Part shown: piece by piece, positions 1 to 64,000 of the stretch
How positions within the stretch are numbered: the stretch's first letter is position 1
Layout: every line of letters starts with the position of its first letter
Source of the DNA: Escherichia coli
Lineage (GTDB): Bacteria; Pseudomonadota; Gammaproteobacteria; Enterobacterales; Enterobacteriaceae
NCBI RefSeq assembly: GCF_044324785.1
Contig: NZ_CP172127.1
DNA length: 64,000 bases
Reading direction: 5' to 3' (one strand)
The notes under the pieces: generated by a model
Seen by the model: only the letters and a program-made list of their open reading frames with translations
The model's database searches: none
What the model was told of the DNA's origin: nothing
Position numbers and translations under genes: made by a program

Positions 1-240
1 CAAAATATCTCGATGGATCTCCCGGAAACCCTGCAAAGCCAGGCGATGCTGGAAAAACTGATGCAGACTCGCGTGCGTAACCTGCTGGCACAACCGGCAG
101 CGGGGACAACGGAAGCTAAACCTGCACCTGCACCTGCACCTGCACCTGCACCTGCACCTGCACCTGCACCTGCACCTGCACCTGCACCTGCACCTGCACC
201 GCAAGCTGATACTCCGGCAGCCGCGCCGCAAGGAGAATAA
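1..240 (+). CDS. hemX: HemX C-terminal part (5' end lies upstream of the window), ends in a Pro-Ala repeat
   Basis: Open frame from position 1 to TAA at 238-240; sits immediately upstream of hemY as in the hemCDXY operon. Identity rests on synteny and the recalled operon, not on a search. Confidence 0.8.
121..198. repeat. Perfect hexanucleotide tandem repeat (CCTGCA) x13 encoding (Pro-Ala)13 inside hemX
   Basis: Counted directly: 13 uninterrupted CCTGCA units in frame, flanked by GAAGCTAAA and CCGCAAGCT. Confidence 0.97.
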
Positions 241-242
241 CC

Positions 243-1439
243 ATGCTAAAAGTGTTATTGCTCTTTGTTTTGCTGATTGCGGGGATAGTGGTTGGCCCGA
301 TGATTGCCGGTCATCAGGGTTACGTGCTGATCCAGACCGACAACTACAATATTGAAACCAGCGTCACTGGCCTGGCGATTATTTTGATTCTGGCGATGGT
401 AGTGCTGTTTGCCATTGAGTGGCTACTGCGGCGGATCTTCCGCACTGGCGCGCACACCCGTGGGTGGTTTGTCGGACGTAAGCGTCGCCGTGCCCGTAAG
501 CAGACCGAACAGGCGCTGCTGAAACTGGCGGAAGGCGATTATCAGCAAGTTGAAAAGCTGATGGCGAAAAATGCCGATCACGCTGAACAACCGGTGGTGA
601 ACTATCTACTGGCTGCCGAAGCCGCGCAACAACGTGGTGATGAAGCACGCGCCAACCAACATCTGGAACGCGCAGCGGAGCTGGCCGGCAACGACACAAT
701 TCCGGTAGAAATCACCCGTGTACGTCTGCAACTGGCCCGTAATGAAAACCATGCAGCACGTCACGGCGTTGATAAGCTGCTGGAAGTTACGCCACGCCAT
801 CCGGAAGTATTACGTCTGGCGGAACAGGCGTATATCCGCACAGGTGCATGGAGTTCGCTGCTGGATATCATCCCATCAATGGCGAAAGCCCACGTTGGCG
901 ATGAAGAACATCGTGCAATGCTGGAACAACAGGCATGGATTGGCCTGATGGATCAGGCGCGCGCCGATGACGGTAGCGAAGGTTTGCGAAACTGGTGGAA
1001 AAACCAAAGCCGGAAAACGCGTCATCAGGTGGCGTTACAGGTGGCAATGGCGGAACATCTTATTGAATGTGACGATCATGATACTGCTCAGCAAATTATC
1101 ATCGACGGCCTGAAACGCCAGTATGATGATCGTCTGCTGCTGCCGATCCCGCGTCTGAAAACCAATAACCCGGAACAGCTTGAAAAAGTGCTGCGCCAGC
1201 AAATCAAAAACGTCGGCGATCGCCCGCTGTTGTGGAGCACACTGGGTCAGTCGCTGATGAAGCACGGAGAATGGCAGGAAGCATCGCTCGCCTTCCGCGC
1301 AGCGCTGAAACAACGTCCGGACGCCTACGATTACGCATGGCTTGCCGACGCGCTGGACAGACTGCACAAGCCGGAAGAAGCCGCAGCGATGCGTCGCGAT
1401 GGCTTGATGTTAACGTTGCAGAACAACCCGCCACAGTAG
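243..1439 (+). CDS. hemY: HemY, 398 aa inner-membrane TPR-like protein
   Basis: 398 aa ORF with N-terminal hydrophobic segments; length and position after hemX match E. coli HemY. Confidence 0.93.
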   Translation: MLKVLLLFVLLIAGIVVGPMIAGHQGYVLIQTDNYNIETSVTGLAIILILAMVVLFAIEWLLRRIFRTGAHTRGWFVGRKRRRARKQTEQALLKLAEGDYQQVEKLMAKNADHAEQPVVNYLLAAEAAQQRGDEARANQHLERAAELAGNDTIPVEITRVRLQLARNENHAARHGVDKLLEVTPRHPEVLRLAEQAYIRTGAWSSLLDIIPSMAKAHVGDEEHRAMLEQQAWIGLMDQARADDGSEGLRNWWKNQSRKTRHQVALQVAMAEHLIECDDHDTAQQIIIDGLKRQYDDRLLLPIPRLKTNNPEQLEKVLRQQIKNVGDRPLLWSTLGQSLMKHGEWQEASLAFRAALKQRPDAYDYAWLADALDRLHKPEEAAAMRRDGLMLTLQNNPPQ

Positions 1440-1449
1440 TTCTTTCTCA

Positions 1450-1471
1450 CCCGGAGGCAAGCACCTCCGGG
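1450..1471 (+). terminator. GC-rich hairpin just after hemY stop, candidate hemY terminator
   Basis: CCCGGAGG / CCTCCGGG stem with 6-nt loop 11 nt after the stop; T-tract is weak. Confidence 0.4.
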
Positions 1472-1486
1472 ACCTTTCTGATACAT

Positions 1487-1693
1487 AAAAAAACGCCTGC
1501 TCTTATTACGGAGCAGGCGTTAAAACAGGTCTGTATGACAACAAGTGGGTGCTTCACTCAACGTTGTGTCCATGGTGTCTGATGAGGCATAAGCGACATC
1601 TGTCAGTGGACGATAAGCACCGTAAACGGCTCTGCGTCATTCCGGAGTTTATGAGGCACTAAGGCGAACATAAGAGATGGAATGAGCATCTAC
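1487..1693 (-). ncRNA. glmZ: GlmZ small RNA (about 207 nt) with intrinsic terminator at its 3' end
   Basis: Minus-strand sequence begins GUAGAUGCUCAUUCC and ends in a hairpin (stem 1493-1502 / 1511-1520) plus U7, matching the recalled GlmZ sequence; location between hemY and aslA matches the known locus. Confidence 0.8.
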
Positions 1694-2117
1694 TCGTTTA
1701 TTATGCCACAGAGAACCGGGAAATAACATCCCTTAACACTTGTTATGAGATAATTCTGTAATCCTCTTTGCTTCCTGAGTAATAACTTCCTGAGTGAATA
1801 TTTCTCCTGCGCACGATTCTACACATATATATAATGAATAATAAAAGTCATTCAATTAATAACATATATATTAATTGCCGTTAAAACTAAAAACAGCATC
1901 AATAATCAACGCGATATAACATCACCGCCTTACATATCACCTGCGCCAGAGGTAGGATTGAAAACGCTCTCCTGATTTTCCAATTCATTTTCTGGATAAA
2001 TAAATAATTTATTTTTATCACTATTATTTATGCAATCATCCTGTCAGGGAGAGGGATCTCAATTATCAATGCTTAATTACGTCAACATTTTGACGACATG
2101 AAACCGGAGCATTTTGC

Positions 2118-3773
2118 ATGGAATTTTCGTTTTCACCCAAACTTCTTGTTGTGGCTGTCGCCGCCGCTCTTCCACTCATGGCCAACGCAGCAGATACCCC
2201 GTCAACCGCCACCGCACGCAAAGGCTTTGCCGGATACGATCACCCAAACCAGTATCTGGTTAAACCGGCGACCACTATTGCCGACAACATGATGCCGGTG
2301 ATGCAGCATCCTGCACAAGACAAAGAAACCCAGCAGAAGCTGGCAGAACTTGAGAAAAAAACCGGTAAGAAACCGAACGTGGTTGTTTTCTTGCTGGATG
2401 ATGTGGGCTGGATGGATGTTGGCTTTAACGGCGGCGGCGTGGCGGTGGGTAACCCTACACCAGATATCGACGCCGTTGCCAGCCAGGGGCTGATTTTAAC
2501 TTCGGCGTATTCTCAACCGAGTTCTTCCCCAACCCGCGCCACGATTCTTACCGGACAATACTCCATCCACCACGGCATTCTGATGCCGCCAATGTACGGG
2601 CAACCGGGCGGTCTGCAAGGGTTAACCACTCTGCCGCAGTTGCTGCACGATCAGGGCTACGTCACTCAGGCCATCGGGAAATGGCATATGGGGGAAAACA
2701 AAGAGTCGCAGCCGCAGAACGTTGGCTTTGATGATTTCCGCGGCTTTAACTCGGTATCCGATATGTATACCGAATGGCGTGATGTTCACGTCAACCCGGA
2801 AGTCGCCCTGAGCCCGGATCGTTCTGAATACATCCAAAAACTGCCGTTCAGCAAAGATGACGTTCATGCCGTGCGCGGCGGTGAACAGGAAGCCATTGCC
2901 GACATTACGCCGAAATATATGGAAGACCTGGATCAACGCTGGATGGAATATGGCGTTAAGTTCCTCGACAAGATGGCGAAGAGCGATAAGCCTTTCTTCC
3001 TCTACTACGGCACTCGCGGCTGTCACTTCGATAACTACCCAAATGCGAAATATGCGGGTAGCTCTCCGGCGCGCACCTCTTACGGCGACTGCATGGTGGA
3101 GATGAACGATATCTTCGCCAATCTGTATAAAGCACTGGAGAAAAACTGTCAGCTTGATAACACGCTGATTGTGTTCACCTCTGATAACGGTCCGGAAGCC
3201 GAAGTTCCGCCGCACGGTCGCACACCGTTCCGCGGTGCGAAAGGTTCTACATGGGAAGGCGGCGTTCGTGTGCCAACCTTCGTTTACTGGAAAGGCATGA
3301 TCCAACCGCGTAAATCTGACGGCATTGTCGATCTGGCGGATCTCTTCCCTACGGCGCTGGATCTGGCGGGGCATCCTGGGGCGAAAGTAGCGAATTTAGT
3401 ACCGAAAACCACCTTTATCGATGGTGTGGACCAGACATCTTTCTTCCTGGGAACAAATGGTCAGTCTAACCGTAAGGCCGAGCACTACTTCCTCAACGGT
3501 AAACTTTCTGCTGTGCGTATGGATGAGTTCAAGTATCACGTCCTGATCCAGCAACCGTACGCGTATACCCAGAGCGGGTATCAGGGTGGATTCACCGGCA
3601 CAGTAATGCAAACGGCGGGATCGTCGGTGTTTAACCTGTACACCGATCCGCAGGAAAGCGACTCCATCGGCGTGCGCCATATCCCAATGGGTGTACCGCT
3701 ACAGACCGAAATGCACGCGTATATGGAGATCCTGAAAAAATATCCACCACGCGCGCAGATTAAATCTGATTAA
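2118..3773 (+). CDS. aslA: Arylsulfatase-family protein AslA, 551 aa with signal peptide
   Basis: 551 aa ORF; N-terminal signal-like segment and sulfatase-type motifs (LLDDVGW, sulfatase fold); length matches E. coli AslA. Confidence 0.92.
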
Positions 3774-3809
3774 GCCGGCGCTATCGCTACATCGGGCCAC
3801 ACTGACCTT

Positions 3810-3839
3810 GCCGGATGCGGCGTGAACGCCTTATCCGGC
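3810..3839. repeat. REP (repetitive extragenic palindromic) element
   Basis: GCCGGATGCGGCGTGAACGCCTTATCCGGC matches the E. coli REP consensus; lies between convergent aslA and aslB. Confidence 0.75.
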
Positions 3840-3851
3840 AATCAACCGCAG

Positions 3852-3876
3852 GCGGCCACAAAATGGCCGCTTTTTT
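3852..3876 (+). terminator. Intrinsic terminator after aslA, overlapping the aslB stop
   Basis: GCGGCCA / TGGCCGC stem with CAAAA loop followed by TTTTTT. Confidence 0.6.
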
Positions 3877-5110
3877 ACTTATTCACCACCATCAAATGCG
3901 CCTGCATAATGTCGCTGGCCGGACGACCGTGCGCCAGCAAATCAGCCATTGCTTTAAGATATGGCGGTAGATGGCGGAAATAACGCTGATACCCGGCACA
4001 CAAATAATTCAGCCCGGGTTTGCCGCTGGCATCGAGCATAAAGCGGTGTTTCGGACAGCCTCCCCAGCACGCTTTTAACACGTTGCAACTGCGACACTGC
4101 GCCGGTAACTGCTTAAATTTATCTTCACCAAACACCTGCTGTTGCGGGGAATCGATCATTTCTGCAATTGTTTGCTGGTGCATATTCCCCAGCCGATATT
4201 GCGGATAAACATAGTGATCGCAGGCGTAAACGTCGCCGTTGTGCTCAACAATCACCGAGCGCCCACAGGTTGGCTGATGATGGCAAACCGCACCTGGCGC
4301 ACCGACAAAATTGGCAAACGTCCATTCGATATTCATCACGAAAATCTTGCCGACGTCGCGTTTAATCCAGTGGTCGAATATCGCCACCAGAAATTCACCA
4401 AATTCATCGGGGCGCACCGACCATTCCGTCAGTTCGCCCTGAATATCGCCAGGCGCATGCAATTTCAGTCCATCGCGGGCAGCTGTTTCATCAGCCAGAC
4501 GCTCGACCACCGGAATAAACTGGATGAATTCCACTCCCGCATCGCACAAAAAATCATAAACCTGCAACGGTTGCTGCGCGCTGGTGCGGTTGACGCAGAC
4601 CAGCACGTTATAGTCGACATGATGTTTTTGCAGGAGCGTCAGGGCACGCATCACCAGCTTATGCGTTGGTCTGCCGCCTTTGGTCACGCGATATTGATTG
4701 TGGATCTCAGCCGGACCATCCAGCGATAACCCAACAAGAAAATGATTTTCTGCCAGAAATGCACACCATTCGTCATCAAGCAGAACGCCGTTAGTCTGGA
4801 AGCTGTTACTTATCTTCCTGCCAGCACCATATTTCGCCTGTAGCACCACGGCACGGCGGTAAAAATCCAGCCCGAGTAACGTTGGTTCGCCACCCTGCCA
4901 GGTAAAAGCCACTTCGTTTTGGGTTTCGCTGGCAGCGATATAGTGACGGACATACGCTTCCAGCGTGTCATCGTCCATATGAGTGACTGGCTTTTCGCGG
5001 TAAAGGGATTGTTTTTCGAGATAAAAACAGTAGTCACAGTTCAGATTACAATCGGAACCGCTCGGTTTCGCCATCACATGAAAAGCACGCGTTGGAACCT
5101 GTTGCAGCAT
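3875..5110 (-). CDS. aslB: Anaerobic sulfatase-maturating enzyme homolog AslB (radical SAM), 411 aa
   Basis: ORF with CxxxCxxC radical-SAM motif (CNLNCDYC). Start placed at ATG 5108-5110 (MLQQVPTRAF...) to match the recalled 411 aa; the ORF track start at 5140 is 10 codons longer. Confidence 0.88.
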   Translation of the reverse strand: MLQQVPTRAFHVMAKPSGSDCNLNCDYCFYLEKQSLYREKPVTHMDDDTLEAYVRHYIAASETQNEVAFTWQGGEPTLLGLDFYRRAVVLQAKYGAGRKISNSFQTNGVLLDDEWCAFLAENHFLVGLSLDGPAEIHNQYRVTKGGRPTHKLVMRALTLLQKHHVDYNVLVCVNRTSAQQPLQVYDFLCDAGVEFIQFIPVVERLADETAARDGLKLHAPGDIQGELTEWSVRPDEFGEFLVAIFDHWIKRDVGKIFVMNIEWTFANFVGAPGAVCHHQPTCGRSVIVEHNGDVYACDHYVYPQYRLGNMHQQTIAEMIDSPQQQVFGEDKFKQLPAQCRSCNVLKACWGGCPKHRFMLDASGKPGLNYLCAGYQRYFRHLPPYLKAMADLLAHGRPASDIMQAHLMVVNK

Positions 5111-5221
5111 GGTCGCTCCTTGCCTGAAGTCATCCTTCAATAAGTTAAGGGCGAAATCATACCGTGGCGCAATGAGTTATTACGGGCGTTTATTGCGAAG
5201 GGAAAGTGACGAAATGCACAG

Positions 5222-5250
5222 AAAACAAAAAACCCCGCCGAAGCGGGGTT
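5222..5250 (-). terminator. Intrinsic terminator of the argX-hisR-leuT-proM tRNA operon
   Basis: CCCCGC / GCGGGG hairpin followed on the minus strand by a U-rich run, directly 3' of tRNA-Pro. Confidence 0.7.
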
Positions 5251-5256
5251 CAAAAT

Positions 5257-5333
5257 TGGTCGGCGAGAGAGGATTCGAACCTCCGACCCACTGGTCCCAA
5301 ACCAGTTGCGCTACCAAGCTGCGCTACTCGCCG
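5257..5333 (-). tRNA. proM: tRNA-Pro (anticodon UGG)
   Basis: 77 nt; reverse complement reads CGGCGAGUAGCGCAGCUUGGUAGCGCAACUGGUUUGGGACCAGUGGGUCGGAGGUUCGAAUCCUCUCUCGCCGACCA; cloverleaf and anticodon loop read manually. Confidence 0.95.
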
Positions 5334-5375
5334 AAATACTGCTTTTTGAATTTTTAGTTCAATTCTTTAAAGTCG

Positions 5376-5462
5376 TGGTGCGAGGGGGGGGACTTGAACC
5401 CCCACGTCCGTAAGGACACTAACACCTGAAGCTAGCGCGTCTACCAATTCCGCCACCTTCGC
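5376..5462 (-). tRNA. leuT: tRNA-Leu (anticodon CAG), long variable arm
   Basis: 87 nt, 5' GCGAAGGUGGCGGAAUUGGUAGACGCG..., anticodon loop CUUCAGG, ends CCA. Confidence 0.95.
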
Positions 5463-5482
5463 ATTGTCACAACTTCTAATAA

Positions 5483-5559
5483 TGGGGTGGCTAATGGGAT
5501 TCGAACCCACGACAACTGGAATCACAATCCAGGGCTCTACCAACTGAGCTATAGCCACC
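5483..5559 (-). tRNA. hisR: tRNA-His (anticodon GUG) including the extra 5' G-1
   Basis: GUGGCUAUAGCUCAGUUGGUAGAGCCCUGGAUUGUGAUUCCAG...CCA read on the minus strand. Confidence 0.95.
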
Positions 5560-5616
5560 ACTACAAATCTTGTTACGCGGTATTACTACCACCGCAGCTC
5601 AAGCGCCGGGACTAAA

Positions 5617-5693
<77 letters not shown>

Positions 5694-5714
5694 TTAGCGC
5701 CGTTGCGGGGGTGG

Positions 5715-5743
5715 ATAATACGGACTTCCCACCCCTCTGTCTA
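5715..5743 (-). promoter_or_regulatory. Candidate sigma70 promoter of the tRNA operon (-35 TAGACA, 17 bp spacer, -10 TATTAT, GC-rich discriminator)
   Basis: Hexamers read on the minus strand about 20 nt upstream of argX; AT-rich UP-like tract further upstream. Confidence 0.5.
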
Positions 5744-5795
5744 GTCCCTTTTTAAATAAATTGCGCGTTTGGTTACGGTTTGTGCGTTTTGCTGC

Positions 5796-7181
5796 TTATT
5801 CCTCCAGTTTATGCGCTTTACCGTGGCGATTAAGCCCAAAAACTTTATAAATCGCCGTCACCGCCAGCATAAAGATGATGCCGACAAACAGCGACATACG
5901 CGTATCTTCATTAAAGTACATGCCGATCAAAACGCAAATCAGGAATGCCATTGTTACGTAGTTGGCCCACGGGAACAGGATTGAGCGGAACGGATGGCTG
6001 GCAATCGCCGCTTTATGCGCACGACGAAAACGCAGCTGGCTTATCAATATCACAAACCATGGCACCATCCCCGGAAGCACGCTGGCACTGTAGACGTAGA
6101 CAAACACACGCTGCGGATTGGGAATGACGTAGTTCAGGCATGAGCCAATTAACAGGATAGCAATAGATACTGCCACACCCGCAACCGGTACGCCGTGACG
6201 GGAAACTTTCGCCATCGCCGCCGGTAACTGACGGTTTTTCGCCAGTGCGTAGAGCATACGTCCGCAACTGTACATGCCGCTGTTACAGCCAGAGAGCGCA
6301 GCCGTCAGCACCACAAAGTTGATAATGCCCGCCGCTGCGGTAATACCGATTTTGGCGAAAGTCAGTACGAACGGGCTGCCGTTACTGCCTATTTCATTCC
6401 ACGGGAAGATGGTGACGATAACGAAAATCGCGCCTACGTAGAAAATCAGGATACGCCACAACACTTTGCCTACGGCACTGCGCAGCGTCACCTGCGGATT
6501 CTTCGCTTCACCGGCAGTAATGCCAATCAGCTCCACGCCCTGGTAGGACGCCACCACAATACACAATGCGGTCAGGAACCCTTTCCAGCCACCCGCAAAG
6601 AAACCGCCATGCTCTGTGAGATTGCTAAAACCAATCGACTGCCCGCCATTGCCAAAACCAAAGAAAATCACGCCCAGGCCAATGACAATCATCACGATAA
6701 TCGTGGTGACTTTGATCATCGCGAACCAGAACTCGATTTCGCCGTACAACCGCACCGCCGCCAGATTCGCCAGCGCCACCAGCGCCACCGCGATCAATGC
6801 GGGTATCCACTGCGCCATCTCCGGGAACCAGAACTGGACATAAACGCCAATGGCGGTGATTTCTGAGATCCCCACCGCCATCCACATAAACCAGTAAGAC
6901 CAGGCGGTGAGATAACCAAAGAACGGGCTCATATAACGATGCGCGTAAACGGCGAACGAACCGGTAACCGGTTCGAGGAACAACATTTCGCCCATTGAAC
7001 GCATGATGAAAAAGACGAACAGCCCGGCGATGATATAGGCCAACAATACGGATGGCCCGGCCCATTTCAGGGTACTGGCGGCCCCCATAAACAGGCCGAC
7101 GCCAATGGTGCCCCCCAGGGCGATGAGTTCGATATGTCGAGCTTCCAGCCCACGCTGTAGCTCTGGTTTGTTATCTGCCAT
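5796..7181 (-). CDS. yifK: APC-family amino acid permease YifK, 461 aa
   Basis: 461 aa polytopic membrane ORF with amino-acid permease signature; synteny next to the wec cluster. Confidence 0.9.
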
Positions 7182-7371
7182 AAATCCTCGTGTTGTGTTT
7201 GCATGCTTTCCGGTGTTACCGGTTATCGTTATGGGTACATCGAGTGTTGCGAATGTTTTCGTAATTCAGGAGAAATGGCAAATAAAGCATTAAAAATTTG
7301 AATGCTTTGTGTAATAAAAAAGCAGACAGGCGACGAAGTGACCACTCCGTCGCTTTACAAAGAGAGGAAAA

Positions 7372-8112
7372 TCAGAGGTTGCCGGTGTAATGCCAGCGTA
7401 AATAACGCAGCAAACGAAGCTGACGCTTAATGCGGCTCGGCTGCGAAAGTAGGCGGTAGAGCCACTCCAGCCCCAGCGTTTGCCAGATTTTCGGTGCGCG
7501 TTTCACGTGACCGGTGAAAACATCGTAAGTCCCGCCAACGCCCATATACAGCGCATCCGGATGCACCAGACGGCAGTCGCGCATGAAGATCTCCTGCTTT
7601 GGCGATCCCATCGCAACGGTGACGATTTGCGCTCCACTGGCATGAATGCGTTCAAACAGCGCCTGACGCTGCTCGGGTTTAAAATAACCATCCTGACTGC
7701 CAACGATATTCACATTCCACTGATTGCGCAGTTTAGCTTCAGTTTGCGCCAGCACTTCATGTTTACCGCCTACAAGAAATACCGGCGTCCCTTCTTTGCC
7801 TGCGCGCGCCATCAGCTCTTCCCAGAGATCGGCCCCGGCAACGCGGGAAACCTGCGCCTGCGGGTACTTTTTACGTACTGAACGTACAACGCTGATGCCA
7901 TCCGCATATTTAAATTCGGCAGCGTTAATTAACTCCCGGACCTCGGCGTTATCTTCAATGGTCAGCATTTTTTCGGCATTAATGGCAACCAGCGTTCCCT
8001 GCTTAAGCTGCCCGTCAGCGAACAGATAATCGAGGGCGTGCTGCATATCACGCCAACCAATCAACTGTAAGCCACGCAGCGTATAGGTCGGTGCCGTGGT
8101 ATTGTTATTCAT
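7372..8112 (-). CDS. wecG: UDP-N-acetyl-D-mannosaminuronic acid transferase (ECA synthesis), 246 aa
   Basis: 246 aa ORF, last gene of the ECA cluster by synteny. Confidence 0.9.
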
Positions 8113-8114
8113 TG

Positions 8115-9467
8115 TTATCCTTCAACCTGCGTCCGGAGCGATGATTTTGTTCGTTTATGAATGAGTCCGGCGCTTTCAAAAAGCCAGTACAACAGTTTTG
8201 CGATCATCAGACATGCGCCGAAGACCACGATAAAAAAGACCACGCGTGAGACAAACGAATCCAGCCCTTCACGCGCCAGCACGATCATATTGAAGATCGC
8301 CCCAAAGCAGAAACTGTGCAATATCGCAGCCTTATAGCGATTAGTCTCTCGGTTGCCCAGCTCATACAGCCAGTCGAACCATTTGATGATCAGTCCAACC
8401 ACGATCGCCCCGAGCGGGATGAACAACGCGCCGCCCATAACAACCAGTGAGCCTATAAGCGTAGGCGAGATCGCCAGCCCGGAGTGGTTATTCAGCACTT
8501 CCCAGGTAAAGTAGTTGGCGGAGTTCAGTACCATACTCGGGCGACCCGGCCACAGCCAGGAAGGGATAAAGACATAGAAATCGCGGACAATGGGAGCCAG
8601 ACCCTGGAAGTCGATGTTGTCGTAGTTCTGCAACAGCAATGCCAGATTCTCCCACGGCGAAAAGGTATCGCGGGTGAGATAGAGAAACGTATAGAACGCT
8701 TCATCACCGCTCACATTCATTCCATAGCGTTTTAGCGCCAGCCAGAACATGCCAACAATCCCCAGCACGCCCGCTGCCGCCAGCATCCACAACGAAATCC
8801 AGCCGCGAATAATGCCAATAAACAGGAAGATAGCGAATGCGATGATGATATTGGCGCGAGTGCCGCCGACAATCATATAAGTCAGCAAGCCAAAAGCGAC
8901 CGTGCTGACGAGGAAAAACAGCCACGCTTTGCTGTCCTGGCGCAGAAAGTAGACCACCAGCATCGCCGGGATGAAAAAGTAAAAGAAGCGTTTTAACGCC
9001 ACGCCGGAGACTTCACTGGAGAAGATCTGACTGTAGGAGTTAAGCCGGAACAGCAAAAAGCCGTTGTGCATGAAGAAGATGCCGACGCTTACCAGCGCGA
9101 TGCCCATCAGGATCACCCACGTAAGATTGGTCTCCACGCGGTTCATGGTAAACAGCGGACGGCGCGGTACATCAGCAACGCGTTTGCGTAGGCGGGTTTT
9201 GTAGGTGACGTAGTAAACCGCGTAGAAGCAGCCCGCAGAAAGCAACGCCTGCAACAAGATTTCTGGCGGCGCGACACCAACATCAAAGCGAAATACCAGC
9301 ACGCTGGTCAGCGGGAAGCCGAAGAAAAAGGTGAGCAAAAACAGCAATGAAAAGAAGACATTGAAGTTAAAGCGCACACGGCGAAACTCAAACCAGGTCA
9401 GCGTGGCAATAAACAACGTACAGAGCAGCCAGACAACAAACAGGCCACTGAATTGCAGCAGACTCAT
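8115..9467 (-). CDS. wzyE: ECA polymerase WzyE, 450 aa polytopic membrane protein
   Basis: 450 aa highly hydrophobic ORF; position in cluster. Confidence 0.9.
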
Positions 9468-10543
9468 GCGACCTCCCCGGCGGCAATAGCCAACGCCCGC
9501 TGCCAGCCTTGCAGATAGTTCGGGCTAAAGAAGGCAATGGTGTTTTTATCCACCGACGCCAACTGGCGCTGCGCTTCACGCACAATATCCTCGTTGAGAT
9601 CATCGGTAGTAAACAGTACTGGCAAATGCTGTTCCGTCATATCCTGCCAGAACGGATTTTCCCGGTTAAGCACACAAGGAATGCCCGCCTGAATCAGTAA
9701 GCAAAGCGTACCAATGCCCTGCTGGCGGGCAAAAATAAAGTAACCGAGATCGCACTGGCGAAGTAGCGTCAGATAGGCGTCAAATTCCAGTTTTTCGCTC
9801 AGAACTTGTAGATTTTCTTCGCTGAATAACTCCAGTCCCGCCTGACGAACTTCCTCGATGTACGCTTCGTTATTAGGCGGATATCCCATCGGCACCACCA
9901 CTTTTACCGTATCGCCAAATTGCTGATGAACGGCGCGCAAGGCAGCAATATGCTCATTGCTGCGGTCACCGGAGTTCCCCACCAGAATGGTCATTTTTCC
10001 TTCACGTTGCCGATCGTTCGCCATCGTATTAAGAGAAGGGTCCATCCGCGTCGGGAAGTACAGCAGTTCTCCCCGCACCTTTGGATGCGTTTTGGCAAAA
10101 AAGCTCAAATCACCGCGGGTGGCAAATACACAGCCGACTCTCTTTTGCGCCAAGCGACGTAGCGGGTAAAAAAGCTTATATCTCAAGCCACTGGAAAGCT
10201 CGTACAGGTCTGCCCCCCAGATATGCCAGTAAAACTGGCTGGGCTTAATGCCACCACTCAGCAGAGCCAGCCACAGTGTGGGATTGAACTGACCGTGGAA
10301 GAAAAAACGCTGCTGACGGTTAGCTTTTGCTTTCGCGATGACCGCTTCCGCCAGCGATTTTTTCCCAGGGAAAAATTGCACAGAAAGCGTCGGACAGCTA
10401 TCACTTAAGCCGTCGTCCTTGCCAACAACCATAAACTCGCGCGCGTGCTCGCTCGTCGCGGCCAGCGCGTCATTGAAAAACCGCAAAACGGTTCGGTTAT
10501 GGTGAGGGATATCCGATCCCAGTACGTGAATCAGTACAGTCAT
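9464..10543 (-). CDS. wecF: TDP-Fuc4NAc:lipid II 4-alpha-L-fucosaminyltransferase, 359 aa
   Basis: 359 aa ORF; 4-bp overlap with wzyE; synteny. Confidence 0.9.
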
Positions 10544-11790
10544 GCCCGCCTACGCCAGAGTAAAAACACGCCACAACAAAGAGAAAAATAGACGATATAA
10601 GTTGCCATATATGCCTGCGCCGCGCCCAGTGCACCATGCGCAGGGATTAGCCAGTGGGCAAATACCATCAATAAAGTGAACTGGCTGACTTCCGCCAGAA
10701 TATAAAACCGCAATGACGCTTTGGCGATCACCAGATAACCAAAGACATAAGCGCCCACTTTTAACACATCACCCACCAACTGCCAGGCAAAGAGATCGCG
10801 CATAGCGGTAAATTTATTCGACAACAGCAGCCAGATAGCAAAATCACGCAGCAACCAGACGGTAAAACTCGCCGCCGCCACTGCCGGTAAGACGAATTTC
10901 AGCGATTTAACCACTTCCCGGGTGATATCGCGCTTTTCCGTTAGCCGCGACAACGTGGGCAGCAAATATACGCTGAACGATGCCGTAATAAATTGCAGGT
11001 AGGCATCGGAAATACTACTCACCCCTTGCCAGATCCCCACTTCATCCCAGCTATACTGCGCCGCCAGCAGTTTACGCATCATGATGTAAGCAACGGGCAA
11101 GGTCACCGACGTAATCAACGCCATGAGCGTAAATTTGCTCAACTGCCCTGCCAGGCCGTTATCCCAGCTGGGTTTCAGATAGCTTAACGGGATTGCACCA
11201 CGCTTAATTAGCATGATGACGGCAGGAATCACCACCAGCGCGGGAATCAACGCCAGCCCCAGCAACGCCCCTTCATAACCGCCCAAACGGTAACTGACGT
11301 AGTACGCGAGAACGCCAATCAGGCTGCCGACAATCAGGGATAACGCATTACCTGCGGCATCGCGAAAGCCTTTCATCAACGCCAGTAACAGGTTGCCCCA
11401 GGCGATCCCCATTTGCACCAACGCCACTAAACGCACCAGCCCCTGATAGTCGGTATTACCAAACAATCCCTGGCTAATTGGGGCTGCCGCTAGCACAAAA
11501 ACCAGCGCCATCAGCGTAGAGAAGCCAAGTACCATCGCTGATGAAGTGCCTACCACGCGGCGCAGCTGCTGCGGATTATCATGGTACTGAGCAACGTATT
11601 TGGTTACGCCATTAAAGATGCCCGCCCCGGCAAGCACGCCGAGCACGGTAATCAACTGGCGGAAATTTGCCGCCAGCCCAAGCCCCGCAGGACCAAATGA
11701 CACCGCCAGCAACTTACCTACCAGTAACCCGGCACCAATCTTGACCAGTGTACTGGCCGCCGTCCACAAGGACGCTTTTGCCAACGACAT
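10540..11790 (-). CDS. wzxE: ECA lipid III flippase WzxE, 416 aa
   Basis: 416 aa polytopic membrane ORF; synteny. Confidence 0.9.
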
Positions 11791-11791
11791 A

Positions 11792-12922
11792 TCAGGAGAA
11801 GTAGTTCAACAAGGTCGCAATTACCGTGCGCTGATTGACGGGCGACAGGTTGTAGAACAACGGCAGGCGCAGCAGGCGCTCGCTCTCTTTGGTGGTGTAG
11901 CGATCTTCACCGTGGAACTCACCAAAGCGTTCCCCCGCAGGGCAACCGTGCAGCGGAATGTAATGGAACACCGCCATGATTTCCGCTTCTTTCAGAAAGT
12001 TAATCAACGCGCTCCGGTCATCAATATCCCGCAGTTTAATGTAGAACATATGCGCGTTCTGCACGCAGCCATCGGGAATCGACGGCAGCTCGATACGCCC
12101 GGCTTTCGCCAGAGGTGCTAACGCATCGTAGTAGTTTTGCCACAGCGCCAGACGTTGCTGATTGATACGATCCGCTGCTTCCAGTTGCGCCCACAGGTAC
12201 GCAGCTTGCAGATCGGACATCAAATAGCTGGAGCCGATATCGCGCCAGGTATATTTATCGACCTGACCACGGAAGAACTGGCTGCGGTTAGTGCCTTTTT
12301 CACGGATGATCTCGGCGCGTTCGATCAACGCTTTATCGTTAATCAGCGTCGCACCGCCTTCACCGCCCGCCGTGTAGTTTTTGGTTTCATGGAAGCTAAA
12401 GCAGCCAATATGACCAATGGTTCCCAGTGCACGCCCTTTGTAAGTGGACATCACGCCCTGAGCGGCATCTTCCACCACAAACAGATTATGCTTTTTCGCC
12501 AACGCCATAATGGTGTCCATTTCGCAGGCCACACCCGCGTAATGGACCGGTACGATAACGCGCGTTTTGTCGGTGATCGCTGCTTCAATCAACGTTTCGT
12601 CGATGTTCATGGTGTCCGGGCGAACATCCACAAAAACGATTTTCGCGCCACGCAGCACAAAGGCATTGGCGGTGGAGACAAAGGTGTAGCTCGGCATGAT
12701 CACTTCATCGCCAGGCTGGATATCGAGCAGCAGCGCCGCCATCTCCAGCGAAGCGGTGCAGGATGGCGTCAGTAACACTTTGGCGCTGCCAAAACGTTGC
12801 TCCAGCCACTGCTGGCAGCGACGGGTAAAACCGCCATCGCCGCACAGTTTGCCGCTACCCATTGCCGACTGCATATAGTCGAGTTCGGTTCCCACCACCG
12901 GCGGTGCGTTAAATGGAATCAT
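11792..12922 (-). CDS. wecE: dTDP-4-amino-4,6-dideoxygalactose transaminase, 376 aa
   Basis: 376 aa ORF of the DegT/aminotransferase type; synteny. Confidence 0.9.
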   Translation of the reverse strand: MIPFNAPPVVGTELDYMQSAMGSGKLCGDGGFTRRCQQWLEQRFGSAKVLLTPSCTASLEMAALLLDIQPGDEVIMPSYTFVSTANAFVLRGAKIVFVDVRPDTMNIDETLIEAAITDKTRVIVPVHYAGVACEMDTIMALAKKHNLFVVEDAAQGVMSTYKGRALGTIGHIGCFSFHETKNYTAGGEGGATLINDKALIERAEIIREKGTNRSQFFRGQVDKYTWRDIGSSYLMSDLQAAYLWAQLEAADRINQQRLALWQNYYDALAPLAKAGRIELPSIPDGCVQNAHMFYIKLRDIDDRSALINFLKEAEIMAVFHYIPLHGCPAGERFGEFHGEDRYTTKESERLLRLPLFYNLSPVNQRTVIATLLNYFS

Positions 12923-12926
12923 GTGA

Positions 12927-13601
12927 TCACCTGTATAACCAGTACGCGGTGCTTTCTACATTCGCACCACTTTGTATGTATCGTTTTAGCGCGGCGGTGT
13001 TGCCCATTTGGGTCGCCACCCGCAAAGTTGTTTTACCGCGAGCATACGCCCAGTTTAGCGCCGTTTGCATCAGCTCAGCACCTGCACCTCGTCCAGCCAG
13101 CAGGCCAATTCGCGCATCTGTCGCATTGAGTTCCCGTAAAGAGACATAGCCGCGAATATCGCCGGACGCCGCACGTAAAATCAGACATTGATGATCAAAG
13201 GTGCCGCGCACGGCATTTTCAATCCACTGTGCATAAAAGCGTCCGCTGGCGTCAGGCGCATACCACGGCGCACGAAAACGGCTTTGCGCAAATGCGGCGC
13301 TGGCTAACTGACGTAATGCGGGAATATCGGTCTCTTGTGCCACTACAGCACCACTATCACTGACATTGTTCACGGGTAGCGCCAAATCAACTTCACCTTC
13401 TACCAGGGAGAATCCCAGCTGTTGCAGGGCATCCAGTTCACCCGTATTTGATGCCGCAATTTTGGCCTGTACCCGTGACCACGGCGCTAAGGTGTCTGAC
13501 GTCAGGAGCGGTGCTTCAGGCGTGATGCGCACGATGGCGCTGTTAACACCAAAGAAGGCGTTTTCCCAGGTTAGTGGCTCAATACTGGCGCGGACGGGCA
13601 C
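12927..13601 (-). CDS. wecD: dTDP-fucosamine acetyltransferase (GNAT); start codon uncertain
   Basis: 224 aa as the longest ORF, whose 5' end overlaps the rffH 3' end by 23 nt; a shorter in-frame start is possible. Confidence 0.75.
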
Positions 13602-14460
13602 GAAGTAACTCCAGCAGATATTGGCCGTAGCCGGTTTTCGCCAGCGAGCTGGCGGCGCGCTTCACGCCTTCGTCATCAAGCCAGCCGTTACGCCAGGCGA
13701 TCTCTTCCAGGCAGGCAATCTTAAAGCCCTGGCGTTTTTCTACCGTCTGTACAAAGGTACTGGCTTCAATCAGGCTGTCGTGAGTACCGGTGTCCAGCCA
13801 GGCAAATCCGCGCCCGAGCAGTTCAACGGTCAGGTTACCCGCCTCGAGGTACATCTGGTTGATGGAGGTAATCTCCAGTTCACCACGCTCCGACGGCTTC
13901 ACCTGCTTTGCGTACTCCACGACTTTACTGTCGTAGAAATAAAGTCCGGTCACCGCCCAGTTTGACTTCGGCTGTTTTGGCTTTTCTTCCAGCGAGATAG
14001 CGCGGAAATTGTCGTCAAACTCCACGACGCCAAAGCGTTCCGGATCCATCACCTGATAGCCAAATACCGTCGCGCCTTGCGTGCGCGCCGCAACATGACG
14101 CAACTTCGGACTGAAGCCCTGTCCGAAGAAGATGTTATCGCCCAGCACCAGACAAGAAGGTTCACCGTTGAGGAAGGTTTCACCGATGATAAAGGCCTGC
14201 GCCAGACCGTCCGGACTGGGCTGTTCGGCATATTCCAGCTGGATACCGAACTCACTACCATCGCCCAGCAGGCGCTGGAAATAACCTTTATCTTCCGGCG
14301 TAGTGATGATGAGAATTTTGCGGATACCGGCCAGCATCAGCACCGACAGCGGATAGTAAATCATTGGCTTATCGTAAATCGGCAACAGTTGCTTCGATAC
14401 GCCGCGCGTAATCGGATGCAATCGGGTACCGGAACCGCCTGCCAGGATAATACCTTTCAT
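13579..14460 (-). CDS. rffH: Glucose-1-phosphate thymidylyltransferase, 293 aa
   Basis: N-terminal GGSGTRL nucleotidyltransferase motif; 293 aa. Confidence 0.92.
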
Positions 14461-14478
14461 GTTTGCCTCCGCTGAAAA

Positions 14479-15546
14479 TTAGCCTTTCAGACCTAAACGC
14501 TCGCCCTGATAGCTACCGTCCTGCACCTGCTTCCACCAGCTTTCATTAGCCAGATACCACTGCACCGTTTTACGCATTCCACTTTCAAAGGTTTCCTGCG
14601 GCAGCCAGCCAAGTTCACGGGCAATTTTCGAAGCATCAATGGCATAACGCAGATCATGCCCCGGACGGTCAGCGACAAAGGTGATCAGGTCACGATAGTG
14701 CGCCACGCCGTGCGGCTTGTTCGGGGCCAGTTCTTCCAGCAACTCGCAAATGGTTTCCACAACATCGAGATTCTTACGCTCGTTGTGACCACCAATATTA
14801 TAGGTTTCACCGACTTTCCCGGTGGTCGCCACGCAATACAGCGCGCGGGCGTGATCTTCCACATACAGCCAGTCACGGATTTGCTGCCCGTTGCCATATA
14901 CCGGCAGCGGTTTACCCGCCAGCGCGTTGAGGATCATCAGCGGGATCAGTTTTTCCGGAAAGTGGTAAGGACCGTAGTTATTCGAGCAGTTGGTGATAAG
15001 CGTCGGCAGACCATAGGTCCGCAGCCAGGCGCGTACCAGATGGTCGCTGCTGGCTTTTGAAGCGGAATAAGGGCTGCTCGGCGCATACGGCGTGGTTTCG
15101 GTGAAGAAATCATCCGTCGAGTGCAGGTCACCATATACTTCGTCGGTGGAAATATGATGAAAACGGAACGCTGATTTTTTATCTTCCGTCAGCGCATTCC
15201 AGTAAGTCCGCGCCGCTTCAAGCAATGTATAAGTCCCGACAATGTTGGTTTCAATAAACGCTGCCGGGCCGTCAATAGAACGGTCAACATGGCTTTCGGC
15301 TGCCAGATGCATGACACAGTCTGGCTGATGCTCAGTGAATACGCGCGCCAGTTCTGCCCGATCGCAGATATCAACTTTCTCAAAGGCAAAGCGCTCGCTT
15401 TGCGCGACCGGTGCCAGCGACATCAGATTTCCGGCGTAGGTCAGCTTATCGACCACTATCACCGCGTCGCTCGTTTCGTTGATGATATAACGCACCAGCG
15501 CTGAGCCAATAAACCCGGCACCACCTGTTATCAGAATCTTTCTCAT
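14479..15546 (-). CDS. rffG: dTDP-glucose 4,6-dehydratase, 355 aa
   Basis: N-terminal TGGAGFIGS Rossmann motif; 355 aa. Confidence 0.92.
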
Positions 15547-16808
15547 CAGCGCCAGACTCCTTTGGCATCGACGACATACTGCTGATGGACATTGTCGCCA
15601 TTGATAACTTTGAACTGACTATGATCGACCAGCATCACCAGCACGTCTGCCGTTGCCAGCGCCTCGTCAAGCTGCGCCAGAGTACAAAGCCCAGTCAGTT
15701 TCTTCGGCAACTGGTGGATGTTAGGCTCAACAACCAGCGTTTCGCCGCTGTGCCACTGGGCGATCAGTTCAGCGATTTCCATCGCCGGGCTTTCGCGCAG
15801 GTCATCAATATTCGGTTTAAACGCCAGACCAAAGCAGGCGATTTTCAGTTCGCTGGCGCGTTTATCGGTAGCCGCCAGGCAGTCGGCAACCGCCGCTTTC
15901 ACCTGATCGATAACCCAGAACGGTTTGTGATCGTTCACTTCGCGCGCGGTACGGATAAGCCGCGCCTGCTGGGGGTTCTGTGCCACGATAAACCACGGAT
16001 CAACAGCGATGCAGTGGCCGCCCACGCCAGGGCCAGGCTGAAGAATATTGACGCGAGGGTGACGATTCGCCAGGCGAATCAGTTCCCAGACGTTAATTCC
16101 CTGATCGGCACAAATCAGCGACAATTCATTAGCAAAAGCGATATTCACATCGCGGAAGCTGTTTTCGGTGAGCTTACACATTTCCGCCGTCCGCGAGTTA
16201 GTGACGACACACTCACCTTCGAGGAAAATTTTGTACAGTTCGCTGGCGCGGGCCGAACAAACCGGCGTCATACCACCAATCACGCGATCGTTTTTAATCA
16301 GCTCGACCATAACCTGGCCCGGTAACACGCGTTCCGGGCAGTAAGCAATGTTGACGTCCGCCTGCTCGCCCACCTGCTGTGGGAAAGTGAGATCCGGACG
16401 CATCTCTGCTAACCATTCTGCCATCTTCTCGGTTGACCCCACCGGCGAGGTGGATTCAAGGATCACCAGCGCGCCTTTTTTCAGCACTGGCGCAATGGAG
16501 CGAGCAGCCGATTCAACGTAGGTCATATCTGGCTCATGATCGCCTTTAAACGGCGTGGGTACAGCAATCAGCCAGGCATCCGCTTCAACTGGCGTCGTGC
16601 TCGCTCGTAAAAAACCGCCTTCTACGGCAGTTTTTACTACGCTCGCCAAATCAGGTTCGACGATATGGATTTCGCCACGATTGATGGTATCAACCGCATG
16701 TTGGTTGATATCGACACCAATCACCTGTTTTTGCCGTGAGGCAAACGCTGCTGCTGTAGGCAGCCCGATGTAACCCAGTCCGATAACAGAAATGGTCGCA
16801 AAACTCAT
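15546..16808 (-). CDS. wecC: UDP-N-acetyl-D-mannosamine dehydrogenase, 420 aa
   Basis: N-terminal GLGYIG nucleotide-binding motif; 420 aa. Confidence 0.92.
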
Positions 16809-17935
16809 AGTGATATCCGATTATTTTTTAACGCTTCCAGAATGCGAGAGCATGCCTGACCATCACCATACGGGTTATGGGCGCGGCTCATAGTTTGATA
16901 TTCGTTTTCGTCTTTTAAAAGACGCGTCACTTCCTCGACAATTCGCTGCTTATCCGTGCCTACCAGACGCACCGTACCCGCCGTCACCGCTTCCGGACGC
17001 TCAGTGGTATCGCGCATCACCAGCACCGGTTTCCCCAGCGAAGGCGCTTCTTCCTGAATGCCGCCTGAGTCGGTCAAAATCAGCCAGGCGTGGTTCATCA
17101 GCCAGACAAACGGTAAATACTCCTGGGGATCGATCAGAATGACATTTTTCACATGCCCCAGAATGCGATTGACCGGCTCTCTGACGTTCGGGTTGAGATG
17201 CACCGGATAGACAATCTGGATGTCCTGGTGCGTGGTGGCGATGTCTGCCAGCGCATGGCAGATTTCTTCAAAGCCACGACCGAAGCTCTCACGCCTGTGA
17301 CCGGTCACCAGAATCATTTTTTTATTGGGGTCGATAAACGGGTAATTTGCCGCCAGTTCTGAACGCAGCGTATCGCTGCTCATCACCTGGTCACGCACCC
17401 ATAACAGTGCATCAATAACTGTATTACCGGTAATGAAGATTCGGCTGTCAGCAACATTTTCACGCAGCAAGTTTTGCCGGGAAGTTTCGGTTGGAGAGAA
17501 GTGATACATCGCCAGATGCCCGGTCAATGTACGGTTAGCCTCTTCCGGCCACGGCGAATAGAGATCGCCCGTGCGCAGACCAGCCTCAACGTGACCAACA
17601 GGAATACGCTGATAAAACGCCGCCAGGCTGGTTGCCAGCGTTGTAGTAGTATCGCCGTGAACCAGCACGACGTCTGGTTTGAACTCGGCAAGAATTGGTT
17701 TTAGCCCTTCCAGAATCCGACAGGTTATCTCTGTCAGGCCCTGTCCTGGCTGCATTATGTTGAGATCGTAGTCAGGTACAATGGAAAAGAGTTTCAGCAC
17801 CTGATCGAGCATCTCCCGATGCTGCGCAGTGACGCAAACTTTAGCCTCAAAAAAAGGATCTTTTGCCAACGCATGCACCAACGGAGCCATCTTGATGGCT
17901 TCCGGGCGCGTACCAAATACAGTCAGTACTTTCAC
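16805..17935 (-). CDS. wecB: UDP-N-acetylglucosamine 2-epimerase, 376 aa, GTG start
   Basis: ORF track begins 14 codons upstream; start set at GTG ([15 protein letters not shown]...) to match the recalled 376 aa. Confidence 0.88.
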
Positions 17936-17990
17936 ATCGATTCTCTTCGAATAAGCGGCGAGCGCCTTTGCGCTCACCGCAGCAGTGTTG

Positions 17991-19037
17991 CTATTTCGAG
18001 CAACGGCGGGTTAATGCGACACCAGCCCCGGTCAGCCCCCCGACAATGCCCCACATAATCATCAGGAAGGCACGACGTGGGCTATCGCGTTTTACCGGTT
18101 CTTCCGGCGTACGCAAATAGCGATAGGTCTGAAAACGCGGATCCAGGGTTGGACCAACATTCAGGGTGTTTAACATGGCCCGATTCTGATCATAGTCGAG
18201 ATCAAAGGCCGGACCGACGGCCTGTAAATTTTCCAGTCGAGCCTGGAGCATTGGACGCCCAAGCAGGAACATTTCTGAATCAGGCAATTCCTCGGCAGGC
18301 ACATCTGTCGCACTGCGCGAAATATTATGCTGCTCTGCAATTTTCAGCGCCTGTTCAATACTGTTCATCCGGCGGTCGTAGATGGCTTTCGCCACCTCTT
18401 CCTGACGCTTCACCTGTGCTTTCATCTGGATGGTGCGCGCCGCCCATGCACCTTTCAGCTCATCATTCAGATGGCTGGCTGCACGCTGGCTGGCAAAAGC
18501 AACATACTGACGTAACAGGTTATTAGCGTCAGGCGCGGTTTCGGCAATCAGCTTCACGCTGTCATTGACCGCGCGGGTAAAGTCTCCGGGGATAAACTGG
18601 ATGTTATTAATCATTTCATCCAGCAACGCCGCATCGGCTTTGCTGTTGCCCACCATCCGCTGCTTGTAATAGTCGGTTTGCAGCCAGAACTCTCTGCGGG
18701 TATCCCACGAGGCCAGTTGCATAACAAACTCTTTATAGGCTTCGTCCATGACCGATGGTTGGTCGGCAGAAGCCATGTTTGAACGGACATCCAGGTTACG
18801 CAAAAATTGCTGCTGTGAGTAATATCCCCCCAGCATATTCACCGTTGGACGATCGGTAATCGCCGTCGAGCTCCACTCCTGACGAGCAAAAAAAGTATAC
18901 GCCAGCGCGATTAACGCAAACGCCAGTCCCATGCCAATAATCCACAGCTTCCCAGCCCACAAGGTACGAAACAACCCACGAATATCCAGTTCATTTTCAG
19001 CGTCTTCGGCCGGTTTCCCAGGCATTGGTTGTGTCAT
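17991..19037 (-). CDS. wzzE: ECA chain-length regulator WzzE, 348 aa
   Basis: ORF with two transmembrane segments flanking a periplasmic coiled-coil region; start at the second Met (MTQPMPGK...). Confidence 0.9.
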
Positions 19038-19048
19038 CACATCCTCAT

Positions 19049-20152
19049 TTATTTGGTTAAATTGGGGCTGCCACCACGATTTCTACGCAGTCTGCGTTTT
19101 ATGCGCTTAATAAAGCGAGCAACTTTCCAGGCACGCTTAATGCAATATCCATAGAGGAAGAATGCTAGCAAAAAGAGCACCAGCATGACCCACTCCGGGA
19201 CAAAATGAGAGTATTCTGCCAGCACGCCAATAGAGGCAAGCAGTGCTGCGGCAAGGGTAATCAGCACAAATGCCTGGCGGGAAGTAAACCCGGCACGCAT
19301 GATCAAATGGTGAATATGCTGACGGTCAGGAGAGAACGGGCTCATGCCTTTACGCAGGCGACGGTACATAATCGCCACCATATCCATTAGCGGAATGGCG
19401 ATAATCCATAATGCGGTAACCGGGCTTATTGGGTGCGTTTTTCCCTGAGTCGTTTCCAGCAGGATCCAGATAACGGTAAAACCAATCAGCGTACTACCCG
19501 CATCACCCATGAAGACTTTGTAGCGGCGCCCGAGGATACCAAGGTTGAGCATGATATAGGGCAGGATGGCGGCGATCATCGCAAAGCACCAGATTGCGAG
19601 GCTGGTTTGCCCGTCGAACCACAAAATCATACCGATTGCTGCAAACGAGACGCAGGACAGCCCACCCAGCAAGCCATCAATGCCATCGACCATGTTGAAT
19701 GCATTAATGGCCGCCCAGACGGCAAATAGCGTCAGGAAGTAGCCAAACGGTCCGAGCACCATCTCCCAGGAGCCAAAGATATAACCCAGGCTACTGAGAT
19801 ACAGTTTGCCGAACACCATCATAACAATGCCAACAGCGGCCTGTATGGTGGCACGGATTTTTACGCTGATATCAAAACGGTCATCCAGCGCGCCAATGAA
19901 AACAAGCACACCGGCACAAGCGAGATAGAGAGATGCATGCGGAATATAGTAATCGACGATTCCGAACGTGAAGCAAATCCCTGCGTAAACCGAAATCCCC
20001 CCAACGAGAGGTATCAATCCCTGGTGACGTTTGCGGAAGTTTGGTTTATCCACTAAACCGACTTTTTTTGCCACCTTACGGGCAAAAAACAGAAACAGTG
20101 TCGTGAATAAAAAAATACTGATGAGATCAGTACTCACTGTCAGTAAATTCAC
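19049..20152 (-). CDS. wecA: UDP-GlcNAc:undecaprenyl-phosphate GlcNAc-1-phosphate transferase, 367 aa
   Basis: 367 aa polytopic ORF; first gene of the cluster downstream of rho. Confidence 0.92.
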   Translation of the reverse strand: MNLLTVSTDLISIFLFTTLFLFFARKVAKKVGLVDKPNFRKRHQGLIPLVGGISVYAGICFTFGIVDYYIPHASLYLACAGVLVFIGALDDRFDISVKIRATIQAAVGIVMMVFGKLYLSSLGYIFGSWEMVLGPFGYFLTLFAVWAAINAFNMVDGIDGLLGGLSCVSFAAIGMILWFDGQTSLAIWCFAMIAAILPYIMLNLGILGRRYKVFMGDAGSTLIGFTVIWILLETTQGKTHPISPVTALWIIAIPLMDMVAIMYRRLRKGMSPFSPDRQHIHHLIMRAGFTSRQAFVLITLAAALLASIGVLAEYSHFVPEWVMLVLFLLAFFLYGYCIKRAWKVARFIKRIKRRLRRNRGGSPNLTK

Positions 20153-20330
20153 AATGCATGCTCTCAGAGAAAAATATTAGCAGAAGTATAACCACGAAGG
20201 CCTTTATTCAGAAGGGAAACTCTGCTCTGAACCCACCAACCTTGTGCAAAAAACAACCACGTGATTCGTGTTATGCGCAATAAACAAACATAACTCGTAT
20301 TTGTTATAACGCCGTTAAGATTACAGATAT

Positions 20331-20365
20331 AAAAACAAAACGCCACGTAAATACGTGGCGTTTTT
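20331..20365 (-). terminator. Bidirectional intrinsic terminator downstream of rho
   Basis: CGCCACGT / ACGTGGCG stem with AAAT loop, flanked by an A-run on one side and T5 on the other, about 15 nt past the rho stop. Confidence 0.65.
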
Positions 20366-20379
20366 GGCATAAAACAAAT

Positions 20380-21639
20380 TTATGAGCGTTTCATCATCTC
20401 GAAGAAATCGTCATTGGTCTTGGTCATTGCCAGTTTATTAATGAGGAATTCCATTGCATCGATTTCGCCCATCGGGTGAATGATTTTGCGCAGGATCCAC
20501 ATTTTCTGCAGTTCTTCCTGAGTAGTGAGCAGCTCTTCTTTACGGGTACCGGAACGGTTGTAGTCGATTGCCGGGAAGACGCGTTTTTCAGCGATCTTAC
20601 GAGAGAGGTGCAGTTCCATGTTGCCTGTACCTTTAAACTCTTCGTAGATAACTTCGTCCATCTTGGAACCGGTATCGATAAGCGCGGTAGCGATGATGGT
20701 CAGGCTGCCGCCCTCTTCCACGTTACGCGCCGCACCGAAGAAGCGTTTCGGACGATGCAGGGCGTTGGCATCCACACCACCGGTCAGCACTTTACCTGAC
20801 GCCGGAACAACGGTGTTGTAAGCGCGCGCCAGACGAGTGATGGAGTCGAGCAGAATGATAACGTCTTTCTTGTGCTCAACCAGGCGTTTCGCCTTCTCGA
20901 TCACCATTTCCGCAACCTGAACGTGGCGAGATGCGGGTTCGTCAAAGGTAGAAGCAACAACTTCACCTTTTACCAGTCGCTGCATCTCGGTTACTTCTTC
21001 TGGACGTTCGTCGATCAGCAGAACCATCAGCACACAATCCGGGTGGTTGTAAGCAATGCTCTGAGCAATGTTCTGCAGCAGCATGGTTTTACCGGCTTTC
21101 GGCGGTGCCACAATCAGACCACGCTGACCACGACCGATAGGTGATGCCAGATCCAGTACGCGAGCGGTTAAATCTTCAGTAGAACCGTTACCACGTTCCA
21201 TACGCAGACGAGAGTTTGCGTGCAGCGGGGTTAAGTTCTCAAAGAGGATTTTGTTGCGGGCGTTTTCAGGTTTGTCGAAGTTAACTTCGTTAACTTTCAG
21301 CAGCGCAAAATAGCGTTCACCTTCTTTCGGCGGGCGAATCTTACCAGAGATGGTATCACCAGTGCGGAGGTTGAAACGGCGGATTTGGCTAGGGGAAACG
21401 TAGATGTCATCAGGACCGGCGAGGTAGGAGCTGTCTGCGGAACGGAGGAAACCAAATCCATCCTGCAATATCTCCAGTACGCCATCACCAAAGATATCTT
21501 CGCCACTCTTTGCGTGCTGCTTCAGGATGGCAAAAATAATGTCCTGCTTACGCATACGAGCCAGGTTTTCCAGCCCCATATTTTCGCCGAGAGTGATCAG
21601 CTCAGAAACCGGCGTATTCTTTAATTCGGTAAGATTCAT
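20380..21639 (-). CDS. rho: Transcription termination factor Rho, 419 aa
   Basis: Start at [14 protein letters not shown]...; Walker A/B ATPase motifs; the ORF-track start at 21711 adds 24 non-native codons. Confidence 0.95.
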
Positions 21640-21723
21640 AGTGGTGTGAGTTCTTAAACTTGGGGTAAATCTCGAACTTAATGTTGTGAATGGTATGGCA
21701 GGATCATCCATGCCTGTTTACGG

Positions 21724-21825
21724 TCATCGACTCATGTCTTTTCGCTGTCTGGTCACAGGAGAGTACGCAGAACTGAAACGACAAGACGGATTGAGTGACG
21801 AGCCAGAAATCTGTTCACTTCGCAT
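21724..21825 (-). CDS. rhoL: rho operon leader peptide, 33 aa
   Basis: Manually translated minus-strand ORF MRSEQISGSSLNPSCRFSSAYSPVTRQRKDMSR upstream of rho; below the ORF-track size cutoff. Confidence 0.7.
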   Translation of the reverse strand: MRSEQISGSSLNPSCRFSSAYSPVTRQRKDMSR

Positions 21826-21965
21826 TTAAGATAAAACGGGAAGCGTTGGAAATTACAAGATTCAAACTTAATAAGGTATGTTTAATACGAAGTCAACACT
21901 AAGTTAGCATGACTCACGCCGGGCGTCCAGTTTTTAGCGACGGGGCACCCGAACATGAAATTCCC

Positions 21966-22295
21966 TTACGCCAGGTTAGCGTCGAGGAACTCTTTCAACT
22001 GACCTTTAGACAGTGCGCCCACTTTGGTTGCCGCCACTTCACCGTTTTTGAACAGCAGCAGAGTCGGGATACCACGGATACCATATTTCGGCGCAGTGCC
22101 AGGGTTTTGATCGATGTTCAGTTTTGCAACGGTCAGTTTGCCCTGATATTCGTCAGCGATTTCATCCAGAATCGGGGCGATCATTTTGCACGGACCGCAC
22201 CACTCTGCCCAGAAATCGACGAGGATCGCCCCGTCCGCTTTGAGTACATCCGTGTCAAAACTGTCGTCAGTCAGGTGAATAATTTTATCGCTCAT
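21966..22295 (-). CDS. trxA: Thioredoxin 1, 109 aa
   Basis: Start at [13 protein letters not shown]...; WCGPC active site; the ORF track adds 35 upstream codons. Confidence 0.95.
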
Positions 22296-22425
22296 ATATA
22301 ACTCCACAGGAATAAGCCTGGCGTGTTGGTTTCGTTGTTGGTGTAACATTAACCAACTTAAGGTTGACTTTATTTCACCGGATACGCTTTCGTAAAGCAA
22401 TAGTAAGCTGATATTCTACCACACT

Positions 22426-23691
22426 ATGAGCAAAACACATTTAACAGAACAGAAGTTTTCCGACTTCGCCCTGCATCCGAAGGTTGTAGAAGCCCTTGAA
22501 AAAAAAGGGTTTCATAACTGTACGCCCATTCAGGCACTGGCCCTTCCGCTGACGCTGGCGGGTCGTGACGTAGCCGGGCAGGCGCAAACCGGTACCGGGA
22601 AAACGATGGCGTTTCTTACGTCAACGTTTCATTATCTTCTCTCTCATCCCGCGATTGCCGATCGCAAGGTGAATCAACCGCGTGCCTTAATTATGGCACC
22701 GACGCGTGAACTTGCCGTGCAGATCCACGCCGACGCAGAGCCACTTGCGCAAGCTACCGGCCTGAAGCTGGGTCTGGCTTACGGTGGTGATGGCTACGAC
22801 AAACAGCTGAAAGTGCTGGAAAGCGGCGTTGACATTCTGATTGGCACCACGGGGCGTTTAATTGACTACGCCAAGCAGAACCACATTAACCTCGGTGCCA
22901 TTCAGGTAGTGGTACTGGACGAAGCCGATCGCATGTACGATCTGGGCTTTATTAAAGATATCCGCTGGCTGTTCCGCCGTATGCCGCCTGCAAACCAGCG
23001 CCTCAACATGCTGTTCTCCGCCACGCTTTCGTACCGGGTACGTGAACTGGCGTTCGAGCAGATGAACAATGCCGAATATATTGAAGTGGAACCGGAACAG
23101 AAAACGGGCCACCGTATTAAAGAAGAGCTTTTCTACCCTTCTAACGAAGAAAAAATGCGTTTGCTGCAAACGCTGATCGAAGAAGAGTGGCCAGACAGAG
23201 CGATTATTTTCGCCAACACCAAACACCGTTGTGAAGAGATCTGGGGCCACCTGGCGGCAGATGGTCATCGTGTCGGTTTGTTGACAGGCGATGTCGCGCA
23301 GAAAAAACGTCTGCGTATTCTTGATGAATTTACCCGTGGGGATCTGGATATTCTGGTTGCCACCGACGTTGCCGCGCGTGGCCTGCATATCCCGGCTGTG
23401 ACGCACGTCTTTAACTACGATTTACCCGATGACTGTGAAGATTACGTTCACCGTATTGGTCGTACAGGTCGTGCAGGCGCAAGTGGTCATTCCATCAGCC
23501 TGGCATGTGAAGAGTATGCATTGAATTTGCCTGCTATTGAGACCTATATTGGTCACTCAATTCCGGTAAGCAAATACAATCCGGACGCATTGATGACCGA
23601 TCTGCCAAAACCGCTGCGCCTCACGCGCCCGCGCACAGGCAATGGTCCGCGTCGTACTGGCGCTCCGCGTAATCGTCGTCGTTCAGGTTAA
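22426..23691 (+). CDS. rhlB: ATP-dependent RNA helicase RhlB (DEAD-box), 421 aa
   Basis: GTGKT Walker A, DEAD box and Arg-rich C-terminal tail; 421 aa. Confidence 0.94.
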
Positions 23692-23825
23692 ATAAAAATG
23701 TCATACTCAAAATCATTCAAACTGTATCAAGATGGCAAGAGAATGAATCCCGATGCGCATGCTGTAGTAAGTGATTTGGGTGAAAGAACGCAGCCAACGC
23801 AGAGACAGATTGAAGGATGAAGAGT

Positions 23826-25310
23826 ATGGGTTCCACCTCGTCGCTGTATGCAGCCATTGATCTCGGTTCGAATAGTTTTCATATGCTGGTTGTGCGCGAG
23901 GTGGCTGGAAGCATCCAGACGCTGACGCGAATTAAACGCAAAGTGCGTCTGGCTGCTGGCCTGAACAGCGAAAATGCCCTGTCTAATGAAGCAATGGAGC
24001 GCGGTTGGCAATGTCTGCGCCTGTTTGCTGAACGTCTGCAAGATATCCCTCCCTCGCAAATTCGCGTTGTCGCTACGGCGACATTACGACTTGCCGTCAA
24101 TGCGGGTGATTTTATTGCCAAAGCGCAGGAAATCCTCGGTTGTCCGGTACAGGTGATCAGCGGTGAAGAGGAAGCGCGTCTGATTTATCAGGGCGTTGCT
24201 CACACCACTGGCGGTGCCGATCAGCGCCTGGTGGTGGATATAGGTGGTGCCAGTACTGAACTGGTAACCGGCACGGGTGCACAAACCACCTCTTTGTTCA
24301 GCCTGTCGATGGGCTGCGTCACCTGGCTGGAACGCTATTTTGCCGATCGTAATCTGGGGCAGGAAAATTTTGATGCTGCAGAAAAAGCGGCACGCGAAGT
24401 GTTACGTCCGGTTGCCGATGAATTACGGTATCACGGCTGGAAAGTGTGCGTTGGCGCTTCCGGCACTGTGCAGGCGTTACAGGAAATCATGATGGCACAG
24501 GGGATGGATGAACGCATTACCCTGGAAAAGTTGCAGCAACTGAAACAGCGCGCCATTCATTGCGGTCGGCTGGAGGAACTGGAGATTGACGGGCTGACGC
24601 TGGAACGTGCGTTAGTGTTCCCGAGTGGTCTGGCAATCCTGATAGCCATTTTTACCGAACTGAATATTCAGTGTATGACCCTGGCGGGCGGTGCGCTGCG
24701 TGAAGGCCTGGTCTACGGCATGTTGCATCTGGCCGTCGAGCAGGATATTCGCAGCCGTACGCTGCGTAATATTCAACGCCGCTTTATGATCGATATTGAT
24801 CAGGCACAGCGCGTAGCCAAAGTTGCGGCTAACTTCTTCGATCAGGTGGAAAACGAATGGCATCTTGAAGCAATAAGCCGCGATTTGCTCATCAGCGCCT
24901 GCCAGCTTCATGAAATCGGCCTGAGCGTTGACTTCAAACAAGCGCCGCAACATGCTGCTTATCTGGTACGTAATCTGGATCTTCCCGGTTTTACCCCCGC
25001 ACAGAAAAAATTGCTGGCGACGCTACTGCTCAACCAGACGAACCCGGTCGATCTCTCATCGCTGCATCAGCAAAATGCCGTACCGCCGCGCGTCGCAGAA
25101 CAACTCTGTCGTTTACTCCGCCTGGCCATCATTTTTGCCAGCCGTCGTCGTGACGATCTCGTGCCAGAGATGACATTACAGGCTAACCATGAACTGTTGA
25201 CCTTGACGCTTCCGCAAGGTTGGCTAACCCAACATCCGCTGGGTAAAGAGATTATTGATCAGGAAAGCCAGTGGCAGAGCTATGTCCACTGGCCGCTGGA
25301 AGTGCATTAA
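23826..25310 (+). CDS. gppA: Guanosine pentaphosphate phosphohydrolase / exopolyphosphatase-family GppA, 494 aa
   Basis: Start at [18 protein letters not shown]... (Ppx/GppA N-terminal motif); the ORF track begins 3 codons upstream. Confidence 0.9.
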
Positions 25311-25319
25311 TGAGTAAGT

Positions 25320-25351
25320 GCCGGATGCGATGCTGACGCATTTTTTCCGGC
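25320..25351. repeat. REP-like palindromic unit between convergent gppA and rep
   Basis: GCCGGATGCGATGCTGACGCATTTTTTCCGGC resembles the GCCGGATGCG...TCCGGC REP family with a diverged centre. Confidence 0.5.
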
Positions 25352-25356
25352 CTTGA

Positions 25357-27378
25357 TTATTTCCCTCGTTTTGCCGCCATCATCGCTTTCAGATTCGCCA
25401 GATGGCTTTGCCCTTTCTGCATCCGTTCTTCGGCGCTCACCACTTTGCGCTCCTGTTCCCAAATCAGATCATCCTGCGGCAGCTCCAGCAAAAAGCGGCT
25501 CGGCTCCGGGCGCACCAGTTCGCCGTACTGACGGCGTTCTTTACACAGCGTAAAGGTCAATTCCTTCTGGGCGCGGGTAATGCCGACATAGGCCAGCCGC
25601 CGCTCCTCATCGATATTATCTTCATCGATGCTGCTCTGGTGCGGCAAAAAACCTTCTTCCATACCGACCATGTAGACATAAGGAAACTCCAGCCCTTTCG
25701 ACGCGTGCAGAGTCATCAGTTGTACCTGATCCAGCTCTTCCTCACTCTCGCCGCGCTCCATCATGTCGCGCAGAGTAAAGCGCGTCACCACCTGGGTGAG
25801 CGTCATCGGCTCATCCAGTTCGCTGCCTTCCAGCATCTCCGTCATCCAGCTAAACAGTTGGTTGACGTTCTTCATGCGCATTTCGGCAGCTTTCGGGCTG
25901 GGCGATGTTTCGTACAGCCAGGATTCATAATCCATGCCGTGGATCAGATCACGCACCGCGGCAATCGGCTCCCGCTCCGCCAGGCGCTGGATTTCTGCCA
26001 ACCAGTGAGTGAAGCGGGTCAATGCTTCATAACCACGTCCGCTAAGCGTCTGACTCAGGCCCATATCAAAGCTGGCGGTAAACATGCTTTTATTGCGCGT
26101 CATCGCCCACTCACCCAGCTTTTTCAGCGTAGCCGGGCCAATCTCTCGCTTCGGCGTGTTAACGATACGCAGAAATGCGCTGTCATCGTCCGGGTTAGTC
26201 AGCACGCGCAGATAAGCCAGCAAATCCTTGATTTCAGGACGAGAGAAAAACGACGTACCACCAGAAATTTTGTACGGGATGCGGTTTTGCATCAGGAATT
26301 TTTCAAACACCCGCGACTGATGGTTACCGCGATAAAGAATGGCGTAATCTTTGTACTGCGTTTTATTGACGAAGTGATGGGCGATCAGCTCGCCAGTAAC
26401 GCGCTCGGCTTCATGTTCTTCGTTATTCGCGCTTAAAACTTTTAGCTCCGCGCCATAGCCCAGTTCGGAGAACAGACGCTTTTCAAAGACGTGCGGGTTA
26501 TTGGCAATGAGGATGTTCGCCGCTTTCAGAATACGTCCGGAAGAGCGGTAGTTCTGCTCAAGCTTAATCACCTTCAGTGCCGGGAAATCCTGACTCAGCA
26601 GCACCAGGTTTTGCGGACGTGCGCCGCGCCAGGAGTAGATCGACTGGTCATCATCACCCACCACGGTAAAGCGCGCGCGGCTGCCCACCAGCAGTTTCAC
26701 CAGCTCATACTGGCTGGTGTTGGTGTCCTGATATTCGTCCACCAGCAGGTAGCGAATTTTGTTCTGCCAGCGTTCACGAACTTCTTCATTGCGTTGCAAC
26801 AGTAACGTCGGCAATAAAATCAGGTCATCGAAGTCGAGAACGTTACAGGCTTTCAGGTGTGCATCATACAGCCCATAACAATGGGCAAAAATACGATCCC
26901 GCTCGCCCTTTGCCTCTGCCGCCGCCTGCGCCGGAGTTTTGAGATCGTTCTTCCAGTTGGAGATGGTCGAAATCAGCTGTTGCAGGAGAACTTTGTCATC
27001 TTCAATCAGCCCCTCGGTCAGCTCTTTAAGCAAAGCAAGCTGATCGGTATCGTCAAACAACGAGAAGTTTGCTTTCATCCCAAGCGCCGCATACTCTCGT
27101 TTGATGATATCCAGCCCCAGTGTGTGGAAGGTGGAGATCATTAGCCCACGCGCCTCTTTGCGACCCAGCGTCTGCCCGACACGCTCTTTCATCTCGCGCG
27201 CCGCCTTATTGGTAAAGGTCACCGCCGCGATATGTCGCGCCTGATAACCGCAACCGCGGATCAGATGGGCGATTTTATTGGTGATAACACGAGTTTTACC
27301 GGAACCCGCGCCCGCCAGCACCAGGCAGGGGCCGGTAACGAATTCGACAGCTTGTTGTTGGCCGGGGTTTAGACGCAT
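25357..27378 (-). CDS. rep: ATP-dependent DNA helicase Rep, 673 aa
   Basis: Start at [29 protein letters not shown] (UvrD/Rep superfamily 1 motifs); the ORF track adds 5 codons. Confidence 0.93.
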
Positions 27379-27416
27379 AGGAAAATCGCTCAATGAAAGT
27401 CGGGAGGGGAAAATAA

Positions 27417-27746
<330 letters not shown>

Positions 27747-27750
27747 CAGC

Positions 27751-27775
27751 AAGGCCTTCTCCGGGAGAAGGCCTT
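27751..27775. terminator. Bidirectional hairpin between convergent ppiC and ilvC
   Basis: AAGGCCTTCTCC / GGAGAAGGCCTT near-perfect palindrome within the 45-bp spacer. Confidence 0.55.
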
Positions 27776-27791
27776 GAACTCTGAATCGCAC

Positions 27792-29267
27792 TTAACCTGC
27801 AACAGCAATACGTTTCATATCCGTCATATAGCCGCGCAGTTTCTTACCTACCTGCTCAATCGCATGGCTGCGAATCGCTTCGTTCACATCACGCAACTGC
27901 GCGTTATCTACCGCACCTTCCGGAATAGCTTTACCCAGGTCGCCCGGTTGCAGCTCTGCCATAAACGGTTTCAGCAGCGGCACACAAGCGTAAGAGAACA
28001 GATAGTTACCGTATTCAGCGGTATCAGAAATAACCACGTTCATTTCATACAGACGCTTACGGGCGATGGTGTTGGCAATCAGCGGCAGTTCGTGCAGTGA
28101 TTCATAGTAAGCAGACTCTTCGATGATGCCGGAATCAACCATGGTTTCAAACGCCAGCTCAACGCCCGCTTTTACCATCGCGATCATCAGTACGCCTTTA
28201 TCGAAGTACTCCTGCTCGCCGATTTTGCCTTCATACTGCGGCGCGGTTTCGAACGCGGTTTTGCCGGTCTCTTCACGCCAGGTCAGCAGTTTCTTATCGT
28301 CGTTGGCCCAGTCAGCCATCATACCGGAGGAGAATTCGCCGGAGATGATATCGTCCATATGTTTCTGGAACAGCGGTGCCATGATCTCTTTCAATTGCTC
28401 AGAGAGCGCGTAAGCGCGCAGTTTCGCCGGGTTAGAGAGACGGTCCATCATCAGCGTGATGCCGCCCTGTTTCAGTGCTTCGGTGATGGTTTCCCAACCG
28501 AACTGAATTAGTTTTTCTGCGTATGCCGGATCGGTGCCTTCTTCCACCAGCTTGTCGAAGCACAGCAAAGAGCCAGCCTGCAACATGCCGCACAGGATGG
28601 TTTGCTCGCCCATCAGGTCAGATTTCACTTCCGCAACGAAGGACGATTCCAGCACGCCCGCACGGTGACCACCGGTTGCTGCCGCCCATGCTTTAGCGAT
28701 CGCCATGCCTTCGCCTTTCGGATCGTTTTCCGGGTGAACGGCAATCAGCGTCGGTACGCCGAATCCACGTTTGTACTCTTCACGCACTTCGGTGCCCGGG
28801 CATTTCGGCGCAACCATTACTACGGTGATGTCTTTACGGATCTGCTCTCCTACTTCCACGATGTTGAAACCGTGCGAGTAACCCAGCGCCGCGCCATCTT
28901 TCATCAACGGCTGTACGGAACGCACAACGTCGGAATGCTGCTTATCCGGCGTCAGGTTAACCACCAGATCCGCCTGCGGGATCAGTTCTTCGTAAGTACC
29001 AACTTTAAAGCCGTTTTCGGTCGCTTTACGCCAGGACGCGCGCTTCTCGGCAATCGCTTCCTTACGCAGAGCGTAGGAGATATCGAGACCAGAATCACGC
29101 ATGTTCAGGCCCTGGTTCAGACCCTGTGCGCCACAGCCGACGATGACCACTTTTTTACCCTGAAGGTAGCTCGCGCCATCGGCGAATTCATCGCGCCCCA
29201 TAAAGCGACATTTGCCCAGCTGTGCCAGCTGCTGGCGCAGATTCAGTGTATTGAAGTAGTTAGCCAT
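27792..29267 (-). CDS. ilvC: Ketol-acid reductoisomerase, 491 aa
   Basis: Start at [17 protein letters not shown]...; the ORF track adds 74 upstream codons that run into the ilvY promoter region. Confidence 0.95.
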
Positions 29268-29416
29268 GGTGATTCCTCGTGATGTTGTGCTTCTTATTGT
29301 TCGGTTCGCGTTTGCGAGATTGAATTCACTATATGACAGGAAATTTATTGCGGAAATTGATATATTCACAACGTCACATTGCAATTTCTGCAACGTCAAC
29401 ATCGAGGGCTGCGCCT
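29268..29416. promoter_or_regulatory. Divergent ilvY / ilvC promoter-operator region
   Basis: 149-bp spacer between divergent starts; location of the IlvY operators is established knowledge, individual sites not mapped here. Confidence 0.55.
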
Positions 29417-30307
29417 GTGGATTTACGCGATCTGAAAACCTTCCTGCATCTGGCGGAAAGCCGCCATTTTGGCCGTAGCGCGCGGGCAATGCACGTTAGC
29501 CCGTCTACGCTTTCGCGACAAATACAGCGCCTGGAAGAAGATCTCGGTCAGCCGCTGTTTGTGCGTGATAACCGCACGGTAACGCTGACGGAAGCGGGCG
29601 AAGAACTGCGCGTTTTCGCCCAGCAAACACTGTTGCAATATCAGCAATTGCGCCACACCATCGACCAGCAAGGGCCGTCGCTCTCTGGTGAATTACATAT
29701 CTTCTGCTCGGTGACCGCTGCCTACAGCCATCTTCCACCGATTCTCGACCGCTTCCGCGCGGAACATCCGTCAGTGGAGATCAAACTCACTACCGGTGAT
29801 GCGGCCGATGCGATGGAAAAGGTGGTCACTGGCGAAGCGGATCTGGCGATTGCGGGTAAACCGGAAACCTTGCCGGGCGCAGTGGCGTTTTCGATGCTGG
29901 AGAATCTGGCGGTGGTGCTGATTGCTCCCGCGCTGCCCTGCCCGGTGCGTAATCAGGTATCTGTCGAAAAGCCCGACTGGTCTACAGTGCCGTTTATCAT
30001 GGCCGATCAGGGACCGGTACGCCGCCGCATTGAACTGTGGTTTCGGCGTAACAAAATCAGCAACCCAATGATTTACGCCACGGTTGGCGGGCATGAAGCG
30101 ATGGTATCGATGGTGGCGCTCGGCTGTGGCGTGGCGCTGTTGCCGGAAGTGGTGCTGGATAACAGCCCGGAACCGGTGCGTAACCGCGTGATGATTTTAG
30201 AGCGCAGTGATGAAAAAACGCCGTTTGAGCTGGGCGTGTGCGTACAAAAAAAGCGGCTTCATGAGCCGCTGATTGAGGCGTTCTGGAAGATTTTGCCGAA
30301 CCACTAA
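29417..30307 (+). CDS. ilvY: LysR-type regulator IlvY, GTG start
   Basis: Start at GTG ([23 protein letters not shown]...), helix-turn-helix at the N-terminus; the ORF track begins 28 codons upstream. Confidence 0.88.
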
Positions 30308-31848
30308 CCCGCCAAAAAGAACCTGAACGCCGGGTTATTGGTTTCGTCGTGGCAATCGTAGCCCAGTTCATTCAGCCGGGTTTCAAAATCCGGTTCATGA
30401 TCGCCAAGCTCGAACGCCGCCAGTACGCGCCCGTAGTCGGTACCGTGGCTGCGATAATGGAACAGCGAGATGTTCCAGTGCGTACCCAGCGTGTTGAGGA
30501 AGCGCAGCAGCGCGCCCGGTGATTCCGGGAATTCGAAGCTGTATAGGCGTTCCTGCAACGGATGCGATGGACGCCCGCCAACCATATAGCGCACGTGTAG
30601 CTTCGCCATTTCGTCGTCGGAGAGATCAACCACGCTGTAGCCGCCGTCGTTGAGCATCTGCAAAATTTCTTTGCGCTCTTCGAGACCGCGGCTCAGGCGC
30701 ACGCCGACAAAAATGCAGGCGTTTTTGGCATCAGCAAAGCGGTAGTTGAACTCGGTGACCGAGCGCCCACCAAGTAACTGGCAGAATTTGAGGAAGCTGC
30801 CCTTTTCTTCCGGAATGGTCACCGCCAACAACGCTTCACGCTGTTCGCCCAGTTCGCAGCGTTCCGAGACGTAGCGCAGACCGTGAAAGTTCACGTTGGC
30901 ACCGGAAAGAATATGCGCCAGCCGTTCACCGCGAATGTTGTGCTGGGCGATGTATTTTTTCATCCCTGCCAGCGCCAGCGCGCCAGAGGGTTCAGCCACC
31001 GCGCGTACATCTTCGAACAGGTCTTTCATCGCCGCACAGATGGCATCGCTATCGACGGTGATGATGTCGTCAAGATACTCCTGGCACAAACGGAAGGTTT
31101 CATCGCCGATGCGTTTTACCGCGACGCCTTCAGCAAACAGCCCCACGCGGGGCAGATCAACGGGATGACCCGCATCCAGCGCTGCTTTCAGGCAGGCGGA
31201 ATCTTCCGCTTCCACGGCGATCACTTTGATTTGCGGCATCAGTTGTTTGATCAGTACCGCGACGCCCGCCGCCAGACCGCCGCCGCCGACCGGTACAAAT
31301 ACGCGGTCGAGATGGGCGTCCTGCTGGAGCAGTTCCAGCGCCAGCGTGCCTTGCCCGGCGATCACCATCGGATGGTCGAACGGCGGTACCCAGGTGAAAC
31401 CCTGCTGCTGTGACAGTTCGATCGCTTTCGCTTTCGCTTCATCGAAATTTGCGCCGTGAAGCAGCACTTCGCCGCCAAAGCCGCGCACCGCATCAACTTT
31501 GATATCGGCGGTGGCGGTTGGCATGACGATCAGCGCCTTCACGCCTAACCGTGCGGAAGAAAACGCGACGCCCTGCGCGTGGTTACCCGCAGAAGCGGTG
31601 ATCACGCCGTGCGCTTTTTGTTCTTCCGTCAGGCCCGCCATCATGGCGTATGCGCCGCGCAGCTTAAAGCTGTGTACTGGCTGGCGATCTTCGCGCTTCA
31701 CCAGAATCACGTTATCAAGACGCGACGACAGTTTTTCCATTTTCTGTAGCGGCGTGACCTGCGCCGCTTCGTAGACCGGCGCGCGCAGCACCGCTCTTAA
31801 ATATTCGGCACCTTCCGGGGTACCGGACAGGGGTTGCGAGTCAGCCAT
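30304..31848 (-). CDS. ilvA: Threonine deaminase (biosynthetic), 514 aa
   Basis: 514 aa ORF with PLP-dependent fold and C-terminal regulatory domains. Confidence 0.95.
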   Translation of the reverse strand: MADSQPLSGTPEGAEYLRAVLRAPVYEAAQVTPLQKMEKLSSRLDNVILVKREDRQPVHSFKLRGAYAMMAGLTEEQKAHGVITASAGNHAQGVAFSSARLGVKALIVMPTATADIKVDAVRGFGGEVLLHGANFDEAKAKAIELSQQQGFTWVPPFDHPMVIAGQGTLALELLQQDAHLDRVFVPVGGGGLAAGVAVLIKQLMPQIKVIAVEAEDSACLKAALDAGHPVDLPRVGLFAEGVAVKRIGDETFRLCQEYLDDIITVDSDAICAAMKDLFEDVRAVAEPSGALALAGMKKYIAQHNIRGERLAHILSGANVNFHGLRYVSERCELGEQREALLAVTIPEEKGSFLKFCQLLGGRSVTEFNYRFADAKNACIFVGVRLSRGLEERKEILQMLNDGGYSVVDLSDDEMAKLHVRYMVGGRPSHPLQERLYSFEFPESPGALLRFLNTLGTHWNISLFHYRSHGTDYGRVLAAFELGDHEPDFETRLNELGYDCHDETNNPAFRFFLAG

Positions 31849-31850
31849 TA

Positions 31851-33701
31851 TTAACTCCCCAGTTTCGATTTATCGCGCACCGCACCTTTGTCGGCGCTGG
31901 TTGCCAGGCTGGCGTAGGCGCGCAACGCAAAGGAGACCTGACGTTCGCGATTTTTCGGCGTCCAGGCTTTGTCGCCACGAGCTTCCTGCGCTTCACGACG
32001 CGCCGCCAGTTCGGCATCGCTTACCTGTAACTGAATGCCACGGTTGGGAATGTCGATAGCGATAAGATCGCCGTCTTCAATCAGACCAATGCTGCCGCCG
32101 CTTGCCGCTTCCGGCGAGACGTGGCCGATGGAAAGACCAGAGGTGCCGCCGGAGAAGCGTCCGTCGGTGATCAGCGCGCAGGCTTTACCGAGACCCATTG
32201 ATTTCAGGAAGCTGGTTGGGTAGAGCATTTCCTGCATCCCCGGACCGCCTTTCGGGCCTTCGTACCGGATCACCACTACATCGCCAGCGACAACTTTGCC
32301 GCCGAGAATCGCTTCTACCGCGTCATCCTGGCTTTCGTACACTTTCGCCGGGCCGGTGAATTTGAGGATGCTGTCATCGACGCCCGCGGTTTTAACAATG
32401 CAGCCGTTTTCTGCGAAATTACCGTAGAGCACCGCCAAGCCGCCGTCTTTGCTGTAGGCGTATTCCAGCGAGCGGATACAGCCGTTTGCGCGATCGTCAT
32501 CGAGAGAATCCCAACGGCAATCCTGCGAGAATGCCTGTGTAGTACGAATGCCAGCAGGGCCTGCGCGGAACATATTTTTAACCGCGTCATCCTGGGTCAG
32601 CATAACGTCGTATTGTTCCAGCGTTTGCGGCAACGTCAGGCCAAGCACGTTTTTCACATCACGGTTCAGTAACCCCGCGCGATCCAGTTCGCCAAGAATA
32701 CCGATAACACCACCAGCACGATGAACATCTTCCATATGGTATTTCTGGGTGCTCGGCGCAACTTTACACAGCTGTGGAACCTTGCGGGAGAGCTTATCAA
32801 TATCACTCATGGTGAAGTCGATTTCCGCTTCCTGCGCCGCCGCCAGCAGGTGAAGTACCGTGTTGGTAGAGCCGCCCATCGCGATATCCAGCGTCATGGC
32901 ATTTTCAAACGCCGCTTTGCTAGCAATATTGCGCGGCAGTGCACTTTCGTCGTTTTGCTCGTAGTAACGTTTGGTCAATTCAACAATGCGTTTACCGGCA
33001 TTGAGGAACAGCTGCTTGCGATCGGCGTGGGTCGCCAGCAGCGAGCCGTTGCCCGGCTGCGACAGGCCCAGTGCTTCGGTCAGGCAATTCATAGAGTTAG
33101 CGGTAAACATCCCGGAGCAAGATCCGCAGGTTGGACAGGCGGAACGTTCAACCTGATCGCTCTGGGAGTCAGAAACTTTCGGGTCTGCGCCCTGGATCAT
33201 CGCATCAACCAGATCGAGCTTAATGATCTGATCGGACAGTTTGGTTTTCCCGGCCTCCATCGGACCGCCGGAAACAAAGATCACCGGAATATTCAGGCGC
33301 AGGGAAGCCATCAGCATCCCCGGGGTGATTTTGTCGCAGTTAGAGATGCAGACCATAGCGTCGGCGCAGTGGGCGTTGACCATATATTCAACGGAATCAG
33401 CGATCAGTTCGCGAGATGGCAGTGAATAAAGCATGCCCCCGTGGCCCATAGCGATCCCATCATCCACCGCAATGGTGTTGAACTCTTTGGCAACGCCGCC
33501 AGCCGCTTCAATTTGTTCGGCGACCAGTTTACCGAGATCGCGCAGATGGACGTGACCCGGTACAAATTGGGTGAACGAGTTCACAACCGCGATAATCGGC
33601 TTACCGAAATCGGCGTCGGTCATTCCGGTGGCGCGCCACAGCGCACGAGCACCCGCCATATTACGACCATGAGTGGTGGTGGCGGAACGGTACTTAGGCA
33701 T
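31851..33701 (-). CDS. ilvD: Dihydroxy-acid dehydratase, 616 aa
   Basis: 616 aa ORF; ilvD/edd family motifs. Confidence 0.95.
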
Positions 33702-33765
33702 ACTTTATTTACTCCCAGTGTCTGTCTCGTAAATGGGACGGTGCGTGCCGTCCCATTTTTTGTAT

Positions 33766-34695
33766 TTATTGATTAACTTGATCTAACCAGCCCCATTTAT
33801 CTTCGGTTTCGCCAGTGAAGAGGCCGAAGAAGGCTTGCTGAATGCGTTTGGTAACCGGGCCACAACGGCCTTCGCCAACCTGAATACCGTCTACGCTGCG
33901 CACTGGCGTGATTTCTGCCGCCGTACCGGACATAAACACTTCATCCGCCAGATACAGGGATTCGCGCGACAGCACCTGCTCACGCACTTCAATTCCCAGC
34001 TCTTTCGCCAGTTTGATGATGGCGTCACGGGTAATACCCGGCAGCGCGGATGAGGTGAACGGTGGGGTGAACAGCACACCGTCTTTCACTTCAAACAGGT
34101 TTTCGCCTGCGCCTTCAGAGATATAACCGTTCACATCCAGCGCGATACCTTCCTGATAACCGTGGCGGCGCGCTTCGCTACCCACCAGCAGGGAAGAGAG
34201 GTAGTTACCACCGGCTTTTGCCGCCGTCGGGATGGTGTTTGGTGCTGCGCGGTTCCAGGAGGAAACCATCGCATCGATCCCCTGCTCCAGCGCTTCTGCG
34301 CCCAGATACGCTCCCCACGGGAAAGCGGCGATAATTACATCGGTTGAGTATCCCGCTGGCGGGTTAACGCCCATACCAACATCACCGACGAAGATCAGCG
34401 GACGGATATAGGCGCTGGTGAGATTGTTTTTGCGGATCACGTCACGACAAGCTTCCATCAGCTCATCAATGCTCTGCGAAACCGGGAAGCGATAGATTTT
34501 GGCGGAGTCATGCAGACGCTGCATATGCTCACGATGGCGGAATACAACCGGTCCTTTGTGCGAGTCGTAGCAACGGATGCCTTCAAAAACCGAGGTGCCA
34601 TAGTGCAGCGCGTGCGACATCACATGCACCTTCGCGTCTTTCCAGCGAACCATCTCCCCATTGAACCAAATGTAATCAGCTTTCTTCGTGGTCAT
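33766..34695 (-). CDS. ilvE: Branched-chain amino acid aminotransferase, 309 aa
   Basis: Start at MTTKKADYIWFNGEM...; the ORF track adds 22 codons. Confidence 0.95.
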   Translation of the reverse strand: MTTKKADYIWFNGEMVRWKDAKVHVMSHALHYGTSVFEGIRCYDSHKGPVVFRHREHMQRLHDSAKIYRFPVSQSIDELMEACRDVIRKNNLTSAYIRPLIFVGDVGMGVNPPAGYSTDVIIAAFPWGAYLGAEALEQGIDAMVSSWNRAAPNTIPTAAKAGGNYLSSLLVGSEARRHGYQEGIALDVNGYISEGAGENLFEVKDGVLFTPPFTSSALPGITRDAIIKLAKELGIEVREQVLSRESLYLADEVFMSGTAAEITPVRSVDGIQVGEGRCGPVTKRIQQAFFGLFTGETEDKWGWLDQVNQ

Positions 34696-34714
34696 TTTTA
34701 TATTCCTTTTGCGC

Positions 34715-34978
34715 TCAGGCGCGGATTTGTTGTGATGTGGTTGTGCTCTGGCAGATGGCAACGTGTGCGACGTCCACCAGTTTATTTAACTGACTAAACA
34801 GTAAGTCGACCGACCGTGGGCTGGCAACGGTCAATTCGATATTTATATTTTGTGCATCGCTGGCGGCAGCCATATTCATTGAGCAGACGTGGAAACCACG
34901 ATGACGCACCACGCGTAAAACACGTTCTAAGGTTTCTGGATTGAAGCGAGCCGATACATTGACCTGATGTTGCATCAT
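34715..34978 (-). CDS. ilvM: Acetolactate synthase II small subunit, 87 aa
   Basis: 87 aa ORF whose start overlaps the ilvG stop (ATGA). Confidence 0.92.
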
Positions 34979-36621
34979 GATAATTTCTCCAACATTTCTG
35001 AATTACTGGCACCAGGCGGCACCAGCGGCCAGACATTCTCAAGTTCGTCGATTGAGACATGAAGCAGGTATGGCCCATCACTGTTCAGCATGGTGTCGAG
35101 TGCCGCTTCAACCTGGTCTTTACGGGTGATGTGTTGGCCAGGGATGCCGAAGGCGCTGGCTAACATGAGGAAATCGGGGTTATCAGTAAGGGTGGTTTCG
35201 CTGTATCGTTCCTGAAAAAACAGTTGCTGCCATTGTCGAACCATCCCTAACCGTTGGTTATCGAGTAAGACGATTTTCAACGGTAACTGCTTGCGTTTTA
35301 CGGTGCCCAGCTCTTGCACATTCATCATGAAAGAGCCGTCACCGGAGATACAGACGACGGTATCGTTCGGTCGCGCGACTTGTGCGCCAACCGCCGCTGG
35401 TAAACCAAAACCCATGGTGCCTAAGCCGCTAGAGGTGATGAAATTTTCCGGGCGAGTGTGGGCGATGTGCTGCGCAGCCCACATCTGGTGCTGCCCCACA
35501 TCTGTGGTCACGACGCAATCCGCAGGTTTACGATCCGACAGTTGTTTTAACAACAACGGCGCGTAGATAGCGTCACCGGGATGGTCGTAACGCCAGGAAT
35601 GTTCATCACGCAGCTGCGCGCAGTGTTGCTGCCAGTCATTGATATTTAACGGCTGCTGTAATGCTGGTAACAGAGCATTTAAATCGCCTTGTAATGCCAC
35701 ATGTGCCTGACGCAGCTTGTTCATTTCTGCCGGGTCGATATCCATATGGATAACACTGGCGTGTGGTGCGAAGGTGTTCAGTTTGCCGGTCACCCGGTCA
35801 TCAAAACGTGCACCCACGGCGATCAGCAAGTCGCACTCCTGCACCGCGAAGTTCGCCGCTTTGGTGCCATGCATTCCCAGCATGCCCAGATAGTACGGAT
35901 AATCTGCTTCAACTGCGCCCAGCCCTTTCAGCGTGCAGGTGGCAGGCATTTTTGTGGTAGCGAGAAATTCTCGTAAAGCAGGAACTGCCTGCGCCATACC
36001 TACGCCCCCGCCAACGTACAGCATCGGTTTTTGCGCTTTTGCCAGCATCTGGCGCGCTTGCTCAACTTCGGCATGTGGGAAAGTCACTTCGTTTTCAACG
36101 GTGGTGAACCACGGTTCCAGGTCACCGCTGGCTAGCTGGATATCTTTTGGGATATCGACCAGAACCGGACCAGGACGACCTGAGCTGGCAACGTCGAATG
36201 CTTCAGCCATAATGCGCGGCAACTCTTCAAGCGACTGCACCAGAAAGCTGTGCTTGGTACAGGCTAACGACAATCCCAGGACATCCACTTCCTGAAATGC
36301 GTCAGTGCCGATAAACGGTGCGGACACTTGACCGGTGATGGCAACAACAGGGATGGAATCTAACAGTGCGTCCGCAAGCCCGGTTATCAGGTTGGTTGCG
36401 CCCGGACCAGACGTGGCGATACATACGCCAGTTTTGCCGGTAGCACGGGCATAACCGATAACCGCCATTGCCGCACCCTGCTCATGTCGGCACAGCAAGT
36501 GCTCCACGCCGCCGTCATACAATGCATCGTAAACCGGCATAATTGCGCCACCCGGATAACCGAAAACGGTATTCACACCCTGTGCCCGCAACGCATGTAC
36601 CACCCACTGTGCGCCATTCAT
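34975..36621 (-). CDS. ilvG: Acetolactate synthase II large subunit, intact 548 aa reading frame
   Basis: Single uninterrupted 548 aa ORF with ThDP-binding motifs; no internal frameshift or stop. Confidence 0.93.
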
Positions 36622-36623
36622 AG

Positions 36624-36674
36624 TTAGTTCCCCGTCCTGAATCTTGAGAAACAGAATTTTGTGCTGTTATTCAT
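36624..36674 (-). CDS. ilvX: Small peptide IlvX, 16 aa
   Basis: Manually translated [16 protein letters not shown] between the attenuator and ilvG, matching the recalled ilvX peptide. Confidence 0.55.
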
Positions 36675-36703
36675 TGTCTGCTCCTCGGTTATGTTTTTAA
36701 GGT

Positions 36704-36736
36704 CAAAAAAAACCCCCGGACCTTTCGGTGCGGGGG
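36704..36736 (-). terminator. ilvLXGMEDA attenuator terminator
   Basis: CCCCCG / CGGGGG hairpin followed on the minus strand by U8, directly downstream of ilvL. Confidence 0.8.
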
Positions 36737-36760
36737 TCTTAGTTCGTTAAGGCTTGATCT

Positions 36761-36859
36761 CTAAGCCTTTCCTCGTCCAAGTGCAGCCCCGCACGGTGGG
36801 ATAATAATCACCACCACGCTAATCACGACCAGGCTAATCACTCGTAGAAGGGCTGTCAT
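36761..36859 (-). CDS. ilvL: ilv operon leader peptide, 32 aa, rich in Val, Ile and Leu
   Basis: Manually translated MTALLRVISLVVISVVVIIIPPCGAALGRGKA with runs of regulatory Ile/Val/Leu codons. Confidence 0.88.
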   Translation of the reverse strand: MTALLRVISLVVISVVVIIIPPCGAALGRGKA

Positions 36860-37211
36860 TTTGTCTTTTCTTGCATCTTGTTCGAAGGAATGCCTAAAGA
36901 GTTACCATAGATTTTGCGAATAGCACAAGATATTTTTTGGCCGATTTTTATGATGCGTTTAATAATTTCAATAGAAATTGTTGTTTTTTAAAAAGAAAAT
37001 AGTGAGTGAAAAAAATTCAATTTCAGTATAAATGTTGTTCCCTTCCTCGTAGTTCATCCTTTGTCCGCTGCATTTTTGCGAGCATCATTCCACCGCCAGA
37101 ACAACTCAACTTCACTTGCACAAATAAACAGGAATCAGCCACTAAAATTCACGAATTAGCGGGCTACAGCAGCGATATCTTATGCACATAATGGTGACTC
37201 AAGGAGGGCTT

Positions 37212-38732
37212 ATGTCACTGTCAATTGTTCATACCCGCGCAGCCCTGGGAGTAAATGCGCCCCCGATCACTGTTGAGGTACATATCAGTAAAGGTCTACC
37301 CGGCTTAACGATGGTGGGCTTACCAGAAACAACGGTAAAAGAAGCTCGCGATCACGTGCGCAGCGCCATTATCAATAGCGGATATGAATATCCGGCGAAA
37401 AAAATCACCATCAACCTGGCTCCAGCCGATCTGCCAAAAGAAGGGGGACGATATGATTTACCTATCGCCATTGCGTTGCTGGCGGCCTCAGAACAGCTTA
37501 CAGCCAATAAGTTAGATGAATATGAATTAGTCGGAGAACTGGCGCTTACAGGCGCTCTGCGTGGCGTTCCCGGCGCAATTTCCAGTGCAACTGAAGCTAT
37601 TAAGGCAGGTAGAAAAATTATCGTCGCGAAAGATAACGAAGATGAAGTGGGGCTAATTAACGGTGAAGGATGCCTGATAGCCGATCATCTGCAAGCTGTC
37701 TGTGCGTTTCTGGAAGGTAAGCACACTCTCGAACGCCCGAAACCAACTGATGCAATATCCCGGGCGCTACAACATGATCTCAGTGATGTTGTCGGTCAGG
37801 AGCAAGGAAAGCGAGGACTGGAAATTACCGCCGCTGGTGGGCACAACCTTTTACTGATTGGACCGCCGGGGACAGGTAAAACAATGCTCGCCAGCCGTAT
37901 TAATGGCCTGTTGCCAGATTTAAGCAATGAAGAGGCACTGGAGAGCGCTGCGATATTAAGTCTGGTAAATGCTGAATCAGTACAAAAACAATGGCGGCAG
38001 CGCCCGTTCCGCTCACCTCATCACAGTGCGTCGTTAACTGCGATGGTGGGCGGTGGTGCAATTCCAGGGCCAGGTGAAATTTCGCTGGCGCATAACGGCG
38101 TGCTTTTTCTTGATGAGTTACCTGAATTTGAACGGCGTACACTGGATGCCTTGCGAGAGCCGATTGAATCCGGGCAGATCCATCTTTCACGCACACGAGC
38201 AAAAATAACCTATCCAGCCCGTTTCCAGCTTGTCGCGGCGATGAATCCCAGCCCTACCGGACATTATCAGGGAAACCATAACCGCTGCACGCCAGAACAG
38301 ACATTACGTTATCTCAACCGGCTCTCGGGGCCCTTTCTCGACCGCTTCGATCTCTCACTGGAGATCCCATTACCACCCCCCGGCATTTTGAGTAAAACGG
38401 TAGTGCCGGGAGAAAGCAGCGCCACCGTTAAACAACGCGTAATGGCCGCCAGAGAGCGCCAATTTAAGCGGCAGAATAAACTGAACGCCTGGCTGGATAG
38501 TCCGGAAATACGCCAATTCTGCAAACTTGAGAGCGAAGATGCGATGTGGTTGGAAGGAACACTGATCCATCTGGGGTTATCGATTCGTGCCTGGCAGCGG
38601 TTATTGAAAGTTGCACGAACCATTGCTGATATTGATCAGTCTGACATTATCACACGTCAGCATTTGCAGGAGGCAGTTAGCTATCGTGCGATTGACCGTT
38701 TGCTCATCCATCTGCAAAAACTACTGACATAA
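37212..38732 (+). CDS. comM: Mg-chelatase-like AAA+ ATPase ComM (YifB), 506 aa
   Basis: Start at ATG preceded by AAGGAGGG Shine-Dalgarno (MSLSIVHTRAALGV...); Walker A GPPGTGKT. Confidence 0.9.
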   Translation: MSLSIVHTRAALGVNAPPITVEVHISKGLPGLTMVGLPETTVKEARDHVRSAIINSGYEYPAKKITINLAPADLPKEGGRYDLPIAIALLAASEQLTANKLDEYELVGELALTGALRGVPGAISSATEAIKAGRKIIVAKDNEDEVGLINGEGCLIADHLQAVCAFLEGKHTLERPKPTDAISRALQHDLSDVVGQEQGKRGLEITAAGGHNLLLIGPPGTGKTMLASRINGLLPDLSNEEALESAAILSLVNAESVQKQWRQRPFRSPHHSASLTAMVGGGAIPGPGEISLAHNGVLFLDELPEFERRTLDALREPIESGQIHLSRTRAKITYPARFQLVAAMNPSPTGHYQGNHNRCTPEQTLRYLNRLSGPFLDRFDLSLEIPLPPPGILSKTVVPGESSATVKQRVMAARERQFKRQNKLNAWLDSPEIRQFCKLESEDAMWLEGTLIHLGLSIRAWQRLLKVARTIADIDQSDIITRQHLQEAVSYRAIDRLLIHLQKLLT

Positions 38733-38756
38733 AAAAAGGGCATTTCGCCCTTTTTA

Positions 38757-39095
38757 TTAATCGTCAGAATCGGTGTAGTCTTCAGCACCTTCAACCTGCG
38801 GTTTACCGCCGGAAAGGGTGTGAAAACGTTTTGGACGCTTGATACGCGTCATATACTTGGACCACACGCGTTCTGCTTCTGTCACTGGCTCACGTTCGCC
38901 ACGGCATACTGCTACGAAGAGTTTCTCTTCCTCGGTAACCGGCTCGCGTTTGCCAAGATCCAACTCATTGAAGGCATAACCATGACGCTCAAGCAGTTGT
39001 GCCTCTTTGATGGTGAAATCACCATGACGAGAGAATCCACGTGGATAATGTTTATTGTCGAAATATCGATTAGTCGTCGTAAAGCTTTCCGCCAT
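38757..39095 (-). CDS. maoP: Macrodomain Ori protein MaoP (YifE), 112 aa
   Basis: 112 aa ORF, divergent from hdfR, by synteny. Confidence 0.88.
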
Positions 39096-39213
39096 CCTGC
39101 ACGCTCCTAATTCTTTGACCGAGCTAGTTATGGCGCGGAGTATTAGTTACGCTTGACAGAGTGTAAAACAAAACATTTAAATCATAACGACAAATAATTT
39201 TGCGGAGAGCACT

Positions 39214-40053
39214 GTGGATACGGAATTGTTAAAAACTTTCCTGGAAGTTAGCCGAACGCGTCACTTTGGTCGAGCGGCTGAATCGCTCTATCTGACCCAG
39301 TCAGCAGTGAGCTTTCGAATCAGACAACTGGAAAATCAACTGGGTGTGAACCTTTTCACCCGCCACAGAAACAATATCCGTTTAACCGCTGCCGGTGAAA
39401 AACTACTTCCTTACGCAGAAACGCTCATGAGCACCTGGCAGGCCGCCCGTAAGGAGGTGGCGCATACCTCACGACATAACGAGTTTTCTATCGGTGCCAG
39501 CGCCTCGTTGTGGGAATGTATGCTTAATCAGTGGCTGGGACGCTTGTATCAAAATCAGGATGCCCATACAGGTTTACAGTTCGAAGCGCGAATTGCCCAA
39601 CGGCAGTCTCTGGTAAAACAGCTGCATGAACGCCAGCTTGATCTTCTTATTACTACTGAAGCGCCCAAAATGGACGAATTTAGCAGTCAGTTGCTGGGGT
39701 ATTTCACTTTAGCGCTTTATACCAGTGCCCCTTCCAAACTTAAGGGAGATCTTAACTATCTGCGACTGGAATGGGGGCCAGATTTTCAACAGCATGAGGC
39801 AGGTTTGATCGGTGCTGACGAAGTTCCCATTCTGACAACCAGTTCTGCTGAACTGGCACAGCAACAGATTGCGACGCTTAATGGTTGCACCTGGCTACCC
39901 GTCAGTTGGGCGCGTAAAAAGGGCGGCCTGCATACCGTTGTCGATAGCACAACACTTTCACGGCCGCTTTATGCCATATGGCTGCAAAATAGCGATAAAA
40001 ATGCGTTGATTCGCGATCTATTGAAAATTAACGTGCTGGATGAAGTGTATTAA
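39214..40053 (+). CDS. hdfR: LysR-type transcriptional regulator HdfR, 279 aa
   Basis: 279 aa ORF with N-terminal LysR helix-turn-helix. Confidence 0.92.
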
Positions 40054-40111
40054 TCTGAATGGCTGGCAAGGATGCCGGTAGAAGGATTTACTTCGGAGAG
40101 GTTATTTCAGA

Positions 40112-40140
40112 TAAAAAAAATCCTTAGCTTTCGCTAAGGA
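40112..40140 (-). terminator. Intrinsic terminator at the distal end of rrnC
   Basis: TCCTTAGC / GCTAAGGA stem with TTTC loop followed on the minus strand by U8. Confidence 0.7.
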
Positions 40141-40147
40141 TGATTTC

Positions 40148-40223
40148 TGGCAGGGGCGGAGAGACTCGAACTCCCAACACCCGGTTTTGGAGACCGGTGC
40201 TCTACCAATTGAACTACGCCCCT
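40148..40223 (-). tRNA. trpT: tRNA-Trp (anticodon CCA)
   Basis: AGGGGCGUAGUUCAAUUGGUAGAGCACCGGUCUCCAAAACCGGGUGUUGGGAGUUCGAGUCUCUCCGCCCCUGCCA on the minus strand. Confidence 0.95.
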
Positions 40224-40231
40224 AATTAGGG

Positions 40232-40308
40232 TGGCGGAACGGACGGGACTCGAACCCGCGACCCCCTGCGTGACAGGCAGGTATTCTAACCGACTGAACT
40301 ACCGCTCC
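40232..40308 (-). tRNA. aspT: tRNA-Asp (anticodon GUC)
   Basis: GGAGCGGUAGUUCAGUCGGUUAGAAUACCUGCCUGUCACGCAGGGGGUCGCGGGUUCGAGUCCCGUCCGUUCCGCCA on the minus strand. Confidence 0.95.
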
Positions 40309-40360
40309 ACCGAATTCTTTTACAACCACCGGTTTTATGACCGGCTTACTGCTTAATTTG

Positions 40361-40480
40361 ATGCCTGGCAGTTCCCTACTCTCGCATGGGGAGACCCCAC
40401 ACTACCATCGGCGCTACGGCGTTTCACTTCTGAGTTCGGCATGGGGTCAGGTGGGACCACCGCGCTACGGCCGCCAGGCA
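40361..40480 (-). rRNA. rrfC: 5S ribosomal RNA, 120 nt
   Basis: Reverse complement begins UGCCUGGCGGCCGUAGCGCGGUGGUCCCACCUGACCCCAUGCCGAACUCAG... and ends ...CUGCCAGGCAU. Confidence 0.95.
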
Positions 40481-40573
40481 AATTCTGTTTCATCAGACCG
40501 CTTCTGCGTTCTGATTTAATCTGTATCAGGCTGAAAATCTTCTCTCAATCCGCCAAAACAGCTTCGGCGTTGT

Positions 40574-43478
<2,905 letters not shown>

Positions 43479-43671
43479 TCACAACCCGAAGATGTTTCTT
43501 TCGATTCATCATCGTGTTGCAAAAATTTGAGAGACTCACGAACAACTTTCGTTGTTCAGTGTTTCAATTTTCAGCTTGATCCAGATTTTTAAAGAGCAAA
43601 TATCTCAAACATCACCCGAAGATGAGTTTTGAGATATCAAGGCAGGTGACTTTCACTCACAAACCAGCAAG

Positions 43672-43747
43672 TGGCGTCCCCTAGGGGATTCGAACCCCTG
43701 TTACCGCCGTGAAAGGGCGGTGTCCTGGGCCTCTAGACGAAGGGGAC
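43672..43747 (-). tRNA. gltU: Spacer tRNA-Glu (anticodon UUC)
   Basis: GUCCCCUUCGUCUAGAGGCCCAGGACACCGCCCUUUCACGGCGGUAACAGGGGUUCGAAUCCCCUAGGGGACGCCA on the minus strand. Confidence 0.95.
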
Positions 43748-43832
43748 GTATCAGTCTGCTTCGCAAGACGCCTTGCTTTTCACTTTCTATCAGACAATCT
43801 GTGTGAGCACTACAAAGAACGCTTCTTTAAGG

Positions 43833-45374
<1,542 letters not shown>

Positions 45375-45498
45375 AAAAGTTTGATGCTCAAAGAATTAAA
45401 CTTCGTAATGAATTACGTGTTCACTCTTGAGACTTGGTATTCATTTTTCGTCTTGCGACGTTAAGAATCCGTATCTTCGAGTGCCCACACAGATTGTC

Positions 45499-45518
45499 TG
45501 ATAAATTGTTAAAGAGCA
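45499..45518 (-). promoter_or_regulatory. rrn leader boxA antitermination element
   Basis: Minus strand reads UGCUCUUUAACAAUUUAUCA, the rrn boxA consensus. Confidence 0.65.
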
Positions 45519-45555
45519 GTGCCGCTTCGCTTTTTCTCAGCGGCGCGGGGTGTGC

Positions 45556-45583
45556 ATAATACGCTTTCCCGCTACAGAGTCAA
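45556..45583 (-). promoter_or_regulatory. rrnC P2 promoter (-35 TTGACT, 16 bp, -10 TATTAT)
   Basis: Hexamers read on the minus strand with 16-bp spacing. Confidence 0.7.
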
Positions 45584-45674
45584 GCATTTATTTTTGCTTT
45601 CTCTGCCGGAATTCTCAGGAGAACCCCGCTGACCCGGCGGCGTGTTTGCCGTTGTTCCGTGTCAGTGGTGGCGC

Positions 45675-45725
45675 ATTATAGGGAGTTATTCCGGCCTGAC
45701 AAGAGGAAATTTAAAATAATTTTCC
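45675..45725 (-). promoter_or_regulatory. rrnC P1 promoter (-35 TTGTCA, 16 bp, -10 TATAAT, GCGC discriminator) with upstream AT-rich UP element
   Basis: Minus strand reads TTGTCAGGCCGGAATAACTCCCTATAATGCGCCACCACTG, preceded by AGAAAATTATTTTAAATTTCC. Confidence 0.8.
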
Positions 45726-45854
45726 GACCGCGCATTTTTTCAGCAAAAGCCCCGTTAATGTGCCATAAAACAAGCAATTTGCCGTTTTTGCAACCGTAAT
45801 CACACTTCCTGGTGGCATACTAAGGAGGAATAAAAAGAAAAAGGAAGATTAGTA

Positions 45855-46547
45855 ATGCCTTTAAGCGCACAACAGTTAGCTGCACAGAAAAACCTTTCGT
45901 ATGTTCTGGCTGAGAAGCTGGCGCAACGCATCTTAAAAGGTGAATATGAACCCGGCACCATTTTGCCTGGTGAGATTGAGCTGGGCGAGCAATTTGGAGT
46001 GAGTCGTACAGCGGTACGCGAAGCGGTCAAAACGTTAACGGCAAAAGGGATGGTTTTACCGCGACCGCGAATTGGTACCCGGGTCATGCCACAATCAAAC
46101 TGGAATTTTCTTGATCAGGAATTGCTTACCTGGTGGATGACAGAAGAGAACTTTCATCAGGTCATCGATCACTTTCTGGTTATGCGTATCTGTCTGGAGC
46201 CGCAAGCTTGCCTACTGGCAGCAATGGTTGGCACCGCGGAACAGAAGGCGCATCTCAATACGTTAATGGCCGAAATGGCGGCATTAAAAGAGAACTTTCG
46301 CCGTGAACGCTGGATCGAAGTCGATATGGCCTGGCATGAGCATATCTATGAAATGAGCGCCAATCCGTTTTTGACCTCATTCGCCTCGCTCTTCCATTCG
46401 GTTTATCACACTTACTTCACGTCAATTACCAGCGACACAGTGATAAAGCTGGATCTGCATCAGGCGATTGTCGATGCGATTATCCAAAGCGATGGCGACG
46501 CGGCATTTAAAGCTTGTCAGGCGCTGCTACGCTCACCTGATAAGTGA
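45855..46547 (+). CDS. yieP: GntR/FadR-family transcriptional regulator YieP, 230 aa
   Basis: 230 aa ORF with N-terminal winged helix-turn-helix. Confidence 0.88.
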   Translation: MPLSAQQLAAQKNLSYVLAEKLAQRILKGEYEPGTILPGEIELGEQFGVSRTAVREAVKTLTAKGMVLPRPRIGTRVMPQSNWNFLDQELLTWWMTEENFHQVIDHFLVMRICLEPQACLLAAMVGTAEQKAHLNTLMAEMAALKENFRRERWIEVDMAWHEHIYEMSANPFLTSFASLFHSVYHTYFTSITSDTVIKLDLHQAIVDAIIQSDGDAAFKACQALLRSPDK

Positions 46548-46569
46548 TAACCCGATAACAGGACATTGA

Positions 46570-47997
46570 ATGAGCGATAAAAAGAAGCGCAGTATGGCGG
46601 GTTTGCCGTGGATCGCGGCGATGGCCTTCTTCATGCAGGCACTTGATGCCACTATTCTGAATACCGCCTTACCCGCAATCGCTCATAGCCTTAATCGTTC
46701 TCCTCTCGCGATGCAATCAGCCATCATCAGTTATACGCTGACGGTGGCGATGCTTATTCCGGTAAGCGGATGGCTAGCCGATCGCTTCGGTACGCGTCGC
46801 ATTTTTACCCTTGCCGTGAGTCTGTTCACATTGGGTTCTCTGGCCTGCGCACTTTCTAATTCGCTACCACAGCTGGTTGTCTTCCGGGTTATTCAGGGGA
46901 TAGGCGGCGCAATGATGATGCCTGTTGCTCGGCTGGCCTTACTGCGCGCTTATCCTCGTAATGAACTTCTTCCAGTATTGAATTTTGTCGCCATGCCGGG
47001 TCTGGTGGGGCCAATTTTAGGCCCCGTTCTTGGCGGCGTGCTGGTCACCTGGGCAACCTGGCACTGGATATTTTTAATCAATATCCCCATAGGTATTGCG
47101 GGCCTTCTTTACGCGCGCAAACATATGCCCAATTTCACCACCGCACGACGCAGATTCGATATCACTGGCTTTTTGCTGTTTGGCCTCAGCCTTGTTCTCT
47201 TCTCAAGCGGAATAGAGCTATTCGGGGAAAAGATTGTCGCCAGCTGGATTGCCTTGACGGTAATTGTCACCAGCATCGGGTTACTGCTTCTCTATATTCT
47301 CCATGCACGACGCACGCCAAACCCATTAATTTCATTAGATTTATTTAAAACCCGCACTTTCTCGATCGGTATCGTAGGCAATATTGCAACCCGTCTGGGG
47401 ACCGGCTGTGTACCGTTCCTTATGCCATTGATGTTACAGGTAGGATTTGGTTATCAGGCGTTTATTGCCGGCTGTATGATGGCACCGACAGCGTTAGGTT
47501 CCATTATTGCAAAATCGATGGTTACCCAAGTCTTACGTCGTCTGGGCTATCGCCATACGTTAGTGGGGATCACGGTGATTATTGGGCTAATGATCGCTCA
47601 GTTCTCTTTGCAATCACCAGCAATGGCGATATGGATGCTGATCTTGCCGTTGTTTATATTAGGGATGGCTATGTCGACGCAATTTACCGCAATGAATACC
47701 ATCACACTTGCCGATCTGACCGATGACAACGCCAGCAGCGGTAACAGTGTTCTGGCGGTCACGCAGCAACTGTCTATCAGTTTAGGCGTTGCTGTAAGTG
47801 CGGCCGTCCTTCGCGTTTATGAAGGGATGGAAGGCACAACGACTGTCGAACAATTCCACTATACGTTTATCACGATGGGCATTATTACTGTTGCTTCAGC
47901 AGCAATGTTCATGCTTCTGAAAACAACCGATGGTAATAATTTGATCAAAAGACAGCGTAAATCTAAGCCGAACCGCGTTCCATCAGAATCGGAGTAA
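46570..47997 (+). CDS. hsrA: MFS-family efflux transporter HsrA (YieO), 475 aa
   Basis: 475 aa 14-TMS-type MFS ORF. Confidence 0.9.
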
Positions 47998-48955
47998 GTT
48001 GTAATCGTTGTTGCTGAAGGGTCGGTTGGGTTATCCGATGGATGAGTACATCAATCGCCAGCTCCCCTAGTTCATCTTTCGGTTGGTGGATAGTGGTTAA
48101 TGGTGGCGTCATAAAGCTTGCCAGTTCGATATCGTCATAGCCAATCACCGCGATATCCTGCGGAACTTGTAACTCTGCCTGATACAGCGCCTGGTAAACG
48201 CCAACAGCCATAGCGTCATTTCCGGTAAAGACGGCCTGAGGACGCAGCGGATGTAATAACAGTTGGCGCATAGCGTCAAACCCGCCGTTAAATTCAAAAT
48301 CACCAGTGACTTCATAGCCATCAGGAATGTTGAGACCCGCACGTTTCATCGCCGCCCGATAACCTTCCAACCGCAGGCGTGCCGGAGTTTTATCCAGCGG
48401 GCCGGTAATACAGGCGATACGGGTATGACCTTTATCGATCAGATATTGCGTTGCTAAGTCTCCGCCCAGCAACGAGTTATCCTGTATAAGATCGCTGTCG
48501 CCATCGAACGGAGCCCAGTCCATCATCACAGTAGGCACTGTCGGATAACGTTGCATGATTTCACGCGAAGGTTGATGCGTTTCGGTGCACAGTAACAGCA
48601 AGCCATCAACGCGTTTTTGCATCAGCGTTTCCAGATTGCGATTCATCCGCTGTTCATCGCCTTCGGTATTGCAAAGGACGAGACTATAACCGCGTTCGAA
48701 GCAGCTGCGTTCAACGCCACGCACCAGTTCTGAATAGAAAGGATTGGTACTGGCAGTGATCAACATGCCAATGGTATGTGTTTGATTGAGTTTGAGGCTA
48801 CGCGCCAGGGCTGATGGCGCGTAATTGAGTTCTTTAATCGCCGCTTCAACTTTGGCGGTAATCGCTTCACTGACGAAGCGATCTTTATTGATAACGTGAG
48901 AAACTGTTGAGGTAGAAACGCCCGCCAGGCGGGCAACATCTTTCATTGTAGCCAA
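47963..48955 (-). CDS. rbsR: Ribose operon repressor RbsR (LacI family), 330 aa
   Basis: N-terminal [23 protein letters not shown] helix-turn-helix; 3' end overlaps the hsrA 3' end by 35 bp. Confidence 0.93.
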
Positions 48956-48958
48956 GCG

Positions 48959-49888
48959 TCACCTCTGCCTGTCTAAAAATGCGTCGATCTCTTCACGCCA
49001 CGGTACGGAAGGTTGTGCGCCTTTACGTGTTACGGCAATCGCAGCGGCAGCATGGGCAAACCGAATCGCCTCTGGCAATGGTTTTTCTTCCAGCAACGCC
49101 GTGATTAACGCGCCGTTAAAGGTATCTCCGGCAGCAATGGTATCGACAGCCTGCACCCGGAATCCAGGAACGCGCTGACCTTCACCATTCACGCTAGCCC
49201 ATACACCACGACTTCCTAAAGTAATCAGTACAGTACGGATACCTTTTTCATGCAGTACCTGCGCCGCCTTCGCTGCATCTTCATCATTTTCAACACGAAT
49301 ACCGGTGAGCTTTTCTGCTTCCGTTTCGTTTGGCGTAATAATGTCCACCAGCGCCAGCAGTTCGTCAGGAAGTTCGCGAGCCGGAGCCGGGTTAAGCGCA
49401 ACGATAGTCTTATTTTGATGGGCGATTTTCGCCGCTGCCTTCACACTTTCGAGTGGTGATTCCAGCTGCATTAATAATGCTGACGCGTTGGCAATACGCT
49501 CACGTTGCGCTTCCACCAGCGCCGGGGAAAGGGCAGCATTAGCGCCGGCATGAATACCGATGACATTCTCACCTTCGCCATTAACAAAAATCAGCGCCAC
49601 ACCTGTTGATTCGCCTTTGATCACGCTGACCGGAGAAATATCAATGTTATCAGTGGCGAGCTGCTGGCGAACGCTCTCACCAATACTGTCATCACCCGTA
49701 CAGGCAATAAACGCGATATTCGCACCGCTACGCCCAGCAGCCACAGCCTGATTAGCGCCTTTGCCGCCAAATGCAACCTGATAGTGGTTACCGGTTACGG
49801 TTTCGCCTGGAGTAGGAAAAGATTGAAGATTAAGAATGTGGTCAGCATTAATGCTGCCAAGAACAACGAGGCTGCCTGCGTTTTGCAT
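48959..49888 (-). CDS. rbsK: Ribokinase, 309 aa
   Basis: Start at MQNAGSLVVLGSINADHIL...; the ORF track adds 9 codons. Confidence 0.92.
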   Translation of the reverse strand: MQNAGSLVVLGSINADHILNLQSFPTPGETVTGNHYQVAFGGKGANQAVAAGRSGANIAFIACTGDDSIGESVRQQLATDNIDISPVSVIKGESTGVALIFVNGEGENVIGIHAGANAALSPALVEAQRERIANASALLMQLESPLESVKAAAKIAHQNKTIVALNPAPARELPDELLALVDIITPNETEAEKLTGIRVENDEDAAKAAQVLHEKGIRTVLITLGSRGVWASVNGEGQRVPGFRVQAVDTIAAGDTFNGALITALLEEKPLPEAIRFAHAAAAIAVTRKGAQPSVPWREEIDAFLDRQR

Positions 49889-49908
49889 ATTCGGGATGTC
49901 CATAAAAT

Positions 49909-49931
49909 GCGCCACCGTGTTAGGGTGGCGC
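49909..49931 (-). terminator. Strong hairpin in the rbsB 3' UTR / rbsB-rbsK spacer
   Basis: GCGCCACC / GGTGGCGC stem with 7-nt loop followed on the minus strand by AUUUUAU. Confidence 0.45.
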
Positions 49932-50013
49932 GTGCCCTGCTTTTCTTTATATTACACGTTCATCTGTCGATGACGTATTTATGTCACCATCAGGTCATAC
50001 AACCTGATTAAAA

Positions 50014-50904
50014 CTACTGCTTAACAACCAGTTTCAGATCAACCGGATACTTAGCCTGAACTTTCTCGCCTTTCAGCACTTTATCTGCGGTTTCGACGCC
50101 TTTCGCGCCAATCTGATCGGGTAGCTGAGCGATAGTCGCTGCTAGTTTGCCATCATTCACCGCTTTTTCGCCATCCGGTGTACCGTCAAATCCGACGACC
50201 ATCACATCCGATTTACCGGCAGTTTGCAGCGCGCGCAGCGCGCCCAGCGCCATTTCATCATTCTGCGCGAATACAGCCTGAACATCCGGATGTGCGGTCA
50301 ACAGGTTCTGCATTACGTTCAAACCTTTAGTGCGATCAAAATCTGCTGGCTGGCTGGCAAGAACATTAAACTTGTGAGCAGCAACGGCCTGCTGGAAGCC
50401 TTCGCCACGTTCACGGGCTGCGGATGTACCAGCAATGCCTTGCAGCTCGATAACTTTGGCACCTTCGCCCGCTTTCTTCGCGATGTAATCACCGGCGATT
50501 TTGCCGCCCAGTACGTTATCAGAAGCAATGTGGCTCACCACTTCACCTTTCGTTGCCTGGCGGTCAAGAGTGATAACCGGGATGTTCGCCTGGTTAGCCA
50601 TCTTCACAGCATTACCCACTGCGTCGGAGTCGGTCGGGTTAATCAGCAGAATTTTGGTGCCGCGAACGGTTAAGTCCTGCACGTTCGCCAGCTCTTTCGC
50701 CGGGTTGTTCTGGGAGTCCAGCACCACCAGGTTATAGCCAAGTTTATCCGCCTCTTTCTGCGCGCCATCTTTCAGCGATACAAAGAACGGGTTGTTAAGC
50801 GTGGAGACCACCAGCGCGATGGTGTCTTTTGCCATCGCATTCGCACTGACGGTGGCGCTTAGCGCAACAGCGGAAACCAGGGTAGCCAGTTTTTTCATGT
50901 TCAT
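50014..50904 (-). CDS. rbsB: Periplasmic ribose-binding protein, 296 aa
   Basis: Start at [23 protein letters not shown] (signal peptide); the ORF track adds 2 codons. Confidence 0.93.
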
Positions 50905-50928
50905 ATTCAAGATGTCCTGTAGTCGTTA

Positions 50929-51894
50929 TTACTGCTTTTTGTTGTCTACCAGCACCGCCAGCAAAATCACCACCGCTTTGACGATCATCTGGTAATAGGA
51001 GGAAACACCTAACAAATTCAATCCATTATTAAGGAAGCCAAGAATTAATGCGCCGATCAACGTCCCAACAATGCGACCTTTTCCGCCCGCCAGACTCGTA
51101 CCGCCCAGAACCACCGCAGCAATAGCATCCAGCTCATAGCCAGTCCCCGCCGTAGGTTGTGCGGAGGAGAGACGCGCCACTTCAATGATCCCGGCCAGCG
51201 ATGCCAGCAGACCACAAAGAGAATAGACGATGATTTTGATTTTATTGACGTTGATACCAGAAAGGCGCGTTGCCGCTTCGTTGCCGCCCAGCGCGTAGAT
51301 GTAACGCCCCAGACGCGTGTGATGCAGCATGTACCAGACCGCGAGGAACACAATCCCCATGATCCAGACTGGCGTCGGTACGCCCAGCGGACGACCAATA
51401 CCAAACCAGCCAAACAGATCGGCGTTCTCAGTAAAGCCGGTATTCACTGGGCTACCATTGGTATAAACCATGGTCACGCCGCGCAGTAAAAGCATCATAA
51501 CCAGCGTAGCGATAAACGCCTGGACGCGACCTTTCGCTACAATCACCCCGGTTACCGCACCAATTGCGGCACCTAACGCGAGAGCGGCAGCGACAGCCAC
51601 CAGCGCATTGACTTCAATGCCGACGATAGATGCAGCAACTGCGCCGGTCAGCGCCAACAGAGAACCTACCGACAAGTCGATACCCGACGTCAGGATCACC
51701 AGCGTCATCCCGACCGCCATAATGGCGTTCACCGAGGTTTGCTGGAGAATATTGAATAAGTTATTGATGGTGAAAAAGTTCGGACTTAACGTCGAGACAA
51801 TCGCGATCAGCACCAGCAGAGCGATAAGCGATTTCTGCTCCATCAGCCACGCTTTCGTGAAATAACGGCGACCAGAGACAGTCTGGGTTGTCAT
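50929..51894 (-). CDS. rbsC: Ribose ABC transporter permease, 321 aa
   Basis: 321 aa polytopic ORF. Confidence 0.93.
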   Translation of the reverse strand: MTTQTVSGRRYFTKAWLMEQKSLIALLVLIAIVSTLSPNFFTINNLFNILQQTSVNAIMAVGMTLVILTSGIDLSVGSLLALTGAVAASIVGIEVNALVAVAAALALGAAIGAVTGVIVAKGRVQAFIATLVMMLLLRGVTMVYTNGSPVNTGFTENADLFGWFGIGRPLGVPTPVWIMGIVFLAVWYMLHHTRLGRYIYALGGNEAATRLSGINVNKIKIIVYSLCGLLASLAGIIEVARLSSAQPTAGTGYELDAIAAVVLGGTSLAGGKGRIVGTLIGALILGFLNNGLNLLGVSSYYQMIVKAVVILLAVLVDNKKQ

Positions 51895-51898
51895 TTTT

Positions 51899-53404
51899 TT
51901 ACTCCTGATTCACGCGATTAAGCTTGCCCACAGCGGCAGCCATTAACACTTCCTGGGTGGCCTGCTCACGAGTAAATTCCCCGCTGAGATGCCCTTCATG
52001 CATGACGATGATGCGATCGCTCATGCCTAATACTTCTGGCATCTCCGATGACACCAGAATGATGCTCAAGCCATCGGCTTTGAACTGGTTAATCAGTTGA
52101 TAGATCTCTTTTTTCGCGCCGACATCTACGCCACGGGTAGGCTCATCGAGGATCAACACTTTAGGGCGTGTCATTAGACCACGGGCAATCGCCACTTTTT
52201 GCTGATTGCCACCGGAAAGCAGACCAATTGCCTGTTCCATCGACGGCGTTTTCACATTAAACAGACGAATGAAATCACTCACTGCCTGCTGTTCATCGGC
52301 ATGCTTCAAACTGCCGCCAGTACGGCTAAAGTAACGCAGCGCAGTCAGCGACATATTCTCTTTTACTGACATGCCCAGCACTAAACCGTCACGTTTACGG
52401 TCTTCAGAGATATACACAATGCCGTTTGCCAGGCCATCCTGCGGTGAACGGGTAACGACTTCATGCCCATCCAGGGTGACGTAACCACTGGTGCGCGGCA
52501 GTGCGCCGTAGAGCACTTTCATCAGTTCGGTACGACCTGCGCCCATCAAACCAGAGACGCCAAGAATTTCGCCTTTGCGTAAAGTAAAAGAGACATCGTT
52601 AACGCCAGGTCCGCAGAGATTATCGACTTTCAGGCGAATATCTCCCGGCGCTTTGTCCAGGTGTGGATATTGATCTTCCAGCTTGCGGCCCACCATCATC
52701 TCAATCAGCGAATCTTCGGTCAGTGATGCTACTTCACGCTCAGCAATAAATTGCCCGTCACGAAAAACGGTAACGTCATCGCAAATCTCGAAGATTTCTT
52801 TCATGCGGTGGGAAATATAGACAATACCGCGGCCTTGCGATTTCAGCTCGCGGATGACGCGGAACAAGGATTCGGTTTCGGTATCGGTCAGCGCATCGGT
52901 CGGTTCATCCATAATGATGACTTTCGACTCAAAGCTCAGCACTTTGGCTATTTCAACCATTTGCTGGTCACCGATGGAAAGATCGCCCACCAGCTTGTCG
53001 CTTTTAAAGCGCAGGTTAAGTTTAGCCAGCAATTTATCCGCTTCGGCATACATGGTTTTCCAGTCAATTTTGCCAAAGCGATTAACAAACTCACGACCGA
53101 GGAAAATGTTTTCGGCAATGGTCAACTGCGGGATCAGGTTCAGTTCCTGATGGATAATCCCAATCCCGGCTTCCTGGGAAGATTTCGGCCCGGTAAACGT
53201 CGTTTCTTTCCCCAGCCATAAAAGCGTACCGGCATCGCGAGTATAGATACCCGTAAGCACTTTCATCATGGTGGATTTACCCGCACCGTTTTCGCCCACC
53301 AGCGCCATCACACGGCCCGGATAGACATTTAACGCTGCGCCCGAGAGGGCTTTTACGCCCGGGAAGGCTTTATCGATGCCTTTAAGCTGAAGTAATGCTT
53401 CCAT
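51899..53404 (-). CDS. rbsA: Ribose ABC transporter ATP-binding protein with duplicated ABC domains, 501 aa
   Basis: Two Walker A motifs (GENGAGKST and a second copy) in a 501 aa ORF. Confidence 0.93.
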
Positions 53405-53411
53405 GACGGCC

Positions 53412-53831
53412 TCAGAACGTCACGCCAGCACAGAGAATGATATTCGCATACGGAGAACATTCTCCGCTGCGAATTACCGCCTGACTTTCTGCGGTTTGTT
53501 GTTTGAATTGTTCATGCGTGGTGTAACGAATTTCAATGGTATTTCCCTGGTGTTGTTGCAGCTGCTCAAGGTGAGTGAGCAACGTTTCGTGGAGATGCGG
53601 ATTATGTTGTTTGATCTCTTCCGCGATAATGGCCGCCTCGACCTGCATTTCATTTGTGACGACGCCCAGCACCTGCATAAAAGAAGGTACACCCTGGGTT
53701 AATGCCATATCGATACGCGTTGTACTTTTGGGGATGGGTAAACCAGCATCACACACCACCAGCGTATCGGTATGTCCCAGACGGGAGATCACCGATGAAA
53801 TATCAGAATTAAGAACGGTGCCTTTTTTCAT
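53412..53831 (-). CDS. rbsD: D-ribose pyranase, 139 aa
   Basis: Start at [22 protein letters not shown]...; the ORF track adds 4 codons. Confidence 0.9.
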
Positions 53832-53842
53832 TTTTTTCTCCA

Positions 53843-53862
53843 TCAGCGAAACGTTTCGCTGA
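53843..53862. promoter_or_regulatory. Perfect 20-bp palindrome, candidate RbsR operator
   Basis: TCAGCGAAACGTTTCGCTGA is exactly self-complementary and lies 12 bp upstream of the rbsD start. Confidence 0.65.
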
Positions 53863-53955
53863 CCCGCAGTTTAATCCTGACTGAGTAGGGAAAACCATCG
53901 TGACGTTACGGAAATGTGATCAACCTCGAAACGTTTTACATGGTGATTAACCATG

Positions 53956-53991
53956 AAAACAAAAACGCCCCCTTATGGAGAAAGGAGGCGT
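53956..53991 (-). terminator. Candidate intrinsic terminator after kup
   Basis: Imperfect ACGCCTCC / GGGGGCGT stem followed on the minus strand by UUUUGUUUU. Confidence 0.4.
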
Positions 53992-53997
53992 CTGGCG

Positions 53998-55866
53998 TTA
54001 GATTTCGACCTGAGTACCCAGTTCGATAACCCTGTTTGGCGGGATTTCAAATTGATCCGGCGCACGCAGCGCATTACGTTGCAGCAGCAAGTACAGCTTG
54101 CCGCGCAGACGCAAATACCACGGGCGTTTGCCGAGGATCAACGACTCATGCGACATAAAGAAAGAGGTTTCCATCATCCGGCAACTTAATCCTTCCAGAC
54201 CGCAGCGGTGGAAAACTTCTTCCACGTTTGGCGTTTCTCGCCAACCATAACTTGCCACCACGCGCCAGAAAGTGGGCGACAGTTGTTCAATCTGTACCCG
54301 ACGGACGTTATGGACATAAGGCGCGTCTTCGGTGCGCAGAGTTAACAGAATCACCCGCTCATGCAATACCTTGTTATGTTTAAGGTTATGCATCAGCGCA
54401 AAGGGAATGACGTTGATTGCACGTGACATATACACCGCGGTCCCGGGCACGCGAACGGGCGGTGATTTCTCCAGCGAAGCAATCATCGCCTCCAGAGAGT
54501 TACCATGTTCATGCATCCGCCGCAGCAAACGGAAACGTTCGCTCTTCCAGGTGGTCATCACGATAAACATCACCGTACCGAGGCTCAATGGCAACCAGCC
54601 GCCGGAGAGCAGTTTATCGAGGTTAGCGGTGAACAATGGAATATCGACACAAAGGAAAGCAATCAGGATCAGCGCAACAAAATACTTATTCCAGTGCCAG
54701 TTCTGACGTGCCACGGTAGTCGAGAGAATAGACGTCAGCACCATGGTTCCGGTCACCGCAATCCCATACGCCGCCGCCAGGTTGCTGGAGTGCTCAAAGC
54801 TGACAATCACAATCACGACCGCGACATAGAGCATCCAGTTCACAAACGGAATATAGATTTGCCCTGACTCCATTTCGGAGGTGTGAATAATGCGCATCGG
54901 CGACAAATATCCCAGACGTACCGCCTGACGCGTCAATGAGAAGACGCCAGAGATAACCGCCTGCGAGGCAATTACCGTCGCCAGTGCGGCGATGATCAGC
55001 AGCGGGATCAGCGCCCAGTCCGGTGCCAACAGGAAGAACGGGTTCTTAATTGCTTCCGGGTTCTTTAACAACAGAGCGCCCTGACCGAAGTAATTAAGAG
55101 TTAAGGAAGGTAATACGACGGTGAACCACGCCAGGCGAATAGGGAACTTACCAAAGTGCCCCATATCAGCATACAGCGCCTCGACCCCCGTAATCGACAG
55201 CACCACTGCCCCTAATGCAATAAAAGAAACCGTTTTGTATTCAAGGAAGAAATGCACCGCCCACATCGGATTCAGCGCATGCAGCACTTCCGGGTTAGCA
55301 ATAATGCTACGTAACCCCAGTCCTGCCAGAATCAAAAACCAGGTCAGCATGATCGGCGCAAACAGCTTACCGACCATAGCCGTGCCATGTTTTTGAATCA
55401 TAAATAATAAAGTGAGAACGATAATTGAGAGGGGAACTATCCAGGTATCCAGCTGCGGGGCGACGATTTCCAGACCTTCAATGGCTGACATCACCGAAAT
55501 AGCGGGTGTTATGACGACTTCACCATAGAAAAAGCTGCCGCCGATTAGCCCCATAATCACCAGCATTGATGTGGTTCGCGCCGACGTATTACGCCCGGCA
55601 AGCGACATCAACGTCAGGATCCCCCCTTCACCGGCGTTATCTGCCCGCATCACGAAGGTGAGATATTTAATGGAAACCACAAAGATTAGCAGCCAGAAGA
55701 TCAGCGATAAAAAGCCAAACACGGCATCGCGTTCAACGCCAAAACCAAACTGGCCGGACAAACATTCACGAAGTGTATATAACGGGCTGGTACCAATATC
55801 GCCGTAGACAACTCCAATCGCCGCGAGGGTAATCGCGGGCAATGATTGCTTATTATCAGTGCTCAT
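53998..55866 (-). CDS. kup: Low-affinity potassium uptake protein Kup (TrkD), 622 aa
   Basis: 622 aa ORF with a 12-TMS N-terminal domain and cytoplasmic C-terminal domain. Confidence 0.93.
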
Positions 55867-56088
55867 AGACTAGTCTTTCGTTGAAATATGAAATGTGTGC
55901 TTAGTCCCTTGGCCCACAAAAAAGCGCACAGTATGCACGATTAACGGCAAAATCGTACTCCTAAATGCGGCCACATTAACCTGGCTCAAAGAAAAACCCC
56001 CCCCCTTTGAGACTATTTTAGCCACCAGCAAGAAACGTCTATACTCGCAATTTACGCAGAAATTTTGACGAAAGGACGCCACTTCATT

Positions 56089-57585
56089 ATGGCTCACCCT
56101 CATTTATTAGCGGAAAGAATTTCCCGCCTGAGCAGTTCGTTGGAAAAGGGGCTTTATGAACGTAGCCACGCCATCCGCTTGTGTTTATTAGCGGCATTAA
56201 GTGGTGAAAGTGTGTTCCTCCTTGGCCCGCCAGGCATTGCCAAAAGTTTGATCGCCCGGCGCTTAAAATTCGCCTTTCAGAATGCCCGCGCGTTTGAATA
56301 TCTGATGACCCGCTTCTCCACGCCGGAAGAAGTTTTTGGTCCCCTTTCTATTCAGGCGCTAAAAGATGAAGGGCGCTATGAACGTTTAACCAGCGGTTAC
56401 CTGCCGGAAGCAGAAATCGTCTTTCTGGATGAGATCTGGAAAGCGGGCCCGGCAATTCTTAATACCCTGCTCACCGCCATTAACGAGCGCCAGTTCCGCA
56501 ACGGTGCACACGTAGAAAAAATCCCGATGCGTCTGCTGGTGGCGGCCTCCAACGAGCTGCCGGAAGCAGACAGCAGTCTGGAAGCGTTATATGACCGCAT
56601 GCTGATTCGTCTGTGGTTAGATAAAGTGCAGGATAAAGCGAATTTCCGCTCCATGCTGACCAGTCAACAGGATGAAAACGACAATCCGGTTCCTGCCTCC
56701 TTGCAGGTCACAGATGAAGAATATGAACGCTGGCAGAAAGAGATTGGTGAAATTACGCTGCCCGATCATGTATTTGAGCTGATTTTTATGCTGCGCCAGC
56801 AACTGGATAAATTACCGGATGCGCCTTATGTCTCGGATCGTCGCTGGAAAAAAGCGATTCGATTATTGCAGGCCAGCGCCTTTTTTAGCGGTCGCAGTGC
56901 TGTTGCCCCGGTTGATCTCATTTTGCTGAAAGATTGCCTGTGGTATGACGCGCAAAGCCTGAATTTGATACAACAACAAATTGATGTATTGATGACCGGT
57001 CATGCCTGGCAACAGCAAGGGATGTTGACCCGCCTGGGCGCGATTGTGCAACGTCACCTGCAACTACAGCAGCAACAAAGCGATAAAACAGCCTTAACGG
57101 TAATTCGTCTGGGCGGCATTTTCAGCCGTCGTCAGCAGTATCAACTTCCTGTTAACGTTACTGCTTCCACTCTGACTCTGCTGCTGCAAAAACCGTTAAA
57201 ATTGCATGATATGGAAGTGGTTCATATCTCCTTTGAGCGTAACGCGCTGGAACAGTGGCTGAGTAAAGGTGGTGAAATTCGCGGCAAACTAAACGGTATC
57301 GGCTTTGCCCAGAAACTGAATCTGGAAGTTGATAGCGCCCAACATCTTGTCGTACGCGATGTAAGTTTACAAGGCAGTACGCTGGCACTTCCCGGTTCAT
57401 CGGCTGAAGGTTTGCCAGGTGAAATAAAACAACAACTGGAAGAGCTTGAAAGCGACTGGCGCAAGCAACACGCTTTATTCAGCGAACAGCAAAAATGTCT
57501 GTTTATCCCTGGCGACTGGTTAGGTCGCATTGAAGCCAGCCTACAGGATGTCGGCGCACAGATTCGCCAGGCACAACAATGCTAA
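56089..57585 (+). CDS. ravA: MoxR-family AAA+ ATPase RavA, 498 aa
   Basis: Start at [14 protein letters not shown]...; Walker A GPPGIAKS; the ORF track adds 8 codons. Confidence 0.9.
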
Positions 57586-59030
57586 CGCTGGATACGCTTA
57601 ATGTGATGCTGGCCGTCAGCGAAGAGGGATTGATCGAAGAGATGATCATCGCGCTGCTGGCCTCACCGCAGCTGGCAGTCTTCTTTGAAAAATTCCCACG
57701 ACTGAAGGCGGCAATCACTGATGATGTTCCCCGCTGGCGTGAGGCGCTGCGCAGTCGGCTGAAAGATGCCCGAGTCCCGCCGGAACTCACCGAAGAGGTG
57801 ATGTGCTATCAGCAAAGCCAGCTCCTCTCCACGCCGCAGTTTATTGTGCAGCTACCACAGATCCTGGACTTACTGCATCGTCTGAATTCTCCATGGGCAG
57901 AACAAGCCCGACAGTTGGTTGATGCTAACAGCACGATCACTTCAGCGTTACACACGCTTTTTCTCCAGCGTTGGCGTTTAAGTCTGATCGTGCAAGCAAC
58001 GACGTTAAATCAACAGCTATTAGAAGAAGAACGCGAACAACTGTTGAGTGAAGTTCAGGAACGCATGACGCTGAGCGGACAACTTGAACCGATTCTCGCA
58101 GATAACAATACCGCAGCTGGTCGTCTGTGGGATATGAGCGCCGGTCAGCTTAAACGCGGCGACTATCAGTTGATTGTGAAATACGGTGAATTTCTTAACG
58201 AACAGCCGGAACTGAAACGCCTGGCAGAACAGTTGGGGCGTTCCCGGGAAGCCAAATCAATACCGCGCAACGATGCGCAGATGGAAACCTTCCGCACCAT
58301 GGTGCGCGAACCGGCGACGGTTCCTGAGCAGGTTGATGGTCTGCAACAAAGCGATGATATTTTACGTCTCCTGCCGCCAGAACTGGCGACACTGGGGATA
58401 ACGGAACTGGAGTATGAGTTTTACCGTCGGCTGGTGGAAAAACAGTTGCTCACCTATCGCCTGCACGGTGAGTCGTGGCGTGAAAAAGTGATCGAACGCC
58501 CGGTGGTGCATAAAGATTACGACGAACAGCCGCGCGGACCGTTTATTGTCTGCGTGGATACTTCCGGCTCAATGGGCGGCTTTAATGAACAGTGTGCGAA
58601 AGCGTTCTGCCTGGCCTTGATGCGCATTGCTCTCGCTGAAAACCGGCGCTGCTATATTATGTTATTTTCCACCGAGATCGTCCGTTATAAGCTTTCAGGC
58701 CCACAAGGTATTGAGCAAGCGATCCGCTTTTTAAGTCAGCAGTTTCGTGGCGGCACCGATCTTGCCAGTTGTTTTCGCGCCATTATGGAACGCTTGCAAA
58801 GCCGGGAATGGTTTGATGCCGATGCGGTGGTGATTTCTGATTTTATCGCCCAGCGGTTGCCTGACGACGTGACGAGTAAAGTGAAAGAGCTACAGCGGGT
58901 ACATCAGCATCGCTTTCATGCCGTGGCGATGTCTGCACATGGCAAACCCGGCATCATGCGCATTTTCGATCATATCTGGCGCTTTGATACCGGGATGCGA
59001 AGCCGCCTGCTCAGACGCTGGCGGCGATAA
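57579..59030 (+). CDS. viaA: von Willebrand factor A-domain protein ViaA, 483 aa
   Basis: 483 aa ORF overlapping the ravA 3' end by 7 nt; C-terminal VWA domain (DTSGSM). Confidence 0.92.
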
Positions 59031-59034
59031 ATTA

Positions 59035-60027
59035 TTACAGCAGAGAAGGGACGCTCTCGCGAACAGCTGCCGGCCATACACCACACTGAACCTGGCCGAT
59101 ATGTGGCAGTTGCAGCAGCAGCATGGTCAAACGAGACTGCCCGATACCGCCGCCGATGGTCTGCGGCATTTCACCGCGCAGCAGCGCCTGATGCCACTCC
59201 AGCTCCAGGCGATCTTCGTCACCGGTCAGCGCCAGCTGATGCTTCAGCGTGTCGGCATCCACGCGGATCCCCATGGAAGAAAGCTCAAACGCATCTTCCA
59301 GTACCGGGTTCCATACCAGAATATCGCCGTTCAGACCCGCATGGCCCAGCTCTGACGGGGTGCTCCAGTCATCATAATCCGGTGCGCGCACGTCGTGACG
59401 ATGACCATCACTCAACTTGCCGCCAATCCCGACGAGGAATACCGCGCCAAGATCTTTCGCAATCGCCCGCTCACGCCCTTTGGCATCGAGATCCGGATAA
59501 CGAGACAGTAACTCCTGGCTGTGTACGAAGTGGATCTGATCCGGCAGGAACGGTGCCAGGCCAAACTCTTCGCTAACCGCAGCTTCGGTTGCTTTAATTC
59601 CCGCCCAGATCGCCTCTACCGTGCTTTTCAGAGTCGAGAATTGACGCTCACCGTCGCCCATTACGCGTTCCCAGTCCCACTGGTCAACATAGACCGAGTG
59701 CAACGGAGAAAGACGGTCTTCATCGGGGCGAAGGGCTTTCATGTGCGTGTACAGCCCTTCGCCCGCGCTGAAGTCGTGTTGCCCTAAGGTCTGACGTTTC
59801 CACTTCGCCAGTGAATGAACCACTTCGAACTGGGCATCAGGCAGAGCTTTCACTTTTACCTGTACCGCTTTTTCACAGCCCGACAAGTTATCCTGCGTGC
59901 CATCCCCCACACGGCTAAGAATCGGCGCCTGGACTTCGATCAGCCCCAGACGTTCTTCCAGTTGACGAGAAAAGTGAGATTTCACGAAGCTAATTTGGCG
60001 TTGTTTGGCAATGTAAGCGGTTTTCAT
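59035..60027 (-). CDS. asnA: Aspartate-ammonia ligase (asparagine synthetase A), 330 aa
   Basis: 330 aa [22 protein letters not shown]... Confidence 0.95.
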
Positions 60028-60178
60028 TTTTTATACTCCTGCGTCCTGTTGCTTATGATTAAGCAACAAAAACCGACACACATGCAATAATCATTCAATA
60101 AAAAGCCTAACTCATTTTTGATTCATTAAAAAAGAAGGCTAAAATAGAATGAATCATCAATCCGCATAAGAAAATCCT

Positions 60179-60637
60179 ATGGAAAATTATCTGATCGACA
60201 ATCTGGACCGTGGCATCCTGGAAGCATTAATGGGCAATGCGCGCACCGCTTACGCCGAACTGGCGAAACAATTTGGCGTCAGTCCGGGGACAATTCACGT
60301 TCGAGTAGAGAAAATGAAGCAGGCGGGGATCATTACCGGGGCGCGTATTGATGTCAGCCCGAAGCAGCTCGGTTATGACGTAGGCTGCTTTATCGGCATT
60401 ATATTAAAGAGCGCCAAAGACTATCCTTCCGCGCTGGCAAAGCTGGAAAGCCTCGATGAAGTCACTGAAGCCTATTACACAACTGGCCACTACAGCATCT
60501 TTATCAAAGTGATGTGCCGTTCGATCGATGCTCTCCAGCATGTACTTATCAACAAGATCCAAACAATTGATGAAATTCAGTCCACCGAGACACTGATCGT
60601 CCTGCAGAACCCGATCATGCGTACCATTAAGCCCTGA
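60179..60637 (+). CDS. asnC: Lrp/AsnC-family regulator AsnC, 152 aa
   Basis: 152 aa ORF, divergent from asnA. Confidence 0.95.
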   Translation: MENYLIDNLDRGILEALMGNARTAYAELAKQFGVSPGTIHVRVEKMKQAGIITGARIDVSPKQLGYDVGCFIGIILKSAKDYPSALAKLESLDEVTEAYYTTGHYSIFIKVMCRSIDALQHVLINKIQTIDEIQSTETLIVLQNPIMRTIKP

Positions 60638-60658
60638 TCGGCTTTTTTAATCCCATAC

Positions 60659-60667
60659 TTTTCCACA
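60659..60667. promoter_or_regulatory. DnaA-box-like 9-mer in the mioC promoter region
   Basis: TTTTCCACA matches TTWTNCACA; a TACAAT -10 candidate lies at 60703-60708. Confidence 0.5.
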
Positions 60668-60726
60668 GGTAGATCCCAACGCGTTCACAGCGTACAATAC
60701 GCCACTCTTAATAAAGGTGGCGGTTT

Positions 60727-61170
60727 ATGGCAGATATCACTCTTATCAGCGGCAGCACCCTCGGCGGTGCCGAATATGTGGCAGAACACCTGGCTGAAAA
60801 GCTGGAAGAGGCGGGTTTTACCACCGAAACGCTGCACGGTCCGCTGTTGGAAGATTTATCTGCCTCGGGGATCTGGCTGGTTATCAGCTCAACCCACGGT
60901 GCCGGAGATATTCCGGATAACCTTTCTCCTTTCTATGAAGCATTGCAGGAACAGAAGCCCGATCTTTCTGCGGTCCGCTTTGGCGCTATCGGTATTGGCA
61001 GTCGTGAATATGACACCTTTTGTGGGGCTATCGATAAACTCGAGGCTGAACTCAAAAATTCCGGTGCAAAACAGACAGGCGAAACACTGAAGATCAACAT
61101 TCTTGATCACGACATTCCGGAAGATCCGGCAGAAGAATGGCTGGGATCGTGGATTAATTTACTCAAATAA
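60727..61170 (+). CDS. mioC: Flavodoxin-like FMN protein MioC, 147 aa
   Basis: 147 aa ORF immediately adjacent to oriC. Confidence 0.93.
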   Translation: MADITLISGSTLGGAEYVAEHLAEKLEEAGFTTETLHGPLLEDLSASGIWLVISSTHGAGDIPDNLSPFYEALQEQKPDLSAVRFGAIGIGSREYDTFCGAIDKLEAELKNSGAKQTGETLKINILDHDIPEDPAEEWLGSWINLLK

Positions 61171-61184
61171 GTATACAGATCGTG

Positions 61185-61462
61185 CGATCTACTGTGGATA
61201 ACTCTGTCAGGAAGCTTGGATCAACCGGTAGTTATCCAAAGAACAACCGTTGTTCAGTTTTTGAGTTGTGTATAACCCCTCATTCTGATCCCAGCTTATA
61301 CGGTCCAGGATCACCGATCATTCACAGTTAATGATCCTTTCCAGGTTGTTGATCTTAAAAGCCGGATCCTTGTTATCCACAGGGTAGTGCGATCCTAATA
61401 AGAGATCACAATAGAACAGATCTCTAAATAAATAGATCTTCTTTTTAATACCCAGGATCCCA
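61185..61462. other. oriC: Chromosomal replication origin oriC
   Basis: DnaA boxes at 61193-61201 (R4), 61232-61240 (R3-like TTATCCAAA), 61267-61275 (R2, TTATACACA) and 61373-61381 (R1); three AT-rich 13-mers at 61395-61438; about 15 GATC sites within roughly 320 bp. Confidence 0.92.
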
Positions 61463-61548
61463 GGTCTTTCTCAAGCCGACAAAGTTGAGTAGAATCCACG
61501 GCCCGGGCTTCAATCCATTTTCATACCGCGTTATGCGAGGCAATCACC

Positions 61549-63438
61549 ATGTTTTATCCGGATCCTTTTGACGTCATCATCATTGGCGGGGGTCATGCAG
61601 GCACCGAGGCCGCGATGGCCGCGGCGCGTATGGGTCAACAGACTCTGCTTTTGACACACAATATCGACACTCTGGGGCAGATGAGCTGCAACCCGGCGAT
61701 CGGCGGTATTGGGAAGGGACATCTGGTAAAAGAAGTGGATGCACTCGGCGGTCTGATGGCGAAAGCTATCGATCAGGCGGGTATCCAGTTTAGGATACTA
61801 AACGCAAGCAAGGGACCAGCGGTTCGCGCTACCCGTGCTCAGGCGGATCGTGTGCTCTACCGTCAGGCGGTACGTACGGCGCTGGAGAACCAACCGAACC
61901 TGATGATCTTCCAGCAGGCGGTTGAAGATCTTATTGTCGAAAACGATCGCGTGGTCGGTGCTGTTACCCAAATGGGACTGAAGTTCCGTGCCAAAGCCGT
62001 CGTGCTCACCGTTGGGACGTTCCTCGACGGTAAAATTCATATCGGTCTGGATAACTACAGCGGTGGCCGTGCTGGTGATCCGCCGTCCATTCCGCTTTCT
62101 CGCCGTTTGCGTGAACTGCCGCTGCGCGTTGGTCGTCTGAAAACCGGGACTCCGCCGCGTATTGATGCGCGTACTATCGACTTCAGCGTGCTGGCGCAAC
62201 AGCATGGCGATAACCCAATGCCGGTATTCTCGTTTATGGGTAATGCGTCCCAGCATCCACAGCAGGTGCCGTGTTATATCACCCATACCAACGAGAAAAC
62301 CCATGATGTGATCCGCAGTAACCTCGATCGTAGCCCAATGTATGCAGGGGTGATCGAAGGTGTCGGCCCACGCTACTGCCCGTCGATCGAAGACAAAGTC
62401 ATGCGCTTCGCCGACAGAAATCAGCATCAGATCTTCCTTGAACCGGAAGGGCTGACCTCAAACGAAATTTATCCGAACGGTATCTCCACCAGCCTGCCGT
62501 TCGATGTGCAGATGCAAATCGTCCGCTCCATGCAGGGGATGGAAAACGCGAAGATCGTGCGTCCGGGTTATGCCATTGAGTATGACTTCTTCGATCCACG
62601 CGACCTGAAACCGACGCTGGAGAGCAAGTTTATCCAGGGGCTGTTCTTTGCTGGTCAGATTAACGGCACTACCGGTTACGAAGAAGCCGCTGCGCAAGGT
62701 TTGCTGGCCGGTCTTAACGCTGCCCGTCTGTCTGCTGACAAAGAAGGTTGGGCTCCGGCGCGTTCTCAGGCCTATCTCGGCGTACTGGTTGATGACCTGT
62801 GCACTTTAGGAACCAAAGAACCGTATCGTATGTTTACCTCGCGCGCAGAATATCGTCTGATGCTGCGCGAAGATAACGCGGATCTGCGTTTGACTGAAAT
62901 CGGTCGTGAACTGGGTCTGGTAGATGACGAACGCTGGGCGCGCTTTAACGAGAAGCTTGAGAACATCGAGCGTGAGCGTCAGCGTCTGAAATCGACCTGG
63001 GTAACCCCGTCGGCGGAAGCTGTAGCCGAAGTGAATGCTCACCTGACTGCGCCGCTTTCCCGTGAAGCCAGTGGTGAAGATCTGCTGCGTCGTCCGGAAA
63101 TGACTTATGAAAAATTAACCACGCTGACGCCGTTTGCCCCTGCGTTGACAGACGAACAGGCGGCGGAACAGGTTGAGATTCAGGTTAAATACGAAGGTTA
63201 TATCGCGCGCCAGCAAGATGAGATCGAAAAGCAGCTGCGTAACGAGAACACCCTGCTACCAGCGACGCTGGATTACCGCCAGGTATCCGGTCTTTCTAAC
63301 GAAGTGATCGCCAAACTTAACGATCACAAACCGGCCTCTATCGGTCAGGCTTCGCGTATTTCTGGCGTCACGCCTGCGGCCATCTCCATTCTGCTGGTGT
63401 GGCTGAAAAAACAGGGTATGCTGCGTCGTAGCGCATAA
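61549..63438 (+). CDS. mnmG: tRNA uridine 5-carboxymethylaminomethyl modification enzyme MnmG (GidA), 629 aa
   Basis: N-terminal FAD-binding GGGHAG motif; 629 aa. Confidence 0.95.
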
Positions 63439-63501
63439 CGCATTAAAAATGCCTGGTAAACACCCGCTTACCGGGCAACGCATCAAGAACAGGTAATCAC
63501 C

Positions 63502-64000
63502 GTGCTCAACAAACTCACCTCTCTGCTGAAAGACGCAGGAATTTCGCTTACCGATCACCAGAAAAACCAGCTAATTGCTTACGTGAATATGCTGCATAAA
63601 TGGAATAAAGCGTACAACCTGACTTCGGTCCGCGATCCTAATGAGATGCTGGTACGCCATATTCTCGATAGCATTGTGGTGGCACCGTATCTGCAAGGTG
63701 AACGGTTTATCGATGTCGGCACCGGACCAGGACTGCCTGGCATTCCACTTTCTATCGTGCGTCCTGAAGCCCACTTCACGTTGTTGGATAGCCTTGGTAA
63801 ACGCGTGCGTTTCCTTCGTCAGGTGCAACATGAGCTTAAACTGGAGAATATTGAGCCAGTACAGAGCAGGGTAGAAGAGTTTCCTTCTGAGCCGCCATTT
63901 GATGGCGTAATTAGCCGCGCTTTTGCCTCTCTGAACGATATGGTGAGCTGGTGCCACCATCTTCCTGGTGAGCAAGGTCGTTTCTACGCGCTGAAAGGCC
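63502..64000 (+). CDS. rsmG: 16S rRNA m7G527 methyltransferase RsmG (GidB), 5' part, GTG start, continues past the window
   Basis: Open frame from GTG 63502 ([25 protein letters not shown]...); absent from the ORF track because of the non-ATG start. Confidence 0.85.

What the first reader, a model, noticed from the sequence alone, without database searches (positions are those of the whole stretch)
33731..33761. GC-rich hairpin with T-tract in the ilvE-ilvD spacer, oriented antisense to the ilv operon
AAATGGGACGG(tgcgtg)CCGTCCCATTT followed by TTTTTT reads as an intrinsic terminator on the plus strand, opposite to ilvE and ilvD. On the coding strand it is a stable hairpin preceded by an A-run with no U-tract. 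It could terminate an antisense transcript from within ilvD, or act as an mRNA processing or stability element.
Basis: seen in the sequence. Interest (0 to 1): 0.3.

Follow-up and report, generated by a model that had tools for sequence, protein, structure and literature searches.

The report
Conserved ilvE–ilvD mRNA stem-loop
The hairpin between the E. coli genes ilvE and ilvD is real and has been kept by selection as a structure in the ilv messenger RNA itself across enteric bacteria, so it most likely tunes the stability or 3' ends of that mRNA; it is unlikely to exist mainly as a stop signal for antisense transcripts.

Summary
Window 33731-33758 is a perfect 11+6+11 inverted repeat. It folds at about -19 kcal/mol on either strand and sits in the 64-nt ilvE-ilvD spacer of E. 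coli, which is identical to K-12. One detail is wrong: the T-run has 6 T in all, and 3 of them lie inside the stem.

In 56 distinct ilvE-ilvD spacers from Enterobacterales, a hairpin occupies the same place in about 45. All 11 pairs show compensatory changes. Internal wobble pairs are 16 G·U on the ilv sense strand against 2 that would suit the antisense strand. The structure is therefore selected in the ilv mRNA.

The T-tract that makes it look like a plus-strand terminator scores as high as the ilvL attenuator in E. coli. It is confined to the Escherichia/Salmonella/Klebsiella group. No promoter-like site reads into it, and no 3' end is listed there, although that dataset is insensitive for this operon. 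On the sense strand the U-tract is sub-threshold in E. coli but clear in Morganellaceae.

The hairpin is single-copy, not REP, and has no Rfam match. It lies 4 nt upstream of the published GcvB pairing site of ilvD. The best reading is an intercistronic mRNA 3'-end or stability element, possibly a leaky sense terminator. It is an ordinary kind of element that has not been characterised here. No experiment assigns the function.

The parts
33731..33758 (-). Stem-loop in the ilv mRNA. Sense sequence: AAAUGGGACGG CACGCA CCGUCCCAUUU. Arms 33731-33741 and 33748-33758, loop 33742-33747. The core is 7 G-C-rich pairs plus U-A; the outer three A-U pairs are poorly conserved.
   Evidence: sequence, fold, perfect inverted repeat. 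(41-sequence alignment: 88.8% of cells paired against 69.5% in shuffles and 34-44% in slid controls; 11 of 11 pairs with double changes; RNAalifold independently finds the 9-bp core). (16 G·U against 2 A·C).
33756..33761 (+). T6 run on the + strand, equal to the A6 run 5' of the hairpin in the mRNA. It gives the antisense strand a terminator-like tail. 33756-33758 also form the outer stem pairs.
   Evidence: A contiguous run of at least 5 is seen only in the Escherichia, Salmonella, Klebsiella and Superficieibacter-type spacers.
33766..33768 (-). ilvE stop codon (UAA), 7 nt upstream of the extended stem. The ilvE CDS is 33766-34695.
33727..33730 (-). 4-nt linker ACGA between the hairpin and the GcvB seed site. 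Together with the stem's UUU it forms the weak sense tail AUUUACGA.
   Evidence: (sense terminator score -10.2).
33719..33726 (-). GACAGACA, positions -25 to -18 of ilvD: the target of the GcvB sRNA R3 seed (GcvB nt 155-162). C-19 is the residue of the published compensatory mutant.
   Evidence: PMC9299463. Duplex geometry recomputed.
33712..33716 (-). Shine-Dalgarno sequence GGGAG of ilvD. GGAGT is invariant in all 41 aligned spacers.
33699..33701 (-). ilvD start codon (CDS 31851-33701). The 3' end of the hairpin lies 25-30 nt upstream of it in nearly all relatives.

Best explanation
The feature is a conserved intercistronic RNA stem-loop of the ilvGMEDA mRNA, so the functional strand is the minus strand of the window. 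What is shown: it folds stably, it is kept by compensatory substitutions, and its wobble pairs work only in the sense transcript. It is single-copy, and the whole spacer is frozen between E. coli and Salmonella. What is inferred: it acts at the RNA level to define or protect 3' ends of the upstream ilv(G)ME part of the transcript. It would do this as a barrier to 3'-to-5' exonucleases after cleavage or termination downstream, and, where a U-tract follows, as a leaky intrinsic terminator. Either way, ilvE expression is partly uncoupled from ilvD-ilvA. ilvE also has its own internal promoter. In E. coli the sense U-tract is degenerate (AUUUAC), so exonuclease blocking is more likely than termination. 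The plus-strand terminator look is a lineage-specific consequence of an A-rich linker 5' of the hairpin. At most it is a secondary function.
For: A hairpin occupies the same position in about 45 of 56 distinct spacers from Enterobacteriaceae, Erwiniaceae, Morganellaceae, Budviciaceae-like and unnamed metagenomic lineages. Covariation is strong: 88.8% of cells paired against 69.5% in shuffles (0 of 500 reach the observed value) and 34-44% when partners are slid; all 11 pairs have double changes. RNAalifold predicts the same 9-bp core. The strand test gives 16 internal G·U against 2 A·C in a strand-neutral search (binomial p = 0.0013). Stem sequences are unrelated between families (GGGACGG, CGGGCGUC, CAGGCGG, AGCGAGUAG), which argues for structure rather than a sequence motif. 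In most lineages the tail is terminator-like on neither strand: sense score above 0 in 4 of 54 spacers, antisense in 14 of 54. Hairpins without a U-tract are the known signature of exonuclease-blocking 3' structures (concept in PMC6061677). Sense-strand U-tracts appear in Morganellaceae and a few others. In some species an ERIC element, itself a long hairpin, replaces or accompanies the stem-loop. That fits a generic structural role. The spacer is identical at all 64 positions apart from a one-base insertion (an extra A) between E. coli and Salmonella, while flanking third codon positions are only 65-70% identical. It is 100% identical in 5272 of 5424 E. coli genomes.
Against: No direct evidence of 3' ends or differential stability could be retrieved. 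Curated Term-seq tables list no 3' end in the spacer on either strand, though they also miss the operon's distal end. The loop is more conserved than a pure barrier needs: CACGCA across Enterobacteriaceae, (U)UCGUUC(C) across Morganellaceae on different stems. That hints at sequence-specific recognition. The hairpin keeps a nearly constant distance (25-30 nt) from the ilvD AUG and abuts the GcvB site, which fits a role in ilvD initiation or regulation equally well. The full conservation of the A-run between E. coli and Salmonella is not explained by a barrier role.
Confidence: 0.45

Rival explanations
1. It is part of the ilvD translation-initiation and sRNA-control module. Placed 4 nt 5' of the GcvB R3 target and about 13 nt 5' of the SD, the hairpin could serve in three ways: as a structural anchor or Hfq platform for GcvB action, as a 5' protective hairpin for an RNase E-processed ilvDA mRNA, or as an insulator that keeps the ilvD leader unpaired.
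For: The distance to the ilvD AUG is constant at 25-30 nt, even with ERIC-type inserts upstream (L131, L185, L087, L219). The GcvB seed site lies at -25 to -18, with published compensatory genetics. [quoted passage not shown] An A-rich stretch lies 5' and AUUU 3' of the stem. The loop is conserved within families.
Against: In two lineages the insert lies between the hairpin and ilvD, so the hairpin stays with ilvE (L204, L213). Modelled deletion or disruption of the hairpin hardly changes predicted accessibility of the GcvB site (0.695 to 0.703) or of the SD (0.549 to 0.530). Erwiniaceae keep the hairpin but lack the CA-rich GcvB-type site and have variable loops.
Confidence: 0.25
2. One reading: a plus-strand intrinsic terminator that stops antisense transcription coming from within ilvD or ilvA before it enters ilvE, ilvM and ilvG.
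For: In E. coli the + strand has a 12-pair stem followed by T-rich TTTGTATTTA, and the terminator scan ranks it first. Its score of +43.8 equals that of the ilvL attenuator. The A-run/T-tract is kept in Salmonella (T7), K. pneumoniae (T5), K. michiganensis (T7) and Superficieibacter (T7). Antisense transcription does exist in the operon: Rho-dependent regions lie antisense to ilvA and ilvG.
Against: The tract is missing or replaced in most other lineages that keep the hairpin; some have TTTT on the sense side instead. Sense-only G·U pairs weaken or break the antisense stem even in lineages that keep the A-run (L085, L087, L154). No sigma-70-like site lies on the + strand between 29000 and 33731. 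ilvY read-through is stopped by Rho about 2.6 kb before the hairpin, and the other Rho region lies downstream of it. No minus-strand K-12 3' end is listed near 3953418. The only ORF on that strand (33441-33776) is broken in Salmonella.
Confidence: 0.1
3. It is a true bidirectional element: a leaky terminator for sense transcripts and a strong one for antisense transcripts. The A-tract and U-tract flanks would be selected for both directions.
For: A-rich 5' and U-rich 3' flanks occur together in the Escherichia, Salmonella and Klebsiella group and in L215, L108 and L210. The entire spacer, including both flanks, is frozen between E. coli and Salmonella.
Against: In only 2 of the 54 spacers (L108, L210) is the score above 0 on both strands, and there only just; none scores well on both, and E. 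coli's sense score is -10.2. The position inside a co-directional operon, with no convergent transcription unit, is atypical for bidirectional terminators (my knowledge of Ju et al. 2019, whose data could not be read).
Confidence: 0.1
4. It has no RNA function: a DNA-level palindrome (protein-binding site) or a relic of a mobile repeat such as REP or ERIC.
For: ERIC elements insert repeatedly in this spacer. The K-12 operon carries REP285.
Against: REP285 is in the ilvA-ilvY spacer, not here. The hairpin has no REP or ERIC consensus and is single-copy in 5424 genomes. Stem sequences differ completely between families while pairing is kept, and the G·U asymmetry is an RNA signature.
Confidence: 0.04

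Closest known systems
Intercistronic mRNA-stabilising stem-loops (for example the REP hairpins between malE and malF in E. coli, and the pufBA-distal hairpins of Rhodobacter)
   Same: A stable G-C-rich hairpin in the sense transcript between two cistrons, without a proper U-tract. It is expected to block 3'-to-5' exonucleases and so favour the upstream cistron(s). An ERIC element can take its place in some species.
   Different: It is a locus-specific hairpin conserved by covariation over a whole bacterial order. The stabilising effect has not been measured for this locus.
Rho-independent (intrinsic) terminators, including bidirectional ones
   Same: G-C-rich stem, short loop and flanking A and T runs. 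On the + strand of E. coli it meets the usual sequence criteria as well as the ilvL attenuator does. In Morganellaceae the sense strand meets them.
   Different: In E. coli the sense tail has only 3 U. The antisense tail is not conserved and has no known transcript to terminate. The element lies inside an operon rather than at the end of a transcription unit.
3' hairpins that mark processed ends of Rho-terminated transcripts (Dar and Sorek 2018, PMC6061677)
   Same: A stem-loop lacking a U-tract that could fix a precise 3' end after exonucleolytic trimming.
   Different: No Rho-dependent site is known just downstream on the sense strand, and no 3' end is documented here.
GcvB/Hfq-regulated mRNA leaders (ilvD is a verified GcvB target, PMC9299463)
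   Same: The hairpin is immediately 5' of the verified R3 seed site in the same 64-nt spacer.
   Different: The published work does not assign any role to the hairpin. The modelled accessibility of the site does not depend on it.

Membership tests
Intrinsic terminator, + strand (antisense to ilv) | G-C-rich stem-loop of at least 5 pairs with a short loop | tested here: met
   12 pairs, 6 G-C, loop of 4, -19.1 kcal/mol
Intrinsic terminator, + strand (antisense to ilv) | T/U-tract directly after the stem | tested here: met
   T6 run 33756-33761. Tail score 5.05 and d = +43.8, against +44.8 for the ilvL attenuator (formula from memory)
Intrinsic terminator, + strand (antisense to ilv) | RNA 3' ends at the tract in vivo | tested here: inconclusive
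   None in the curated Term-seq tables of PMC7815308. Those tables also lack the 3' end after ilvA, so sensitivity is too low.
Intrinsic terminator, + strand (antisense to ilv) | A transcription unit that reads into it | tested here: not met
   No promoter-like site on the + strand at 29000-33731. The antisense ORF is broken in Salmonella. Rho stops ilvY read-through 2.6 kb earlier. A consensus scan cannot exclude weak promoters.
Intrinsic terminator, + strand (antisense to ilv) | Tract conserved wherever the hairpin is conserved | tested here: not met
   Antisense score above 0 in 14 of 54 spacers. A contiguous A-run of at least 5 occurs only in one subclade.
Intrinsic terminator, - strand (sense) | U-tract directly after the stem | tested here: not met
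   In E. coli the tail is AUUUACGA, with 3 U, and d = -10.2. The feature is met in Photorhabdus, Providencia, Morganella, L108 and L215.
REP (repetitive extragenic palindrome) | REP consensus sequence and many genomic copies | tested here: not met
   One place per genome in 5424 genomes. No consensus match in the spacer. The operon's REP285 is the ilvA-ilvY element.
Intercistronic mRNA stabiliser hairpin (functional class) | Stable hairpin in the sense transcript between cistrons, maintained by selection | tested here: met
Intercistronic mRNA stabiliser hairpin (functional class) | Upstream segment ends at the hairpin and outlives the downstream segment | not testable with these tools
   This needs Northern blots, 3'-end mapping and half-life data. 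Older Northern work on ilv transcripts could not be retrieved.
Any curated RNA family (Rfam 15) | Covariance-model match | tested here: not met
   No hit at the spacer, even at E-values up to 10
GcvB target module of ilvD | Hairpin contributes to GcvB/Hfq regulation | not tested
   Only adjacency to the seed site and loop complementarity are shown.

The most novel reading that the evidence does not exclude
The hairpin may be more than a passive structure: it may present a family-specific loop that makes a second, loop-mediated contact with the sRNA GcvB. In Enterobacteriaceae the loop CACGCA is complementary to GcvB nt 35-40 (UGCGUG), whose centre is the predicted apical loop of SL1. In Morganellaceae the loop UUCGUUCC, carried on three unrelated stems, is 8/8 complementary to the conserved GGAACGAA (nt 13-20, mostly internal-loop positions) of the same species' GcvB. 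This could explain the published R3-independent residual repression of ilvD. An unknown loop-specific RNA-binding protein is the alternative.
Probability: 0.08. Interest if true: 0.6.

Novelty: new member of a known kind. Interest (0 to 1): 0.3.

Why it matters
The ilvGMEDA operon is a textbook system, yet this spacer element has no annotation, no Rfam family, and no mention in the literature I could search. It is conserved by covariation on the sense strand across an entire bacterial order. It also sits beside a verified sRNA target site. It is therefore a concrete, easily mutable handle on how enzyme ratios (IlvE against IlvD and IlvA) are set within one operon. The finding also carries a caution for terminator prediction. 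A hairpin can score as a first-rate terminator on the 'wrong' strand only because of a lineage-specific A-run. The practical surprise is modest, because intercistronic stabiliser hairpins are a well-known class.

Tried and rejected
1. **REP identity, rejected.** A paper links REP285 to the ilv operon. I located REP285 in the K-12 ilvA-ilvY spacer, not in this spacer.
2. **Rfam.** No match.
3. **Energy comparison of the two strands, uninformative.** Sense mean is -16.5 and antisense -16.1 kcal/mol (Wilcoxon p = 0.66). The antisense loop UGCGUG gives one extra closing pair, which masks the effect. I replaced this test with a strand-neutral wobble count.
4. **Insulator hypothesis.** Modelled deletion or flipping of the stem barely changes accessibility of the GcvB site or the SD. 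This gives no support, but it is only thermodynamic modelling.
5. **Experimental 3'-end and cleavage data.**
   - Adams 2021 lists no ends, but is insensitive here.
   - The TERMITe and SMRT-Cappable-seq supplements have no ilvE or ilvD entries.
   - For Dar and Sorek, the nanopore paper, Conway 2014 and the multi-study 3'-seq preprint, no supplements are held.
   - The supplements held for the TIER-seq paper yielded only per-5'-UTR cleavage-site counts, and no site in the spacer could be looked up; one file was cut when stored.
   - Lalanne 2018, Ju 2019, Li 2014, Thomason 2015 and Huang 1992 are not held.
6. **Literature searches.** Searches for a description of this hairpin found nothing relevant.
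7. **Coding potential of the antisense ORF 33441-33776, rejected.** The ORF has a stop in Salmonella.
8. **The Veillonella 'ilvD motif' riboswitch candidate.** It is unrelated.

Full report
**Observation.** The window is E. coli. A 701-nt query around the site is 100% identical to strain N3 and matches 5424 of 5426 complete genomes. The ilvE-ilvD spacer is identical to that of K-12 MG1655. ilvGMEDA lies on the minus strand: ilvD at 31851-33701 and ilvE at 33766-34695. At 33731-33758 the + strand reads AAATGGGACGG-tgcgtg-CCGTCCCATTT, followed by TTT. The repeat finder confirms a perfect 11-nt inverted repeat with 6 nt between the arms. It is one of five such repeats among those listed for the 64-kb window. 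The RNA fold is -19.1 kcal/mol on the + strand and -19.0 on the - strand, with z-scores of -3.8 and -4.4. The six T include the three that pair with AAA, so only three T follow the full stem.

**Not a known repeat or RNA family.** The 55-nt segment occurs once per genome and is 100% identical in 5272 of 5424 E. coli genomes. Rfam gives no hit in the spacer even at permissive thresholds. A paper associates 'REP285' with the ilv operon. That element is the classical REP in the K-12 ilvA-ilvY spacer, not this hairpin.

**Comparative evidence.**
- I collected ilvE-ilvD spacers from one scan of species-representative genomes, from contigs encoding named IlvE proteins, and from one metagenome scan anchored on the ilvE 3' end with a pattern that excludes E. 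coli.
- This gave 56 distinct spacers. About 45 carry a G-C-rich hairpin of 7-11 pairs in the same place.
- Vibrio species have short spacers without a hairpin.
- A MAFFT alignment of 41 spacers puts the hairpins in register.
- On that alignment 88.8% of cells form standard pairs, against 69.5% in shuffles (0 of 500 reach the observed value) and 34-44% when the 3' partners are slid. All 11 pairs show changes on both sides.
- RNAalifold independently predicts the 9-pair core, and every pair has compensatory changes. The outer two A-U pairs are frequently unpaired.
- Stem sequences are unrelated between families: GGGACGG in Enterobacteriaceae, CGGGCGUC in Erwinia- and Pantoea-like sequences, CAGGCGG in Photorhabdus, Providencia and Morganella, and AGCGAGUAG in Proteus.

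**Which strand?** A hairpin of Watson-Crick pairs folds on both strands, but G·U pairs become A·C mismatches on the complement. In a strand-neutral search I allowed both kinds inside stems. Among 32 distinct hairpins I found 16 internal G·U on the ilv sense strand and 2 A·C (binomial p = 0.0013; the events are not fully independent phylogenetically, but they lie at different positions and in different lineages). The structure is therefore selected in the ilv mRNA. A plain energy comparison of the two strands was uninformative, because the antisense loop gains an extra closing pair.

**Terminator features.** I used a d'Aubenton-Carafa-type score, with the formula recalled from memory.
- The E. 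coli + strand scores +43.8, the same as the ilvL attenuator terminator at +44.8. The sense strand scores -10.2.
- Across 54 spacers the antisense score is above 0 in 14 and the sense score in 4. In most spacers neither strand has a terminator-like tail.
- A contiguous A-run of at least 5 upstream of the stem, which is the antisense T-tract, is confined to the Escherichia, Salmonella, Klebsiella and Superficieibacter-type sequences. Other lineages have mixed A/T or even T-runs there.
- Morganellaceae and a few others (L108, L210, and L215, which is labelled ECOR29) have clear sense-strand U-tracts.
- No sigma-70-like site lies on the + strand in the 4.7 kb upstream of the hairpin.
- The only + strand ORF across the hairpin (33441-33776) is interrupted in Salmonella.
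- Published Rho-termination data place the end of ilvY read-through about 2.6 kb before the hairpin. A second antisense Rho region lies downstream of it.
- The curated Term-seq tables of the same study list no 3' end in the spacer on either strand. They also lack the 3' end after ilvA, so this negative result carries little weight.

**Constraint and neighbours.**
- Between E. coli and Salmonella the spacer is identical at all 64 positions apart from a one-base insertion (an extra A). Third codon positions of the flanking ilvE and ilvD are only 70% and 65% identical.
- The 28-nt hairpin, including its loop, is also identical in K. pneumoniae, although the flanks differ.
- Four nucleotides 3' of the stem lies GACAGACA (-25 to -18 of ilvD; window 33719-33726).
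- This pairs with the R3 seed of the sRNA GcvB (nt 155-162), in exact agreement with the published compensatory pair C-19G/G156C (PMC9299463).
- The 3' end of the hairpin is 25-30 nt from the ilvD AUG in nearly all lineages, even where ERIC-type elements are inserted between the ilvE stop and the hairpin (L131, L185, L087, L219). In L204 and L213, however, the insert lies on the other side.
- In C. werkmanii (L004) and L094 an ERIC element takes the place of the hairpin.
- Thermodynamic modelling does not support an insulator role. Deleting or flipping the stem changes the predicted unpaired probability of the GcvB site and the SD only slightly.

**Mechanism.**
- Shown: a sense-strand RNA hairpin under purifying and compensatory selection, usually without a canonical U-tract, sitting between two cistrons and next to an sRNA site.
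- Inferred (confidence about 0.45): it defines or protects 3' ends of the upstream part of the ilv transcript. It would act as an exonuclease barrier in E. coli and as a leaky terminator where a U-tract follows. This would give ilvE, which has its own internal promoter, an expression level partly independent of ilvDA.
- This is the class of element exemplified by the malE-malF REP hairpins and by the stem-loops at processed 3' ends of Rho-terminated transcripts (PMC6061677).
- Rivals: a role in the ilvD leader and GcvB/Hfq module (0.25), an antisense terminator (0.1), a truly bidirectional terminator (0.1), and a non-RNA palindrome or relic (0.04).

**An unexpected detail.**
- Loops are conserved within families more than a passive barrier would need.
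- CACGCA is found in most of the Enterobacteriaceae-type hairpins (22 of 53 distinct spacers, and embedded in the enlarged loop of four more). (U)UCGUUC(C) is found in Proteus, Photorhabdus, Providencia, Morganella and L213 on three unrelated stems.
- The Morganellaceae loop is 8/8 complementary to GGAACGAA (nt 13-20) of the GcvB of the same species (P. cinerea; loop-shuffle frequency 0.003). This segment is conserved in the Rfam GcvB model and lies mostly in internal-loop positions.
- The E. coli loop is 6/6 complementary to GcvB nt 35-40, which is centred on the predicted SL1 apical loop. Chance alone gives this 5-13% of the time.
- Erwinia-type loops vary and show no such match.
- I treat this as a low-probability lead, not a finding.

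**Verdict.** The reading as an mRNA structure with a role in stability or processing is supported by comparative evidence. The element is an uncharacterised member of a well-known class. Interest is modest.

Noticed in passing
window 30252-30307; K-12 locus L001 8877-8927: The ilvA/ilvY convergent junction differs from K-12. K-12 has a 51-bp spacer holding a classical REP (REP285). In the window the ilvA and ilvY stop codons overlap (30304-30307), and a terminator-like hairpin for ilvA (minus strand 30270-30252, AGCGGCTCATGAAGCCGCT + T7) lies inside the 3' coding end of ilvY. Among E. coli genomes this 271-nt region is at least 99% identical in only 101, and 90-95% in 4128.
   Followed up: partly
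L004, L094, L131, L185, L219; remnant in L087/L088: ERIC (IRU) elements or their ends (ATACCCGTCATACTTCAAG...) have inserted repeatedly in the ilvE-ilvD spacer of other Enterobacterales, usually between the ilvE stop and the hairpin. In L004 and L094 the element replaces the hairpin. This looks like an insertion hot spot.
   Followed up: partly
L091, L007, L010, L213, L219, L220 versus L217 381-578: The Morganellaceae ilvE-ilvD hairpins share the loop (U)UCGUUC(C) on different stems. The loop is 8/8 complementary to nt 13-20 (GGAACGAA) of GcvB in the same species (shuffle frequency 0.003).
   Followed up: partly
window 36641-36930 (-): Rfam RF02744 'Rev39_5p_UTR' (soft-rot Enterobacteriaceae 5' UTR) matches at 157 bits over the ilvL leader/attenuator region upstream of ilvG. 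That Rfam family therefore appears to be the ilv leader under another name.
   Followed up: no
window 34821-34849 (+), about window 35670 (+): A promoter-like site lies antisense within ilvM (CTGGCA-17-TATATT), about 820 nt upstream of the position that corresponds to a published Rho-dependent termination region antisense to ilvG (K-12 3951509, minus strand). An antisense RNA may start here, downstream of the hairpin.
   Followed up: partly
window 33441-33776 (+): A 111-aa ORF antisense to the ilvD 5' end runs through the hairpin. It has an in-frame stop in Salmonella and is taken as spurious.
   Followed up: yes
protein cluster of window IlvE (P0001, P0121-P0135): The 90% cluster that holds E. 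coli IlvE also holds 548-aa acetolactate synthase (IlvG) sequences and has one as its representative. A 403-aa IlvM-IlvE fusion product (P0001) exists and may be what links them. This looks like a clustering artefact that could mislead look-ups by cluster.
   Followed up: no
L093 (Symbiopectobacterium) spacer: The 254-nt ilvE-ilvD spacer carries an insert bounded by 14-nt inverted repeats (TTAGGCTGTGTCCC ... GGGACACAGCCTAA). It looks like a MITE, and the usual hairpin is absent.
   Followed up: no
window 20337-20364 and 27750-27776: Two other perfect 13-nt inverted repeats with very short loops. 20337-20364 is AAAACGCCACGTA/TACGTGGCGTTTT, flanked by A- and T-runs like a bidirectional terminator. 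27750-27776 matches the ilvC-ppiC intergenic hairpin of K-12.
   Followed up: no
L215 (NZ_CP197071.1, labelled E. coli ECOR29): This 'E. coli' genome matches the hairpin segment at only 89.8% identity. Its hairpin variant has a sense-strand U-tract (CCCUUUUAUUA). The record may be a divergent lineage or a mislabelled species.
   Followed up: partly

Follow-up and report, generated by a model that had tools for sequence, protein, structure and literature searches.

The window, that is, the whole stretch of 64,000 nucleotides of Escherichia coli DNA analysed here, very probably comes from a natural E. coli outside the K-12 lineage, whose ilvG is full-length and in its normal, ancestral state within a complete ilv operon; IlvG and IlvM would together constitute acetohydroxyacid synthase II (AHAS II), and valine-resistant growth is to be expected. 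The features on which this reading is based are listed in Table 1. The intact ilvG is real, but it is ordinary and already known. The sole element of some follow-up value is the substitution A54V, which is found in ilvG of the window and in none of the complete E. coli genomes searched.

Table 1. Features of the ilv operon in the window (positions on the 64,000-nucleotide stretch)
Feature	Position	Strand	Description	Basis
ilvA	30304..31848	minus	514 aa threonine deaminase, last gene of the operon; intact	3 amino-acid differences from K-12
ilvD	31851..33701	minus	616 aa dihydroxy-acid dehydratase; intact	4 amino-acid differences from K-12
ilvE	33766..34695	minus	309 aa branched-chain aminotransferase; intact	1 amino-acid difference from K-12
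ilvM	34715..34978	minus	87 aa, small subunit of synthase II	ORF list; NF008362
ilvG CDS	34975..36621	minus	548 codons + TGA; AHAS II catalytic (large) subunit	ORF list
ATAT tandem dinucleotide	35644-35647	minus	gene nt 975-978	MG1655 alignment and junction-word searches
codon 54 GTT (Val)	36460..36462	minus	A54V; T versus C at gene nt 161	
ilvX	36624..36674	minus	16-codon small ORF directly upstream of ilvG	DNA and protein identical to K-12 b4669
attenuator terminator	36705..36736	minus	GC-rich hairpin CCCCCGCACC-GAAA-GGTCCGGGGG followed by T8	read from the sequence; identical to K-12
ilvL	36761..36859	minus	32-codon leader peptide rich in Ile, Val and Leu codons (MTALLRVISLVVISVVVIIIPPCGAALGRGKA)	identical to K-12 b3766

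According to the ORF list, ilvG starts with ATG, contains no internal stop codon and is 1647 nt long. The uninterrupted frame of 548 codons had been described beforehand in a sequence-only reading, with the right coordinates and without the strand, and the ORF list bears it out. The same reading had described an ATGA overlap of ilvG with ilvM, which could be verified, as the letters tcat at positions 34975-34978 of the plus strand read ATGA on the minus strand. This overlap of the TGA of ilvG with the ATG of ilvM implies that the two genes may be translationally coupled. The IlvG protein matched the NCBIfam equivalog model NF006524 (acetolactate synthase 2 catalytic subunit) with 1073.5 bits at a curated cut-off of 738 bits, and residues 1-547 were aligned with profile positions 1-547 of 548, i.e. 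over the full length; the generic model TIGR00118 came second with 715.6 bits. An ORF of 1647 nt with a full-length equivalog match above the cut-off is far beyond chance, and by family membership the gene is ilvG, encoding the catalytic subunit of acetolactate synthase 2. The exact protein is on record as WP_395765590.1 / XJR00112.1, 'acetolactate synthase 2 catalytic subunit [Escherichia coli]', and occurs on just two to three contigs in public databases. The Pfam domains TPP_enzyme_N, TPP_enzyme_M and TPP_enzyme_C (PF02776, PF00205 and PF02775) are recorded for this identical protein and for all close homologues. The key residues A26, E47, F109, M250, R276, V375, M460 and W464 are all found in IlvG at the expected numbers (E47 is catalytic, and the others are among the residues studied in E. 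coli AHAS II), and the GDG...DN cofactor/Mg motif is present at residues 427-455. The closest solved structure by sequence was that of E. coli AHAS I (6LPI; E 1.3e-161, residues 2-544), and the list of solved-structure matches to IlvG held no structure labelled E. coli AHAS II.

The claim that the K-12 frameshift is absent from this ilvG was confirmed by global alignment with the MG1655 ilvG pseudogene b4488 (NC_000913 3950560-3952204, 1645 nt, against 1647 nt in the window). The alignment revealed 33 substitutions (~2%) and one 2-bp indel, at which the window reads TTAAATATCAATGA and K-12 reads TTAAATCAATGA; the frame of the window is open. The AT that is additional relative to K-12 lies at gene nt 977-978 (window 35644-35645), within the tandem dinucleotide ATAT. 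K-12 has a single AT at this site and reads Leu-Asn-Gln-stop, with the TGA at codon 328; one AT unit of ATAT has thus been lost in K-12, which gives its gene the frameshift and the premature stop codon. The K-12-type pseudogene lesion, i.e. one AT lost at gene nt 975-978, was not found in the window, which reads through. It is this loss of one AT unit that the alignment gives beside the passage on ilvG in PMC3032704. When compared with the K-12 reading, 29 of the 33 substitutions are synonymous and four change an amino acid (A54V, C146S, A222T and Q494P), a pattern that would be expected under purifying selection.

The operon ilvL-ilvX-ilvG-ilvM-ilvE-ilvD-ilvA is complete and collinear with that of K-12, and all of its genes are intact. 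The two other AHAS isozymes, encoded by ilvBN and ilvIH, are located outside the window. The IlvM protein is identical to K-12 IlvM and scored 133.9 bits with NCBIfam NF008362 (synthase 2 small subunit), for which the cut-off is 68. Identity to K-12 is 100% over the 279 bp upstream of ilvG, a stretch that comprises ilvL, the attenuator and ilvX. A match to Rfam RF02744 (36641-36930, minus strand, 157 bits) takes in the ilvL leader and attenuator; this family is named 'Rev39_5p_UTR' and was described from soft-rot Enterobacteriaceae, and from the match it therefore corresponds to the leader of the ilv operon. A simple terminator scan of the minus strand did not call the ilv attenuator, for which one mismatch in the stem, noticed by eye, may be the reason; the attenuator was called from its identity with K-12 and from the Rfam match.

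Intact ilvG had been presented as noteworthy, an assessment that did not hold when the gene was followed through complete genomes. The gene was present in 5,425 of 5,426 complete E. coli genomes. Among 40 records sampled across the ranking, ilvG spanned 1647 nt in 37 and 1645 nt in two (NEB Turbo and TP6-3), and was truncated in one. The frequencies of the intact and of the K-12 form were estimated in the 5,426 genomes with junction words, i.e. a 52-mer and a 54-mer centred on the lesion. The K-12 52-mer was found exactly in 340 genomes, and the five carriers among the matches listed (ER1709, a K-12 strain, XL1-Blue, TP10-1 and C600) are all laboratory strains of K-12 type; a further 4,438 genomes matched this word only with a two-base gap. 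For the 54-mer of the intact junction there were 1,416 genomes with an exact match and ~3,200 more with a single substitution, and by this estimate at least ~4,400 of the 5,426 genomes have the intact junction. ilvG is also known to be intact in strains B, W and Crooks (PMC3032704, PMC3446290), and valine resistance in strain B is mediated by ilvG (PMC3446290). ALS II was reported to be essential for growth of CFT073 in urine, where MG1655 is defective through its frameshift (bioRxiv 10.1101/2025.10.31.685768, preprint). From the genome counts and the published strains, the intact gene is the usual state; K-12 and not the window is the exception, and little weight attaches to the finding itself.

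The residue at position 54 bears on the activity of the enzyme. A 55-mer with the Val54 codon had no match among the 5,426 complete E. coli genomes, while the same 55-mer with an Ala codon was found in 5,361. In a diverse set of 150 AHAS large subunits, 40-58% identical to IlvG except for two near-identical fragments, position 54 was Ala in 147, Thr in one, Val in none and a gap in two, i.e. Ala in 147 of 148 aligned sequences. The catalytic Glu47 was kept in 148 of the same set, and Ala54 is hence equally conserved. Ala54 was also found in all 120 of the nearest cluster representatives (Escherichia, Citrobacter, Salmonella, Enterobacter and Klebsiella). The diverse set was obtained from a search of 50%-identity representatives, in which the best match had 56% identity. 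The 90%-identity cluster that holds IlvG is represented by an unrelated protein of 1041 aa, and other members of 1041 aa are named as Bacteroides CusA/CzcA efflux protein; this representative is apparently a clustering artefact and probably the reason for the best match of 56%. Inspection of the family-invariant positions of IlvG thus showed a substitution at position 54, by which family membership is unaffected. Residue 54 is located seven positions past the catalytic Glu47. The stretch from Glu47 to residue 54 is helical in this enzyme family and, if this holds here, residue 54 lies on the same face of the helix as Glu47. Among seven E. coli alleles, ilvG of the window has four private sites, of which A54V is the only nonsynonymous one; the three synonymous sites, at gene nt 393, 621 and 936, were not seen in the six alleles compared.

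It is unlikely, although of all alternatives the least so, that A54V cripples the enzyme as a missense loss-of-function mutation or strong hypomorph, so that the strain, despite its open frame, would be sensitive to valine or grow poorly when isoleucine is limiting. Such an effect would be in line with the conservation of Ala54, which equals that of Glu47 (147 Ala versus 148 Glu in the diverse set) and is complete in the 120 close representatives, and with Val54 being found nowhere else, neither in the 5,426 genomes nor in the diverse and close homologues. As the exact protein occurs on only two to three contigs, it is moreover probably of recent origin, with little exposure to selection so far. 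Against this, the exchange of Ala for Val is conservative and one homologue has the beta-branched Thr at this position; ilvG shows no other decay, with no further private nonsynonymous change and three of four private sites synonymous; ilvM and the downstream genes are intact; and the literature searched for A54V and acetolactate synthase gave no link between this residue and loss of function. Given a conservative exchange and no further decay in ilvG, the enzyme is judged to be probably functional. The prediction of valine resistance is nevertheless weakened somewhat, because the private A54V affects a nearly invariant residue. There is a small chance that A54V lowers the activity or stability of AHAS II, making the strain a natural missense ilvG-deficient, valine-sensitive E. 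coli, or that it changes cofactor binding or inhibitor sensitivity. If A54V did impair the enzyme, the open frame alone would not predict the valine phenotype, and the substitution would mark a functionally important residue for which no earlier study was found.

That either the open frame or A54V is an artefact of sequencing or assembly is very improbable. Nothing specific speaks for it, other than that some assemblies do contain wrong single bases or indels at short repeats. The sequence is not considered an assembly artefact because an independent assembly of reads (Logan, ERR13187251) is 100% identical over 7,647 bases, with all of ilvG included. The same protein is also found in an NCBI record on a contig of 5.48 Mb, and the ATAT site agrees with thousands of genomes.

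The source had been proposed to be either a non-K-12 strain or an ilvG+ revertant, of which only the first part stands, with ilvG diverging from K-12 by ~2% and the window by ~1.4-5.3%. In reverse orientation, the 64-kb window runs collinear with K-12 3923184-3988058, from mnmG and oriC through hemX. Identity to K-12 over the aligned segments was 94.7-98.6%, i.e. 98.3% for ilvA-mnmG, 97.6% for rep-aslB, 95.5% for aslA-hemY and 94.7% for ilvC-ilvY, and, in short segments, 96.4% for ppiC and 98.6% for an end piece of 138 bases. It is scarcely conceivable that the DNA comes from a K-12 derivative with a reverted ilvG frameshift (a valine-resistant mutant of the ilvG+ or 'ilvO' kind), as the open frame and the identical 279 bp upstream are all that would fit, against 33 substitutions within the 1.6 kb of ilvG, the divergence of the whole window, the absence of both the yifN stretch and the K-12 spacer between ilvA and ilvY, and a frame that is carried by the natural ATAT, as in thousands of isolates, where described laboratory revertants have regained the frame on a K-12 backbone by deletion of one base, T or G, of the premature TGA (PMC8605374). 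The revertant was consequently rejected both on divergence, the identity to K-12 being below ~100%, and on the kind of sequence that keeps the frame open. By its intact ilvG, the source is identified as a natural E. coli that is not K-12.

Several further differences from K-12 were observed along the window. A K-12 stretch of ~830 bp with the yifN pseudogene (NC_000913 3959830-3960660) has no counterpart at window 27394-27449, where ppiC and rep almost adjoin, as they do in strain N3. The ilvC-ilvY segment (window 27787-30307), with 94.7% identity to K-12 against 98.3% for the adjoining ilvA-mnmG segment, looks like a divergent or recombinant patch, as judged from these identities. ilvA and ilvY converge, and their 3′ ends share 4 bp (window 30304-30307), as is also annotated in N3, whereas K-12 has a spacer of 51 bp. 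By collinearity with K-12 3925744-3925975, oriC is expected between mioC and mnmG at window ~61207-61438, and the window is therefore taken to span the replication origin.

The nearest complete genome was that of the human isolate N3 (NZ_CP031609.1), which is 99.24% identical over 49.8 kb and whose ilvG also measures 1647 nt. Over these 49.8 kb, the differences from N3 are distributed very unevenly. A single base is missing from N3 at each of the sites matching window 38381 and 20002, and yifB and wecA are annotated as frameshifted in N3; both genes are intact in the window. When the rRNA operon is compared with the same operon of N3, indels and substitutions group in small clusters in the 23S region, at window 43499-43521 and 44352-44373. 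The ilv region is 99.8% identical to that of N3 over 9.8 kb, and ilvG alone 98.9% identical. Of the ~25 differences between the two ilvG genes, 18 cluster in gene nt 115-1024. Import of a recombination tract into ilvG of the window was considered as a cause and rejected, as a comparison of seven alleles showed that most of the differences are specific to N3 and that the window has only four sites of its own. It is ilvG of N3 that carries the patch of divergence at nt 115-558, and the best match of the tract of the window anywhere was 98.9%. Identities of ilvG of the window to other E. coli alleles ranged from 94.8 to 98.9% and were no better than 98.9% in the set of 5,426 genomes. The pattern between N3 and the window is one of ordinary allelic mosaicism. 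The record NZ_CP026085.1, labelled 'Escherichia coli strain DH5alpha' (4.83 Mb), was 98.9% identical to the ilvG tract of the window over its full 931 bases and had the intact length; MG1655 was ~97.3% identical over the same 931 bases, with a 2-bp gap. NZ_CP026085.1 is thus without the K-12 ilvG allele expected of DH5alpha.

IlvG is an enzyme that uses thiamine diphosphate, FAD and Mg2+. Together with IlvM it forms AHAS II, the isozyme without feedback inhibition by valine, which condenses pyruvate either with a second pyruvate or with 2-ketobutyrate. Expression of the ilv operon is set by attenuation at ilvL, which responds to charged Ile, Val and Leu tRNAs. In the source of the window, IlvG would be expected to pair with the small subunit IlvM to give this enzyme, and expression would presumably be regulated by attenuation at the ilvL leader and the terminator, both of which are identical to K-12. 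As ilvG is in frame, translation would proceed into ilvM, and ilvMEDA should be free of the polarity exerted by the K-12 frameshift. The expected phenotype would be growth on minimal medium with valine. We infer enzyme activity and valine resistance from established knowledge of AHAS II, qualified by A54V. What is predicted is ordinary valine-resistant synthesis of branched-chain amino acids, as documented for B, W, Crooks and CFT073.

The wild-type ilvG of B/REL606, W, Crooks, CFT073 and O157:H7 has the same length of 1647 nt, the same ATAT, the same ATGA overlap and the same operon order as the window. The alleles of N3, 503025, 19-7 and O157 differ from IlvG of the window by three to four amino acids. 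What sets ilvG of the window apart from the wild-type E. coli alleles is the private A54V and three rare synonymous changes. K-12 b4488 occupies the same locus with the same neighbours and has an identical promoter, leader, attenuator and ilvX, but stops at codon 328 and has C146, A222 and, in its dead 3′ part, Q494. The IlvG proteins of Salmonella, Citrobacter and Enterobacter are 91-94% identical to that of the window, comprise 548 aa and have the same Pfam architecture, but in contrast to the window they all have Ala54. E. coli IlvB of AHAS I (6LPI), a valine-sensitive paralogue, shares the fold and chemistry of IlvG, but has IlvN as its partner and is encoded in a different operon.

Follow-up and report, generated by a model that had tools for sequence, protein, structure and literature searches.

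Convergent genes that share their 3' codons reportedly come to do so when a stop codon is lost or a frameshift occurs at the 3' end, an account attributed to Rogozin et al. in 2002. Excludons, said to have been described by Sesto et al. in 2013, are another system against which such a pair can be set.

In the analysis of Lillo and Krakauer (2007; PMC2174442), a stop-mutation model fits convergent overlaps, of which E. coli was found to have 58 pairs under the older annotation of that year. The modal convergent overlap in that study is the 4-nt arrangement in which the two stop codons interlock as CTAA or TTAA, the commonest phase at 5 nt or more is (123:132), accounting for 49% of convergent overlaps, and only 20% of genes in convergent overlaps have a predicted intrinsic terminator. 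Pallejà et al. (2008; PMC2478687) give 3' extension by frameshift or stop mutation as the usual origin. For the transcripts of such pairs, two modes of termination are relevant, both as cited in PMC7815308: bidirectional intrinsic terminators between convergent genes (Ju et al. 2019), and Rho termination of untranslated 3' RNA together with suppression of antisense transcription (Peters et al. 2012).

Here we describe the junction of hsrA and rbsR in a window of 64,000 nucleotides from Escherichia coli (contig NZ_CP172127.1 of assembly GCF_044324785.1), whose numbering is used throughout unless another is named. The overlap between these genes is already known, since it is annotated in RefSeq E. 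coli genomes and named in a published excludon list, and the phase history across genera presented here is a small addition to it.

Results

In this window, hsrA (yieO; named 'mdtD' by PGAP) occupies 46570..47997 on the plus strand and encodes a 475-aa MFS transporter, as supported by its open reading frame (ORF), Pfam and the RefSeq annotation, and rbsR occupies 47963..48955 on the minus strand and encodes the 330-aa LacI-family ribose operon repressor, as supported by its ORF, Pfam and the PDB. The original prediction that the two 3' coding ends occupy the same DNA at 47963..47997 was borne out, with both the ORFs and the RefSeq annotation giving a convergent overlap of exactly 35 nt. The two strands of this stretch carry RbsR T321–A330 plus stop and HsrA K466–E475 plus stop, which for each gene amounts to the last 10 codons, the stop codon and 2 nt of the codon before. 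The phase is (123:132), such that rbsR codon position 1 faces hsrA position 1, position 2 faces 3 and position 3 faces 2. The hsrA stop codon TAA (47995..47997, plus strand) straddles two rbsR codons of the other strand, pairing with the final TT of Leu320 (CTT) and the initial A of Thr321 (ACT), and the rbsR stop codon TAG lies at 47963..47965 on the minus strand, as seen in the ORF and in aligned relatives. In two RefSeq E. coli genomes, PGAP places the genes at relative coordinates 1671..3098 (plus) and 3064..4056 (minus), matching the ORFs of the window, and the segment 47400–48600 is matched, with coverage of at least 80% and identity of at least 95%, by 5,357 RefSeq records, the best of them at 99.6%.

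Each of the two stop codons is the first in-frame stop and needs no support from homology; the ends are, in addition, conserved in 31 related loci. An earlier end for one of the two proteins, which had been named as the outcome that would overturn the overlap, applies to orthologues only, HsrA being ~10–12 residues shorter in Klebsiella, Kluyvera and similar genera; it does not apply to E. coli, in which the stop is unambiguous. These shorter orthologues, along with the finding of Pallejà et al. (PMC2478687) that mis-extended 3' ends account for many long convergent overlaps, are what would speak for an artefact of annotation or sequencing in which one protein in reality ends sooner. However, the stop codons here are not predictions, as the same sequence is present in thousands of complete E. 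coli genomes and at 31 loci of several genera; RbsR in PDB entries 9ny7/9ny8 has the same 330-residue end; and 35 nt is below the 60-nt range examined in PMC2478687. With unambiguous, conserved stops and an identical RbsR end in the PDB, the misannotation reading is effectively refuted, and we give it a close to negligible probability. For annotation, both stop codons are correct and neither hsrA nor rbsR should be trimmed.

Both partners are genuine protein-coding genes, as indicated by domain matches, a solved RbsR structure and conservation in ~75 loci. RbsR matches the Pfam families LacI at residues 3–48 and Peripla_BP_3 at residues 170–329 of 330; the PDB entries 9ny7/9ny8 ('Ribose operon repressor', 330 residues) show one difference over RbsR residues 2–330 and the same C-terminus, and PurR structures align up to RbsR residue 329. 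Because the Peripla_BP_3, 9ny7/9ny8 and PurR alignments all reach the C-terminus, the rbsR part of the overlap encodes a portion of the conserved fold. On the opposite strand, the Pfam MFS_1 match of HsrA comprises residues 17–406 of 475 only, leaving the tail outside the MFS domain, and what the overlap specifies is the end of the basic tail beyond the final hydrophobic segment; from the positive-inside rule, this tail would be cytoplasmic.

We compared this junction with those of relatives through an RbsR scan of one genome per species, which listed the 80 closest loci, all of them from Enterobacteriaceae. Junctions were measured by ORF-based extraction; tblastn was unsuitable, as it aligns through stop codons and produced spurious overlaps of 79 and 124 nt. 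Wherever a listed locus has both genes, rbsR and hsrA face each other tail to tail with practically no spacer, and the extremes among the 80 listed loci are a gap of 2 nt and an overlap of 53 nt. The 35-nt overlap of the window occurs in 28 listed loci from Escherichia, Salmonella, Citrobacter, Enterobacter, Leclercia and Intestinirhabdus, and a 53-nt overlap in 3 from Lelliottia, Huaxiibacter and relatives. Equally frequent is the 4-nt overlap (28 listed loci; Klebsiella, Raoultella, Trabulsiella, Pluralibacter, Buttiauxella, Franconibacter and others), followed by the 2-nt gap (10 listed loci; Kluyvera, Atlantibacter and Phytobacter), a 9-nt overlap (5 listed loci; Kosakonia and relatives) and a 24-nt overlap in a single listed Kosakonia locus.

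RbsR ends in RGS[A/V] at residue 330 in nearly all listed loci. HsrA is conserved up to DGRNLIKERH(K); the 4-nt and gap classes have a stop at this point, whereas the 35-nt class goes on with KPxxxPSEQE. Its length is accordingly 463–466 aa in the 4-nt and gap classes versus 475–477 aa in the 35-nt class, with 2–8 residues after the N-L-I motif in the former and 16–18 in the latter. The codons of this variable C-terminal tail lie at 47947..47994 (plus strand) in the window, the last ~10 of them being the clade-specific extension.

Three of the loci inspected carry changes in the genes themselves. In Escherichia sp. MOD1-EC7003, a ~1,147-nt internal deletion (locus 3959–4242; the equivalent of window 46752–47898 is missing) leaves an hsrA remnant of ~60 N-terminal and 33 C-terminal codons beside an intact rbsR, junction and yieP, and hsrA therefore seems dispensable in that lineage. 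Enterobacteriaceae bacterium RIT714 (locus 3001–4728) is without hsrA; there, yieP converges on a 336-aa rbsR across a gap of ~15 nt. In E. coli DH5alpha (NZ_CP025520.1, locus 3064–4055), RefSeq calls rbsR a frameshifted pseudogene of 992 rather than 993 nt.

The junction classes are distinguished by a simple phase rule. With the spacer defined as the number of bases from the rbsR stop to the Ile codon of the conserved N-L-I motif of HsrA, the 35-nt class has spacers of 16 or 22 nt (1 mod 3), the 4-nt (interlocked stops) and 2-nt-gap classes have spacers of 5, 11, 17 or 23 nt (2 mod 3), and the 9- and 24-nt classes have spacers of 15 or 18 nt (0 mod 3); the rule is valid in every representative tail tested. 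In the 2 mod 3 phase, the hsrA and rbsR stops interlock as CTAA or TTAA. In the 1 mod 3 phase, the interlocking stop is out of frame, and hsrA reads on to the TAA antisense to Leu320–Thr321. Read in its three plus-strand frames, the E. coli sequence ends at a 35-nt overlap, a 42-nt overlap or a 2-nt gap. Without the rbsR stop, the overlap should grow to 53 nt, as it does in Lelliottia/Huaxiibacter, where TAG has changed to TCG and RbsR has gained 6 aa. The frame of hsrA antisense to rbsR contains 25 stops in 330 codons; because these antisense stops are ~13 codons apart on average, a run-on of ~10 codons has the length expected of a chance extension.

To place these states on a phylogeny, we used a neighbour-joining tree of RbsR and HsrA trimmed of their C-terminal tails, midpoint-rooted and restricted to Enterobacteriaceae. 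In this tail-free tree, the 35/53-nt class is monophyletic, with 31/31 tips under one node and no other class inside, and the 4-nt and gap states fill all other lineages. Parsimony on this gene tree, with midpoint rooting and sampling confined to the family, points to 4 nt as the ancestral overlap and 35 nt as the derived one. We propose that, in the common ancestor of Escherichia, Salmonella, Citrobacter and Enterobacter, a one-base change in the tail segment of hsrA would have shortened the spacer from 17 to 16 nt. This change would have shifted hsrA out of the interlocked-stop phase (CTAA/TTAA, 4-nt overlap), and in its new phase HsrA would have gained ~10 codons, up to the first antisense stop at rbsR Leu320–Thr321.

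The extra HsrA residues behave as a tolerated passenger, and it is the RbsR C-terminus, as part of a LacI-family fold, that is under constraint. Variation inside the overlap shows this asymmetry. The 31 loci with a 35- or 53-nt overlap show 21 types of variant, 13 synonymous and 8 non-synonymous in the rbsR frame, and the same 21 types comprise 5 synonymous and 16 non-synonymous in the hsrA frame. The variation is concentrated at rbsR wobble sites, and the HsrA extension therefore follows the silent changes of rbsR; it is because its sequence tracks these synonymous sites that we regard the extension as a passenger.

The extension (KPxxxPSEQE) might instead be functional itself, for example in regulation or stability of the transporter, with the overlap kept since the tail is needed. 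Its retention together with the stop in Escherichia, Salmonella, Citrobacter, Enterobacter and Leclercia would fit this, as would the fairly constant terminal P-S-E-x-E and the invariant stop. However, the constant residues are those opposite the constrained RbsR codons T-P-V/I-L-M, 16 of the 21 variant types in the overlap are non-synonymous for hsrA, functional-looking HsrA in other genera ends 10–12 residues sooner, and the tail is outside the MFS domain. We consider a function of the tail highly improbable. The hsrA stop itself is harder to square with a purely passive tail, being invariant in 31/31 loci of the 35/53-nt class despite including a four-fold degenerate rbsR site, and other four-fold degenerate rbsR sites in the overlap vary freely; its loss would add 16 residues and produce an 83-nt overlap. 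From these alignments, the invariance may reflect mild selection on the HsrA end point, or merely shared ancestry.

The passenger status of the HsrA extension concerns the coding sequences, and we also analysed how the two transcripts end. The original prediction held that there is no room between hsrA and rbsR for independent terminators, and this proved to be the case: the coding ends are shared, and there is no terminator-like hairpin at or near the junction. A consensus scan of 2.8 kb found no intrinsic terminator within several hundred nt of the junction; the 4 terminator-like sites that it returned, compared with 3.0 expected from shuffles, are all distant and none is on the minus strand. 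Stretches of 181 nt around the junction fold no better than shuffles (z −0.62 on the plus strand, −0.20 on the minus strand), and Rfam gave no match at an E-value of 1 or below over 47300..48700. A bidirectional intrinsic terminator at the junction was considered and ruled out, as there is no GC-rich hairpin with A- and U-tracts. With no space for a terminator between the genes, both mRNAs must run into the partner gene as antisense RNA.

Published 3'-end data for MG1655, including DirectRNA-seq with and without bicyclomycin (Adams et al. 2021; PMC7815308, supplementary file 2), were transferred to the window by g = 3987182 − w, where g is the MG1655 and w the window position, a mapping verified by one published context sequence. 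On the hsrA strand, these data place a Rho termination region, labelled 'antisense rbsR', at MG1655 3938923 (−), corresponding to window ~48259 (plus strand), 262 nt past the hsrA stop. Its Rho score is 2.78 (p 7.6e-6), at a coarse resolution of 800-nt windows and with low reads; upstream/downstream counts are 102/32 untreated and 164/143 with bicyclomycin (PMC7815308). Past the hsrA stop, the C/G ratio starts at 0.73–0.77 in the first 160 nt and reaches 1.35 in the window +121..+200 and 1.86 in +281..+360, which would amount to a modest C enrichment at best, and similar C-rich, G-poor windows lie past the rbsR stop. Further upstream, a Rho region inside hsrA (MG1655 3940281, window 46901, plus strand; ~330 nt from the hsrA start, score 2.16) hints that much yieP–hsrA transcription ends before the junction.

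On the rbsR strand, the data of Adams et al. (PMC7815308) contain no 3' end downstream of the rbsR stop, and the supplements of SMRT-Cappable-seq mention neither rbsR nor hsrA. What these data do contain (PMC7815308) is a Rho termination region inside rbsR, at the start of the gene (MG1655 3938387 (+), window 48795, minus strand; score 3.77), and a Term-seq 3' end, also inside rbsR (MG1655 3938325 (+), window 48857, minus strand). Within the 5' part of rbsR, 48861–48882 forms a perfect 8-bp palindromic hairpin, ATCGCTTC-N6-GAAGCGAT, which is terminator-like on the plus (hsrA) strand, where CTTTATTGAT follows. The hairpin coincides with the rbsR-strand Term-seq 3' end at MG1655 3938325 and lies beside the Rho region at MG1655 3938387; taken together, hairpin, 3' end and Rho region in the 5' part of rbsR suggest premature termination inside the gene.

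A very strong Term-seq 3' end lies between rbsB and rbsK (MG1655 3937278 (+), window 49904, minus strand), with 84,576 and 28,585 reads in two conditions. It is preceded by a GC-rich hairpin and a U-run and is an intra-operon terminator, so that less transcription enters rbsK–rbsR and hence reaches the junction. The rbsK ORF called mechanically at 48959–49915 (minus strand) has a GTG start and 318 aa, compared with 309 aa (930 nt) in RefSeq; the longer version is probably an upstream read-through to an earlier start codon.

We envisage that ribosomes leave at each stop and that the untranslated mRNA would continue antisense to the partner until Rho acts. On the hsrA strand, where the termination region is published, Rho would thus end transcription a few hundred nt inside rbsR, and the 3' end of the rbsR mRNA is probably Rho-dependent too.

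Transcript overlap of hsrA and rbsR is documented, as ExcludonFinder (PMC12288877, Table 1) includes rbsR–hsrA in its 165 convergent excludons, those detected in 50% or more of 58 MG1655 transcriptomes, and the Rho region inside rbsR (PMC7815308) agrees with this. The original prediction had also raised possible transcriptional interference between the two genes, which stays a putative effect. Reads of the untreated culture are low on both strands, at 102/32 and 173/72 per 800 nt (PMC7815308); because of these low reads, and because upstream terminators limit rbs transcription at the junction, strong interference seems unlikely.

A more far-reaching possibility is a functional excludon, in which converging transcription is selected and yieP–hsrA and rbsK–rbsR antagonise each other through polymerase collision or RNase III cleavage of the duplex. 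Such a device would agree with the presence of the pair in the MG1655 list of 165 convergent excludons (PMC12288877), with transcription on the hsrA strand that, by the point at which Rho acts, has covered at least ~260 nt antisense to rbsR, and with a tail-to-tail abutment that is kept in all sampled genera. However, the listing adds nothing on regulation, as its coverage criterion calls any two expressed genes with overlapping ends; collisions should be rare at the low read numbers of both strands; and the rbsB–rbsK terminator (84,576 reads, MG1655 3937278), along with the Rho region at the start of rbsR, limits rbs transcription to the junction. In addition, hsrA is deleted or absent beside an intact rbsR in two lineages, and nothing that we found connects HsrA functionally with ribose regulation. 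We therefore regard a functional excludon as unlikely. The family-wide arrangement of rbsR and hsrA with zero spacer could nonetheless reflect something beyond inertia. The strongest form of this idea, in which the zero-spacer junction and the invariant hsrA stop are both selected and converging transcription couples the ribose repressor to yieP–hsrA as a true regulatory excludon, we consider very unlikely; were the excludon reading true, the pair would be one more case on the list of 165 in E. coli.

Discussion

The rbsR–hsrA junction is very probably an ordinary fixed tail-to-tail overlap that arose by 3' extension of hsrA, rather than a dedicated regulatory device. As such it is a clean case of how convergent overlaps originate, a one-base phase change setting whether 4, 9 or 35 nt are shared, and it illustrates how a younger frame evolves as the passenger of an older one. 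Beyond bookkeeping, the overlap is of little importance.

With regard to the ends of the transcripts, the locus resembles Rho-dependent 3' termination in that coverage past the stop drops in a bicyclomycin-sensitive manner, in antisense RNA and near candidate C-rich, G-poor stretches; it differs in that this is seen on the hsrA strand only, at coarse resolution and low coverage. With bidirectional intrinsic terminators it shares the setting, a convergent pair that needs termination both ways in the same DNA. In contrast to such terminators, termination on the hsrA strand responds to Rho inhibition and occurs far inside rbsR, and there is no GC-rich hairpin.

As in excludons, the transcripts of the convergent neighbours overlap, and the pair is named in the 'excludome' of E. 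coli MG1655 (PMC12288877). The defining property of excludons, however, is mutually exclusive expression, whereas rbsR–hsrA is known by its transcript overlap alone, which follows trivially from shared ends.

The closest likeness is to convergent pairs formed by 3' extension. As in those pairs, the 3' codons of two bona fide genes overlap on opposite strands, hsrA extends beyond its orthologues up to the first in-frame stop antisense to rbsR, the phase is (123:132), and sister lineages have the modal 4-nt form with CTAA or TTAA. The locus differs in nothing essential, only in that the change in hsrA appears to have been a one-base phase shift of the tail and not a point mutation of the stop. 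The rbsR–hsrA pair is a textbook example of convergent genes that overlap through stop loss or frameshift.

What the first reader, a model, noticed from the sequence alone, without database searches (positions are those of the whole stretch)
49889..50013. Stable hairpin in the rbsB 3' UTR, candidate RbsZ-type sRNA or intra-operon attenuator
Immediately after rbsB and before rbsK the minus strand forms GCGCCACC(cuaacac)GGUGGCGC followed by AUUUUAU. This is terminator-like but inside the operon, which would give partial termination and differential rbsDACB versus rbsKR expression. I recall a 3'UTR-derived sRNA (RbsZ) reported for rbsB, but that is not verified here.
Basis: partly seen in the sequence, partly recalled or inferred. 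Interest (0 to 1): 0.35.

Follow-up and report, generated by a model that had tools for sequence, protein, structure and literature searches.

The report
Terminator hairpin of known sRNA RbsZ
The hairpin between the ribose genes rbsB and rbsK is the transcription terminator of RbsZ, an already published and annotated E. coli small RNA that soaks up the stress regulator RybB, so the finding is correct but ordinary.

Summary
On the minus strand, GCGCCACC-cuaacac-GGUGGCGC (window 49931-49909) is followed by AUUUUAU. It sits 83 nt after the rbsB stop codon and 20 nt before the rbsK ATG.

The window is a non-K-12 E. coli. Window 49880-50150 is 100% identical to MG1655, where RefSeq annotates ncRNA rbsZ (b4804) at 3937045-3937278. 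That maps to window 50137-49904 (-). Published term-seq places a strong RNA 3' end at 3937278, the last U of the UUUU run.

Just upstream of the hairpin lies a largely unpaired stretch (49950-49933) complementary to nt 1-18 of RybB. Citing literature describes RbsZ as a RybB sponge that acts with Hfq, ProQ and RNase III.

Across 80 Enterobacterales species the GC hairpin is kept 17-24 nt upstream of rbsK in 73, with compensatory changes and freely varying loops. The RybB-complementary 12-mer is exact in 26 species and within one mismatch in 39. The U-tract is weak in most species.

rbsK and rbsR lie downstream in the named rbsDACBKR operon, so termination must be partial.

Verdict: already known, low interest.

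The parts
49904..50137 (-). Full-length RbsZ sRNA (234 nt). Its 5' end lies inside the rbsB coding sequence and its 3' end at the terminator U run.
   Evidence: RefSeq ncRNA rbsZ b4804 at 3937045-3937278. The same coordinates appear in Bar et al. 2021, PMC8175672. The window is 100% identical over 271 columns.
49909..49931 (-). Terminator stem-loop GCGCCACC-CUAACAC-GGUGGCGC (8 bp, 7 G-C pairs, 7-nt loop).
   Evidence: Hairpin energy -15.2 kcal/mol and arms with P(unpaired) = 0.00. RNAalifold predicts the same 8 pairs across 73 species. Over the 10 pairs tested (the 8-bp stem plus two inner extension pairs), 91% of cells are paired, 8 of 10 pairs show changes on both sides, and 0 of 500 shuffles reach the observed values.
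49902..49908 (-). Short, interrupted U-tract AUUUUAU. The mapped RNA 3' end is at 49904, the last U of UUUU.
   Evidence: Term-seq 3' end at MG1655 3937278(+), scores 84576 and 107544, in supplementary file 1 of Adams et al. 2021. Coordinate mapping.
49933..49950 (-). RybB-complementary site AUAAAGAAAAGCAGGGCA. The core 12-mer AAAGAAAAGCAG is at 49948-49937.
   Evidence: Predicted duplex with RybB nt 1-18 at -23.3 kcal/mol, reached by 3 of 300 mononucleotide shuffles (RybB sequence). The 12-mer occurs once in the window. Mean P(unpaired) of the core is 0.77. The 12-mer is exact in 26 of 80 species and within one mismatch in 39 of 80.
49989..50008 (-). First hairpin of the spacer, AUCAGGUU-GUAU-GACCUGAU, starting 5 nt after the rbsB stop codon.
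   Evidence: Present in the minimum-free-energy fold. The UCAGG...CCUGA arms recur with different inner stems and loops in Enterobacteriaceae that have ~100-140 nt spacers. They are absent from species with 58-75 nt spacers (by eye).
49956..49976 (-). Second hairpin ACGUCAUC-GACA-GAUGAACGU. It lies within the region targeted by the published RbsZ northern probe.
   Evidence: Minimum-free-energy folds. Probe AZ1421 'sense to RbsZ' is listed in the Adams 2021 supplement.
50144..50152 (-). Possible extended -10 element TGgCAAACT at -15 to -7 of the annotated RbsZ 5' end. This is an inference only.
   Evidence: Sequence. Third-codon positions of GAT GGC AAA CTG are 0.71-0.96 conserved, against a gene mean of 0.69, across 52 species. 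The consensus promoter scan found nothing here. A separate promoter for the long form is stated in bioRxiv 10.1101/2023.08.28.555190.
50014..50904 (-). rbsB, encoding the ribose periplasmic binding protein. It is the host gene of RbsZ.
48959..49888 (-). rbsK (ribokinase), the downstream gene reached only by read-through. Its ATG is at 49888-49886, with a weak GGA Shine-Dalgarno-like motif at 49901-49899.
   Evidence: translation begins MQNAGSLVVLGSINADH.

Best explanation
The hairpin plus U run is the Rho-independent terminator that forms the 3' end of RbsZ, a known E. coli sRNA from the rbsB 3' region.

Shown here or in cited data:
- Transcripts ending at window 49904 carry a largely unpaired 18-nt stretch complementary to the 5' seed of RybB, directly 5' of the hairpin.
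- The RNA is annotated, its 3' end is mapped, and it is detected on northern blots.

From citing literature:
- A long form starts at an internal promoter in rbsB (window 50137). A shorter form, RbsZ-S, is processed from rbsDACB/rbsB mRNA.
- RbsZ pairs with RybB on Hfq and triggers RNase III-dependent decay of the duplex, while ProQ binding protects the duplex.
- This lowers RybB, derepresses RybB targets such as ompC, and feeds back positively on rbsB.

Inferred:
- Because rbsK and rbsR lie downstream in the same operon, the terminator is leaky. It therefore also sets an rbsDACB > rbsKR expression step.
- The terminal hairpin with its U tail is the expected Hfq/ProQ binding and 3'-exonuclease-protection module.
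For: - Identity to the annotated rbsZ locus. The same coordinates are in PMC8175672.
- Term-seq 3' end exactly at the end of the U run.
- Terminator-like geometry and stability.
- RybB complementarity next to the hairpin, unique in the window and largely unpaired.
- RybB sponge function: RbsZ overexpression lowers RybB and raises ompC mRNA (Adams 2021). ProQ/Hfq/RNase III mechanism (review PMC9977716). The RbsZ-RybB contact was recaptured by TRIC-seq.
- Northern detection in K-12, EHEC and Shigella, the last as ~230-nt cssrG.
- RepRanger classes the rbsZ palindrome as a Rho-independent terminator, not a REP.
- Conservation: 5,398 of 5,426 E. coli genomes hold the locus, and 5,313 of 5,399 matching records are >=99% identical.
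- The hairpin covaries across 73 Enterobacterales sequences.
Against: - The primary paper (Melamed et al. 2020, Mol Cell, PMC6980735) is not held. The mechanism is taken from citing papers.
- The U-tract is short and interrupted (A-UUUU-A-U), so termination efficiency may be modest. Term-seq cannot distinguish termination from 3' trimming back to a stable hairpin.
- In 48 of the 75 species where a hairpin was scored, the 8-nt tail has three or fewer U. The conserved role of the hairpin may therefore not be termination as such.
- No expression data exist for this particular non-K-12 strain, which differs from MG1655 at 83 of 7,001 positions in the rbs region.
- Rfam 15 has no family covering the region, so there is no curated model to score against.
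Confidence: 0.95

Rival explanations
1. It is only a cis-acting intra-operon partial terminator (a polarity element). It lowers rbsK and rbsR transcription relative to rbsDACB, and the released RNA has no trans-acting role.
For: The terminator-like hairpin sits inside the rbsDACBKR operon, and a strong 3' end is mapped there. The hairpin stays at a fixed 17-24 nt from the rbsK start in 73 of 80 species, including species that lack the RybB-complementary 12-mer.
Against: The RybB-complementary site is conserved across several families. Published overexpression, mutant and interactome data show the RNA acts on RybB. As an additional function this reading is likely. As the sole function it contradicts the literature.
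Confidence: 0.04
2. The 3' end is made by processing, not termination. Polymerase reads through into rbsK, an endonuclease cuts downstream, and 3' exonucleases trim back to the stable hairpin. The hairpin then acts mainly as a stabiliser of the upstream rbsB/RbsZ RNA.
For: The U-tract is short in E. coli. It is weak or absent in most relatives, for example Enterobacter CUCUCAGA and Citrobacter ACUUUGAC, even though the hairpin is conserved. Term-seq alone does not separate the two routes.
Against: The E. coli 3' end falls exactly at the last U of UUUU, 5 nt past the stem. That is the canonical position for intrinsic termination. RepRanger and the simple scan both class it as an intrinsic terminator.
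Confidence: 0.12
3. It is a regulated attenuator. An alternative structure or a bound factor (a metabolite, a protein, or RybB/Hfq itself) switches the hairpin off to control rbsKR expression.
For: The seed's 3' end (AGGG, 49939-49936) could pair with CCCU (49926-49923). That overlaps the 5' arm and loop, giving a weak 4-bp competitor (sequence). In Enterobacter-type spacers, GUGGC-AUAC-GCCAC offers a similar competitor.
Against: No Rfam riboswitch or leader hit at E <= 10 overlaps the hairpin or the spacer. The terminator arms are fully paired in the ensemble, with P(unpaired) = 0.00. The competitor helices are far weaker than the -15.2 kcal/mol hairpin. No literature found in the searches run here supports it.
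Confidence: 0.03
4. It is a REP/BIME-type repeated palindrome or a chance hairpin with no specific function.
For: It is a G+C-rich extragenic palindrome between two genes of an operon, as REPs are.
Against: It is single-copy in the 64-kb window, and the 311-nt region is single-copy per genome at the median. RepRanger labels it RIT, not REP. Orthologous position and covariation across 73 species argue against chance.
Confidence: 0.01

Closest known systems
RbsZ (rbsZ, b4804), E. coli K-12 sRNA derived from the rbsB 3' UTR and sponge of RybB (Melamed et al. 2020, as cited)
   Same: Same locus, same strand, and 100% identical sequence over the whole 234 nt. The terminator hairpin, mapped 3' end and RybB-complementary site are all the same.
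   Different: Nothing in the RNA itself differs. The host strain is not K-12: it differs from MG1655 at 83 of 7,001 positions in the surrounding rbs region.
[quoted passage not shown]
   Same: All are by-products of another transcript that pair with RybB and lower its activity.
   Different: They have different genomic origins. FtsO comes from inside a coding sequence and 3'ETS-leuZ from tRNA processing. RbsZ ends at its own intrinsic terminator inside a sugar operon and has its own internal promoter as well as a processed form.
3'UTR-derived sRNAs that share the host mRNA's terminator, such as RaiZ, CpxQ, SdhX, NarS and MalH
   Same: The architecture matches: the 5' part overlaps or follows a coding sequence, and the 3' end is the gene's Rho-independent terminator, which serves as the Hfq/ProQ binding site. 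Long and short isoforms occur (table).
   Different: Most sit at the end of an operon. RbsZ and XylZ are classed as 'intergenic in operon', so the terminator must be leaky for the downstream genes.
Intra-operon partial terminators and intercistronic stabilising hairpins, for example malE-malF REP hairpins (from general knowledge, not tested here)
   Same: A stable hairpin between cistrons yields more of the upstream periplasmic binding-protein mRNA than of the downstream genes.
   Different: This hairpin is not a REP, and the released RNA has a documented trans-acting role.

Membership tests
RbsZ sRNA (E. coli rbsZ, b4804) | Located at the rbsB 3' end and rbsB-rbsK spacer, on the same strand as the operon. 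| tested here: met
   ORF map and annotation.
RbsZ sRNA (E. coli rbsZ, b4804) | Sequence identity to the annotated 234-nt RNA. | tested here: met
   271 of 271 columns are identical to MG1655 3937032-3937302.
RbsZ sRNA (E. coli rbsZ, b4804) | 3' end at the hairpin and U run (3937278). | tested here: met
   The annotated end and the published term-seq peak both map to window 49904, the last U of UUUU. This was mapped by sequence. It was not measured in this strain.
RbsZ sRNA (E. coli rbsZ, b4804) | Accessible complementarity to the RybB 5' seed. | tested here: met
   Window 49950-49933 pairs with RybB nt 1-18 at -23.3 kcal/mol. The core has P(unpaired) = 0.77.
RbsZ sRNA (E. coli rbsZ, b4804) | Expression as a discrete RNA, Hfq/ProQ binding, and RNase III-dependent RybB decay. 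| not testable with these tools
   Literature only.
Rho-independent (intrinsic) terminator | G+C-rich stem of 5 or more bp with a 3-8 nt loop. | tested here: met
   8 bp, 7 G-C pairs, 7-nt loop, -15.2 kcal/mol.
Rho-independent (intrinsic) terminator | U-rich tract immediately 3' of the stem. | tested here: met
   AUUUUAUG has 5 U in 8 nt. It passes the scan threshold but is short and interrupted. In 48 of 75 orthologous hairpins the tail has three or fewer U.
Rho-independent (intrinsic) terminator | Factor-independent termination by RNA polymerase at that site, with a measured efficiency. | not testable with these tools
   Only an in vivo 3' end is known.
Regulated attenuator or riboswitch | A mutually exclusive antiterminator structure or a known sensor domain. 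| tested here: not met
   No Rfam match covers the hairpin or spacer at E <= 10. The terminator arms are paired in essentially the whole ensemble.
REP/BIME repeated extragenic palindrome | Multi-copy palindrome family dispersed in the genome. | tested here: not met
   One copy in the window. RepRanger labels it RIT.

The most novel reading that the evidence does not exclude
The conserved element across Enterobacterales may be the module itself: a RybB-complementary site plus a GC hairpin held about 20 nt upstream of the rbsK start, rather than an efficient terminator. Most species have a weak U tail.

On that reading, the ancestral role of the hairpin would be RNA 3'-end protection or chaperone docking, or control of rbsK translation or read-through. 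RybB/Hfq binding beside it could then couple envelope stress to rbsKR expression in cis, in addition to the known sponge activity.
Probability: 0.08. Interest if true: 0.4.

Novelty: already known. Interest (0 to 1): 0.1.

Why it matters
For annotating this window it matters only modestly. It places a named, experimentally characterised sRNA, which links ribose availability to the RybB envelope-stress and porin regulon, in a spot that automatic annotation leaves blank. PGAP annotation of the other E. coli genomes lists only rbsB and rbsK here, and Rfam 15 has no family covering it.

The cross-species survey adds a small point. The seed-plus-hairpin module extends well beyond Escherichia, while U-tract strength varies between lineages.

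Nothing here changes current understanding.

Tried and rejected
- **Rfam 15 scan of 49000-51000 at E <= 10.** It returned only chance snoRNA and leader hits elsewhere and nothing over the hairpin. There is therefore no curated family to score against.
- **Fetching the primary paper.** Attempts by DOI and by PMC6980735 both failed because the paper is not held.
- **Full-length RbsZ x RybB duplexfold.** It gave a meaningless duplex spanning huge interior loops (-56.7 kcal/mol, reached by 8 of 300 shuffles). I used the RybB nt 1-20 seed calculation instead.
- **A dinucleotide-shuffle script.** It timed out, so mononucleotide shuffles were used.
- **First tblastn for rbsK.** It used an out-of-frame query and was redone correctly.
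- **Within-E. coli variation.** It was too small to test covariation: 5,313 of 5,399 matching records are >=99% identical. I therefore used 80 species from genome contigs.
- **Consensus sigma-70 scan.** It found no promoter for the RbsZ 5' end. Only a weak extended -10 candidate is proposed.
- **Plus-strand 'terminator-like' hit at 49921-49939.** Rejected as a by-product: it depends on G-T pairs and on the T-rich complement of the RybB-binding site.
- **REP element and chance hairpin.** Both rejected.

Full report
**Observation**

The rbsB stop codon TAG is at 50016-50014 and the rbsK start ATG at 49888-49886. The hairpin lies 83 nt after the rbsB stop and 20 nt before the rbsK ATG.

A consensus scan independently lists the hairpin as terminator-like: 8 pairs, 7 of them G-C, with a 7-nt loop. 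The isolated hairpin folds at -15.2 kcal/mol. The whole spacer folds at -41.5 kcal/mol against -26.05 +/- 3.65 for shuffles, z = -4.23, with 0 of 200 shuffles as stable. The palindrome occurs once in the 64-kb window.

**Identity of the locus**

The region is E. coli rbsB-rbsK. A 601-nt query matches 5,398 of 5,426 complete E. coli genomes, all annotated rbsB and rbsK. In MG1655, RefSeq annotates an ncRNA, rbsZ (b4804, 'small regulatory RNA RbsZ'), at 3937045-3937278, between and overlapping rbsB and rbsK.

Window 49880-50150 (minus strand) is identical to MG1655 at all 271 aligned positions. RbsZ therefore maps to window 50137-49904. The host strain itself is not K-12: the surrounding 7 kb differs from MG1655 at 83 positions.

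Bar et al. 2021 list the same RbsZ coordinates and class it as 'intergenic in operon'. Rfam 15 has no family covering the region. That fits with PGAP-annotated genomes listing only rbsB and rbsK here.

**Experimental evidence from papers**

- The supplement of Adams et al. 2021 (eLife, PMC7815308) lists a term-seq 3' end at 3937278(+) with scores of 84576 and 107544. The printed context ends ...GGTGGCGCATTTT, then ATGGACATCC. This is window 49904, the last U of the UUUU run and 5 nt past the stem, which is the canonical position for an intrinsic terminator.
[quoted passage not shown] It reports that RbsZ overexpression lowers RybB and raises ompC mRNA.
- A review summarises the mechanism: RbsZ inactivates RybB in an Hfq-dependent, RNase III-mediated way, while ProQ binding protects the duplex.
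- A 2023 preprint states that the 3'UTR of rbsDACB/rbsB transcripts is processed into RbsZ-S, that a longer RbsZ comes from a separate promoter, and that sponging RybB gives positive feedback on RbsB.
- TRIC-seq recaptured the RbsZ-RybB contact.
- Northern detection is reported in K-12 and EHEC. An RNA of about 230 nt, cssrG, was seen between rbsB and rbsK in Shigella flexneri as early as 2011.
- RepRanger classes the rbsZ palindrome as a Rho-independent terminator rather than a REP.
- The primary paper (Melamed et al. 2020) is not held, so mechanistic statements rest on citing papers.

**What the sequence adds**

Directly 5' of the hairpin, window 49950-49933 (AUAAAGAAAAGCAGGGCA) is complementary to nt 1-18 of RybB. 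RybB was taken from MG1655. The pairing comprises 12 contiguous Watson-Crick pairs, one G-U pair, and three more pairs after a one-nucleotide bulge. The predicted duplex energy is -23.3 kcal/mol, reached by 3 of 300 shuffles.

The 12-mer AAAGAAAAGCAG is unique in the window. In the full-length RbsZ ensemble it is mostly single-stranded, with mean P(unpaired) = 0.77. The terminator arms are always paired (0.00), and the loop and tail are free (0.99).

It is the functional core of the sponge.

**Conservation beyond E. coli**

One scan of species-representative genomes with RbsB returned 80 Enterobacterales loci. I extracted each rbsB-rbsK spacer.

- **Hairpin position.** A G+C-rich hairpin, usually GCGCCACC...GGUGGCGC, ends 17-24 nt upstream of the rbsK start in 73 of the 80 loci.
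- **Loops.** Loops vary freely in sequence and length.
- **Structure prediction.** In a 73-sequence alignment, RNAalifold predicts the same 8 pairs without being told.
- **Covariation.** For the 10 pairs tested (the 8-bp stem plus two inner extension pairs), 91.2% of cells are paired, against 30-58% when the partner is slid by 1-3 columns. Eight of the 10 pairs show changes on both sides, and 0 of 500 shuffles reach the observed values. The tool's caveat applies: shuffles ignore relatedness.
- **Compensated stems.** Examples are GCGCCGUCA/UGACGGCGC in Phytobacter, GCGCCGCUCA/UGAGCGGCGC in an isolate labelled Enterobacter sp. Cy-643 (L052), and GCGCCAUCG/CGAUGGCGC in Serratia.
- **Seed.** The RybB-complementary 12-mer is exact in 26 species and within one mismatch in 39. 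These include Citrobacter, Salmonella, Klebsiella, Raoultella, Kosakonia, Cedecea, Buttiauxella, Pantoea, Erwinia and one Yersinia.
- **U tail.** The U tail is not conserved. Among the 75 loci where a hairpin was scored, 8 have 5 U in the 8-nt tail (E. coli and E. albertii among them), 19 have 4, and 48 have three or fewer. Termination strength is probably lineage-specific. In some species the 3' end may be made by trimming.

**Mechanism**

The best-supported account has three parts.

1. RNA polymerase coming from the rbsD promoter, or from an internal promoter in rbsB, partly terminates at 49904. This is supported by the mapped 3' end and the terminator geometry.
2. The released RNAs (234-nt RbsZ and a shorter processed RbsZ-S) expose the RybB-complementary site next to a terminal hairpin and U tail, which is the usual Hfq/ProQ docking module. 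They titrate and destabilise RybB. This part comes from the literature and is consistent with the sequence.
3. Polymerases that read through express rbsK and rbsR. This is inferred from the operon name rbsDACBKR and from finding no promoter-like site in the spacer.

A regulated attenuator is not supported. No sensor family matches, and no competing structure appears in the ensemble.

A processing-only origin of the 3' end cannot be excluded with these tools. It is more plausible in species with weak tails than in E. coli.

**Verdict**

The finding is real and correctly interpreted, but it is an already known, annotated and experimentally characterised sRNA terminator. Interest is low. The only mildly new material is the breadth of conservation of the seed-plus-hairpin module and the variability of its U tail.

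Noticed in passing
window 49989-50008 (-); L005-L047 spacers: The first hairpin after the rbsB stop (UCAGG...CCUGA, then GGGAC) recurs in Enterobacteriaceae with 100-147 nt spacers, with different inner stems and loops. It is missing in species with 58-75 nt spacers, where the RybB-complementary site follows the stop codon almost directly. Its role in RbsZ is unknown to me.
   Followed up: partly
L008, L013-L017, L019, L023, L026, L031 (Enterobacter, Leclercia, Lelliottia); L040, L042, L045-L047 (Kosakonia and others): Each lineage deviates differently from a perfect RybB complement (AAAGAAAAGCAGUGGC). E. coli has GCAG-GGC, Kosakonia GCAUGGC and Enterobacter GUGUGGC. All keep the A-rich half and the terminal GGC, so an imperfect duplex with a bulge may be the selected state. 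RybB in those genomes was not fetched.
   Followed up: no
window 50144-50155 (-), inside rbsB: Third-codon positions of GAT GGC AAA CTG, just upstream of the annotated RbsZ 5' end, are 0.71-0.96 conserved across 52 species, against a gene mean of 0.69. This fits an extended -10 element, TGgCAAACT. By contrast, the rbsB-embedded 5' part of RbsZ shows no excess wobble conservation (0.665 against 0.696).
   Followed up: partly
window 50019 (-) = MG1655 3937163: The Adams 2021 term-seq tables also list a minor 3' end (score 1296) inside rbsB, 5 nt before the end of its stop codon and upstream of the first spacer hairpin.
   Followed up: no
L065 2388-2652; L072, L074, L075, L077 spacers; L055 spacer: Pectobacterium betavasculorum has a 262-nt spacer. 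Its insert (…GAATCCCCAGGAGCTTACACAAGTAAGTGACTGGGGTGAG…) looks, from memory, like an ERIC/IRU repeat placed upstream of the retained seed and hairpin. Several Yersinia spacers lack the module and carry other palindromic inserts. Entomohabitans (L055) has a different 16-bp A/U-rich terminator-like hairpin. None of these was tested.
   Followed up: no
window 49921-49939 (+): The terminator scan also reports a plus-strand site, TAGGGTGGCGCGTGCCCTG followed by CTTTTCTTTA. It is the mirror image of the RybB-binding site plus half the hairpin and relies on G-T pairs, so it is most likely an artefact.
   Followed up: yes
window 47182-54182: The strain differs from MG1655 at 83 of 7,001 positions across kup-rbsDACBKR-hsrA but at none of the 271 positions around rbsZ. 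About 3 differences would be expected at the regional rate.
   Followed up: partly
window 49904-50137; Rfam 15: RbsZ has no matching Rfam family, and PGAP-annotated E. coli genomes list only rbsB and rbsK under the match. The 73-sequence alignment A2 could seed a covariance model.
   Followed up: no

Follow-up and report, generated by a model that had tools for sequence, protein, structure and literature searches.

The RbsR operator upstream of rbsD in Escherichia coli and a conserved RbsR-like box overlapping a predicted CRP site

Repressor-operator systems related to rbs

The abstract of the 1992 study by Mauzy and Hermodson is said to describe the binding of RbsR to a region of perfect dyad symmetry that overlaps the transcription start. 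According to papers that cite Mauzy and Hermodson (1992) and Shimada et al. (2013), RbsR is the repressor of rbsDACBKR and ribose is the inducer. A 30-mer oligonucleotide termed rbsO, GTGGGTCAGCGAAACGTTTCGCTGATGGAG, has been crystallised with RbsR (2025 preprint, bioRxiv 10.1101/2025.04.02.646877), and in Serratia the region upstream of rbsD is reported in the literature to give a ribose-sensitive EMSA with RbsR. This E. coli rbsO/RbsR pair (Mauzy & Hermodson, 1992; PDB 9ny7/9ny8) is the closest described system to the locus analysed here, being the same element in the same kup-rbsDACBKR context.

Among other LacI-family proteins, PurR is the closest paralogue of RbsR and its best non-self match in the PDB (E = 3e-94), and some PurR-regulated genes carry two PurR sites (PMC3505978). 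The pur boxes, ACGCAAACGTTTGCGT, resemble rbsO in being 16-bp dyads with an AAACGTTT centre that are bound by a dimeric protein without a tetramerisation tail. However, the half-sites differ (GCAAAC for PurR, CGAAAC for RbsR), and, while PurR requires a corepressor, it is the ligand of RbsR that causes its release.

In the lac operon, O1 lies at +11, the CAP site at -61.5 and O3 at -82. The rbs control region is laid out similarly, with a strong operator just past the predicted start, a class I CRP site predicted at about -61.5 and a weaker operator-like site further upstream. It differs from lac in two respects: the LacI tetramer loops O1 to O3, whereas RbsR is a dimer whose core gave no looping in a chimera; and the upstream box of rbs overlaps the CRP site, with centres 10 bp apart, instead of flanking it. 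A second parallel is provided by CytR/CRP anti-activation and by the GalR/GalS operators that lie beside CRP sites, where a LacI-family repressor cancels activation, as we propose for rbs. CytR is a close paralogue of RbsR and binds jointly with CRP through protein-protein contacts, whereas the overlapping sites of rbs lead us to infer competition; to our knowledge, no contact between RbsR and CRP has been described.

The palindrome upstream of rbsD

The window, by which we mean the whole 64-kb stretch of E. coli DNA that was analysed, carries rbsD, rbsA, rbsC, rbsB, rbsK and rbsR in that order on the minus strand. The genes and signals around the operator are as follows.

53412-53831, minus strand: rbsD, D-ribose pyranase, 139 aa (NCBIfam equivalog NF008761, E = 3e-66), first gene of rbsDACBKR
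53838-53841, minus strand: GGAG Shine-Dalgarno sequence of rbsD, 6 nt before the ATG, read from the sequence
53843-53862, no strand assigned: rbsO, the primary RbsR operator, centred between 53852 and 53853; a unique, perfect repeat, 20/20 against the published oligonucleotide
53845-53860, no strand assigned: the 16-bp operator core AGCGAAACGTTTCGCT, the part kept across genera
53963-53993, minus strand: intrinsic terminator of kup, a 12-bp stem followed by a T run, and the upstream limit of the rbs control region
53998-55866, minus strand: kup, the open reading frame ending at 53998
47963-48955, minus strand: rbsR, the cognate LacI-family repressor, 330 aa (NCBIfam equivalog NF007743), last gene of the same operon

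The start of rbsD, with its ATG at 53831, is identical to that of K-12 b3748, and TGGAG at the Shine-Dalgarno sequence is kept in the alignment described below. The rbsR gene is complete and intact (695 bits for NF007743, against a cut-off of 531), and its product is matched by PDB 9ny7 and 9ny8, entered as 'Ribose operon repressor' (E = 4e-220 for 9ny7). A 701-bp stretch is found at 95% identity or more in 5411 of 5426 complete E. coli genomes, and its annotation there is always kup / rbsD / rbsA. We also note an in-frame minus-strand ATG at 53841-53843, within or abutting the palindrome and four codons before the annotated start, from which mechanical ORF calling gives an rbsD of 143 aa instead of 139 aa; since two of its bases complete the 20-bp palindrome, this ATG is confined to Escherichia.

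A preliminary description of the locus had reported an exact 20-bp palindrome at 53843-53862, directly upstream of rbsD, and had read it as a LacI-family operator for RbsR. All of this is borne out. The 20-mer TCAGCGAAACGTTTCGCTGA occurs at these coordinates and nowhere else in the 64-kb window, its inverted repeat is perfect over all 20 bp with no spacer, and it is the longest perfect palindrome of the window; when the same sequence was randomised 100 times under a first-order Markov model, 3 of the outcomes contained a perfect palindrome of at least 20 bp. A search of the window for further matches to TCAGCGAAACGTTTCGCTGA with up to three mismatches found none, where 0 are expected by chance. 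Second in length among the perfect palindromes of the window is the 16-bp CGTCTTTTAAAAGACG at 16909-16924, and a maximum of 16 bp is typical of randomised sequence. In the direction of rbs, on the minus strand, the region reads ...GATTAAACTGCGGG-TCAGCGAAACGTTTCGCTGA-T-GGAG-AAAAAA-ATG, so that 1 nt separates the palindrome from the Shine-Dalgarno sequence and 11 nt separate it from the ATG of rbsD. The element is dyad-symmetric around a central CG and carries RbsR-type half-sites, AGCGAAAC.

Comparison with the published operator settles its identity, the palindrome being the same as that of the rbsO co-crystallised with RbsR. The window is identical to the oligonucleotide at 29 of 30 positions, including all 20 bases of the palindrome, and the sole difference falls on the oligonucleotide's second base, outside the palindrome, where the window has C at 53866 and the crystallised rbsO has T. 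This is a flanking polymorphism: position 53866, 4 nt upstream of the operator, is commonly C or T, and K-12 has T. The palindrome is therefore the rbs operator already published as rbsO, an ordinary and known element.

Two conserved boxes and a CRP-like site in Enterobacteriaceae

To the primary operator the comparative analysis adds a second box and a CRP-like site, both upstream of a predicted promoter element.

53923-53942, minus strand: distal RbsR-like box, CATGTAAAACGTTTCGAGGT, centred between 53932 and 53933, about -71.5 from the predicted start
53912-53933, minus strand: CRP-like 22-mer, CGTTTCGAGGTTGATCACATTT, with core TTCGA-N6-TCACA, centred at 53922/53923, predicted -61.5
53868-53873, minus strand: predicted -10 hexamer TAAACT; this column reads TAAACT in 37 and TACACT in 30 of 82 sequences

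The comparison set comprised 82 sequences, namely 80 rbsD loci of distinct Enterobacteriaceae species, K-12 and the window. Seven are from Escherichia (K-12, the window and the loci of 5 fetched species, representing E. coli, E. albertii, E. whittamii and further Escherichia species) and 75 are from species of other genera. Since the query was the RbsD protein and not the operator, the set is unbiased toward carrying the operator; the protein search listed 120 matches, and all of those listed came from near relatives within the Enterobacteriaceae, none from more distant taxa such as Yersinia, Serratia or Vibrio. Each of the 82 sequences carries two AACGTT-centred boxes, located near -24 and -104 relative to the ATG, and the distance between them is 78 bp in 6 sequences, 79 bp in 46 and 80 bp in 30. 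The proximal core, AGCGAAACGTTTCGCT, is invariant (82/82) while its flanks vary, and the outer 2+2 bases that extend the palindrome to 20 bp are found only in Escherichia, the other genera ending in ...CGCTAG.

The distal box occupies the same position in 82/82 sequences. Among the 75 non-Escherichia species it reads GCGAAACGTTTCGA, in which 13 positions are invariant; in the fuller form, tTaGCGAAACGTTTCGAtGg, no species departs from it at positions 5-17 (75/75), 71/75 have G4, and the common variants agree with the ideal operator core at 15 of 16 positions. In 7/7 Escherichia sequences the box reads GTAAAACGTTTCGA, or ATGTAAAACGTTTCGA in the fuller form. By parsimony, the outer half-site would have changed from GCG to GTA in Escherichia, through two substitutions (C to T and G to A). 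Since the intergenic DNA flanking the boxes is highly variable among genera, the invariance of the distal box reflects selection in part; it also reflects shared ancestry, because all of the comparison genomes are Enterobacteriaceae. What the preliminary description had called half-site-like is thus a near-perfect RbsR-type box outside Escherichia; within that genus, however, its outer half has decayed, and the box overlaps a CRP-like site.

The upstream half of the CRP-like 22-mer forms this overlap, the centres of the two elements being 10 bp apart. Its core, TTCGA-N6-TCACA, in which the box supplies the TTCGA, differs from TGTGA-N6-TCACA by two mismatches, both in one half, a resemblance that is not significant alone. 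The distal box is immediately followed, on its downstream side, by four or five variable bases and then by GATCACA, which is invariant in 82/82 sequences and in 75/82 is placed 41 nt upstream of the -10 hexamer. At positions for which RbsR and CRP call for different consensus bases, 82/82 sequences have those of RbsR at 14 (T) and 15 (C) and that of CRP at 17 (A), as is expected of a composite element shared by RbsR and CRP. Although the CRP 22-mer does not extend over the GCGAAA part of the box, the non-Escherichia species keep that part invariant, and the Escherichia-specific changes are confined to the part of the box outside the 22-mer. Support for CRP control comes from the literature, in which rbsD promoter activity rises with cAMP and follows cAMP/CRP activity, and from RegulonDB, in which rbsD is listed as a CRP target.

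A strict consensus scan of the intergenic region found no sigma-70 promoter, as would be expected if transcription here depends on an activator. The hexamer conserved in the alignment was used as the -10 element; the operator begins 5 nt after it. With the start set 7 nt after the hexamer, transcription is predicted to begin near 53861 (+/- 2), on the operator's upstream edge, and on this prediction the CRP centre would lie at -61.5 (class I), the distal box at -71.5 and the operator centre at about +9.5. The interval from the CRP-like site to the -10 hexamer contains two further conserved minus-strand blocks, GTAACGTCA (53909-53901) and GATGGTTTT (53899-53891, roughly -35), both of which match the -35 consensus poorly. 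The predicted -35/-10 spacer contains a rare strain allele at 53887 (CCTACTC, against CCAACTC in K-12), and the exact 40-mer 53870-53909 is found in 21 of 5410 E. coli genomes.

Taken together, we consider it very probable that rbs is repressed by RbsR at rbsO and activated by CRP at about -61.5, and that the second site is an auxiliary box, overlapping the CRP site, that was weakened in Escherichia. RbsR binds the palindrome as a dimer, each AGCGAAAC half-site flanking the central CG being contacted by one headpiece. Because the operator extends from approximately the predicted start to 1 nt before the Shine-Dalgarno sequence, bound RbsR would block RNA polymerase. For RbsR binding to rbsO and for the response to ribose we draw on the literature, according to which RbsR binds DNA less tightly in the presence of ribose, so that the operon is released; the identity of the operator, the sequences and their conservation are observed here. 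cAMP-CRP, centred at about -61.5 in the geometry that we infer, would activate. Where the distal box is intact, as in the non-Escherichia species, RbsR would compete with CRP by occluding the upstream half of the CRP site, and repression would act at two points, on polymerase itself and through loss of the activator. With its box weakened, Escherichia probably has nothing there to oppose CRP, and repression would fall to the primary operator. As for how this arrangement arose, the alignment would fit an ancestor of the Enterobacteriaceae with two RbsR operators, one at the transcription start and the second fused to the upstream half of the CRP site, through which RbsR would both block polymerase and displace the activator; Escherichia would then have disabled the second by two substitutions outside the CRP site and in parallel extended the palindrome of the first from 16 to 20 bp; we regard the case for and against this history as evenly balanced.

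The distal box in E. coli and alternative readings

The preliminary description had noted a weaker second site at 53925-53936; the site does exist, being conserved and sharing a 10-mer with the operator, but its position was misplaced, since the sequence in question, CGAAACGTTTTA, lies at 53927-53938, with its central CG 80 bp from the centre of the operator. Of the two half-sites in the E. coli box, the inner one, CTCGAAAC, is intact whereas the outer one, TGTAAAAC, is degenerate; the box as a whole matches the 16-mer core at 11 of 16 positions, and the outer half-site does so at 5 of 8. Sites scoring 11 or 12/16 to the core number 42 in the window, where about 25 are expected. Support for the distal box is hence comparative, and in E. 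coli alone the box is statistically unremarkable. A third AACGTT-centred site, TGAGCAACGTTTCGTG, at 53576-53591 in the rbsD coding sequence, likewise scores 11/16 and is probably due to chance, given those 42 sites.

Such scores would suit a reading in which the second site of E. coli serves only as the upstream half of the CRP site, its likeness to an RbsR box being a relic that RbsR does not occupy in vivo. Two further observations point the same way: a single RbsR site is annotated for the rbs operon in E. coli (PMC3505978), and the substitutions peculiar to Escherichia fall exactly outside the CRP 22-mer. On the other side, the 10-mer CGAAACGTTT, consisting of the inner half-site and the central CG, is still exact, and it occurs in the window only at the operator and the distal box, against about 0.06 expected per strand in 64 kb. 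Of 5410 E. coli genomes, 5256 have the 40-mer that spans the box and the CRP-like site in identical form, although this within-species comparison is only partly informative, since the control 40-mer carries the rare allele of this strain. The region upstream of purH is reported as a secondary target of RbsR, which is said also to repress purHD, and the best match to the RbsR core there is 9/16, with an AAACGTTT centre, the score of the K-12 pur box GCGCAAACGTTTTCGT, which lies about 107 nt before the ATG and shares the AAACGTTT centre with rbsO but has PurR-type half-sites. On balance we lean slightly towards the distal box of E. coli being such a relic. This is compatible with the explanation that we prefer, repression at rbsO with activation by CRP and a weakened auxiliary box, from which it differs only on residual function; some weak binding of RbsR at the E. 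coli box may persist.

The distal box may also be partly catalogued already. RegPrecise gives 17 RbsR sites in 11 Enterobacteriales regulons, as regulog totals only and with no site sequences (PMC4052901), and 17 sites in 11 regulons are consistent with second sites having been predicted in some genomes. Our search of the literature found no usable report of a second RbsR site, no mapped rbsD transcription start and no RbsR ChIP or DAP-seq data; it likewise found no experiments on the distal box, nor any account of how the box overlaps the CRP site or has decayed in Escherichia.

That RbsR bound at both sites might loop the intervening 80 bp, or bind cooperatively, had also been raised in the preliminary description, by analogy with LacI at O1 and O3. 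The conservation of both boxes and the lac-like layout (operator just past the start, CAP at -61.5 and an auxiliary operator upstream) would agree with this. However, RbsR, at 330 aa, aligns to residues 5-310 of the 360 of LacI and lacks the C-terminal tetramerisation segment; a chimera joining LacI's DNA-binding domain to the RbsR core (LLhR) acted independently of operator spacing (PMC3505978); and the spacing of the boxes varies between species (78, 79 or 80 bp), 80 bp corresponding to about 7.6 helical turns, which puts the sites out of phase. Since the distal box overlaps the CRP site, RbsR bound there and CRP are expected to be mutually exclusive. We therefore consider looping between the sites very unlikely and do not retain that suggestion.

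5'-terminal stem-loops stabilise E. coli mRNAs, and the palindrome might conceivably act mainly at the RNA level, as an 8-bp hairpin at the 5' end, just ahead of the Shine-Dalgarno sequence, that governs how stable the mRNA is or how well it is translated, with protein binding secondary. The predicted start at the edge of the palindrome would place the hairpin suitably, and both the MFE and the centroid structures contain an 8-bp stem with a 4-nt loop. Such folding is, however, a by-product of any operator palindrome, the z-score of the 73-nt leader (-1.86) is unexceptional, the 82 sequences show no compensatory changes because the core never varies, Rfam has no family in 53300-54200, and direct binding of RbsR to DNA is documented (bioRxiv 10.1101/2025.04.02.646877), all of which makes a primarily RNA-level function highly improbable. 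A hairpin could add to mRNA stability, at most as an additional effect and not as the primary function. A terminator or attenuator is rejected, as no T run follows the palindrome on either strand and the terminator scan flags that of kup only.

The main feature is a textbook repressor-operator pair, already known as stated, and the distal box is a small comparative observation that introduces no new kind of system. What the comparison adds is that the 'weak half-site' is not noise but what remains of a composite element for RbsR and CRP that is strongly conserved. This suggests that Salmonella, Klebsiella, Citrobacter and Enterobacter repress the ribose genes by a mechanism different from that of E. 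coli, the model in which this was studied, with possible effects on ribose induction thresholds, on the catabolite hierarchy and on the use of rbsO/RbsR as synthetic-biology parts. If true, the two-operator ancestry would mean that a textbook sugar operon had been rewired in a small way that can be dated, perhaps partly catalogued among the RegPrecise predictions.

Lastly, a separate pairing was noted at the upstream limit of the control region. Positions 53835-53846 and 53972-53983 form a 12-nt inverted repeat that is 92% complementary, where about 0.1 such pairs are expected by chance. In rbs-sense RNA, the loop of the kup terminator, UUUCUCCAU, is complementary to the Shine-Dalgarno region of rbsD, AUGGAGAAA, and in transcripts reading through from kup it could mask the rbsD ribosome-binding site; in K-12 this pairing has one mismatch more than in the window.

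What the first reader, a model, noticed from the sequence alone, without database searches (positions are those of the whole stretch)
61185..61462. Complete oriC with ordered DnaA boxes, three 13-mers and a dense GATC cluster
All canonical elements are in the expected order between mioC and mnmG. One position in the spacer near R1 reads GGGTAGTGCGATC where I recall GGGCAGTGCGATC in K-12; if real it is a single-base origin polymorphism, otherwise a memory error.
Basis: partly seen in the sequence, partly recalled or inferred. Interest (0 to 1): 0.3.

Follow-up and report, generated by a model that had tools for sequence, protein, structure and literature searches.

The report
Ordinary E. coli oriC, known variants
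This is the normal chromosomal replication origin (oriC) of an E. coli strain, complete and correctly placed, and its two single-base differences from the K-12 laboratory strain are natural variants at positions where origin sequence varies freely, so it is ordinary.

Summary
Window 61171-61548 is the mioC-mnmG intergenic region and holds a complete E. coli oriC, reverse-complemented relative to MG1655. It has three exact 13-mers, boxes R1/R5M/R2/R3/R4 in K-12 order, and 13 GATC in 278 bp against 1.4 expected.

It lies in the 13-bp spacer between the R 13-mer and R1.

Neither is novel.
- A76 occurs in at least 228 of about 5420 complete E. coli genomes, including the phylogroup D strains 042 and PCN033.
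- Position 213 is tri-allelic in E. coli, and K-12's A is itself a minority allele.
- Across 56 Enterobacteriaceae origins, position 76 is the most variable spacer column (all four bases) while the spacer length never changes. G is the commonest base at 213.
- A 2015 survey of 59 E. coli origins, which included the A76 carriers 042 and ST2747, already concluded that differences sit mainly in spacers.

Most likely both are neutral lineage markers. Interest is low.

The parts
60727..61170 (+). mioC (147 aa), the gene flanking oriC on the R4 side; it is transcribed towards oriC
   Evidence: ORF. The same coordinates are annotated as mioC in aligned E. coli records.
61193..61201 (-). DnaA box R4 (TTATCCACA), classical 260-268
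   Evidence: identical to MG1655
61205..61246 (-). Right array of low-affinity DnaA sites (C1, I3, C2, C3), which includes box R3 at 61232-61240. The 9-mer registers are placed from my recollection of the published map.
   Evidence: R3 found. The whole stretch is identical to MG1655. Individual C/I registers were not verified from a text source here.
61241..61255 (.). Fis-consensus palindrome GAACAAC-N-GTTGTTC (classical 206-220). Its centre, window 61248 (classical 213), is G in the standard orientation here and A in K-12.
   Evidence: 6/6 match to GnnYAnnnnnTRnnC on both strands. Substitution shown. Fis sites are placed between R2 and C3 in the literature (PMC8488378; PMC10380432).
61267..61275 (-). 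DnaA box R2 (TTATACACA), classical 186-194
61285..61326 (+). Left array of low-affinity DnaA sites (I2, I1, tau2), ending in R5M at 61318-61326
   Evidence: R5M found. The stretch is identical to MG1655. The I/tau registers come from recollection of the published map.
61342..61354 (-). Primary IHF-binding core (classical 107-119, GATCAACAACCTG)
   Evidence: 7/9 match to WATCAAnnnnTTR; identical to MG1655
61373..61381 (+). DnaA box R1 (TTATCCACA on the window + strand), classical 80-88
61382..61394 (.). 13-bp spacer between R1 and the R 13-mer (classical 67-79). It carries the substitution at window 61385 (classical 76; A in the standard orientation, G in K-12).
   Evidence: Length is invariant and sequence is variable in 56 species.
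61395..61438 (-). DNA unwinding element: 13-mers R (61395-61407), M (61410-61422) and L (61426-61438)
   Evidence: Lowest G+C of the region, 34-37%.
61549..63438 (+). mnmG (gidA), the gene flanking oriC on the 13-mer side
   Evidence: ORF; annotated as mnmG in aligned records

Best explanation
This is the single, functional chromosomal origin of an E. coli strain. Its oriC haplotype is the one carried by phylogroup D strains such as PCN033 and ST70.

It should work exactly as the K-12 origin does. This part is established knowledge, not tested here:
- DnaA sits on the high-affinity boxes R1, R2 and R4.
- ATP-DnaA fills the two low-affinity arrays.
- IHF bends the DNA between R1 and R5M.
- The M and R 13-mers unwind and are held as single strands by the DnaA bound at R1 and R5M.
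- DnaB is then loaded.
- SeqA sequesters the hemimethylated GATC cluster after firing.
- Fis bound between R2 and C3 delays filling of the right array.

The two differences from K-12 are natural, inherited polymorphisms at positions that are not sequence-constrained:
- Classical 76 lies in the R13/R1 spacer, where only the length matters.
- Classical 213 is the unspecified central base of the Fis consensus.

Most likely neither has a measurable effect on initiation.
For: Identity of the locus (shown):
- The 378-bp intergenic region equals MG1655 at 376 of 378 positions with no indel, so every mapped protein site is unchanged.
- All canonical elements are present in order. GATC is enriched about 9-fold.
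- GC skew is negative in 14 of the 15 4-kb bins left of the origin and flattens in the bin that contains it.
- The query is single-copy and chromosomal in 5424 of 5426 genomes.

The variants are natural (shown):
- The full 378 bp is identical in 10 complete genomes, including PCN033 and ST70.
- The 61-mer carrying A76 is exact in 61 genomes. The A76+A98 61-mer is exact in 167 more.
- Strain 042 has both A76 and G213.
- A76 carriers differ from each other at up to 56 of 3923 flanking sites, so the allele is old rather than clonal.
- Changes private to the window in the flanks are 7 synonymous to 1 non-synonymous, which indicates natural variation rather than error.

The positions are unconstrained (shown):
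- In 56 Enterobacteriaceae origins the distance from GATC-67 to R1 never changes. Columns 72-79 are the least conserved; position 76 is T25/C15/G13/A3.
- Position 213 is G30/C15/A11 across those species.
- In E. coli, exact 61-mers with A, G or C at 213 occur in 1144, 1269 and 896 genomes.
- G+C of spacer columns 72-79 is 6/8 in K-12 and 5/8 here, within a species range of 2-6 out of 8. The calculated stacking energy changes by +1.7 kcal/mol and stays inside the natural range.

Literature:
- The DUE-R1 spacing, not its sequence, is the strict requirement (PMC5716108).
- A 59-genome survey found oriC differences mainly in spacers (PMC4585315).
Against: No functional assay was possible.
- A76 is a minority allele (about 4%).
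- It lies only 4 bp from R1, in a segment that becomes the boundary of the unwound region, so a small quantitative effect cannot be excluded.
- G at the centre of a Fis site should narrow the minor groove less readily than A. This is my recollection of Fis-DNA structural work, not checked here, so Fis affinity could differ slightly between alleles.
- T was never seen at position 213, either in 56 species or in any exact E. coli 61-mer. That hints at some constraint at this base.
Confidence: 0.93

Rival explanations
1. The base at 61385 is a sequencing or assembly error in the source genome, or the reader misremembered K-12.
For: It is a single base change in a short read-through region.
Against: - MG1655 does read C at this position on the window strand.
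- The same T occurs in at least 228 independently assembled complete genomes on two haplotypes.
- It also occurs in a cryptic-clade Escherichia genome that is 94% identical to the window.
Confidence: 0.01
2. The substitutions are functional tuning variants. A76 lowers duplex stability next to R1 and shifts the edge or ease of DUE opening. G213 weakens Fis binding and so advances DnaA loading on the right array. Phylogroup D-type origins would then fire with slightly different timing than K-12.
For: - A76 reduces the calculated spacer stacking energy by 1.7 kcal/mol.
- Lower G+C in the DUE speeds in-vitro origin firing (PMC12342881).
- Position 213 is the centre of a perfect Fis-consensus palindrome.
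- Fis is proposed to gate right-array filling (PMC8488378).
- T is absent at 213.
Against: - Both positions take three or four different bases among healthy species and lineages.
- K-12's spacer is at the G+C-rich extreme, and the window allele moves towards the typical value.
- Specific Fis binding at oriC is reported to have little or no effect on initiation (PMC10380432).
- The chromosomal origin tolerates loss of the whole Fis site (PMC4585315).
- Natural O26:H11 and O111 strains even lack one nucleotide in this spacer (PMC4585315).
Confidence: 0.06

Closest known systems
E. coli K-12 MG1655 oriC (NC_000913.3 3925744-3925975, between mnmG and mioC)
   Same: Gene context, all 13-mers, all R boxes, the IHF and Fis sites, every GATC and all spacings are the same. 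376 of 378 intergenic bases are identical.
   Different: Two substitutions: classical 76 G>A and classical 213 A>G.
oriC of phylogroup D E. coli (PCN033, O7:H15 ST70; strain 042)
   Same: PCN033, ST70 and eight other complete genomes are 100% identical over the 378-bp region. Strain 042 shares both A76 and G213. PCN033 is assigned to group D together with 042 and UMN026 (PMC4578781).
   Different: Strain 042 has two further changes, at classical 98 and 271. Over 24 kb the best complete genome is only 99.2% identical, so the source strain itself is not in the collection.
Enterobacteriaceae oriC family (56 species origins recovered here: Citrobacter, Klebsiella, Enterobacter, Kluyvera, Raoultella and others)
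   Same: The architecture is the same, with no indel between the R 13-mer and R4. The GATC sites and R boxes are invariant. The variable blocks fall at classical 72-79 and around 206-219.
   Different: Other species differ at many spacer positions. The window differs from K-12 only at two of those variable positions.
Natural E. coli oriC variants catalogued by Frimodt-Moller et al. 2015 (PMC4585315)
   Same: That survey of 59 genomes included ST2747 and 042, both A76 carriers. It found differences mainly in spacers between binding sites.
   Different: That paper states that the oriC Fis site is fully conserved. Here the centre of the Fis-consensus palindrome is tri-allelic. The paper presumably delimits the Fis site differently; I could not read its figure.

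Membership tests
E. coli-type (enterobacterial) oriC | Location in the mioC-mnmG (gidA) intergenic region | tested here: met
   ORFs; annotated neighbours in aligned records; the window is collinear with MG1655 3923184-3987939
E. coli-type (enterobacterial) oriC | Three tandem AT-rich 13-mers (GATCTnTTnTTTT) forming the DUE at one end | tested here: met
   Exact K-12 L, M and R 13-mers at 61395-61438; G+C minimum of 34-37%
E. coli-type (enterobacterial) oriC | DnaA boxes R1, R5M, R2, R3 and R4 in the K-12 order, orientation and spacing | tested here: met
   no indel against MG1655
E. coli-type (enterobacterial) oriC | Low-affinity DnaA arrays (tau, I and C sites) between the high-affinity boxes | tested here: met
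   Met by sequence identity with MG1655 at all positions except classical 76 and 213. The site registers themselves were recalled, not re-derived.
E. coli-type (enterobacterial) oriC | IHF site between R1 and R5M, and Fis site between R2 and R3/C3 | tested here: met
   Consensus scans. The IHF region is identical to K-12. The Fis palindrome keeps all 6 specified consensus bases.
E. coli-type (enterobacterial) oriC | Cluster of 11 GATC (Dam/SeqA) sites in the minimal origin | tested here: met
E. coli-type (enterobacterial) oriC | Fixed 13-bp distance between the R 13-mer and R1 | tested here: met
   The same length as K-12 and as all 56 species origins. The strict spacing requirement is from PMC5716108.
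E. coli-type (enterobacterial) oriC | Replication actually starts here (autonomous replication, marker-frequency peak) | not testable with these tools
   Only indirect support: the GC-skew trend ends at the origin, and only 2.5 kb lies beyond it.

The most novel reading that the evidence does not exclude
The natural allelic series at the E. coli origin includes A/G at position 76, G/A at 98, A/G/C but never T at 213, and the one-nucleotide spacer deletion of O26/O111. On this reading the series is not neutral but tunes DUE opening and Fis gating, so phylogroups would differ heritably in initiation timing or multifork capacity.
Probability: 0.05. Interest if true: 0.35.

Novelty: already known. 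Interest (0 to 1): 0.07.

Why it matters
It matters little.
- It confirms that the window contains the chromosomal origin, which is useful as an anchor for annotating the window and assigning replichores.
- It shows that K-12 is not the only common oriC haplotype. At position 213 the K-12 base is one of three alleles of similar frequency.

If the rare-variant reading were true, it would give natural alleles for studying how spacer composition next to R1, or the centre of the Fis site, affects initiation. The comparative data argue for neutrality.

Tried and rejected
- **Frequency from one 61-mer.** I first took the 61 exact matches (1.1%) as the frequency of A76. This undercounts. A second haplotype, A76 plus A98, adds 167 genomes, so the allele is in at least 4.2%.
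- **Secondary IHF site.** I checked whether position 76 lies in the proposed secondary IHF site (IBS2) that overlaps R1 (PMC8407004, PMC10380432). The best match to the published 33-mer consensus is classical 84-116, which excludes position 76. The exact IBS2 coordinates appear only in a figure I could not read.
- **Extended KAK/DnaA-trio motif.** I checked whether A76 creates or extends a KAK/DnaA-trio motif (PMC12342881). In the frame TAT-TAG-GAT-CGC-ACT-GCC, the change falls on the first base of a trio, not the central A, so it makes no new motif. This is my inference.
- **Noisy or artificially mutated window.** The best 24-kb match is only 99.2% and differences are spread evenly, rRNA genes included. 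I rejected the idea because window-private changes are 7 synonymous to 1 non-synonymous.
- **Primary Fis papers.** Hengen et al. 1997 and 2003 are not held. The supplementary alignment of PMC4585315 is not searchable as sequence.
- **Missing relatives.** The genome-collection scan pattern missed Salmonella, Shigella, E. albertii and E. fergusonii. The ancestral state at position 76 within Escherichia therefore stays unresolved: E. whittamii has G, and a cryptic-clade genome has A.

Full report
**What is there**

Window 61171-61548 is the non-coding stretch between a 147-aa ORF (60727-61170, +) and a 629-aa ORF (61549-63438, +). In E. coli records that share this sequence, these ORFs are annotated mioC and mnmG.

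The window as a whole is collinear with MG1655 3923184-3987939 in reverse orientation. MG1655 annotates oriC at the corresponding place.

I converted coordinates to the classical numbering, where the G of the BamHI site is position 1. Classical position p is window 61460-(p-1). On that numbering the elements are:

| Element | Window coordinates |
|---|---|
| 13-mer L | 61426-61438 |
| 13-mer M | 61410-61422 |
| 13-mer R | 61395-61407 |
| R1 | 61373-61381 |
| R5M | 61318-61326 |
| R2 | 61267-75 |
| R3 | 61232-61240 |
| R4 | 61193-61201 |

All of these match K-12 exactly.

No other 275-bp stretch has more than 8.
- G+C falls to 34-37% over the 13-mers.
- GC skew is negative in 14 of the 15 4-kb bins to the left and flattens in the bin that contains the origin.

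**Differences from K-12**

A gap-free alignment of the 378-bp intergenic region with MG1655 shows exactly two substitutions.

1. Window 61385 is T where K-12 has C. This is classical position 76, G>A in the standard orientation.
   - The base lies in the 13-bp segment between the R 13-mer (classical 54-66) and R1 (classical 80-88), four bases from R1.
   - It is the central base of the perfect palindrome GAACAAC-N-GTTGTTC (classical 206-220).
   - That palindrome matches the Fis consensus GnnYAnnnnnTRnnC at all six specified bases on both strands.
   - Reviews place the oriC Fis sites in this R2-to-C3 interval (PMC8488378; PMC10380432).
   - Position 213 is one of the unspecified n positions of that consensus.

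All other mapped sites are unchanged, simply because the rest of the sequence is identical. This covers the low-affinity tau, I and C boxes, the IHF site and every GATC.

**How common are the two alleles in E. coli?**

I used 61-base queries centred on each site against 5426 complete genomes and counted exact matches.

For classical 46-106:

| Haplotype | Exact matches |
|---|---|
| K-12 | 4358 |
| Window (A76) | 61 |
| A76 plus A98 | 167 |

- Strain 042 carries the A76+A98 haplotype.
- A76 is therefore in at least 228 genomes, about 4%.
- Carriers include PCN033, O7:H15 ST70, ST2747, O166:H15, O158:H23 and 042. PCN033 is assigned to phylogroup D alongside 042 (PMC4578781).
- Sampled carriers differ at up to 56 of 3923 flanking sites, so the allele is old rather than clonal. 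It occurs with both G213 and C213.
- It is also present in a cryptic-clade Escherichia genome that is only 94% identical to the window.

For classical 183-243, exact 61-mers by the base at position 213:

| Base at 213 | Exact matches |
|---|---|
| A (K-12) | 1144 |
| G (window; also O157:H7) | 1269 |
| C | 896 |
| T | 0 |

The K-12 base at 213 is thus just one of three alleles of similar frequency.

The whole 378-bp region is identical in 10 complete genomes.

**Conservation across species**

One scan of species-representative genomes returned 61 enterobacterial origins, of which 56 were usable.

- Between the R 13-mer and R4 they align without any indel.
- The GATC at position 67 and R1 are invariant and always 13 bp apart.
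- Columns 72-79 are the least conserved of the origin. Position 76 is T25/C15/G13/A3.
- Position 213 is G30/C15/A11/T0.
- G+C of columns 72-79 is 6/8 in K-12 and 5/8 in the window, against 2-6 out of 8 (mode 4) across species.
- The calculated stacking free energy changes by +1.7 kcal/mol and stays within the natural range.

This fits the experimental literature. [quoted passage not shown] No sequence requirement is stated there for that spacer.

**Prior knowledge**

Frimodt-Moller et al. 2015 compared oriC in 59 E. coli genomes, including ST2747, 042 and UMN026.

- They found differences primarily in spacer regions between binding sites.
- They noted that O26:H11 and O111:H- even lack one nucleotide in this same R13-R1 spacer.
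- They reviewed evidence that chromosomal oriC tolerates loss of the Fis site (PMC4585315).
- I saw 60-nt matches consistent with that deletion (rows H66, H181 and H248).

**Mechanism**

The origin should operate as in K-12. This is established knowledge, not tested here. DnaA occupies R1, R2 and R4, and ATP-DnaA fills the two arrays. IHF bends the DNA between R1 and R5M. The M and R 13-mers open and are bound as single strands by DnaA at R1 and R5M. DnaB is loaded, and SeqA then sequesters the hemimethylated GATCs. Fis competes with filling of the right array.

The two substitutions most likely have no measurable effect (inference from the comparative data above).

The alternative is that they tune opening or Fis gating. 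It has only weak support: the 1.7 kcal/mol change, the central position of 213 in a Fis site, and the absence of T at 213. I give it about 6%.

**Checks that led nowhere**

- Position 76 lies outside the best match (classical 84-116) to the published 33-mer IHF consensus.
- Position 76 does not create a new KAK/DnaA-trio unit (my inference).
- I suspected the window was noisy, because its best 24-kb match is only 99.2% with evenly spread differences. I rejected this because window-private changes are 7 synonymous to 1 non-synonymous.

**Verdict**

This is a textbook oriC carrying two known natural polymorphisms at unconstrained positions. It is already known and of low interest.

Noticed in passing
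window 61248 (classical oriC position 213): The centre of the Fis-consensus palindrome is tri-allelic in E. coli. Exact 61-mers with A, G and C occur in 1144, 1269 and 896 genomes. T was found in none of 5404 genomes and in none of 56 Enterobacteriaceae species. All four combinations of A/G at position 76 with G/C at 213 occur in an 18-sequence sample, which implies recombination or recurrent mutation.
   Followed up: partly
window 40000-64000: The best match among 5426 complete E. coli genomes is only 99.2% over 24 kb, with differences spread evenly at 3-18 per kb. Yet the 378-bp oriC region is identical to 10 genomes. Window-private changes near oriC are 7 synonymous to 1 non-synonymous, so this is natural divergence: the source lineage is poorly represented or is a mosaic.
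   Followed up: partly
window 34975-36621 (- strand): ilvG is an intact 548-aa ORF here. In MG1655 it is annotated as a pseudogene, a known K-12 peculiarity.
   Followed up: partly
window 27394-27449: The interval between rep and ppiC is about 55 bp here. MG1655 has about 830 bp at this place, which includes the yifN pseudogene.
   Followed up: no
window 27787-30307 and 186-3788: Two blocks are only 94.7% and 95.5% identical to MG1655, against 97.6-98.3% elsewhere in the window. They correspond to ilvC/ilvY and to the aslA/hemY end. This suggests recombination imports from a divergent lineage.
   Followed up: no
window ~33020-33295 (inside ilvD): This is the second-densest GATC cluster of the window, with 8 GATC in 275 bp against about 1.4 expected. 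It lies inside a coding region and is probably chance or codon-driven.
   Followed up: no
window 60659-60667 (+): A consensus-class DnaA box (TTTTCCACA) lies 60 bp upstream of the mioC start codon. This is consistent with the known DnaA-regulated mioC promoter.
   Followed up: no
L057 (CACSKA010000004.1) 879-913: An assembly labelled Chryseobacterium sp. 18061 carries a typical enterobacterial oriC. It is nearly the same as that of Citrobacter sp. 18056 (L047) from the same project. The contig is probably mislabelled or a contaminant.
   Followed up: no
E. coli records H66, H181 and H248: Some E. coli genomes match the 61-base R13-R1 query over only 60 nt. This is consistent with the published one-nucleotide deletion in this spacer in O26:H11 and O111 strains, despite the reported strict spacing requirement.
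   Followed up: partly
window 43833-45374 and 40574-43478: The 16S and 23S genes of this rrnC-position operon differ from MG1655 rrsC and rrlC by 6 and 23 mismatches plus a few gaps (99.5% and 99.0% identity). This is more than I expected for rRNA within one species. It may reflect gene conversion between operons.
   Followed up: no
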